From Planctomycetota bacterium (GTDB lineage: Bacteria > Planctomycetota > UBA8108 > UBA1146): a DNA stretch of 35,018 nt. The notes under the pieces were generated by a model. That model had not been told where the DNA came from and made no database searches. It saw nothing but the letters and a program-made list of their open reading frames with translations. The stretch lies in contig JAYZBV010000012.1 in the NCBI GenBank assembly GCA_036338595.1, positions 1 through 35,018 on the forward strand. The letters are read 5' to 3'. Positions 1 to 35,018 of this stretch are shown one piece after another; the first letter of the stretch is position 1; every line of letters begins with the position of its first letter. Position numbers and translations under genes: made by a program.

Positions 1-1
1 G

Positions 2-613
2 ATTCAACTCGATCTTCGATGCGGCGGTCGCAGTGGAGTAGTTACTGGGATCCGCGATCTCATCGGAGGAATAACGACCGAACTCATCTCGCAGAACGGA
101 ACGAGCATAGGCACGGACCCAGTTGCGTTTGAAAGCATCGCCGGCACCGCTGTCCTGCAATACCACCGCTGCTGCCGATGGAATCAACTGGTACTGGATC
201 ACCATCTCGTCGAAGCGAAAAGATGAACCATCACTGGCTCGAATCGAGAGTTCCCGGACATGATTGAAATCTATATCCTGCTTACCCCGCATCACGAACT
301 CGTTGGGCGCCTTGTCGAGGATGAATGCCTCATTGGCCCAGGGCATGAAGATGGTGACCCCCGGAGTGGTGATGATCGTCTCTTCACCGGTCACATAGTT
401 GACGAGCACCGCAATTTCGGTATCGGCGATGTCAACGATTCCACCCTTGCCACTGACAAAGACGTACACCACGAATGCCAGCAACATCAACATGATAGTG
501 AGGGGGATCATTCCTCTCGGCGGGGTGAAGCCTTTCGCTGCCCCCCTGCCACCGGAACGATTTCCTGGCGGTGGTGGCCACCCCTCTGGAATATTCTTCT
601 CATCTGCAGCCAT
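2..613 (-). CDS. SPFH/Band-7 (HflK/HflC/prohibitin-like) membrane protein, 3' end beyond the window edge
   Basis: Absent from the ORF track because there is no stop in the window. Manual translation from ATG at 613 (RBS GGAAGGAG upstream): MAADEKNIPEGWPPPPGNRSGGRGAAKGFTPPRGMIPLTIMLMLLAFVVYVFVSGKGGIVDIADTEIAVLVNYVTGEETIITTPGVTIFMPW...RELSIRASDGSSFRFDEMVIQYQL...WVRAYARSVLRDEFG. One TM helix followed by the SPFH-type pattern. Confidence 0.75.
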   Translation of the reverse strand, partial: MAADEKNIPEGWPPPPGNRSGGRGAAKGFTPPRGMIPLTIMLMLLAFVVYVFVSGKGGIVDIADTEIAVLVNYVTGEETIITTPGVTIFMPWANEAFILDKAPNEFVMRGKQDIDFNHVRELSIRASDGSSFRFDEMVIQYQLIPSAAAVVLQDSGAGDAFKRNWVRAYARSVLRDEFGRYSSDEIADPSNYSTATAASKIELN

Positions 614-695
614 TGCGGCACTCCTTCCCCCGTCGGGTTCCGCTGGGATTTTGCTGTATCATAGGGTCAGAATCGGTCCCCACAAGGAGAGCGAA

Positions 696-1631
696 TCAGT
701 CAAGAATCGATTGTCCCAGAGCACTGGCGATGATCCCCACGCCAACCTCCGCCGTGCGGTTTCCCTCATCGAGAACCGGGTTCACCTCGACCAGTTCAAA
801 GGACCGAACCGCCCTGGTTCTTGCAACCATCTCCATCGCCAGATGGGCCTCCCGGTAGGTCAATCCACCCGGCCTGGCAGTACCAGTACCGGGAGCGAAT
901 CTCGGATCAATCACATCGATATCAAAACTCACATGCAGGTGGTCGCAGTCGGTCAGCACCTTTTCCAGAGCCTCTTCCACCACCTCGGGAAGACCCCTTC
1001 TGTCGATGTCTTCCATCGAGTAGGCGGTGATGTCGGATTCCAGGATGCGCCGTTTTTCATCGGGGTCCAGTTCTCGCAAACCCAGCTGCACCACTCGATG
1101 GGGAGCGATCTTTGGTCCTGCAAAACCGATATCGACCAGCGAGGAGGGGCCTTTCCCCAGCAAGCACGCCAGCGGCATTCCGTGAATGTTGCCGGTTGGC
1201 GAGGTGTCGGGAGTGTTCAGGTCGGCATGAGCGTCAAACCACAGCACTCCGACCTTGGGTGGGCTTGTTGCTCCCGCCTCCTGCAGGTGGCTGGAAACGC
1301 CCGAGATGGTACCGATGGCGATGGAGTGATCGCCGCCCAGTACGAGCGGGAAACTGCCCGCAGTGAGAGCGCTCTCTACCTTTTCGGCGAGTTGAGTACA
1401 GGCGGACTCCACGACCCCCAGGAAGCGCTGCGATGGATCCCCAGCGTGGCTCGCCTCCGGGATGGGTACGAAGATATCGCCACCATCTATGGAGTTGATT
1501 TCGGCTCGTTGGAGCGCCTCTTCCAGTCCTGCAATGCGCAGGGCCGAAGGTCCCATCGAAACTCCACGTCGTCCCGCTCCATGATCGAGAGGCATTCCGA
1601 TGATCTCGACTTTCAGATCGCTGGAGTTCAT
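696..1631 (-). CDS. rocF: Arginase (ureohydrolase family, binuclear Mn)
   Basis: Motifs GGDHS, DAHADLN, SPTGNIHGMP, SFDIDVIDP, PGTGT, ELVEVNP; 311 aa; ATG overlaps the upstream stop (ATGA at 1628-1631). Confidence 0.93.
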   Translation of the reverse strand: MNSSDLKVEIIGMPLDHGAGRRGVSMGPSALRIAGLEEALQRAEINSIDGGDIFVPIPEASHAGDPSQRFLGVVESACTQLAEKVESALTAGSFPLVLGGDHSIAIGTISGVSSHLQEAGATSPPKVGVLWFDAHADLNTPDTSPTGNIHGMPLACLLGKGPSSLVDIGFAGPKIAPHRVVQLGLRELDPDEKRRILESDITAYSMEDIDRRGLPEVVEEALEKVLTDCDHLHVSFDIDVIDPRFAPGTGTARPGGLTYREAHLAMEMVARTRAVRSFELVEVNPVLDEGNRTAEVGVGIIASALGQSILD

Positions 1632-2701
1632 CTGGGTACTCCCTGCTTCTCATCCGATCCGGACTTCTCTTGACTCTTGCGGAGGCTTCCGAGCCTCTTC
1701 GCCATCAGATCGATCCTGTTCTTCAGATCGGGCCTCGACCCGAATGACTGGCGGTAGACGGTCAACGCCCTGGCAGCCACCTCAACATCTTTTGCCTGCA
1801 TGGCACCTTCGAACACCAGCCTCCAGTAGTCGGAGAAGATACCGGCGCGAGGATCGTCGAGGACCAGGCCCTGGCGGTAGATCTCCAGCATCTTCCCGGC
1901 AGCAAGATGGAACTCGCTGGTTCGAGCTGCAGTGTCGGACCTGGGGATCTTGCGGATCTTGGCGACATAGTCCTGGAGAAGCTGGGTGACAGGCTTGACG
2001 GCTCGCCAGCGTCGATAACGCTGCGTGAGTTGCTTTGAAACACCCGGCTCCTCGATGAGGCGATCGAGTTGGGCCAGTGGAGTCGATCGGACTTCCAGGA
2101 TCGATTCGACAACCTTCAACGAGGCCTGTGAACCGCTGTCTTCAGGATCGGCCTTGACTGCCGAGCGCAGATCCAGGAGTTCCTGTACCACTTCCAGGGA
2201 TGTACGAAGTCTTTTCTCCGTGTTGGGGCGAAATGCCCCCGCAGTGTCATTGCGGAGGATGACCTTGCCATCCGTGTCCATGATCACACATGTGGGAAAA
2301 GAGCGCGATCCGATGGCACGCAACAGCCCCTGATCCGGTTTGTCGGGAAGCTGGGCACTGATGTTCACATAAGGAACAAATGTAGCCGAGGCCTTCTTCC
2401 ACCATGCGGACTGGAGAGGTCCCCCCTCCAGAGCTTTGCAAGGCGGTCACGGTGAGTAGGAGCGAGTGAAGTAGGCCACGATCGGGAGGTTATCCCTGCG
2501 CGCCCGTTCCCTGGCCGCATCGAGTGTTCGTTCCCAGGTGACGTGCTTGAGAAATGCTGAGCTCTGCTTCTTCTGGTAGCGATTTTCAAGTTCAGATCGA
2601 GAAACCTGAGCATCGATGAGGCCGGGAGCCAGTATCAGCAGCAATACTGCCAGAGATCCATAGCAAGTGCGCAATTCTCTCTCTCCCTTCTCGAGCAGCA
2701 T
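1628..2701 (-). CDS. Exported thioredoxin-fold protein with UxxC motif and C-terminal helical region; probable selenoprotein (in-frame TGA at 2447-2449)
   Basis: ORFs 2447..2701 and 1628..2368 are in frame with an open 78-nt gap. Joined translation: signal peptide...WERTLDAARERARRDNLPIVAYFTRSYSP-[TGA]-PPCKALEGGPLQSAWWKKASATFVPYVNISAQ...SRSFPTCVIMDTDGKVI. This gives a Trx-like N-terminal strand, UxxC, cis-Pro loop (FPT) and DxxGK hairpin. Start is ATG 2701 or TTG 2674 (purine-rich AAGGGAGAG upstream). Confidence 0.8.
2405..2446 (-). promoter_or_regulatory. Putative bacterial SECIS element downstream of the in-frame UGA
   Basis: mRNA after UGA: CCGCCUUGCAAAGCU-CUGGAGGGG-GGA-CCUCUCCAG-UCCGCA. 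9-bp stem (2411-2431, one G-U) beginning 15 nt after UGA, small G-leading apical loop, possible lower UGC/GCA pairing. Confidence 0.65.
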
Positions 2702-2794
2702 TGGTTGCGGAGTGGTGCTGGCTTCGCTAGTCCCGGTGCTCAGGATAGCATACCTTTCTGGCCACCCTCCACCTCGATCGAAAGGAGATCTGCC

Positions 2795-3331
2795 GTGCCC
2801 TCAACCGATTCAGGCCGGCGGCCCGAGTCCTCTCGCCAGCACCGGCGCCGCCCCGCCATGACCGTTCGTGCTGCCATCGAAGATGACGGGAAGATCCTCT
2901 TCCTCAGGGCACGCGATGAGAGTGCCACCAACCCCGACGGCTGCTGGTATTTCCTTCCAGGGGGCCATGTCGATCACGGTGAGACGCTGGAGCAGGCGCT
3001 GCGCAGGGAGATCAAGGAGGAGGTGGGACTCGAGATCGAAAATTTGCGTCCTGCGTTTCTACGCGAGTTCATCGCGGGTCGGCACCAGCATGGCTCGCCT
3101 GGAATGCCCCAGGATCACCATGTCATCGCCTTGATCTACCGCTGCTGCCCATGCGAGGGATCCACCGCTCGATTCGTGCCAGGTGTCGACGGCACTTCCG
3201 AGGTCGAGAATCTGGCCTGGATGGACTGCGACCAGCTGGAGAACCTCGACATCCGGCCGCCACATCTTCGTCTGGCCCTCGCTTCTACCGGCCAGGATCA
3301 GCAAGCCTTCGAGATCTGGCCGGAAGAGTAG
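2795..3331 (+). CDS. NUDIX hydrolase
   Basis: Nudix box GGHVDHGETLEQALRREIKEEVG. Likely start is GTG 2795 after AAAGGAG (ORF track starts at 2705; ATG 2858 is an alternative). Confidence 0.88.
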   Translation: MPSTDSGRRPESSRQHRRRPAMTVRAAIEDDGKILFLRARDESATNPDGCWYFLPGGHVDHGETLEQALRREIKEEVGLEIENLRPAFLREFIAGRHQHGSPGMPQDHHVIALIYRCCPCEGSTARFVPGVDGTSEVENLAWMDCDQLENLDIRPPHLRLALASTGQDQQAFEIWPEE

Positions 3332-3396
3332 GATCGAGAAGCAGAAACAGATAGGATCATCGCGCCGCCGAAACCCTGAGCACATCATGACGAGGA

Positions 3397-5178
3397 GTGA
3401 GGTTGACCCGGAAAAAAGCCAGTGCTGGGAGCAAGAAGACCGGCAAGGCAAAACGCAAGAGCAACAAGAAGAAGGCGAGCAAGGCCACCTCTCGTAGGCA
3501 AGGCGGGCTCTTCGATTCGACCCCGGAGCCAAAGAGCACCCGGAAGGCCAGCAAGAAAACAGCCCGAAAGAAACCGAAGAGCGCAAAGCCACGATCTTCT
3601 GCGACCATCGATGGTGAGATGGCAAAGGAGATGGCGAAAAAACAGAAGGACATCTCGGTCAGCGAGTTCTTTGCGAAGAATCGTCATCTTCTTGGCTTTG
3701 ACAGCCCCGCCCGCGCCCTGCTGACCACCGTTCGAGAAGCAGTCGACAATTCGCTGGATGCTTGTGAGGAAGCGGGAGTGGTCCCCGATCTCTTCATAGA
3801 GGTCAAGGCCATCACTGCCGACCAACATGTTGTGATCGTGCGCGACAACGGCCCAGGAATCGTACGAGAACAGTTACCAAAAATCTTCGCGCGTCTACTG
3901 TACGGTTCCAAATTCCATGCCCGCAAACAAACTCGCGGTCAGCAAGGGATCGGAATCAGTGCCGCAGGGATGTATGGAAACTTGACGACCGGAAAACCGA
4001 TGAGGGTGATCAGCAAAACCTCACGTCGTAAGCCCGCAGTAGAACTTCTCCTCGCCATCGACATGGCCAAGAACCAACCGATGGTGAAAAGGGAAGTCGA
4101 GATCGATGTGGAGTGGGCTCACGGCACCCAGGTCCAGATCGAACTGGAAGGCACATACAAGAAGGGGAAGCACTCCATCGATTCCTTCCTCGATCAGGTA
4201 TCACTGGCGAACCCTCATGTTCAGATCGAGTACATCAATCCTGTCGATGAACATCCCGTCATCTGGGACAGGGTGACCAAGGTACTCCCGGAAGCGCCGC
4301 GCGAGATTCTCCCCCATCCTCACGGTGTCGAACTGGGCATCTTGATGCAAATGATGAAGGAAACCTCGGCACGAACCGTGAGCGGTTTCATGTGTCAGGA
4401 GTTCTGTCGGGTGACTCCAAATGTGGTCAGAAAGATCAGCGATGAGACGGAGGGACTGGGGCGGAGGATCGACACCGATCGGCACCCCAAGAGACTGTCA
4501 GCTGCCGATGTGAAAATTCTGCACAAAGGAATCCAAGCCACACGCATGATGGCACCACCAACCAACTGTCTTTCGCCCATCGGTGAAGAACTGATGGGGA
4601 AAACTCTTCGAAGGAACTTCAATCCAGAAATTGTCATCACGGTGACTCGCCAGCCCAGTGTTTACCGTGGGAATCCGTTCCAGGTCGAGGCAGGGATCGC
4701 CTGGGGTGGAGAACTCCCCGGAGATGATCTGGCCTCGATCTACAGGTTTGCGAATCGTGTTCCACTCCAGTACGAACAGGGCGCATGCGCAATCACGCAG
4801 TCGATCGTTGCTTCACCGTGGAAAAACTACGAGGTGCAACAAGCCAGAGGAGCGTTACCCACGGGCTCTCTGGCAATCCTCCTGCATATAGCGAGCGTCT
4901 GGGTCCCGTTCACATCGGAGAGCAAGAAAGCGGTAGCCAGCTACGATGAGATTCTCAAGGAGATGCGTCTGGCCATCATGGAGGCAGGCCGGAAACTGGC
5001 CACTCATCTTCGAAAGAAACGGCGGCTCGCTGACGCTGAACGCAAGAAGGATTACATCAAAACCTATATCCCTCAGATCGGCATCGCACTGCAAGAAATC
5101 CTGGAACTGAGCGATACCCAGAGGACCAAGGCTGAAGCAAAACTCGCCGATGTCCTCGAGCGCAGCAGGAAGTTGTGA
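3397..5178 (+). CDS. top6B: DNA topoisomerase VI subunit B (GHKL ATPase), with Lys/Arg-rich N-terminal extension
   Basis: ISVSEFFAKNRHLLGFD, EAVDNSLDACEE, DNGPGI, GSKFH, RGQQGIGIS, PHPHGVELG, RFANRVPL, VPFTSESK are all characteristic of Top6B. Start is GTG 3397 or TTG 3403. Confidence 0.96.
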   Translation: MRLTRKKASAGSKKTGKAKRKSNKKKASKATSRRQGGLFDSTPEPKSTRKASKKTARKKPKSAKPRSSATIDGEMAKEMAKKQKDISVSEFFAKNRHLLGFDSPARALLTTVREAVDNSLDACEEAGVVPDLFIEVKAITADQHVVIVRDNGPGIVREQLPKIFARLLYGSKFHARKQTRGQQGIGISAAGMYGNLTTGKPMRVISKTSRRKPAVELLLAIDMAKNQPMVKREVEIDVEWAHGTQVQIELEGTYKKGKHSIDSFLDQVSLANPHVQIEYINPVDEHPVIWDRVTKVLPEAPREILPHPHGVELGILMQMMKETSARTVSGFMCQEFCRVTPNVVRKISDETEGLGRRIDTDRHPKRLSAADVKILHKGIQATRMMAPPTNCLSPIGEELMGKTLRRNFNPEIVITVTRQPSVYRGNPFQVEAGIAWGGELPGDDLASIYRFANRVPLQYEQGACAITQSIVASPWKNYEVQQARGALPTGSLAILLHIASVWVPFTSESKKAVASYDEILKEMRLAIMEAGRKLATHLRKKRRLADAERKKDYIKTYIPQIGIALQEILELSDTQRTKAEAKLADVLERSRKL

Positions 5179-5190
5179 GGGCGAGATAGA

Positions 5191-6342
5191 ATGAGCAAGA
5201 AGATCGCCAAATCCTACATTGATCGCGTGAAGAGAGAGAACACTCGACGCGACAAGAAAACCGTGGACAGCATCGAAAGAGCAGCTCAGGAGATCTACAA
5301 GAAGATCATGAGAAGGGGAAAACCGACGCTGCGGTTTCCCGTCAGAAGCCTGTCGAATGTTTCATACGACAAGAAAAAGGGTTACCTGGAAATCGGGCGA
5401 GCCCGTAAGGAACGGACCCTGACCGTCAACACGGTCAAGGGATTCGCACAGACGCTTCGAATGATGGGCCTCTCCAGGGAACTGGTACAGACGAACGACT
5501 TTGCGACCAAGCGAGACGTCTACTACCAATCCAAGAACTGGGCAGAGGCCAAGTTCACCGATCAATCCGAATCAGACACGGTGATGGACGACATCGAAGC
5601 ACTCTTCTCGGTCGACGATGTCAGCCGTGAACAGTTGAGATTTGTCCCGGATGAGCACGGCGGTGCAGTTGCGGGAGAGCTCGTGGTGCTCGATCCCGAT
5701 CTCGATACCGGCGAGGTTGAAAGGATCGACTGCACTCGCTTCGGAAGTGGTGCCTATTCGATTCCCTCATCGGTGGAACACCTCAGTTTCGAGACCGATG
5801 CGAAGTTTGTTCTCGCAATAGAGACCGGTGGTATCTTCCAGCGACTGCAGAGCCACAAGTTCTGGAAGAGCTCTGATTGCATCCTGGTCAGCATGGCTGG
5901 CGTCCCCACCCGCTCGACCCGGCGTTTCATCCGGAAATTGAGCGACCAGAAGAAGATTCCCGTCTACGCCTTCGTGGATTGTGATCCCTACGGTATCTCG
6001 AATATCTATCGAACATTGAAGGTCGGTTCTGGAAATGCAGCGCATATCAATCGCTTCTTCTGTGTTCCGAGTGCGTCATTCCTGGGAGTCACACCCCAGG
6101 ACATCATCGACTACAAGCTCCCCACCCATCCCCTCAAGGATGTAGATATCAAGAGAGCCAAGGATGCACTGAAAAACGACCCCTTCTTCCAGAGCAAGAA
6201 GAAGTGGAGTGCTGCTCTTGAACAACTACTCAAGATGGGTGTGAGGGCAGAGCAGCAATCGTTGGCGATGTGGGGCCTGAACTATGTCATCGAAGAGTAC
6301 TTGCCTGCAAAATTGGCAAACCCGGGCAAGTTCCTGCCCTGA
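5191..6342 (+). CDS. top6A: DNA topoisomerase VI subunit A (Spo11-like)
   Basis: Catalytic-Tyr region TKRDVYY, FTDQSESD, TOPRIM Glu (AIETGG), DCDPYG, terminal RAEQQ; directly follows top6B. Confidence 0.96.
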   Translation: MSKKIAKSYIDRVKRENTRRDKKTVDSIERAAQEIYKKIMRRGKPTLRFPVRSLSNVSYDKKKGYLEIGRARKERTLTVNTVKGFAQTLRMMGLSRELVQTNDFATKRDVYYQSKNWAEAKFTDQSESDTVMDDIEALFSVDDVSREQLRFVPDEHGGAVAGELVVLDPDLDTGEVERIDCTRFGSGAYSIPSSVEHLSFETDAKFVLAIETGGIFQRLQSHKFWKSSDCILVSMAGVPTRSTRRFIRKLSDQKKIPVYAFVDCDPYGISNIYRTLKVGSGNAAHINRFFCVPSASFLGVTPQDIIDYKLPTHPLKDVDIKRAKDALKNDPFFQSKKKWSAALEQLLKMGVRAEQQSLAMWGLNYVIEEYLPAKLANPGKFLP

Positions 6343-6391
6343 TCCGGTCAATCTTGAGTACCATGTTGCCGACCAGGAAGAGGAGAGCGTG

Positions 6392-7690
6392 ATGCTTCGT
6401 ACCATTGCGATGTCGATGTCGATGTTGATCCTGTGGACCCCCGCCTCGACTCTTCTTGCCCAGGACGAGTCGACTGGAAGTTCGTGGGTTGAAAGTTACC
6501 TCCCGGAGTCTTTCCAGTCGCAGATCTTCGGCCTCGAACAGTGGCAATGGCTCGCCATCGCAGCTCTCGTGGTGGTGGCATGGATCCTTCAAAAAATCGT
6601 CTCCCACCTCGCTGGCGCGTTCTTCCGCACCCTGATCTCTCGACTGAAGGACGGTGAGCGCACCAGCAAGGTAGTGGCGTCGATCGGCAGATCGATCGGC
6701 TGGTTCGCATCTGCTGGCGTCGTGCACATCTCTGGCCCATCTCTGGCCCTCGGCCCGACGGGAGATGATGTGATCGGCGTCATCGCCAGGGCTCTGGCCA
6801 CCATCGGAGGATTGCTGCTGGCTTACCGACTCGTCGATCTGGTCGGAGCACGCCTCGAAGATTCTGCCTCCAAGACCGATAGCAAGCTCGACGACCAGCT
6901 CGCCCCGATGATCCGTAAGAGTCTCAAGGCACTGGTGACCGTGGGAGCGGCTCTATTTCTCATCCAGAGCACCGGCAAAGACATCATGCCGCTGGTTACC
7001 GGGCTCAGTGTGCTGGGAATCGGCGTCAGTTTTGCTGCAAAGGATACCTTCGCCAATCTTTTCGGATCTCTGACCGTTTTCGCGGATCGCCCCTTCCAGC
7101 TCGGTGACTGGGTCAAGGTTGGCGGAGTCGAGGGCACGGTCGAAGAGATCGGATTCCGTTGCACCAGAATCCGCACCTTCGAGAGTTCCCTTGTCAGTGT
7201 TCCAAACCAGGAACTCGTCAGCGGCATCATCGACAACATGGGACAACGAGACTACCGCCGCTTCAAGACCACCATCGGTGTCCGCTATGAAACTCCAGCC
7301 GACACCATCGAGGCGTTGTGTGCGGGGATCCTCAAGATCGTCGAGGCGAACCCGGACATCGAGTATGAATCAGCCAAGGCGAATCTGGTCAACTTCGGCG
7401 CATCGAGCCTCGACATCATGGTCAATATCAGATTGAGAGTGGCGGACTACTTCGGAGAACTGCGAGCCAAGCAAGCGTTCCTGCTGGAGGTGATTCGCCT
7501 GGCAGAGGAGATGGGAGTCGGGTTTGCATTCCCATCCACCAGCCTCTATCTCGAATCCACTCCGGAAAACCAGTACTCGCTACCTCCAGCAGCATCGCTG
7601 GATCAGTTGAAACAGCAGATAGATCGATTTGGACCCGGTGGAGAATTATCCAGAAGCAGCGGATCTGGAGAGTTCCCCGACCAACGCTAA
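6392..7690 (+). CDS. MscS-family small-conductance mechanosensitive channel
   Basis: Several TM helices, then SFAAKDTFANLFGS, DRPFQLGDWVKV, GTVEEIGFRCTRIRT, VPNQ, FGASSLD, FAFPS. Start placed at ATG 6392 / GTG 6389 after AGGAG. Confidence 0.93.
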   Translation: MLRTIAMSMSMLILWTPASTLLAQDESTGSSWVESYLPESFQSQIFGLEQWQWLAIAALVVVAWILQKIVSHLAGAFFRTLISRLKDGERTSKVVASIGRSIGWFASAGVVHISGPSLALGPTGDDVIGVIARALATIGGLLLAYRLVDLVGARLEDSASKTDSKLDDQLAPMIRKSLKALVTVGAALFLIQSTGKDIMPLVTGLSVLGIGVSFAAKDTFANLFGSLTVFADRPFQLGDWVKVGGVEGTVEEIGFRCTRIRTFESSLVSVPNQELVSGIIDNMGQRDYRRFKTTIGVRYETPADTIEALCAGILKIVEANPDIEYESAKANLVNFGASSLDIMVNIRLRVADYFGELRAKQAFLLEVIRLAEEMGVGFAFPSTSLYLESTPENQYSLPPAASLDQLKQQIDRFGPGGELSRSSGSGEFPDQR

Positions 7691-7692
7691 AC

Positions 7693-8529
7693 TCAGTCCA
7701 GCATCCTTTCGGAGACGAACTTCAACAGCTCATCTGCCGCATCGATATGTACCCAGTGCCCGGCGCCTTCGAAAATCTTGACCGCGATTCGCCCGGACTC
7801 CTGTTCCTGCAGATCTTCCAGCCGACCCCGCGATGTTTCAGATACCACCCTGGACAAACCTCCGATGCAGAATGAGATTCTCTCGAAGCTGGAAGACTCG
7901 ACCAGCGGCCATGCATCGAAGCGATTCTGGTCGAGCAACATCGCCTCCACACGATCGATGTCGAGCGGAAAGCGCAAGCGACCTTCACTCCTGACCAGGT
8001 TCTTCCCCACCCAGCCAGCCACCGAGGCGCCAAAGCCACTGGCATCCAGGGACTGGTCGAACTCGCGTCTCGTCGTGAACTCCATCTTCTGCATCCGGCG
8101 TAACTCATCGAGCAACCTGAGAACTGGCACCCGTTCTCGACGGATGCTGGTCAGATCCAGGGGGCCAGGATCGGCATCGACACTGATCACATGGCGGATC
8201 GATTCGACGCAGGCCCCTAGCTGCAGCGCAATTTTTGATCCAAAGGAATGGCCCATCGCAGCTTCCACCCGGTAGCCCAGTTGACTCGTCAACTCCAGCA
8301 CATCTTCGACGCAGGACTCCAGTCGATCCGGGGGAGATCCTGACGAAGAGCGGCCATGAAGTCGAAGATCAACCGCCATGACCCCCCAGGTCGGATGCAG
8401 GAGTGCTAGATCCCTGGCGAATCCTGCCCAGTTCCCTCCCGAACCGAGGATACCGTGCAGGATCACGGCCCATCGTCGGGGAGGCTGGCTCCCGGAACTC
8501 CTCGCCAGATGATGCAATCTTGCAGTCAC
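7693..8529 (-). CDS. Alpha/beta-fold hydrolase (YbfF/ABHD11-like esterase)
   Basis: HGILGS oxyanion segment, DLRLHGRS, nucleophile elbow GHSFG, catalytic His in GAGHWVH. Confidence 0.9.
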   Translation of the reverse strand: MTARLHHLARSSGSQPPRRWAVILHGILGSGGNWAGFARDLALLHPTWGVMAVDLRLHGRSSSGSPPDRLESCVEDVLELTSQLGYRVEAAMGHSFGSKIALQLGACVESIRHVISVDADPGPLDLTSIRRERVPVLRLLDELRRMQKMEFTTRREFDQSLDASGFGASVAGWVGKNLVRSEGRLRFPLDIDRVEAMLLDQNRFDAWPLVESSSFERISFCIGGLSRVVSETSRGRLEDLQEQESGRIAVKIFEGAGHWVHIDAADELLKFVSERMLD

Positions 8530-8681
8530 TTGCCCTCCCTTCCCTTCAACCCGATCAGTTCATGGTCAGATCCCGAGTCGAGCAATCGATTCTCCGCCCA
8601 GTTCCTTGTGCTTGCTGAAATGCCCCTGAACCGACATGATGGCCACCGAAATCACCATTGCGGTGATGGAAACCGGAGACT

Positions 8682-11489
8682 GTGAACGACCAACCTCCCG
8701 ACGAAACTGTGGACCAGGGCAAAATATCTCCTCCGCGCAAACGCCGGAGCAAGCCCATCACCCCCGCCCTGAGGCCATGGCTGGTGGTGGTGCTGGGCCT
8801 CTTTGCGATCCTCTCCATGAATTCCGCTTATCTGGTGACCATCACCATCGCCGAGGACTGGACCGGTGACCTGCTGCAGGATTCCTTCTACCAGTGGATG
8901 TTTCTGGGCCACCTCGGGCTCGGGCTGCTCTTCATCGTTCCGCTGGTCCTGTTTGGTTTCTGGCACCTGAGCGTCTCCTGGTCTCATCCCAACCGGCGAG
9001 CCGTCAAGGCGGGTCTGGCCCTCTTCACGGTCAGCCTTCTACTGCTGGTCTCGGGGCTGTTACTGATGCGACTCGAGGGGATCGTCGAGGTCCGCTCTGA
9101 ATTCTGGAGATCGATCTACTACTTTGCTCATGTGGCGACGCCTCTCCTTGCCGGGTGGCTATTTGTCCTGCATCGGCTCGCCGGTCCCAAGATCAACTGG
9201 TCAGCGGGAATCATGTGGAGCATCCTTGCGCTGCTCTTCACCGGGGGGATGCTCGTATGGCATCAATATTCGGGGCAGGAAGGCGCTTCCCCTTCAGAAG
9301 GTGAACAGTACTTCGAACCGTCGCTCGCCAGGACCGTAGATGGAAAGTTCATCAGCGACTCTCGCCTCATGCGCGACGATACCTGTCTCGAGTGTCACCC
9401 CTCTGCCCATGCGCTCTGGAGTCAGTCTGCCCACAAGTTCAGTTCCTTCAATAATCCTGCCTACCTGGCGAGCGTTCGAAACACGCGCAAGGTACTCCTG
9501 GAGAGAGACGGAAATGTTCACGCAGCCAGGTTCTGCGCTGGCTGTCATGACCCTGTACCCTTTTTCAGTGGAGCCTTCGACAATCCGACATACGACGATG
9601 TCAACGATCCTACTTCACAGGCGGGGATCACCTGCACCGTATGCCACGCCATCGAATCGATCCCCGGCCCGAGAGGAAACTCGGAGTTCTTGATCGGACA
9701 ACCGGACCTGTATCCCTTTGCACTGAGCGACTCGCCCCTCCTCACCTTTGTCAACCGCCAGTTGATCAAGGCGAAACCTTCCTTTCACAAGCGGACCTAC
9801 CTGAAGCCTCTGCATCAATCCGCTGAGTTCTGCAGTACTTGCCACAAGGTCCACATCCCTGAAGAGTTGAATCAATACCGTTTCCTCAGGGGGCAAAATC
9901 ACTACGACTCATGGTTACTGAGTGGCGTCAGTGGTCATGGCGTCGCCTCCTTCTACTACCCACCGAAGGCGCAGGCGAACTGCAACGGCTGCCACATGCC
10001 ACTGGTCCCCAGTGCAGATTTCGGCGCCAAGGATTTCGACGGCTCCGGTGTCAGGAGCATTCACGATCACCTGTTTCCGGGTGCAAATACCGCCATGCAA
10101 TCGATGGTCGGTACGACCCTCGAATCCCTGGAAGCGCACAGACAATTTCTCGAAGGGTCGCTGCGTGTTGATATCTTTGGAATCCGAAGGGGAGAAGATG
10201 TGGATGCGCCATTCGAGGGCCCGATCGGTCCTGGTACACCCACCCTGCAGCCCGGAGAAACGATACTGATCGAGACGGTGCTTCGCACGATGGGGATGGG
10301 ACACCATTTCACACAGGGGACCGTCGATTCAAACCAGGTGTGGGTCGAGGTCGATGTATCTCTCGATGGTCAGACCATCGCCCACAGTGGTAGCCAGGAT
10401 GAAACTGGCGTCGTGGATCCATGGTCTCATTTCGTCAATGCGCTTGTCCTGAGCAGAGACGGCAGCCGGATCGACCAGCGAAATGTAGAGGACATCTTTG
10501 TCGCCCTCTACAACCACCAGATTCCACCAGGGGCAGCCGACACCGTTCATTACCGACTCGAAGTGCCAGAGGATGCCAGCGGCATTCTCACAGTGAAGAT
10601 TCGTACGCTGTACAGAAAGTTCGATACCCACTTCTTGCACATCTTCCGGCCTCCTGCGCCAGGAGACCTTGGTGTCAACGACCTTCCCATCGTGACCCTG
10701 GGAGAAGACGAAGTCTCCTTCCCCATCGGCTCCGGGGAAGGGACCGTTGCACAAGATGAACATCCACTCTGGATGCGCTGGAATGATTACGGAATCGGAT
10801 TGCTGCGAAAAGGTGGAATGGGTGCGGTGCGAGGCGAACTGGTCTCTGCAAGCGAGGCCTTCCAGAAGGTGGTTGGCCTGGGACATGCAGATGGCCATGT
10901 CAATCTCGCTCGTGCCATGATTCGAGCCGGTAGAATCGACGATGCCGCCAGTGCGCTCTCCGATGCGGGAGGGCACTCCCCTCCTGCTCTGCCATGGACC
11001 CTCGACTGGTTCGGAGCTCGGATCAACCGCGAAAATGGCCACTACCCGGAAGCGCTGGCGTCGCTGACGAGACTTGTCGAAACACGGTATCCGGACGCAC
11101 GAAAGCGAGGATTCGATTTCTCTCGAGATGTAAGGCTTCTCAATGAACTGGGAACCGTTCACTTCGCTCTCGCTCGCCGTGAGGTTGGAGAAGACCAGGA
11201 TGCTGGGCTCGATGTGGCGAATTCCTGGTTCCAGAAGACGCTCGTGGAAGATCCAGAGAATGTGGCAGCGCACTGGAACCTCGCTCAACTCAACGATCTG
11301 ATGGGCAATCCTGAAGTGGCAAGTGAACATCGAAGACTTCATCGCAAGTACAAGCCCGACGATTCGGCACGGGATGAGGCCATCTCTGCCCATCGAAGTG
11401 CAAATCCAGCGGCAAACCACGCCGCCTCCGACATCGTGATCTATGACCTGCAGCGTGCGGCAAATAGTCCCACGCCAGGAGGAAAATGA
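8682..11489 (+). CDS. Membrane-anchored multiheme c-type cytochrome with C-terminal TPR-like repeats
   Basis: About 5 N-terminal TM segments containing His residues; five CxxCH motifs (CLECH, CAGCH, CTVCH, CSTCH, CNGCH); C-terminal TPR-like helices. Confidence 0.88.
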   Translation: MNDQPPDETVDQGKISPPRKRRSKPITPALRPWLVVVLGLFAILSMNSAYLVTITIAEDWTGDLLQDSFYQWMFLGHLGLGLLFIVPLVLFGFWHLSVSWSHPNRRAVKAGLALFTVSLLLLVSGLLLMRLEGIVEVRSEFWRSIYYFAHVATPLLAGWLFVLHRLAGPKINWSAGIMWSILALLFTGGMLVWHQYSGQEGASPSEGEQYFEPSLARTVDGKFISDSRLMRDDTCLECHPSAHALWSQSAHKFSSFNNPAYLASVRNTRKVLLERDGNVHAARFCAGCHDPVPFFSGAFDNPTYDDVNDPTSQAGITCTVCHAIESIPGPRGNSEFLIGQPDLYPFALSDSPLLTFVNRQLIKAKPSFHKRTYLKPLHQSAEFCSTCHKVHIPEELNQYRFLRGQNHYDSWLLSGVSGHGVASFYYPPKAQANCNGCHMPLVPSADFGAKDFDGSGVRSIHDHLFPGANTAMQSMVGTTLESLEAHRQFLEGSLRVDIFGIRRGEDVDAPFEGPIGPGTPTLQPGETILIETVLRTMGMGHHFTQGTVDSNQVWVEVDVSLDGQTIAHSGSQDETGVVDPWSHFVNALVLSRDGSRIDQRNVEDIFVALYNHQIPPGAADTVHYRLEVPEDASGILTVKIRTLYRKFDTHFLHIFRPPAPGDLGVNDLPIVTLGEDEVSFPIGSGEGTVAQDEHPLWMRWNDYGIGLLRKGGMGAVRGELVSASEAFQKVVGLGHADGHVNLARAMIRAGRIDDAASALSDAGGHSPPALPWTLDWFGARINRENGHYPEALASLTRLVETRYPDARKRGFDFSRDVRLLNELGTVHFALARREVGEDQDAGLDVANSWFQKTLVEDPENVAAHWNLAQLNDLMGNPEVASEHRRLHRKYKPDDSARDEAISAHRSANPAANHAASDIVIYDLQRAANSPTPGGK

Positions 11490-13312
11490 TGAGTTCTGAC
11501 GACCCTGAAGATCTCCTCGACGATGAAGAGGAAAAAGAGCAGGACGATGAAATCATCGGAAAGGCCTTTCGAGGTAGCATCCAGGTCTTCGTAGCGATAG
11601 TCCTCATCGGTTTCGCCTTGTGGTGGATCAGCCAGGAAAGAACCGAGGTCGTCGACATCGATCAAGGGGATCAGGTGCCTGTTCGTGTCAGAGACGTGCA
11701 AGCCATCGCCCCGGCCCTTCCTTTCACAGACATCACAAAAGAGTCCGGAATCGAATTCGTTCACGAAAGTGGCGCACGAGGAGAGAAGTTACTCCCCGAA
11801 ACGATGGGAAGTGGCGCTGCATTCGTCGACATCGACATGGATGGAGATGTAGACCTGATCCTGGCGAGTGGTAGACCCTGGCCCTGGAGCGATGAGCAGC
11901 CGGAGACCTCGACGGTGAGGTTGTGGCTCAACGACGGAATGGGCTCCTTCTCCGAGGCTACCCGGGCCTGGAACCTGACCTCGGACTGCTACGCAACCGG
12001 GTTGGCGATCGGCGATATCGACAGCGATGGCGATCCCGACCTGTTTATCTGTGCGGTCGGAAAGAATCAGTTACTGATCAATACCGGCACCTCATTTGCC
12101 TCCACCAACCCTGATTCTCCAATTTGCGGCGAGGATGACTCGTGGTCCTCCAGTGCTGGCTTCCTGGATGTAGACGGTGATTCCGATCTGGATCTGTTCA
12201 TCTGTGAGTATGTTCAGTGGTCTCGACAGAAAGACATCGATGTCGATTATCGACTCACGGGCGTGGGTAGGGCGTATGGTCCCCCCACCAATTTCGAGGG
12301 AACATACTGCCGATTGTTGATCAATGACGGTAGTGGAGAATTCACAGATGCCTCCGAACGATCGGGTCTGAAGATCGACGACGGGGGGCGAGCGGTTGCC
12401 AAGGCCCTGGCATTGCTGCCGGTTGACATCGATAGCGACGGAGATGTCGATGTCCTGGTCGCCAATGACACTACCCGGAACTTTCTGTTCAAGAATCGTG
12501 GTGACGGCACATTTGAAGAGGTCGGAGAAGAAACGGGCCTGGCATACGATGGAAACGGATCCACAACCGGAGCGATGGGACTCGATGCAACCGACTACAG
12601 AAACGACGGCAGTATCGGTATCGCAGTGGCAAACTTCTCTGCCGAGATGACGGGACTCTACCGGGCACAGGCGCAAGGAAGCCCATTCCTCGACGAATCG
12701 GTCAACGAAGGCATCGGCCCGCCGAGCCGAAAGTCGCTCTCCTTCGGCCTGCTCTTTCTCGATATCGATCTCGATGGTCGTCAGGACCTGATCCAGGCCA
12801 ATGGTCATCTCGAGGAGGAAATCTCATCCGTTCAACCGGGCCAGGAGTACCGTCAGGGCGCTCAGTTGTTCTGGAACAAGGGTCCAGGGAATGGCTGTTT
12901 CGAGGAGATCCCCGCTGACAAGACAGGTGCGCTGGGTACGCCTTCTATAGGCCGCGGTCTCGCTCATGCCGATATCGATGGGGATGGGGATCTGGATCTA
13001 CTACTGACCCAGGCAGGCGACAGTGCCAGGCTGCTGCGCAACGATCAAGGCACCGGCCATCACTGGATTCGTATCGACCCCGCAGACCTTCCCCCTGGCA
13101 GCTGGATCGAATGCCGACAGGCGGAACGCATTCAAAGGAGAGTCGTCGGTCGCACCCGATCCTACCTGTCTCAGTCCGAACGCTTCGTCACCTTTGGACT
13201 CGGAACTGATACTGCTGCTCCGGAAATTTTCATCCGGGCGAGAGACGGATCCGAGAGCTCATTCATCGCTCCTGGAGTCGATCAGATCGTGACAATCCCC
13301 GGTAATAATTAG
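11486..13312 (+). CDS. CRTAC1 / ASPIC-UnbV family protein with FG-GAP/VCBS-like Ca-binding repeats
   Basis: Repeated DxDxDGDxDL motifs, ETMGSG, GRGLAHAD, C-terminal SYLSQS...FGLG (ASPIC/UnbV), N-terminal TM anchor; ATGA overlap with the cytochrome gene. Confidence 0.9.
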   Translation: MMSSDDPEDLLDDEEEKEQDDEIIGKAFRGSIQVFVAIVLIGFALWWISQERTEVVDIDQGDQVPVRVRDVQAIAPALPFTDITKESGIEFVHESGARGEKLLPETMGSGAAFVDIDMDGDVDLILASGRPWPWSDEQPETSTVRLWLNDGMGSFSEATRAWNLTSDCYATGLAIGDIDSDGDPDLFICAVGKNQLLINTGTSFASTNPDSPICGEDDSWSSSAGFLDVDGDSDLDLFICEYVQWSRQKDIDVDYRLTGVGRAYGPPTNFEGTYCRLLINDGSGEFTDASERSGLKIDDGGRAVAKALALLPVDIDSDGDVDVLVANDTTRNFLFKNRGDGTFEEVGEETGLAYDGNGSTTGAMGLDATDYRNDGSIGIAVANFSAEMTGLYRAQAQGSPFLDESVNEGIGPPSRKSLSFGLLFLDIDLDGRQDLIQANGHLEEEISSVQPGQEYRQGAQLFWNKGPGNGCFEEIPADKTGALGTPSIGRGLAHADIDGDGDLDLLLTQAGDSARLLRNDQGTGHHWIRIDPADLPPGSWIECRQAERIQRRVVGRTRSYLSQSERFVTFGLGTDTAAPEIFIRARDGSESSFIAPGVDQIVTIPGNN

Positions 13313-13462
13313 CCACCTGTCAATCCGACCAATCTCGAACTGCATCCAACCTCAAGCAGGATGGATTCGAGCCAGATGGTATACCTGAAGGAACAGTGAG
13401 ATTTGAAGAGGTCTCTGGGGATTCCATCCAGTCTGCAATTCGTAAAATGTCGGAGTAATTGA

Positions 13463-14281
13463 ATGTCGAAAATCAACCTGTTTCTGATTGTAGTTTTACT
13501 TACTGCACCGGCCTCTCTGTCGGCCCAATCTGCCAGCCTTTCCATCATTGGCGGAGAAGGATTCAGGGGTGACGTCGTCAGCGCGTCGATACTGCTCACC
13601 ACTACTGCGGATCTTCACGGATTCAGCATCGGCGTCAGCCATGACCCCCTGGTTGTGTCCATCGAAACCACAGCTGGAATCCGACAAGGGGCCACGCTGC
13701 AGGCGCTCAATCTTGGTAGCGGGCCTACCTTTTTCAATGTCAACATCGCTCCTGCAAATGGAACCGGATTCACGGTCGCCTGCGTCACGGACCTGTTCGC
13801 ACCCTTCGAACAGATCCCGGTGGTCACAGATGATCCAGTACTCGAGGTGGATTACCTGATCGATATTGGGGCCACCGTTGGAGCGGTGACTCCGATCGAC
13901 TTTTCCGACCTCCTCGGCTCTCCTCCGGTAGATACCGTGATGGTATTCGAACTTCTGGAAGTTGTTCCGTCGCAAACTGGAGGATCCGTCACTGTCACCG
14001 AGCCACACTTTTTGCGCGGTGACCTGAATCAGAACGGCTCTCTATCCCTGCTCGATGGGGTACTGCTTCTGTATCGTGTTGCTGGCCTCGAAATAGCTGG
14101 ATCCTGCAGAGATGCCGATGACATCAATGACGACGGATTGCTCACCATCGGTGATGCTGTTTACCTGTTTCAGTATCTCTACGTCGGCGGTGCTGCAGTC
14201 CCGAGCCCATTCGGGATCTGTGGTCCAGATCCCGGTGCAGAGGACGGACTCGATTGCATCGAGCACAACGCCTGCCCTTGA
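13463..14281 (+). CDS. Secreted protein with cohesin-like beta-sandwich and C-terminal dockerin-like (double EF-hand) domain
   Basis: Signal peptide ending SLSA-Q; beta-rich domain (LHGFSIGVSHDP); FLRGDLNQNGSLSLLD...CRDADDINDDGLLTIGDAVYLFQYLY..GG...CGPDP...C.....CP tail. Confidence 0.75.
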   Translation: MSKINLFLIVVLLTAPASLSAQSASLSIIGGEGFRGDVVSASILLTTTADLHGFSIGVSHDPLVVSIETTAGIRQGATLQALNLGSGPTFFNVNIAPANGTGFTVACVTDLFAPFEQIPVVTDDPVLEVDYLIDIGATVGAVTPIDFSDLLGSPPVDTVMVFELLEVVPSQTGGSVTVTEPHFLRGDLNQNGSLSLLDGVLLLYRVAGLEIAGSCRDADDINDDGLLTIGDAVYLFQYLYVGGAAVPSPFGICGPDPGAEDGLDCIEHNACP

Positions 14282-14292
14282 GATACCTGCCC

Positions 14293-14322
14293 TGACGCAC
14301 GGATGACTTGACGCACGGATGA
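14293..14322. repeat. Short direct repeat TGACGCACGGATGA x2 (16-bp period) between convergent genes
   Basis: Exact 14-mer at 14293-14306 and 14309-14322. Confidence 0.8.
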
Positions 14323-14335
14323 GTCGAGCCGTCGC

Positions 14336-16291
14336 TCAAGGCAGCATCGCACTGCCGGCCTCACAGCGCCCATCTCCAGTGATCCGTGCCACCTTCGAGT
14401 CCTGACCGCGGGTTCCCTCTACCTGCACCATTCCCGCCAGAGATCTATCGAGGGTCAAGAGCGCAACGGTATCGGCATCCGCCGGAAAATCGACCGCAGG
14501 GGTGAACGATTCCTGCGTATATAGAGCTCCTCTGGAGAGACGCACGCCGTCGATGGTCCCCTGCAATGTATCGACGGCATTACCGTTCTTGTCTGGATCT
14601 CCACCAACCACCAGCGGCAATCGATTGAGGGTGCGCTGCCCGGAGGCGGACCTGGATCCCACCAGATTTCCGTCGAGATATATCCGGAGCTGGCCGCCAT
14701 CGTAGACTCCTGCGACATGGTGCCAGCGGTCCGATTGAAGGTGAACCCCCTCCGCTTCTACAACATGGTACTTGCCATCGAGATGAACCATGAAGCTCGG
14801 CACCCCATCGCTCAGGAAAATCCCGTACTCGGAACCCTCTGTTTTGGTGATGAAGGGCCTTCGACCGCTGTAATCGGCTGCCTGAACCCAGCCTTCCACC
14901 GTGAAAGCACCCTGCGCCAGCGGAACTTGAGACGAGTTCAGTTTGATGCAGTCGCCGCCACCAGTGAGGACGAGATGTCCACCATCGGGATTCCTGGCAT
15001 CCCATTGCTGATGATCGAGCGTGATCGCGATACGCCGTGTCGGAACAACCACTCCGCGTTGATGCTCGTCATCGAATTGAATTGCCACCTCGAGGAAAGG
15101 CAGGTCACCCTTGCCGCTGAGGAGAACTTCGTCGAGGTCCACTTTTACCGGCAGTTGCCTGGTCGAATGCGCATCGAGTACGACCTCGGGAATCGGAATC
15201 TCGATCCTTCCATCGGGGCTCTTGAATTTCATTCGAATCGTCGAGGCTACAGGATTCTTCAATGACAGCACGGAGTCCACTCCATACAGAGCTCTGGAAG
15301 GTGCAGGAATCGCTTCCGCGAACCGGACCAGGTCATCTGCCAGCAGTCGTTCTGAAAGCGCCCTTCTCTCGGGCGTGAAGTGGCGTGGATCCAGCAGACT
15401 CCCGACCGGTACCACGGCGATATCCACACCTCCCGGGCGAACCGTGACCAGGTTCCAGTGGTGCACCCAGCCAGCACCGGCGTAATCCCTCGATCGGTGT
15501 CCCCCGGTGGTGGCGAGAGTATGGTACGCAATGCCGTCGCGTACTCCCGCGTAGTGCAGCCGATGAATGTGTCCTCCGAAAACTGCAGCCACATTTCCTG
15601 AGAGCACCAATCTCTGATGCACATCCTCCCAGTTGGCTCCCTTGTAGTGGTTTGAGATCCAGCGTGGGTGATGCAGAAAAACAAAGACCGTTTCCAGTGA
15701 CTTCGTTTCATCGAGCACACGGTCGAGCCACTCGAGCTGTGTAGCAGAAAATCGCTGGCACTTCGGATCGCTGAAGTTCTTCTTGCCCGATACCGGATCG
15801 CCCTCGTCACTGTAGAGGATGATGAATCCACACCCCTTGTGTTCAAACCAGTACCAGAGCGGTCCAAAATGCTGCTCGTAGTTGGACTCGTGCTCCCCCT
15901 CTGGTCGGTCGGGACCCCGCCAGTAGATGTCGTGATTTCCTGCCACCGGATACCAGGGCCGACTGAGACGATTCATCGTGTCCTGAAACTGCTTCGCCTG
16001 GATGAGCCACTCTACCCTGGAGTTGTAACCCTGAATCAGATCCCCCACCGTCATCACCAGATCGGGTTCGACCAGGTTGACCTCGTTCACTGCTCTGGCG
16101 AGAACACGTATTCCTTCTGCAGGTCCTCCGGTGCGGTCTCCCATGATGGCAAATTGCCACATCGATTCCCCATCGGGAGCAGTGAGAGGGCGCGCATCTT
16201 TCCTGTCGGTCCGGACCGGATCACCGGCCGTGGCTCCAGAATGCAGAAGGAACAAGAGCCCCAGGATCAAGATGTTGGATCTGGTCTTCAT
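14336..16291 (-). CDS. Secreted calcineurin-like metallophosphoesterase with C-terminal LamG/ConA-like domain
   Basis: Start ATG 16291 after GGAGGT; signal peptide; motifs MGDRTG, TVGDL, GNHD, LHHP, GHIH; LamG signature FTVEGWV...WHHVAGVYDG..LRIYLDG...GTIDGVRLS. Confidence 0.88.
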   Translation of the reverse strand: MKTRSNILILGLLFLLHSGATAGDPVRTDRKDARPLTAPDGESMWQFAIMGDRTGGPAEGIRVLARAVNEVNLVEPDLVMTVGDLIQGYNSRVEWLIQAKQFQDTMNRLSRPWYPVAGNHDIYWRGPDRPEGEHESNYEQHFGPLWYWFEHKGCGFIILYSDEGDPVSGKKNFSDPKCQRFSATQLEWLDRVLDETKSLETVFVFLHHPRWISNHYKGANWEDVHQRLVLSGNVAAVFGGHIHRLHYAGVRDGIAYHTLATTGGHRSRDYAGAGWVHHWNLVTVRPGGVDIAVVPVGSLLDPRHFTPERRALSERLLADDLVRFAEAIPAPSRALYGVDSVLSLKNPVASTIRMKFKSPDGRIEIPIPEVVLDAHSTRQLPVKVDLDEVLLSGKGDLPFLEVAIQFDDEHQRGVVVPTRRIAITLDHQQWDARNPDGGHLVLTGGGDCIKLNSSQVPLAQGAFTVEGWVQAADYSGRRPFITKTEGSEYGIFLSDGVPSFMVHLDGKYHVVEAEGVHLQSDRWHHVAGVYDGGQLRIYLDGNLVGSRSASGQRTLNRLPLVVGGDPDKNGNAVDTLQGTIDGVRLSRGALYTQESFTPAVDFPADADTVALLTLDRSLAGMVQVEGTRGQDSKVARITGDGRCEAGSAMLP

Positions 16292-16423
16292 CGGCACACC
16301 TCCGGTCCAGAATCCTAACCGACTGGATCGCCTTGTCACGACCCCGCAGTCGGGAGATGATCCCTCAGGGGACACCGGCAGGTAGTTGGCCACCGTCGCT
16401 GAACCTCCAGAGGAAAGGACTCG

Positions 16424-16903
16424 GTGAAGCCACCTCGATACGCCCCGGATTCTCCTTTTCCTGCGTTCCCATACCTGCCCGGGAAAAATCTTCGGGATGC
16501 CAACTTTCAGCCGGCTGCTTCGATCGCGAGCGACGACTGGAGGAGTGACCCGGCCTACCTGCACGGGGTCGATCTATTCAACCATCAGTTTTACTGGGAG
16601 GCCCACGAGGCATGGGAGCATCGCTGGTTACCACTGGCAGATGGCGATCCACGTCGGACCCACCTCCAGGGTCTGATTCAAGCCAGTGCAGCGCTGCTGA
16701 AGATCCGATTGCTGGAGCCGACCCCGGCTTGCTCCATCTGGAAGAGAGGGCGAAGCAGGCTGCTCCAGGTTGCAGCGGGTTGCCCACAGGAGGCGTTTCT
16801 TGGCATCGAAATTCTACCTCTGGTACAGTCCATCGATACCATCATCGAAGTTGCGGACCCCGAATTTGAAGCTCCCTGCATCGTGTTGAGCGAAGGGCCC
16901 TGA
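16424..16903 (+). CDS. DUF309-family protein
   Basis: GVDLFNHQFYWEAHEAWEHRW...LQGLIQ..AA; GTG start after GAGGAAAGGA. Confidence 0.85.
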   Translation: MKPPRYAPDSPFPAFPYLPGKNLRDANFQPAASIASDDWRSDPAYLHGVDLFNHQFYWEAHEAWEHRWLPLADGDPRRTHLQGLIQASAALLKIRLLEPTPACSIWKRGRSRLLQVAAGCPQEAFLGIEILPLVQSIDTIIEVADPEFEAPCIVLSEGP

Positions 16904-16955
16904 TGATCGATCGGTTTTCAGTCACCGATACCAGACTCCCGGCAGAAACTCTCCC

Positions 16956-18524
16956 ATGGAGCCGCTGATAAGATCCGCAGCCTGGGCGATCCTGACTCCC
17001 GCGCTGATTGTGCTGCTCGCTCGAGTGATCCTGCAGGGACTACTCCTTCCGACCGAGTTGAGTGGCGACGAGGCCCAGTACTGGGACTGGTCGCGACAAC
17101 TGCAACTCTCTTATTACACCAAGGGACCTGGAGTGGCTCTCATCATCGCTCTCTTTACCGGCATCTTCGGCGACAACGAACTGGGTGTCAGATTCGGCAG
17201 TTACATCGCACACGCACTGGTGGCCATCTTCGTTGGGATCCTCGGTTTTCAACTCTCGGGAGGCTCGAAGAGGGTCGTCTGGCTGACCTCCATCGGCTAC
17301 CAGTGCACCCTCGGCTACCAGATCGGCGGCTCCCTGATGACGGTGGATATGCCGATGATGGTCGGTTGGAGCCTGGCAACCGTGGCGGCTGTCGCGGCTG
17401 TCCAGCGCGCAAGAGAGGGCCGTCCGGTCGGACTTCCCTTGATCATCGCAGGTGCTGCTCTCGGCTTCAGTTTTCTCGCCAAGTACACCGCGCTGCTCGG
17501 GGGGCTGGGGATCCTCATCGGGATCTGGCCCTGGAGGAAACAGCTGTGGAGTTGCCCCGGGGCAAGATCAGGAGTGCTGGCTGGATCGTTGTTGCTGAGT
17601 GCGGGTCTCGCTCCGGTGGTGATCTGGAATGCTGAACGCGGCTGGCCAACCGTCCAGCATTTACTGGGACACATCTCAGTGCCTGGTGGAGACAGTGGAG
17701 TCGTCGCCTGGAGCGACTTCGAGTTCTCCTGGCCGCTCACCTATCTGCTACAGGTCGTCGCACTCCCTGGCCCGCTGCTGGCGGTGGCGATGGGTCTGGG
17801 GATTCTGGCATGGAAAAAAGGTCGCCTGGTCAATCCGCCTCCTGAACTCCGTATCGCACTGTGGAGTGCGGTTCCGCTGTTGATCTTCTATCTGATCGTC
17901 TCCTTGAAGGGACCGACAGAGGGGAACTGGACCGCTGGCGCAGCAGCAGGACTGCTGCCGTTTGCGGCACTCTGGTTCGAATCACAGCAGCGAGGCAGGT
18001 TGGCACTCTGGCTCGGTCGTGGGGTGCTGCTTCGATCGACCCTCTCGCTGCTGTTGATCCTGACCTTGCCCTGGTCGGGACCCACCGTGTCCGGCTGGTT
18101 GTCACGGTCATCGGATTCCATCAGGATTCCACTGCATCGAGTCACCGGTCATGAATCCTTCGCCAAAGGCGTGCGTCAACTCGCCACCGAAGCTCTGGGA
18201 GCAGCAGGAAACTCGGCACCGATCGTCTGCGATTATTATGACCGAACGGCGCTGCTCGCCTTTTATCTGCCGGAACAACCGGTCGTTCACTGCGCTTCGA
18301 GGCACCTCGGAGCCCGGCGATCCGCATATGATGACTTGATACGCACTCGATTCATCGTAGAAGACTTTGCCGGAACAGACCTGATCCTGGTCGGGGCCAG
18401 CGAAGAACGTTGGCGCCTTGCATTCGAGTTCACTCATCTGAAGAATCTTGGAACACTGCTACAGAGAGATCGACAACGATCCGTTTTTCACGCCAGGGTT
18501 CGATCTGTGAAAGAAGGGGCGTAG
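16956..18524 (+). CDS. GT-C fold glycosyltransferase (ArnT/PMT-like, GT83/GT39)
   Basis: DEAQYWDWSRQLQLSYYTKGP, LAKYT, VIWNA..GW, many TM helices. Confidence 0.88.
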   Translation: MEPLIRSAAWAILTPALIVLLARVILQGLLLPTELSGDEAQYWDWSRQLQLSYYTKGPGVALIIALFTGIFGDNELGVRFGSYIAHALVAIFVGILGFQLSGGSKRVVWLTSIGYQCTLGYQIGGSLMTVDMPMMVGWSLATVAAVAAVQRAREGRPVGLPLIIAGAALGFSFLAKYTALLGGLGILIGIWPWRKQLWSCPGARSGVLAGSLLLSAGLAPVVIWNAERGWPTVQHLLGHISVPGGDSGVVAWSDFEFSWPLTYLLQVVALPGPLLAVAMGLGILAWKKGRLVNPPPELRIALWSAVPLLIFYLIVSLKGPTEGNWTAGAAAGLLPFAALWFESQQRGRLALWLGRGVLLRSTLSLLLILTLPWSGPTVSGWLSRSSDSIRIPLHRVTGHESFAKGVRQLATEALGAAGNSAPIVCDYYDRTALLAFYLPEQPVVHCASRHLGARRSAYDDLIRTRFIVEDFAGTDLILVGASEERWRLAFEFTHLKNLGTLLQRDRQRSVFHARVRSVKEGA

Positions 18525-18529
18525 AAAAG

Positions 18530-19222
18530 ATGCCGACGCAGATCGAGCCGATTCCACGCTGGGGTGCTGTGCTGACGGTACTGATGCTGATCTTCGCCCT
18601 GTACTATGACGGCCCCATCACTTCCAGGATGCCTTCGGATGGAACAACATTCGGTGATTTTTATCACCTCCTTCGCGCTCTCGGCTACTTGCCAACCTGG
18701 CTCTTTTTCGGGTTTCTACTGGTTGTGTCGGGAAGCGCCGGCCACAGGAGAGCACGGAAGATGGCTGCCCTTGCCATCGTCTCCACGGCAGTTCTCTCGG
18801 GCCTTGCGACAGAGGTCCTCAAGATTCTAGTGAGACGCCCGGATCCCGGAATCGGTCCGGTGGCGTCCTGGACGCCGATCCCGATGGAGGGTGGCTGGTG
18901 GAATCCAGAGTGGTGGAACGGCGCAGATCTGTGCTTTCCCAGCGGGCATGCGGCAGTTGCATGGGGAGCCGCAATAGCGATATCGAGGCGCTGGCGCGGT
19001 GCCGCGCCGGTGATGCTGGTTCTCGCTGCCGGGTGCGCTGCAGGTCGAGTCGTGGCGAGGGGACATTATGTCAGCGATGTTGTCGCCAGTTTGCTGGTGG
19101 CGATGATCAGCAGTTTCATCGTCGAAAAACTGATCAGCCGAGTCCCTGAAAATGCCTCTGGCAGCGCACAAGTCTCGGACCTGGATCCAGATATTGGTGA
19201 AAAAACCTACCGTTCGCCCTGA
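18530..19222 (+). CDS. PAP2-family membrane phosphatase
   Basis: KILVRRPDP (C1-like), FPSGH (C2), GRVVARGHYVSDV (C3); start ATG 18530 just after the GT stop. Confidence 0.9.
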   Translation: MPTQIEPIPRWGAVLTVLMLIFALYYDGPITSRMPSDGTTFGDFYHLLRALGYLPTWLFFGFLLVVSGSAGHRRARKMAALAIVSTAVLSGLATEVLKILVRRPDPGIGPVASWTPIPMEGGWWNPEWWNGADLCFPSGHAAVAWGAAIAISRRWRGAAPVMLVLAAGCAAGRVVARGHYVSDVVASLLVAMISSFIVEKLISRVPENASGSAQVSDLDPDIGEKTYRSP

Positions 19223-19291
19223 CATTCTTGACATATATTCTGTTTATCACATGGTCAAATGTTGCATAGATGAGGAAAGCACGATCTAAGG

Positions 19292-19315
19292 GCCGATGGT
19301 GACGCTATCATCGGT
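19292..19315 (+). promoter_or_regulatory. Inverted repeat overlapping a -10-like TATCAT just upstream of the ArsR gene; putative autoregulatory operator
   Basis: CCGATGGT-GACGCT-ATCATCGG (8-6-8, one mismatch); TATCAT at 19306-19311 ends 7 nt before ATG 19319. Confidence 0.45.
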
Positions 19316-19318
19316 GCT

Positions 19319-19636
19319 ATGCAGGAAGCCAATCTATCACCACTACTTGCGATGCACCAACTGGAGCGGGCTAGCGATTGCCTGAGGACCCTGTCCCATC
19401 CAGTTCGGCTTCGAATCGTTCAATTGTTGATACGGGACCGATTCAGCGTCGGCGAGCTGGCAACAGAATGCGGTATCCAGAATCACATGGCGTCCGAGCA
19501 TCTGAGATTGATGCAGAGAGCAGGGATTCTGGTCAGCCGCAGGAGTGGAAGAAAGATCTTCTACTCGCTAGCCAAGAAAGACCTGATCAGGTTGATGGAT
19601 TGTATTGAACGGTCGATGTCAGATCAGCAGGAGTGA
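19319..19636 (+). CDS. ArsR/SmtB-family transcriptional regulator
   Basis: LRTLSHPVRLRIVQLL...SVGELA...SEHLRLM..AGILVSRRSGRKIFYSL winged HTH; three Cys. Confidence 0.92.
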   Translation: MQEANLSPLLAMHQLERASDCLRTLSHPVRLRIVQLLIRDRFSVGELATECGIQNHMASEHLRLMQRAGILVSRRSGRKIFYSLAKKDLIRLMDCIERSMSDQQE

Positions 19637-19664
19637 TCGTGCCCACTGGAGGCGGGAGGCCGGG

Positions 19665-21032
19665 TTAGAACCGGAATCCCAGCTGGACTGCCGCTCCTAC
19701 CTCGTTCTGATTCCCTGCCACGGCAACATCGACATGAAGTCCGAAGGGTGACACGCCGATTCCCACGGATGCAACATTGCGGTCGCCATCGTCCAGGTTC
19801 AATCGGTAGCCTCCACGGAGTTGCCCCCACCCTGCCAGATCCACCTCGATCCCAGCGGAGAGAAACTGATCCCGGGGAAGTTGAGGAAGTAGCCCCTCCT
19901 GGGCGATCAGGTCCAGATCGACCGCCACCGTCCACCACTCTTCCTGGCGTCCTGCTCCGAGATGAACTGTCGGTGTCAGATCCAGTGAATTTCCAGTGGG
20001 AGTCATGACTCCACTCATCGGGTCCAGGCGATGGCCGGCGTATTCGTGGGCGATGAGATTTCGCGCTGCCAGGCCCACAGTCCAGCCGTTCTCCAACTGC
20101 TGCGCAATGCCGACATCGAGATTGAAGTCCTCGTAATTCGAGATGTAATCATCGCTGTTGAAGCCACTCTCACTGGCTGTCTCATTGGAGACGCTGTAAT
20201 CAAAAAGTTCTAACCGTGTGAATTTGGGAGTCACTCCGACGGCGAGATCGCCGATTCGCGTGGAGATCGCCACGCCAATCTCTTTCCGGATTGCAGTGAT
20301 GTGATCGAGTGAGGATTGAGTCTCTGCGGGAGGCAGCAACTCCACTCCAGTCACCTCTCCTGTGACACCATCTACGGTGTAGGTGAGGTAACTCGCCAGT
20401 GCATCCAGTTGCGCTGGCGTGTTGTTGGCCAGGTTGTCGAAATCGACCTGATCCACTGCAGCCAGGAAGCCAGAGAGATAGTCTCCATCTCGATAGGCAA
20501 TCCTGCCGCCCAGTCGAGCGCCATCGATCACGTATACCTGCCAGCGAAACTGAGATTCAGAATCTTGACCCGAGTAGCCTGTGCTGCCTCCTGCCAGTAG
20601 TTCCGCACCGATGGCTCGACCACCAAGGTCGGCGAGCGCAGCGTTCAGATTGCCGAGATTGGAGATGACGGTGTTGCTGCTGGCCTCGCTGGGGCTGTTG
20701 TTGAACCCGACGATGCTAGCCTCAAGAGTGCCAAAGAGGTCCTGATCCTGGTAGACATCCAGTTGACCAAAGAGATCGTTGGGATCGGCAAAGCGTGCAC
20801 CGATGATGGGGAACTCCAGCGAGTAGCGGCGCTGTTCCTCTATCGAGAGCACTGCTGGATTGAAAAAAGCAGCCGTGGCAGGGTTGGCGACCGCGACTCC
20901 GGTGCCTCCCATCGCCATCGATCGGGGATCGAGTCCCGCCTGACCCGGAAGCTCCGGTGACAGCAACAGCAGTAAGCAGATCAAACAGAGCAATCTGGAG
21001 ACACCAGTTATTCCTGGCAATGGTTGTGACAT
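19665..21032 (-). CDS. TraF_2/FadL-like outer-membrane beta-barrel protein
   Basis: Signal peptide, plug motif SMAMGGTGVA....A.FFNPA, amphipathic beta-strands, C-terminal QLGFRF (Bam signal); RBS AAGGAAG. Confidence 0.78.
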   Translation of the reverse strand: MSQPLPGITGVSRLLCLICLLLLLSPELPGQAGLDPRSMAMGGTGVAVANPATAAFFNPAVLSIEEQRRYSLEFPIIGARFADPNDLFGQLDVYQDQDLFGTLEASIVGFNNSPSEASSNTVISNLGNLNAALADLGGRAIGAELLAGGSTGYSGQDSESQFRWQVYVIDGARLGGRIAYRDGDYLSGFLAAVDQVDFDNLANNTPAQLDALASYLTYTVDGVTGEVTGVELLPPAETQSSLDHITAIRKEIGVAISTRIGDLAVGVTPKFTRLELFDYSVSNETASESGFNSDDYISNYEDFNLDVGIAQQLENGWTVGLAARNLIAHEYAGHRLDPMSGVMTPTGNSLDLTPTVHLGAGRQEEWWTVAVDLDLIAQEGLLPQLPRDQFLSAGIEVDLAGWGQLRGGYRLNLDDGDRNVASVGIGVSPFGLHVDVAVAGNQNEVGAAVQLGFRF

Positions 21033-21309
21033 CTTGAACTTCCTTATTGATGTGGTGGTGATGAGGCGAGGCGATGGAACAGGCTAGCATGGAGCCAGGG
21101 CAACGGAAACTTGTCCAGTTACTGCTGGATCGGCATCACCTCCCGCCCTGCGGCCTCTGCCTCATCTGAGGTATCTTCAGCCCATCCGGGTTGAACTCTA
21201 CTCTCCTGCATCACCGGAAGCCGCAGCATTATCTGGAACATGGAGCCAAACTCTCTGCCTCGACTGCACTTGCAGGGATTGGCATTAATTATCTTCCGAG
21301 TACTCTGCT

Positions 21310-21326
21310 CTGGCCCCTACCTTGCT
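21310..21326 (+). promoter_or_regulatory. Sigma54 (-24/-12) promoter upstream of the prenyltransferase-repeat gene pair
   Basis: CTGGCCCCTACCTTGCT: GG 21312-13, exactly 10 nt, GC 21324-25; matches YTGGCNNNNNNNTTGCW; about 50 nt before ATG 21378. Confidence 0.6.
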
Positions 21327-21377
21327 GGTGTACCAGCGAAACCCTGATAGCGGCCCGACTACAAGGAAGGAATTGCC

Positions 21378-22733
21378 ATGAAATTGCTCTCCGCCTCACT
21401 GACGGCACTGATGCTCGCTCTCCTGATGGGGTGCGTCACGGTGCTGCTCGAATCGGCCACGAACAGCACCCCCCCGATCGCAGACTCCACCGATGGGACC
21501 CCCGGCACGGATGCCACCGCGGGAGATCCCACCACTGGAGATCCCACCACCGTGGCCGTGGCACGGATCGTTGCGCCAAAGGAGGACCTGGCCCCCTTCA
21601 TCGACGAGGCGCTCGACTGGCTGGCGAACGCGCAGCACGACAGTGGTGGTTGGGGTGCCGGATCCCATTCATCCCAGCAGATCCGGGATCCCCACAAGGT
21701 CCAGACCGATCCTGCAACGACAGCCTTCACCGCGATGGCACTGCTTCGAGTCGGTGGTAATCCCACCTCGGGGAAGTACAAGGATCACCTGAGAAAGGCC
21801 AGCGAACATCTGGTACGAGTCGTCAACGAATCCGATGCCGACGGGCCCACCATCACGACACTTCAGGGTACCCAGCCTCAATCCAAGCTGGGTCAGTTCA
21901 TCGACACATCGATGACGCTGCAATTCCTGTCGCGCATCCTCCCCAAACTCCCGGACTCTGATCCCCTGCATGCACAGGTAGATGCGGCACTCGACAAGTG
22001 CCTCGTCAAGTTGCAGAACTCCCAGAAACAGGACGGCAGCTGGGGAGGTGGTTCCTGGGCAGGAGTACTGCAATCATCGGTGGGCTGTTCCGCACTCGAA
22101 TGGGCGGTTGCTGCAGGGAAAACGGTCGATATGGATGCGCTCGACCGCGCCAGGGGGCATCAGAAGGACAACTTCAATGCAGAAACCGGTAGAGCCTCGG
22201 CGGATGACTCTGCAGGGATCGAACTGTACGCCTTCGCCGGATCCCAACGCGCTGCTGCCAGTGAAGCAGGAGCGGCTTTTCAGATCATCGAGAATGCGAA
22301 GAAAGAGGGGTTACTGGAAGCCGATGCCGAGTGCACCGCAGAAAACCTGAGATTGGTCGGAATCGATGCACCGAAGGCCACCACCCTTGCCAGTTCCTTT
22401 GCCCTGAGCAGGGCTCAGCTCAAGTTGCTCGACAATGAACAGATGTTGAGTGGATTTGGCAATAACGGCGGTGAGGAGTTCCTCAGTTACATGCTCACCA
22501 GCGAGTCCCTGGTGCTCCAGGGGGGCGACGCATGGCCAAAGTGGAAGAAAAAAATGCACACACGGATGGCCAAGATCCAGATCGCCAATGGCAGCTGGAC
22601 CGGACACCACTGCATCACCAGCCCGGTCTTCTGCACCGCAGCGGTCGTCCAGTGCCTGACCGCCGACCGCGACGAGGAGTTGCTCCGCGTCCTCAATGAT
22701 AGGGATGCCCAGAGCAAGCCTGAAGAACTGTAA
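21378..22733 (+). CDS. Prenyltransferase/squalene-oxidase-repeat (alpha6-alpha6 barrel) protein, probable lipoprotein
   Basis: Lipobox-like LLMGC; Thr/Pro/Asp linker (TAGDPTTGDPTT); QW-type repeats QHDSGGWG, QKQDGSWG, QIANGSW; C-terminal GHHCIT; RBS AAGGAAGGA. Confidence 0.8.
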   Translation: MKLLSASLTALMLALLMGCVTVLLESATNSTPPIADSTDGTPGTDATAGDPTTGDPTTVAVARIVAPKEDLAPFIDEALDWLANAQHDSGGWGAGSHSSQQIRDPHKVQTDPATTAFTAMALLRVGGNPTSGKYKDHLRKASEHLVRVVNESDADGPTITTLQGTQPQSKLGQFIDTSMTLQFLSRILPKLPDSDPLHAQVDAALDKCLVKLQNSQKQDGSWGGGSWAGVLQSSVGCSALEWAVAAGKTVDMDALDRARGHQKDNFNAETGRASADDSAGIELYAFAGSQRAAASEAGAAFQIIENAKKEGLLEADAECTAENLRLVGIDAPKATTLASSFALSRAQLKLLDNEQMLSGFGNNGGEEFLSYMLTSESLVLQGGDAWPKWKKKMHTRMAKIQIANGSWTGHHCITSPVFCTAAVVQCLTADRDEELLRVLNDRDAQSKPEEL

Positions 22734-22736
22734 CCG

Positions 22737-23864
22737 ATGGGTTGGAGCGTCTTCAGTAGCTGCTTGAGTCTCATCCTGGTGATTTCTCTGGGGGGATGTT
22801 CCACTTCGGATCCCACACCCGTAGTGGCTTCCCCCCAGCAACTACTCGAGCGTGCGTGCAACTATCTCTGGGCGCAGCAAGCCGAGGATGGTGGCTGGCA
22901 TTCCGAGACCCATGGCCTGCTCCGTTCCGGACAGGCATTGACGCCCTTTGTGCTCTTCACCCTGCTCAAGATGGCTCCGGATATTTCTCAGCAACATACA
23001 GACGATGTGGCACGCGCCATCGCATTCATCCGGAGCAGCGTCAATGACGATGGAGTCGTCGGACTGAGCGATCCAGATGTGGCTGAATATCCCAACTATT
23101 CCAGTGCCTTCGCCTTGCGTTGCCTGGTCGCCGCAGGCGATTCGACAGACCGTCACCTGATCGACCGGATCTGTCGATACCTGCAGTCTCAACAGTTTTC
23201 TCAGGAACGTGGATTTGATCGCGAGCATCCAGTTCACGGAGCCTGGGGATTCGGCGGCTCACTTCCACTGGGTGGATCGCCTGGCCATGTGGATATTTCC
23301 TATACTCGCCATGTTCTGGAAGCTCTTCGGGATGCGGACGCCATCGATTCGGGTATCGCATCCAGGGCTCAGTTGTTCCTCAAAAGGATGCAAAGAGATG
23401 GTGGCTTCTATTTCTCTTCCGTGGTGGAAGCAGCCAACAAGGGCGAAAGCATCCCTGCGCCCGAGGGCGAGGGGACCATCTACTTGCCCTATGCCACCGC
23501 CACGAGCGAAGGGCTACTTGCGCTGCTGGCGGCGGGTGTGAAGCCGGATGACCCCAGGGTGCTCATCGCGATCGACTGGCTCGATTCTCACCCCGACCTG
23601 GAGCACCCCGGCGGCATCCCCGAGGACCACCCTGATCGGTGGGGACAGGTGCTCTTCTTCTATCACCTCGCCATCCGTGGAGAGGTCGCCTTCGCTTCCG
23701 GAGACGGAGCTCGATTGCTGCAGCCGATGACGGAATTGCTGGCAGATCGACAAAGAGTGGATGGAAGTTTCGTCAATCCTCATGGCACCCTGATGAAAGA
23801 GGACGATCCGATCCTTGCCACAGCACTTGCGGTCACTGCACTGGGAGCTGCGCTCACTCCTTGA
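22737..23864 (+). CDS. Prenyltransferase/squalene-oxidase-repeat lipoprotein
   Basis: Lipobox LGGC; QAEDGGW, GAWGFG, QRDGGF, QRVDGSF repeats; starts 3 nt after the previous stop. Confidence 0.8.
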   Translation: MGWSVFSSCLSLILVISLGGCSTSDPTPVVASPQQLLERACNYLWAQQAEDGGWHSETHGLLRSGQALTPFVLFTLLKMAPDISQQHTDDVARAIAFIRSSVNDDGVVGLSDPDVAEYPNYSSAFALRCLVAAGDSTDRHLIDRICRYLQSQQFSQERGFDREHPVHGAWGFGGSLPLGGSPGHVDISYTRHVLEALRDADAIDSGIASRAQLFLKRMQRDGGFYFSSVVEAANKGESIPAPEGEGTIYLPYATATSEGLLALLAAGVKPDDPRVLIAIDWLDSHPDLEHPGGIPEDHPDRWGQVLFFYHLAIRGEVAFASGDGARLLQPMTELLADRQRVDGSFVNPHGTLMKEDDPILATALAVTALGAALTP

Positions 23865-23908
23865 ATCAGTCCCCTGGACTCATCCGGCACTCGATCCTCA
23901 ACGGTGCG

Positions 23909-25186
23909 TCACTCGTGGCGCAACGCCGAGATGGGATCAAGACCCGCAGCACGTCTGGCCGGATAGATCCCCGAGATGATGCCCACTGCCATCGAGATGG
24001 AGAGGGAAAGGGCCACGCTGGAGAGGGTGATGGCAGCACTCCAGCCGGTGAAAAAGGTCAGCACCTGTACCAGCCCGATCCCCACAAGAACTCCAACGCC
24101 ACCACCTATCGTCGATATCGTGGTCGTCTCGGTGAGGAACTGTGCGATGATGTGTCGCCTTCGCGCACCCAGGGCGCGGCGAACTCCGATTTCCTTGGTC
24201 CTCTCGGTGACCGTGGCCAGCATGATGTTGGCGATGCCGATTCCGCCGACCAGCAGCGATATCGAAGCGATCGCAACAAGAGCCATATTGAAGACCTGCT
24301 GCGTCTTCTGACGCTGTGATAGCACCTCCAGCGGAACCACCAGTTCGTAGTCCTTCTCGGGGTGGTTGCGTTCGAGCAGGCTGCCGAGCATTCTTGCCGT
24401 CACCAGGACCTGGTCGAGATCTACCACGGAGATGACTACCTGGTTCAATTCAACATCCGTCGCCTCGGAGGAGCCGCTACGACGAGTGATCGACCGGGTA
24501 CCGTGTCGTCTCAGTGCACTGCTGTAAGGGACATAGATCTCGGAGCTCTTGGCATCCACCGACAGTGCCTTTCTGGCATACCCGAGAAACGAGTCATCCT
24601 TGAGCACTCCCACGATGTAGAAGGTCTCATTATCGATATTGAGCCCAAAGCCGATCGGATCCTGGTAAATCCCCAGTTCCTTGAGCATCCCGGATCGAAC
24701 CACACAAACCCGTGACAACTTCTCATCATCGAGATGGGTCAGATTCCTTCCGACCGATGTATTGAGTTGGAACATATCCAGATGCTCAGGGGTGACCGCG
24801 TAGAGTGTCCCCTCCACCCGCTTGCTACCCTGCCAGACCGTTTTCTTGCTGACGTGAACAGGCAATGCTTTTTCGATGCCTGGAATCGTGTCGACGATCT
24901 GGCGGTGGTCCTTGAAGGTAATCCCGTAACTGCTGATCCAGTTACTTCGCTGGTTAGAAGTGTCCTGTACTTCCGGCTTGATCGAGTTGATGATGATGTT
25001 CTGAATTCCGAGTCGGCCGATCTCCTTGAGCAGTTCTCGTTCGGCTCCAGCACCCAGAGCCAGCATGGCGATCACCGATCCCACCCCGAAGACAACTCCG
25101 AGCATCGTCAACACAGTGCGCATCGGATAGCCGACCAGGCTACGCAACCCCATGCGGACCAGTTCCAGGTGCTTCTGCGGAATCAT
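23909..25186 (-). CDS. MacB/FtsX-type ABC transporter permease
   Basis: RTVLTMLGVVFGVGSVI; ISLLVGGIGIANIMLATVTERTKEIGVRRALGA; YPARRAAGLDPI. Confidence 0.93.
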   Translation of the reverse strand: MIPQKHLELVRMGLRSLVGYPMRTVLTMLGVVFGVGSVIAMLALGAGAERELLKEIGRLGIQNIIINSIKPEVQDTSNQRSNWISSYGITFKDHRQIVDTIPGIEKALPVHVSKKTVWQGSKRVEGTLYAVTPEHLDMFQLNTSVGRNLTHLDDEKLSRVCVVRSGMLKELGIYQDPIGFGLNIDNETFYIVGVLKDDSFLGYARKALSVDAKSSEIYVPYSSALRRHGTRSITRRSGSSEATDVELNQVVISVVDLDQVLVTARMLGSLLERNHPEKDYELVVPLEVLSQRQKTQQVFNMALVAIASISLLVGGIGIANIMLATVTERTKEIGVRRALGARRRHIIAQFLTETTTISTIGGGVGVLVGIGLVQVLTFFTGWSAAITLSSVALSLSISMAVGIISGIYPARRAAGLDPISALRHE

Positions 25187-25869
25187 GCGGCTCCCGCCTC
25201 GACGATGATTCCGTCTCGCAAATCGACCCTGCGCTGCGACCGATTGGCAACTTCTGGATCATGCGTGATCATGACCACCGACCGTCCCTGGTGATGCAGA
25301 TCATCGATCAGCGCCAGAACTTCGTCTCCGGTGGTTGAATCGAGGTTTCCTGTCGGTTCATCGGCCAGCAACAGCACTGGATCATTGATGAGAGCACGTG
25401 CGATGGCAACTCGCTGACATTCTCCACCCGACAGTTGCGTGGGTCGATGTTCGCTGCGGTCACTCAGACCCACTGAATCAATCACCTCGTGACATAGATC
25501 GGTTGTGGCTGCAATCGAGCGGGCTCCATAGAGCAGGGGTACCTGCACATTCTCGAAAACCGTCAACTGCGGAATCAGATTGAAACTCTGAAATATGAAA
25601 CCGATGTCTTCGTTTCGGATTTTTGATAACTCGTCATCGGAGTATGAAGACACATCTCTTCCATTGAGTAGATATGCACCATTGCTGGTGTTATCGAGGC
25701 ACCCGAGCAAATTGAGCAGGGTTGACTTTCCCGATCCGGAGGTACCCGTGATCGAAACATACTCCCCCTCTGCGACATCCAGATCGATACCCTTGAGCAC
25801 GTGGAGTCTCGGCTCGCATTCCCCGTAGTACTTGTGAACTCCCTGCAAGGAGATGATGGGAGCTTTCAC
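25183..25869 (-). CDS. ABC transporter ATP-binding protein (MacB/LolD type)
   Basis: Walker A GTSGSGKST, FIFQSFNL, LSGGECQRVAIARAL, LLADEPTGNLD, ITHD. Confidence 0.95.
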   Translation of the reverse strand: MKAPIISLQGVHKYYGECEPRLHVLKGIDLDVAEGEYVSITGTSGSGKSTLLNLLGCLDNTSNGAYLLNGRDVSSYSDDELSKIRNEDIGFIFQSFNLIPQLTVFENVQVPLLYGARSIAATTDLCHEVIDSVGLSDRSEHRPTQLSGGECQRVAIARALINDPVLLLADEPTGNLDSTTGDEVLALIDDLHHQGRSVVMITHDPEVANRSQRRVDLRDGIIVEAGAA

Positions 25870-27425
25870 GGAGAGGTTTGCCCTCGTCCTCGCGAACCTC
25901 GGTTACCGTTGCCCGATCCACCCCTCGGCCTGGATCCCCGCTCGACAGAACTATTGGGCGAGGGACTCTCTTCAACAACGGGGTCTGTTACTGAATCTGG
26001 CTTGTAGAGCAAGACATGCTGGCCTTCTTCGAGTCCATCGATGATCTCCAGAAAGCTGTCGTTGGATCTACCCACGGTCACCTCGGCCCTCGCACTGCCG
26101 CTGGCACCATCGAGGAAGCAGTAGTATTTCCCCGCCGCTGCATGGACCGCTTGAAGGGGTACATACAGGATGTCTTCCAGATCTGCAGTATGAATCTCTA
26201 CCTCGGCCGAGGTACCTGGCTTCAACTCAAGATCGTTGCCCTGCAAGCTGACCTCGACCTTGAAGCGTCGAATCTGATCTCCCCAGCGCCGATTCCCGGC
26301 ATTGGCAACGGAATCGATCTTGATGACCTCACCATGAAAAACACGATCTTTCTGCACATCAGATCGAGTCACGGCGCTCATCCCCTCGGCAATCTTGTCG
26401 ATATCGGCCTCGTGAATGTTGATCGACACGGCCATTTCCGCAGGGTCGGGTAAGGTCAAGATGACTCGGTTGAAATAAACATTCTCTCCCACCCGGATGT
26501 CTTCTGCTTCCCAGGAGCGATCGGGATTGCCGTAGAAGACGACGCCTCCGCTGGGAGCAACGATGGTCATACGCTCGATATCGTACAGTTCACGCTCCAG
26601 CTCTTCCTGGCTCTCCTGTAAGCGACGCTCATCCTGGCTGACTTTCACCAGTAGGCTTCCCATCTTCGTTTCCGCCTGCTTGGCGACTCGCTCGACACCC
26701 CTTTGAGCCTCAGTAACTGCAGCATGTTTCTGTTTCAAGCTGAGTGGCTTCTCGAACACCTTGTACAGTTCACGTTCTTGCTTGGCGGTCACCAGGCCTT
26801 CGCGTTTCTCTTTCAGATTGATGCGTTCCTGTTCGAACTCGTCCTGGGTGACGAACCCCTTCTCCAGCATCTGGGGCATATCTTCCCACAGCCCCTCCGC
26901 GCGACTGAGCTCCGACTCGGCCTTCTCTATCGATAGGTCCAGGCGTCGTTCCTCTTTCGGGATGTCCCCGGCCATCAACTTCTCACGTTCGACCTGCGCC
27001 ACCTCCAGTGACAGCTGTGCTTTTTCCGAGTCCGTCTTGTTCTGCTCCGTCTGAATCGCAACTTCTGTACGAGACGAGTTCAACTCGATCTCGAATCCGA
27101 TCAGGTTGTCCTCAAGATCATCGATCCGGCGCTGCGTCTCCTCTTTCTCGAGTTCGACAACAACGTCCCCTTTCTCGACCCTTGTCCCCTCTTCGATCAG
27201 CCATTCGATCGCCGTACGACCCTTGACCGCGGAGCGAATATGGACTGCATTTCGTGTCTTGAGGGTGCCACGCTCGGTCAGGGTGACCTTGAGAGAGCCA
27301 CGTCGAACCGGGGTACTTCCGCCGCTAGGGGTGTCGGTTCCATCGCCACCACCGAAGGTCAAGATCAGGATCAGCAGCAGCAGCAGCCCTCCGGCCCCGA
27401 TTGCCATCTTGGTCCGGTTCGTCAT
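25866..27425 (-). CDS. Periplasmic adaptor (MacA/HlyD-like membrane fusion protein)
   Basis: N-terminal TM, lipoyl half-motifs (EEGTRVEKGD; IVAPSGGVV), long coiled coil, LKPGTSAEV, GLEEGQHV. Confidence 0.9.
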   Translation of the reverse strand: MTNRTKMAIGAGGLLLLLILILTFGGGDGTDTPSGGSTPVRRGSLKVTLTERGTLKTRNAVHIRSAVKGRTAIEWLIEEGTRVEKGDVVVELEKEETQRRIDDLEDNLIGFEIELNSSRTEVAIQTEQNKTDSEKAQLSLEVAQVEREKLMAGDIPKEERRLDLSIEKAESELSRAEGLWEDMPQMLEKGFVTQDEFEQERINLKEKREGLVTAKQERELYKVFEKPLSLKQKHAAVTEAQRGVERVAKQAETKMGSLLVKVSQDERRLQESQEELERELYDIERMTIVAPSGGVVFYGNPDRSWEAEDIRVGENVYFNRVILTLPDPAEMAVSINIHEADIDKIAEGMSAVTRSDVQKDRVFHGEVIKIDSVANAGNRRWGDQIRRFKVEVSLQGNDLELKPGTSAEVEIHTADLEDILYVPLQAVHAAAGKYYCFLDGASGSARAEVTVGRSNDSFLEIIDGLEEGQHVLLYKPDSVTDPVVEESPSPNSSVERGSRPRGGSGNGNRGSRGRGQTSP

Positions 27426-29062
27426 CTTGCCACCAATCCATCCTCATTCACAAAGAGGAGTCCTAACTGCTTCTGAAGCCTCAGCAACTGGATCTCATGG
27501 GCGACGATTCGATCCAGTTGATCATTCTTCGCAGCCGTCAGGGAGTTGGTGGCCTCGACCACATCCCGGTTCGTCCCCGTACCTCGCAACTGGTCGATCT
27601 CCGCCTTCTCGACGCTGAAAGTCACAGACTGTATCTTTTTCACACCCAGTTCAATCTGGTCCTTTCGCTGCTTCAAGGTGCGCAGGGAATCACGCACTTC
27701 CAGGATGACTTCATCTCGCTGGCGGTCCAGTTCTCGGTTCGCCTGATCCAGCGAGATTTCTGCTGATCGGAAATTGTTGATCTGACTCTTTCGGTCGAGC
27801 GGAATTTCCATGACGAGTCCTACGGAATAGTCATCCGAATCATCGATGTTCAGATCTGAGAATCGAAATTCTGGATCCGCAGCAGCAGAATACCCCAATG
27901 AGAGGGAAAGCGATGGCAGCAGTGAATTGGATGCGATGTTGAGCCCACGCTCTGCATCCTCGAGTTGATCTCTTGTCGTCCGGAGATCCAGTCTGTTGTT
28001 AAGTGCCGCCTCTACCGCTCCGTCGAGGTCCATCTCGAAGGGAGACACATCTGGAAAGTCATCCTGGATGACGAACTCCACAGTGGTTGGCAAGCCAAGG
28101 TCAATCTTGAACTGGTCTATCGAGAGACTGAAGGCCTGCTCCGCATCGAGACCACTATTCTGGGCTTCAAGAAGTGCTTGCTCGGCACGAAAAACATCCA
28201 GGCTATTTCCACGGCCGAGCCGAAACAGAGCCTTTGCCTGTTCCCACGCAAATCGCTGCCCCTCGATGTTCTCTCGTGTATTGGTGAGCTTTTTCTGCTG
28301 GCTGATGAGCCCGAAATACTTTTCGGTGATCTGGATGACAAAATCCTGCCGATACAATTCAAAGTTTCTGGCCCTGTAGAGAAGGCTGCGCTCTGCCTGG
28401 GTCAGCGACTCGAAGGCGAGATCATGCCCCGCACCCCGAAGCAATGGCTGATTGAATGACAGGGATGCGGATGTATTCGCAGTCTGGAGATCCGCCAGGG
28501 GATCATCGGATGTGCTCAACGACGAATTGGCGTTGATTCCCAGACTTCCGCCGGTAAATAGCAACATGCTTCCACCGATGGACAGAGCTGCCACATCCTG
28601 ATAATCGCGGTCAGATCCATCCGAAGCGGTGAATGACGCCGTCGAATTGAACACTGGCCGCAAGAAGTCCCTTCTCGTCAAGCCGAGTGAGAGAGCACTG
28701 AGAAATAGCGACTCCCTCTGGGATTGATATGACCGGCTGTGCCGTGTCGCAATCATGAGAGCAGATTGCAGGTCAAGAGTATCAGGGACATCGATTTCCA
28801 GAGGTGTTGGCTCTCGATGGGATACAGGTGCATCCGGCTCGATCAGTTGCTCCTGCCGAAACCGATCCACCTCTGCAACCTTTTCAGCCCGGATGCGGTT
28901 TCCTTCTCTCTCGGCGGTGGCATGGTCTCTGGCCGAGCATGAACAGAGCAGCAGGAGCAGTGCGGGGATCAACAAATAGTCCCCGGTCCTTACAGCTCGC
29001 GCCGAAGGATCGTAATCACTTCCCGGGAAACAGATCTGGCGAACTCGTTTTCGGATGATCAA
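27422..29062 (-). CDS. TolC-family outer-membrane efflux protein, probable lipoprotein (start uncertain)
   Basis: Lipobox-like LLLLLCSC; QPLLRGAG, ALNNRLDL, LLPSLSL, EIPLDR; first gene of the ATGA/GTGA-overlapped exporter operon. The true start lies between about 28980 and 29062. Confidence 0.85.
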   Translation of the reverse strand: MIIRKRVRQICFPGSDYDPSARAVRTGDYLLIPALLLLLCSCSARDHATAEREGNRIRAEKVAEVDRFRQEQLIEPDAPVSHREPTPLEIDVPDTLDLQSALMIATRHSRSYQSQRESLFLSALSLGLTRRDFLRPVFNSTASFTASDGSDRDYQDVAALSIGGSMLLFTGGSLGINANSSLSTSDDPLADLQTANTSASLSFNQPLLRGAGHDLAFESLTQAERSLLYRARNFELYRQDFVIQITEKYFGLISQQKKLTNTRENIEGQRFAWEQAKALFRLGRGNSLDVFRAEQALLEAQNSGLDAEQAFSLSIDQFKIDLGLPTTVEFVIQDDFPDVSPFEMDLDGAVEAALNNRLDLRTTRDQLEDAERGLNIASNSLLPSLSLSLGYSAAADPEFRFSDLNIDDSDDYSVGLVMEIPLDRKSQINNFRSAEISLDQANRELDRQRDEVILEVRDSLRTLKQRKDQIELGVKKIQSVTFSVEKAEIDQLRGTGTNRDVVEATNSLTAAKNDQLDRIVAHEIQLLRLQKQLGLLFVNEDGLVAR

Positions 29063-29192
29063 CCTCTTTCGTGGGACCTCTGGATAGGAGCCAGCAAATC
29101 CCCACTGGAGTGTAGTCTCGCAGGAATCGGCCACCATGTCAGGAGAATCATCGATCCCGACGAAGGTAGATGACGAGTGTCGGATCAAAGGA

Positions 29193-29224
29193 GATCGCCC
29201 CCATCGTTGCCGACGGGGGCGATC
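29193..29224 (-). terminator. Hairpin downstream of tRNA-Asn (probable intrinsic terminator or processing stem)
   Basis: Minus strand GATCGCCCCCGTCG-GCAA-CGATGGGGGCGATC: 14-bp stem with GNRA loop, followed by a weak U-tract TCCTTT. Confidence 0.7.
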
Positions 29225-29225
29225 A

Positions 29226-29301
29226 TGGCTCCCCAGGTTGGATTCGAACCAACAACCAAGTGGTTAACAGCCACCTACTCTGCCAATTGAGCTACCGGGG
29301 A
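29226..29301 (-). tRNA. tRNA-Asn (GTT)
   Basis: TCCCCGGTAGCTCAATTGGCAGAGTAGGTGGCTGTTAACCACTTGGTTGTTGGTTCGAATCCAACCTGGGGAGCCA: 76 nt cloverleaf, anticodon GTT, TTCGAAT loop, discriminator G, encoded CCA. Confidence 0.98.
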
Positions 29302-29322
29302 ATCGATTGGCCTTGGAGCCGA

Positions 29323-29351
29323 AACTTATCCCTCATCCCGAATACTGTCAA
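29323..29351 (-). promoter_or_regulatory. Sigma70-type promoter for tRNA-Asn
   Basis: TTGACA (29351-29346), 17 nt spacer, TAAGTT (29328-29323); about 20 nt upstream of the tRNA 5' end. Confidence 0.75.
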
Positions 29352-29445
29352 CAATACGCAAGGAGAGAGTGCAGAAGGTGCCCGATACGGGACGGTCTTG
29401 GTATTGACTTTACGCAATTACCTGCGATTTTGCCGTGGAGGAGGA

Positions 29446-30477
29446 ATGATGGGACCAGAACGATCTTCGACCAATCACGGCAGCGCCACGCTGCCCTCCG
29501 AGGTGCAGCGGCTCCACAACAGATTCCCCGAGTTCATCGGCAGTTCACCGCCGTTGATCCGGATGTTGCAGCAGCTGGAAAAGATCGCTTCCAGTGATTC
29601 GACGGTATTGATCCTCGGCGAGAGCGGCACCGGAAAGGAACTGGTGGGCCGTGCGATTCATCGCCTCAGCCCTCGCCGAAACGGTCCGTTCATCTGTGAA
29701 AACTGCGCCGCCATCTCCCCCGCCCTGCTCGATGGCGAACTATTTGGTCACACTCGTGGCGCATTTACCGGTGCCATATCCGAACGTGCGGGACTGATCG
29801 AAAGTGCCGAAGGAGGGATCCTCCTTCTCGACGAAATCGGTGAGATGGAGGGGCCACTTCAGACGAAACTGTTGCGGGTACTCCAGGAGCGGGAGATACG
29901 CAGGGTTGGAAGTAGCCAGACGAAGAAAGTAAATTTCCGTCTGTTGGCGGCAACTCATCGAGATCTGGAAAAGGAAGTCGAGAATGGCCGATTCCGCGAT
30001 GACCTGCGCTACCGGGTCGATGTGCTTCGAGTCGAGGTCCCTACACTTCGCCAACGCCGCCAGGACATTCCAACCTTGAGCCAGTACTACCTTCGAGGGT
30101 TTTGCCGCAAGGAAAAACGGAGGGCCCCAACGTTTTCTCCGGATGCGCTCTCCGTACTGATCAGTTCGCCCTGGAAGGGAAATGTTCGAGAACTCAGAAA
30201 CGAGATGGAGCGTCTATCCGCCCAGGGCAAGGAACGCATCCTTGCCGAGGACCTCTCGGAATCGATACGCAGAAATGGGCTTCCTCACCCCATCGCAAGA
30301 AGACTTCGCGCTGAACTGGGAACGGATCTGAGGAGGCTCGAGGAGATTGTGCTCGGCGGCATCGTGCGAGATGTGCTGACGGAGACGGAGGGCAACAAGG
30401 CGAGAGCAGCAAGGATCCTCGGCATTCCGAAGACCACCCTCTACCGCAGGTTGGCCAGGTGGCGTCTGCTCAGCTGA
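29446..30477 (+). CDS. Sigma54-dependent enhancer-binding protein (AAA+ plus Fis HTH) lacking an N-terminal sensory domain
   Basis: ATG 29446 after GGAGGAGG; GESGTGKE, GAFTGA, LLDEIGE, WKGNVREL, NKARAARILGIPKTTLYRRL. Confidence 0.92.
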   Translation: MMGPERSSTNHGSATLPSEVQRLHNRFPEFIGSSPPLIRMLQQLEKIASSDSTVLILGESGTGKELVGRAIHRLSPRRNGPFICENCAAISPALLDGELFGHTRGAFTGAISERAGLIESAEGGILLLDEIGEMEGPLQTKLLRVLQEREIRRVGSSQTKKVNFRLLAATHRDLEKEVENGRFRDDLRYRVDVLRVEVPTLRQRRQDIPTLSQYYLRGFCRKEKRRAPTFSPDALSVLISSPWKGNVRELRNEMERLSAQGKERILAEDLSESIRRNGLPHPIARRLRAELGTDLRRLEEIVLGGIVRDVLTETEGNKARAARILGIPKTTLYRRLARWRLLS

Positions 30478-30558
30478 GGGATTGCCACCGGACACGGGTT
30501 GCGATCGGAGCGCGAGTACCGCCATCTGCGCTCTCTCTGATCGCACGAAATGACGCCG

Positions 30559-31149
30559 TCAGGTATCGGTCTCATGGACCTGAGCGATGAAGGGCAGATT
30601 GCGATAGTAGCCCTGCCAGTCGAGTCCATAGCCGACCACGAAATCATTCGGTATCTCGAAGCCGCAGAAGTCCACGGAAGCGAGTTTCACGTTATTGGCT
30701 GGCTTGTGCAGGAGCGAACAGACCGATACAGAAGCTGGGTTACGCGATTCCAGGTTTGACTTCAGGTACTGAACCGTCAGACCCGTATCCACGATATCTT
30801 CAACCACAAGAACATGACGATTCGAGATCGCTTGTTGCAGGTCGAGTTCCAGTTTGACCTCGCCGGTGGTGACCACTGAATTGCCATATGACGACGCTCT
30901 CAAGAAATCAATACTGAAGGGGAAGTCGAGTTGCCTCACCAGATCCGCAACAAACACAAAGGCTCCCTTGAGCACACAGACGATGATGGGATCCAGTTCT
31001 CCCAGTTGCTCTCTCACATCCCGAGAAAGTTCAGCCACTCGAACTCGAATCTCCTCCTCCCCGAGTAGTAATTCCATTCGATGTGGAGGAAGTGGTGGTT
31101 CAGGTTTCATCTTGTATTTCATCTCGGTAGCCATCGTGTCTTTCTGCAA
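30559..31149 (-). CDS. hpt: Hypoxanthine phosphoribosyltransferase
   Basis: VLKGAFVFVADL, ASSYG, PRPP loop VEDIVDTGLT, FVVGYGLD, YRNLP. Start may be ATG 31134. Confidence 0.95.
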   Translation of the reverse strand: MQKDTMATEMKYKMKPEPPLPPHRMELLLGEEEIRVRVAELSRDVREQLGELDPIIVCVLKGAFVFVADLVRQLDFPFSIDFLRASSYGNSVVTTGEVKLELDLQQAISNRHVLVVEDIVDTGLTVQYLKSNLESRNPASVSVCSLLHKPANNVKLASVDFCGFEIPNDFVVGYGLDWQGYYRNLPFIAQVHETDT

Positions 31150-31182
31150 TGATCTTTCTGACCAGGTTGATTCGAGTAGATA

Positions 31183-31992
31183 CTAGATCCAGGAATTATT
31201 GATGATTTCGCCAACACCGCCGGCTCCCGGAACGATGTAGTCGACCTCGTTGAGACCGCTCTCTCGAGAGTCGCTACCCGGAATCATACCCAGAACCTCC
31301 GCTGGACTCGCCCCACGATCGAGGCGGAGAGTCCAGATTTTGATTCCCGGCAACTGAGATGTCATGTGCCGGATGTACTCGGGGGTGACGATGAGGTGTG
31401 CGGTGATGATCGCTGCAGGATTCCCCTCCACTTGCTCCTGATAGTGTTGGATCACCCGCAGCAGCGATGACCCTGTGGCCCCCATCGGATCGGGAAACAA
31501 CAGGAATCGGCCCTCGATATCTCCGCCGATCTTGGTGCCGTACAGTTCCGCTCCCGTGACGGCGCCCTTTTCATCGACGGTGCGCTCCATCGTGACATGG
31601 TCCTGGCGAACTCCTTCAGGATCCAGAACCTGGTGAAGCAACTGCTGACAAATATGCGAGGGGATGGTGCCCGCGCGGGCAACATTGACGGTCACAGCAC
31701 GACTGGCTCGATCGATCACCTGCCCACGGAACACACCCAGGGGCGAGTACTGTTTCATGTTGGTGTCACACTCGATGACGGTTCTGGGTAACTCCTGTGC
31801 CAGCATCCGCTGGAGCAAGATCCTGTAGACCGTATCCAGAAGGTCGTTGAAGCGCGGCTGCGAAGTGCCCGGTTGGCACAACTCGGAGAGCAAACTCATC
31901 GAGTAGGGTTCGGAGAGGATATGAACACCTTCTCCGTACTCGTGCTCGATACCGCCGGATTCGTCACCCAGGTTTTCGTATGCTGTTTCCAA
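31183..31992 (-). CDS. upp: Uracil phosphoribosyltransferase (divergent, long form)
   Basis: ARAG, PRPP loop DPMGATGSS, terminal LNEVDYIVPGAGGVGE (canonical YIVPGLGDAGD); lies between cdd and hpt. Confidence 0.75.
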   Translation of the reverse strand: METAYENLGDESGGIEHEYGEGVHILSEPYSMSLLSELCQPGTSQPRFNDLLDTVYRILLQRMLAQELPRTVIECDTNMKQYSPLGVFRGQVIDRASRAVTVNVARAGTIPSHICQQLLHQVLDPEGVRQDHVTMERTVDEKGAVTGAELYGTKIGGDIEGRFLLFPDPMGATGSSLLRVIQHYQEQVEGNPAAIITAHLIVTPEYIRHMTSQLPGIKIWTLRLDRGASPAEVLGMIPGSDSRESGLNEVDYIVPGAGGVGEIINNSWI

Positions 31993-31996
31993 GGCG

Positions 31997-32443
31997 TCAC
32001 TCCTCGCCGGATCTCAGGTCCGCCGCATTGAAGGCGTGAGGCAATAATTCCAGGAGAGACACGGACTGGCTACTGGTTCCGTCCCAGATCCAGACGGTCA
32101 ACTCCGATGAGCCCGGCAGTTCGGACAGCACTTGCCTGCACGCACCGCACGGCATCGCCAGGCTCCACTCTCCGGAATCTGCTCCTCTTGCTGCGACGGC
32201 GATGGCACGGGGGGTTCCAGGGGCTCCAGCAGCGGCCCAGTTCATGACGGCGCCCCGCTCGGCACAGATGGTGAGGCCGTAACTGGCGTTTTCGACATTA
32301 CATCCGCCGAAGATCTGAGAATCACTCCACAGAGCCGCGCCAACGTGGAAGCGGGAGTAGGGAGCCCTGGCGTGGTCGACCTGGTGACGAGCCGCCTCCA
32401 GCAGTGCCTCGACATCGACGATGGACTCGGATGACTGGGACAA
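31997..32443 (-). CDS. cdd: Cytidine deaminase (homotetrameric type)
   Basis: APYSRFHVGAAL, GCNVENASYGLTICAE, PCGACRQ, LLPHAF. Start probably TTG 32443 after GAAGGGGG (ORF track uses 32521). Confidence 0.93.
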   Translation of the reverse strand: MSQSSESIVDVEALLEAARHQVDHARAPYSRFHVGAALWSDSQIFGGCNVENASYGLTICAERGAVMNWAAAGAPGTPRAIAVAARGADSGEWSLAMPCGACRQVLSELPGSSELTVWIWDGTSSQSVSLLELLPHAFNAADLRSGEE

Positions 32444-32536
32444 GGGCCCCCCTTCGGGGGGGAATGATAGCACGAGCGACGGAAATTTTCCGCCTGGCGC
32501 TTCCCTTCCTGTCGATGCCACTGCAAGGAGTGTCGG

Positions 32537-34390
32537 TCAGGGCATCACTTCCAGCAGCCTGGAGCAATCGGGGTCCGTCAGCCACAGCGCCGCCTCGGAT
32601 GGTTCCTGGACGTCTTCCCCTCGCAGGGCAGAGTGCAAGGCGATCGTGGTCTGATTGCCATGGCCCTCGAGCAACAACTCCGAGAGCGCCCCACGCGCTG
32701 GTGCATCGGCCACCTCGGAACTGAGCAACGAGAGTGCCCCGACCATCAAGGCTGCCGATACATCCGCCGGGTCCTGCTCCAGTTTTGACCAGAGAAGCCC
32801 CCGGATGGACGGAGCCGAATCTCCAAGAATCCGCTGTTCGTTCCAGCGTACCGACAACAACGAAGGATCCAGTTCGATGGCCACGGCGAGGTCCTCTGCC
32901 GCACCTTCGACATCCTCCACCATCAGGCGACCCATCGATCGCAACAGCCATGGCAGTCCAACATCGGAGAGACCCTCGAGTGCATCATCGATCAGCGGCA
33001 ACGCCAGCGCAGGATCGCCACCCGCCATGGCATGCCAGCCGTCGCAGAGATTCGCCCGGAAAATCTCCAGGTCTGAAGATTCTGCGATGGGTTCGTCATC
33101 GGCGAACTGGATGGTCGCGTCACTGGTGCTGTAGTCATCACCACCACCCCGGGCCGTGGAAATCCACACCGAGGATCCGTATCGAGAACTCCAGCGGCCG
33201 TGATGCCACCAGATGAAGTGCGAACTCGAACTGTAGCACCAGGGGAGTGCCCAGCTATGGCACCAGGGATCCGGATGATGCAGGTACCAGGGGCTCCAGC
33301 AGCCGACCGCCCAGGGGTGGTGCCACACGGAACCATGGTGAGTCCAGCTGCCCAGATAGGTGGTGTAGTAGTAGGAGGAGCCTGGCAGGCAATACCACGG
33401 AAGTGGCGTGCTGGGCCAGTTGTAGACGGTGGTTCCGCCCGGGATGTTGGTCCCGCCCGCAGGGGAAACCGGGGGTAGCGGCAAGGGGTACGCCGGCGGG
33501 GCAGATCCCGGTCTGGGCGAGAGGGAGACTCGCCTCGAACGGGTCGTCGTGCCGGTCAGCGGCTTTCGGGGCCCGCTCGGTTTTGCGATTCTTCGGATCA
33601 GGGCTCGAGTCGCATCCGCAGGTCTCGTCACCAGGGGCTTCGTTCTCGATGGCTTGCGAAGAAGGGTGCGAGTCGTCCCCAGTGCAGTGGACACTCGACC
33701 ACGTGTATCGCGCAGTGTCACGGTGCCCAGCAACTCCTGGGTCGCTCGATCCTGATTGCGGTCACGCAGCGCAGGAAGCGGCTTCTGCCCCGGCAACGCC
33801 GCCGGGATCACCTCTCGAGGAACACGGATGGTAGGCCGCACCGTCGAGCGCGGCCGGATGCTGGTCGAGGATCCAACCGTGGAACGGCTCCGAGAAGATG
33901 AGGCACGCGAAGATGGGGAACGAGCTGCTGCGCTTCGGCTCGGCGTCGGAGTGACGATGCCGCTGCTCCTGGTCGAGGGGCGAGGCTGGCTGGAAGTGGT
34001 TCTGGGTCTCGTCGAGACGGAGCCGCTCGATCGACTCGATGGTCGCACCTGTGGTCGGGTGGTCGTCGGCCTGGGCTGAACCTGAGGCCGAGTCTGAGGA
34101 CGGGGTGTCGGACGCACCTGCGGCCGTGACTGAGGACGGGGCGTCGGGCGCACCTGCGGCCGCGACTGAGGACGGGGCGTCGGGCGCACCTGCGGCCGTG
34201 ACTGAGGACGGGGAGCCGGGCGCACCTGCGGTCGCGGCGCTGGACGCGCCAGTGGCCGCACCTGAGGGGTTGCTGGCCGGGTGGAACTGCCTCTCGAACC
34301 GGCCTGGCTCCAGGCTTCCAGCGGAAAAAGCAGCGCCGGGACCAGCACCAGTAGCATCAGCATCTGAGATCGAGTTGAAGAACCGATCAT
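32537..34390 (-). CDS. Secreted protein: Pro/Arg/Ser/Thr-rich repeat region, Trp/His/Tyr-rich segment, C-terminal TPR-like domain
   Basis: ATG 34390 after GGAGGGAG; signal peptide ending AWS-Q; low-complexity tract; TPR-like segment (AAEDLAVAIELDP). Confidence 0.7.
   Translation of the reverse strand: MIGSSTRSQMLMLLVLVPALLFPLEAWSQAGSRGSSTRPATPQVRPLARPAPRPQVRPAPRPQSRPQVRPTPRPQSRPQVRPTPRPQSRPQVRPTPRPQTRPQVQPRPTTTRPQVRPSSRSSGSVSTRPRTTSSQPRPSTRSSGIVTPTPSRSAAARSPSSRASSSRSRSTVGSSTSIRPRSTVRPTIRVPREVIPAALPGQKPLPALRDRNQDRATQELLGTVTLRDTRGRVSTALGTTRTLLRKPSRTKPLVTRPADATRALIRRIAKPSGPRKPLTGTTTRSRRVSLSPRPGSAPPAYPLPLPPVSPAGGTNIPGGTTVYNWPSTPLPWYCLPGSSYYYTTYLGSWTHHGSVWHHPWAVGCWSPWYLHHPDPWCHSWALPWCYSSSSHFIWWHHGRWSSRYGSSVWISTARGGGDDYSTSDATIQFADDEPIAESSDLEIFRANLCDGWHAMAGGDPALALPLIDDALEGLSDVGLPWLLRSMGRLMVEDVEGAAEDLAVAIELDPSLLSVRWNEQRILGDSAPSIRGLLWSKLEQDPADVSAALMVGALSLLSSEVADAPARGALSELLLEGHGNQTTIALHSALRGEDVQEPSEAALWLTDPDCSRLLEVMP
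34081..34266 (-). repeat. Intragenic 36-bp tandem repeat (about 4 copies plus degenerate flanks) encoding RPQSRPQVRPTP
   Basis: Unit CTGAGGACGGGGYGTCGGRCGCACCTGCGGCCGYGA repeated on the plus strand. Confidence 0.9.
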
Positions 34391-34562
34391 CGGACTCCCT
34401 CCAGACTTCGCTCTTCGGCGCCGTGAATCGGCACCGGTACAGTGGGGACCGCCCCCAGGATACCACCTGGGCTGCCTTTCAGGGAGACGGCAGCATCGGG
34501 CCATCTGTGGAAAAACCGCACCTCATGACACCCTGCACCGAGATGACGGCGATATACGGCGA

Positions 34563-34946
34563 CTATTCAGTCGATCCTTCAGATTTTCCGGGAAAGATCA
34601 GCAGCGAGATGGCGGTGCCGACAAGGATGCCCATCAGGTCTGCCATCAGATCCTGAAGATCTCGGTGACGCCCGGGCACCAGCCCCTGGGCCGCTTCGTG
34701 AATCAAGGCAAACAGCACCAGGATCACCACTGCCCCCGGCAGCCAGCGAGAGGTGGAGGTGCGGGGTCCCCGCCAACCACGAAAGGTGAGGGTCAGGAAA
34801 CAGAATCCAACGGCATGGAGGACCAGATCTCGGCCGGGGAGCAACAGTGCCTCGGGAAGTTGACCGATTCGATCTCCCGGCAGCCAGCCGACGACCGCAG
34901 CCAGCAACAAGGTGATCCATGGCAGCCATCTTCCAGCAGATGGCAT
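34563..34946 (-). CDS. VanZ-like membrane protein
   Basis: DLVLHAVGF...L; HEAAQGLVPGRHRDLQDLMADLMGILVG. Confidence 0.85.
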   Translation of the reverse strand: MPSAGRWLPWITLLLAAVVGWLPGDRIGQLPEALLLPGRDLVLHAVGFCFLTLTFRGWRGPRTSTSRWLPGAVVILVLFALIHEAAQGLVPGRHRDLQDLMADLMGILVGTAISLLIFPGKSEGSTE

Positions 34947-34949
34947 CGC

Positions 34950-35018
34950 CTATCCCGATGCCTGTCCGAGTGCCCGCTCGAGCACAGCCATCCGCACCGG
35001 AACGCCGTTGGCCACCTG
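34950..35018 (-). CDS. pyrB: C-terminal 22 aa of aspartate carbamoyltransferase catalytic subunit (partial)
   Basis: Manual translation QVANGVPVRMAVLERALGQASG* matches the ATCase terminal motif Q..NGV.VRMA.L; only a short fragment is visible. Confidence 0.75.
   Translation of the reverse strand, partial: QVANGVPVRMAVLERALGQASG

Follow-up and report, generated by a model that had tools for sequence, protein, structure and literature searches.

The window, i.e., the whole stretch of 35,018 nucleotides of planctomycetotal DNA analyzed here, carries on its minus strand two open reading frames of 84 (2447..2701) and 246 amino acids (1628..2368) that are joined in frame across a TGA at 2449-2447. 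Read from 2701 to 1628, this strand gives 357 codons with a single internal stop, namely this TGA, which is codon 85 and lies in the context AYFTRSYSP*PPCKALE, at the first redox position of a U-P-P-C motif. The translation thus bears out an earlier note on this DNA, which had described two in-frame reading frames with a lone TGA at the first redox cysteine, and had placed the remainder of the fold beyond it: both the SFPT loop (with Pro136) and the IMDTDGKV stretch are 3' of the TGA. An ATG at 2701 lies in frame upstream and would add nine residues relative to a TTG at 2674; the latter is the likelier start, since it follows a purine-rich tract and agrees with the starts of the orthologs. The whole gene would therefore span 1628..2674 on the minus strand and specify a precursor of 348 amino acids with selenocysteine (Sec) at the internal TGA (2447..2449, predicted U85) and a resolving cysteine, C88, at 2438..2440.

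The predicted product begins with a Sec-pathway signal peptide (2609..2674, minus strand) with a hydrophobic core and a likely cleavage site after IDA, a call made by a heuristic on hydrophobicity; a hydrophobic nine-residue window (mean >=2.0) precedes the site in 107 of the 108 copies scored. This is followed by a thioredoxin-fold domain of the DsbH/ERp18 type (approximately residues 52-175; 2177..2548, minus strand), in which Pro136 (2296-2294), invariant in alignment A3, occupies the cis-Pro position by fold, and by an all-helical, TPR-like C-terminal region of eight helices (1646..2224, minus strand). The true stop, a TGA at 1628..1630, overlaps as ATGA the start codon of a gene directly downstream on the same strand (696..1631), whose product scores above the cut-off of the arginase model TIGR01229. 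A scan for promoters and terminators returned nothing beyond chance.

The internal TGA recurs in the same column in all 31 loci of the set L019-L049, among them that of the window gene and that of its paralog (contig C28), and in a search of 61 genomes every one of the 27 others that belong to the same family gave a match. Of 401 Planctomycetota genomes searched with a profile, 117 matched at E<=1e-15, 98 of these at E<=1e-40, and TGA is held by 140 of the 150 places listed, a further 42 places lying outside the listing. When loci L019-L123 were checked at the level of this column, 110 distinct copies emerged: 92 with UxxC, 10 with CxxC and 8 with other configurations. The set is non-random and combines the top-scoring loci with deliberately fetched non-TGA copies and seven loci from a Cys-requiring pattern. 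The resolving Cys is present in all 92 TGA copies; at the column of the TGA, other library proteins and gene copies have Cys and, in a few cases, Trp, and the site variants include SxxC and WxxS. The relatives, where their sources name them, are Planctomycetota or Planctomycetes (6 of 7 records in the Cys-pattern search), and the family is often present in several paralogous copies per genome. Among 168 library proteins, 101 span the site (64 as CxxC), 42 are C-terminal fragments, 7 break off at the residue preceding it and 18 are pieces of another kind, and most of the close library matches are C-terminal fragments; thus, because gene callers split the TGA genes, the protein libraries look Cys-dominated, the opposite of the genomes. 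The homolog search proposed in the earlier note finds either TGA or Cys at this column with conservation on both sides of it, and a UGA aligned with the Cys of homologs between conserved flanks is the pattern of a SelB/SECIS-dependent selenoprotein. In this gene, as in the majority of its relatives, the TGA coincides exactly with the active site and very likely encodes Sec; the two fragments would then probably form a single gene for an exported redox enzyme.

Downstream of the TGA, at 2431-2411 (2411..2431, minus strand), lies a bacterial SECIS-like hairpin that is absent from the earlier note. For bacterial SECIS elements, section 5 of PMC13188914 gives a loop of 3-9 nt with a G in the first two loop positions, a distance of 16-37 nt after the UGA and an energy <=-7.5 kcal/mol; the hairpin has a 9-bp stem, a GGA loop, a spacing of 24 nt and an energy of -13.5 kcal/mol, its folding energy departing only mildly from expectation (z -1.1 to -2.2). 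An alignment of 26 sequences has 90.9% of its stem cells paired, with changes on both sides in three of the eight pairs, while all six slid controls fall below the real stem at 46-67% paired; for the shuffle control, related sequences may beat it even without structure. Pairing is complete at five fixed stem positions in 89 of the 92 TGA copies versus 6 of the 18 non-Sec copies, so that this fixed-position test did separate the two classes. Likewise, codon +34 is CTC, CTT or TTC in every one of the 92 Sec copies and never CTG, which accounts for 731 of the 2101 Leu codons further down in the same genes; these stem and codon counts are descriptive only, because kin are not independent. Two further candidate discriminators failed: a generic SECIS energy filter, which in GC-rich DNA passed 80/81 Sec and 13/19 non-Sec rows (several of the latter mis-located), and the Glu codon GAG, which is found in 86/92 Sec and 15/18 non-Sec copies.

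The host genome, of about 2.9 Mb, has selA, selB, selC and selD all above cut-off, with selA, selD and the tRNA-Sec (anticodon TCA) together on contig C72 and selB on C108; the Sec machinery, whose absence the earlier note had named as fatal to its proposal, is thus complete, and the selD gene itself holds one TGA. Across genomes, selA is found in 95 of the 98 with a strong family match, as against 200 of 303 others, and the remaining three of the 98 have selB above cut-off. The host also carries a dozen or more candidate genes for selenoproteins, of which many are predicted to encode envelope thioredoxin-fold proteins. This list is an incomplete one of candidates, because the genome-wide TGA scan yields many false ones, e.g., at gene junctions; in its first ranking selD was absent among the best 110 of 170 rows. 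The earlier note had also pointed to UGA being decoded two ways in one mRNA, and the gene does end in TGA (1630-1628), as it stated; as a special feature of this gene, though, dual use was rejected, for a terminal TGA is ordinary. The stops of the 92 Sec copies are TAG in 39, TGA in 36 and TAA in 15, with 2 running off the locus end; TGA terminates 544 of the 841 long open reading frames in the host genome, being the commonest stop there; and no hairpin follows the terminal TGA of the window gene (folding z +0.60).

An AlphaFold model computed from a 118-sequence alignment (pLDDT 93) orders the protein as two short helices, the thioredoxin domain and the eight helices. In this model a strand at 74-80 is followed by a helix at 86-92 with U85 at its start, so that the first core helix opens with the U-x-x-C and a Pro takes the cis-Pro position, as would be expected of a thioredoxin fold; a weak match to PF13899 is found in addition. 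The best structural match is the chlamydial DsbH 2ju5 (Z 12.4, rmsd 2.5, 113 aligned residues), followed by 3ira, AGR3 and 7tkv at a distance of about one Z unit or less, and the Foldseek matches also include ERp18 and YbbN, the YbbN chains 3qou and 3qdn being among the six at E<=0.001. The helical domain folded alone gives a confident model (pLDDT 96), the best match of which, at Z 7.4 and mostly among TPR proteins, is at background level; Foldseek found nothing for it at E<=0.001. Naming this domain after a known fold was dropped, there being nothing above background, which is no proof of a new fold. The signal heuristic and the models thus support the earlier note on export, on the thioredoxin fold and on a helical C-terminal region, which here measures about 190 amino acids.

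Set against the known families, the protein has recognizable kin and no curated home. The "thiol:disulfide interchange protein" selenoproteins (PF13098, UxxC) listed in Table 1 of PMC13188914 share with it the UxxC thioredoxin fold, a single Sec, a bacterial SECIS and a likely envelope location. Yet the window protein, P0001, scores only 14.5 bits against the PF13098 cut-off of 27, and 18 of 118 members match at E<=0.01; the FTRSY motif, the N-terminal helices and the helical domain of ~190 residues are additions of its own family. The closest solved fold is DsbH (NF043050; PDB 2ju5) of chlamydiae, which is likewise exported and found in an organism with a DsbD; the window protein differs from it in having Sec for the first Cys and an extra helical domain, at 22% identity. 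The cut-off of 190 of the DsbH model is not reached: P0001 shows no match at E<=0.1, and a close TGA member, the L074 copy, scores 42.4 bits. The sole NCBIfam match of P0001 is the VPGUxxT thioredoxin-like (seleno)protein type 2 (NF041383), also a thioredoxin-like selenoprotein, at 18.7 bits versus a cut-off of 275 and with SP-U-PPC (UxxC) in place of VPGUxxT. The Trx7/PDZ (seleno)protein (NF041199) and TsoB (NF045694) have a Thioredoxin_7-type domain in common with the family and match 24 and 26 of the 118 members weakly; their motifs, however, are CxxU and UxxxxU, whereas P0001 has UxxC with no PDZ, rhodanese or DsbD part and matches neither, and a PDZ domain occurs in 1 of the 118 alignment members. 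YbbN/CnoX (PDB 3qou, 3qdn) resembles the window protein in having a thioredoxin domain followed by TPR-like helices, but the Foldseek E of 7.8e-5 goes with a TM-score of 0.21, and the Z of 6.7 of 3qdn for the helical domain is background.

Over the 118 members the commonest NCBIfam matches are weak ones to the DsbH, VPGUxxT, TsoB and Trx7/PDZ models, and none of the curated cut-offs of NCBIfam (release 20) is reached by P0001 or three other TGA members. A literature search returned no description of the family, which a broad published category could still cover. The earlier suggestion of a possibly undescribed family therefore holds insofar as the family is absent from NCBIfam release 20 and from the available portions of the 2026 inventory, and is weakened insofar as such a category could absorb it. 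This is, in short, a large Planctomycetota family without a curated model that would work in the manner of UxxC thioredoxin-fold selenoproteins already known, and its mode of recoding is a standard one.

By analogy with the established SelB/SECIS pathway, SelB would bind the hairpin 24 nt 3' of the internal TGA and bring Sec-tRNA, and the terminal TGA, which has no hairpin, would end translation. Removal of the signal peptide would leave a protein of about 326 residues comprising the predicted DsbH-like and TPR-like helical domains. The Sec85 selenolate might then attack a disulfide or an oxidized Cys in a protein of the envelope that the helical domain holds, Cys88 would resolve the adduct to leave a selenenylsulfide, and this would be re-reduced by DsbD. 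The resemblance to DsbH and the presence of a DsbD gene in the genome thus lead us to see the window protein as probably a disulfide reductase of the cell envelope. DsbH, according to PMC4217174 a periplasmic reductase that also isomerizes weakly, is also the subject of the NCBIfam model matched by most members (60/118 at E<=0.01); the fold alone does not set the redox direction. The host DsbD gene is split over contigs C106 and C53, which overlap by 141 bases, and is not linked to the window gene. Its C-terminal domain reads FTGHT-U-QNC; among the matches listed for this part a TGA is found in 26 of 28, the other two being fragments that miss the site, and the column was confirmed in 6 of 12 loci, those caught by a strict pattern. 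As a reductase, the window protein would likely be fed by DsbD.

The alternatives concern either the reading of the codon or the role of the enzyme. That the locus is a nonsense pseudogene, an assembly error or two separate genes is scarcely credible, even though public gene callers list the halves apart, with 42 C-terminal and 7 N-terminal fragments among the 168 library proteins. It is one codon in one column across dozens of families, and a contig of another study (X4, record 15, 2406-3142; not flagged as a possible source) crosses the TGA unchanged, the sequence runs checked against this codon being assembled contigs and not raw reads; with TGA in 31/31 loci as well, the misassembly entertained in the earlier note falls away. 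Three RNA runs hold only 5-10% of the stretch's words, and the one aligned leaves the TGA uncovered and is uninformative. Both halves, which together build one confident fold, are under purifying selection: comparison of 11 pairs of orthologs puts dN at 0.17-0.29 before the TGA, at 0.09-0.40 for the thioredoxin portion after it and at 0.29-0.76 for the helical portion, while dS is 1.4-3.0 or saturated. Hence the picture of a pseudogene with all-Cys relatives and a relaxed downstream half also fails, the relatives having TGA and dN lying far below dS on both sides. A reading of UGA as Cys or Trp through code reassignment or an unusual tRNA might draw on the Cys and the few Trp seen at the column in homologs, and Cys-inserting selC-like tRNAs do occur in some bacteria; this too is very improbable, given TGA as the commonest genomic stop, the full Sec pathway, in which selD itself has a TGA, and a SECIS-like stem that goes with the TGA copies.

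With respect to role, the same exported selenoprotein might mainly be a disulfide isomerase or a redox-protective chaperone whose helical domain holds unfolded envelope proteins, a possibility to which we give a minor but appreciable weight. The thioredoxin plus TPR-like architecture is that of YbbN/CnoX, two chains of which are among the Foldseek matches, and some paralogs retain the helical domain although one redox residue or both are gone (8 of the 110 copies), which would fit redox-free binding. However, the YbbN TM-scores are 0.21-0.24 over the query and nothing matches the helical domain specifically; YbbN/CnoX is cytoplasmic and is not known to be exported or to be a selenoprotein; and turnover is suggested by the strict retention of U-x-x-C across 92 copies. 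An oxidase, a reductase of peroxides or small molecules, or a partner of the arginase is a less probable role still. Sec enzymes do often reduce peroxides, but the structural matches are to neither DsbA nor peroxiredoxin. As for the arginase, the stop of the gene overlaps its start and it lies downstream in 20 loci, all of which are within the same order; elsewhere the only recurring neighbor is another paralog (11 loci), the host's second paralog has different neighbors, and an exported protein, as this one is inferred to be, would not meet a cytoplasmic arginase. The linkage being confined to one order, the arginase was set aside as a partner and is probably not functionally linked to the window gene; the neighborhoods of the family loci give no clue to the substrate.

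The distribution of Sec and Cys forms bears on how the family evolved. A midpoint-rooted tree from a fast search was built on 89 genomic copies (71 Sec, 18 non-Sec) after removal of 21 close loci and duplicates and of the active-site and hairpin columns. In it the non-Sec copies nest among Sec copies, as in a tandem Sec/Cys pair in genome G236 (support 99.9) and the pair L121/L105 (99.4), which suggests that Sec has been lost repeatedly. Parsimony at equal costs places Sec at the root with 11 losses and one gain (cost 12 vs 14); if a loss is made as costly as three gains, the better score falls to a non-Sec root with 28 gains (31 vs 33). A part of the family may yet be Cys-ancestral, because two large non-Sec groups, both with poor support, stand in a larger tree of 178 sequences to which library proteins were added. 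That the Cys forms arose through a loss of the Sec machinery was rejected for the sample, since selA is present in all five Cys-copy genomes tested, two of which have a TGA copy too. For comparison, a 2006 survey reports Sec-to-Cys events in only four families (PMC1794560), and section 10 of a 2026 review describes this change as rare in bacterial thiol oxidoreductases (PMC13188914). More tentatively, and as a possibility we would not yet bet on, the whole might be seen as a phylum-wide, multi-copy family in which Sec is ancestral and was lost some ten times in hosts that retained the Sec machinery, and which forms one arm of a selenium-wired envelope relay in seawater bacteria, with a Sec-DsbD feeding Sec-DsbH-like and Sec-TlpA-like proteins.

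The family is found in about a quarter of the sampled Planctomycetota genomes (98/401), and the databases show mostly its minority Cys forms, because most copies are split into "hypothetical" fragments; a single new HMM would mend its annotation. Selenoprotein-rich bacteria are mostly anaerobes according to the 2026 review (PMC13188914). The host's DNA occurs in seawater: 17 DNA runs contain half or more of the stretch, and wherever their habitat is stated it is seawater or marine. If the reading of the tree is true, the family would offer numerous naturally occurring sister pairs of Sec and Cys forms, including one arranged in tandem within a single genome, and such pairs would allow one to ask what Sec adds in an exported oxidoreductase.

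Counting the window gene, the genome from which the window derives (G000) holds at least 13 candidate selenoprotein genes in 2.9 Mb. These span several protein types: three TlpA/ResA-like proteins (C77:29038-30345, C77:14041-15411 and C38:8864-10039), a double Thioredoxin_7 protein (C34:48883-49917), a Thioredoxin_7 protein with a helical tail (C77:20134-20727), an ArsC-family protein scoring above the cut-off (C55:5069-5467), a UshA-like protein (C33:3816-5429), an MsrB-MsrA fusion (C73:76743-77711), a paralog of the window gene (C28:2772-3917) and selD (C72:32307-33386). Two sets of near-duplicates, C21 versus C34 (900/938 bases alike) and C93 versus C33 (247/296), were each entered once in the count; they may reflect the 7.2% contamination of the assembly.

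The same count includes a DsbD-like protein and an FG-GAP protein. The former is encoded by C106:1-2370 joined to C53:1-843 (loci L135, L136) and attains a length of about 960–1000 aa in its relatives; its C-terminal thioredoxin domain carries FTGHT-U-QNC, a motif conserved throughout the order. The latter, a predicted exported FG-GAP repeat protein (C54:28428-29714; loci L128, L154), has an in-frame TGA in PTT-U-CICFCP. A TGA is present in 18 of the 19 relatives' matches listed, the remaining one being a fragment, and the TGA column was verified in 7 of 10 loci. The protein had no match in NCBIfam and, as far as Table 1 of PMC13188914 goes, the family is absent there. It represents a candidate selenoprotein family, possibly of greater novelty than that of the window gene.

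Relatives of the window gene also occur as arrays of 2–4 tandem paralogs, at G357:C262 (L111), G264:C29 (L114), G302:C149 (L108) and G236:C79 (L104); in three of these four, paralogs with Sec stand alongside Cys or redox-dead ones. Three Cys copies (L073, L109 and L072) retain a SECIS-like stem that is fully paired and at the usual position, a pattern as expected from a recent Sec-to-Cys change. Further, P0086, P0166, L100 and L108 are forms of about 500 aa that are devoid of the first redox residue, and in them the helical region appears to have been duplicated.

The window itself encodes, in adjacent genes, the B and A subunits of DNA topoisomerase VI (3397-6342, + strand), an archaeal-type enzyme that occurs in some bacteria too; its genes lie upstream of window-gene relatives in about 20 loci. 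Elsewhere on the + strand are a 935-aa cytochrome c554-like/TPR protein adjoining an FG-GAP/ASPIC-UnbV protein (8682-13312), a 272-aa ORF without a Pfam match (13463-14281) and two neighbouring proteins with weak squalene-hopene cyclase C-terminal matches (21378-23864), while the − strand codes for a TraF_2-like protein (19665-21032) and a 655-aa ORF, likewise without a Pfam match (32537-34504).

Across the phylum, selA was found in 295 of the 401 Planctomycetota genomes sampled, whereas it was found in only 1 of 21 genomes of family f10 and in 0 of 5 of family f8 of this sample. Thus, Sec use is widespread yet patchy in the Planctomycetota.
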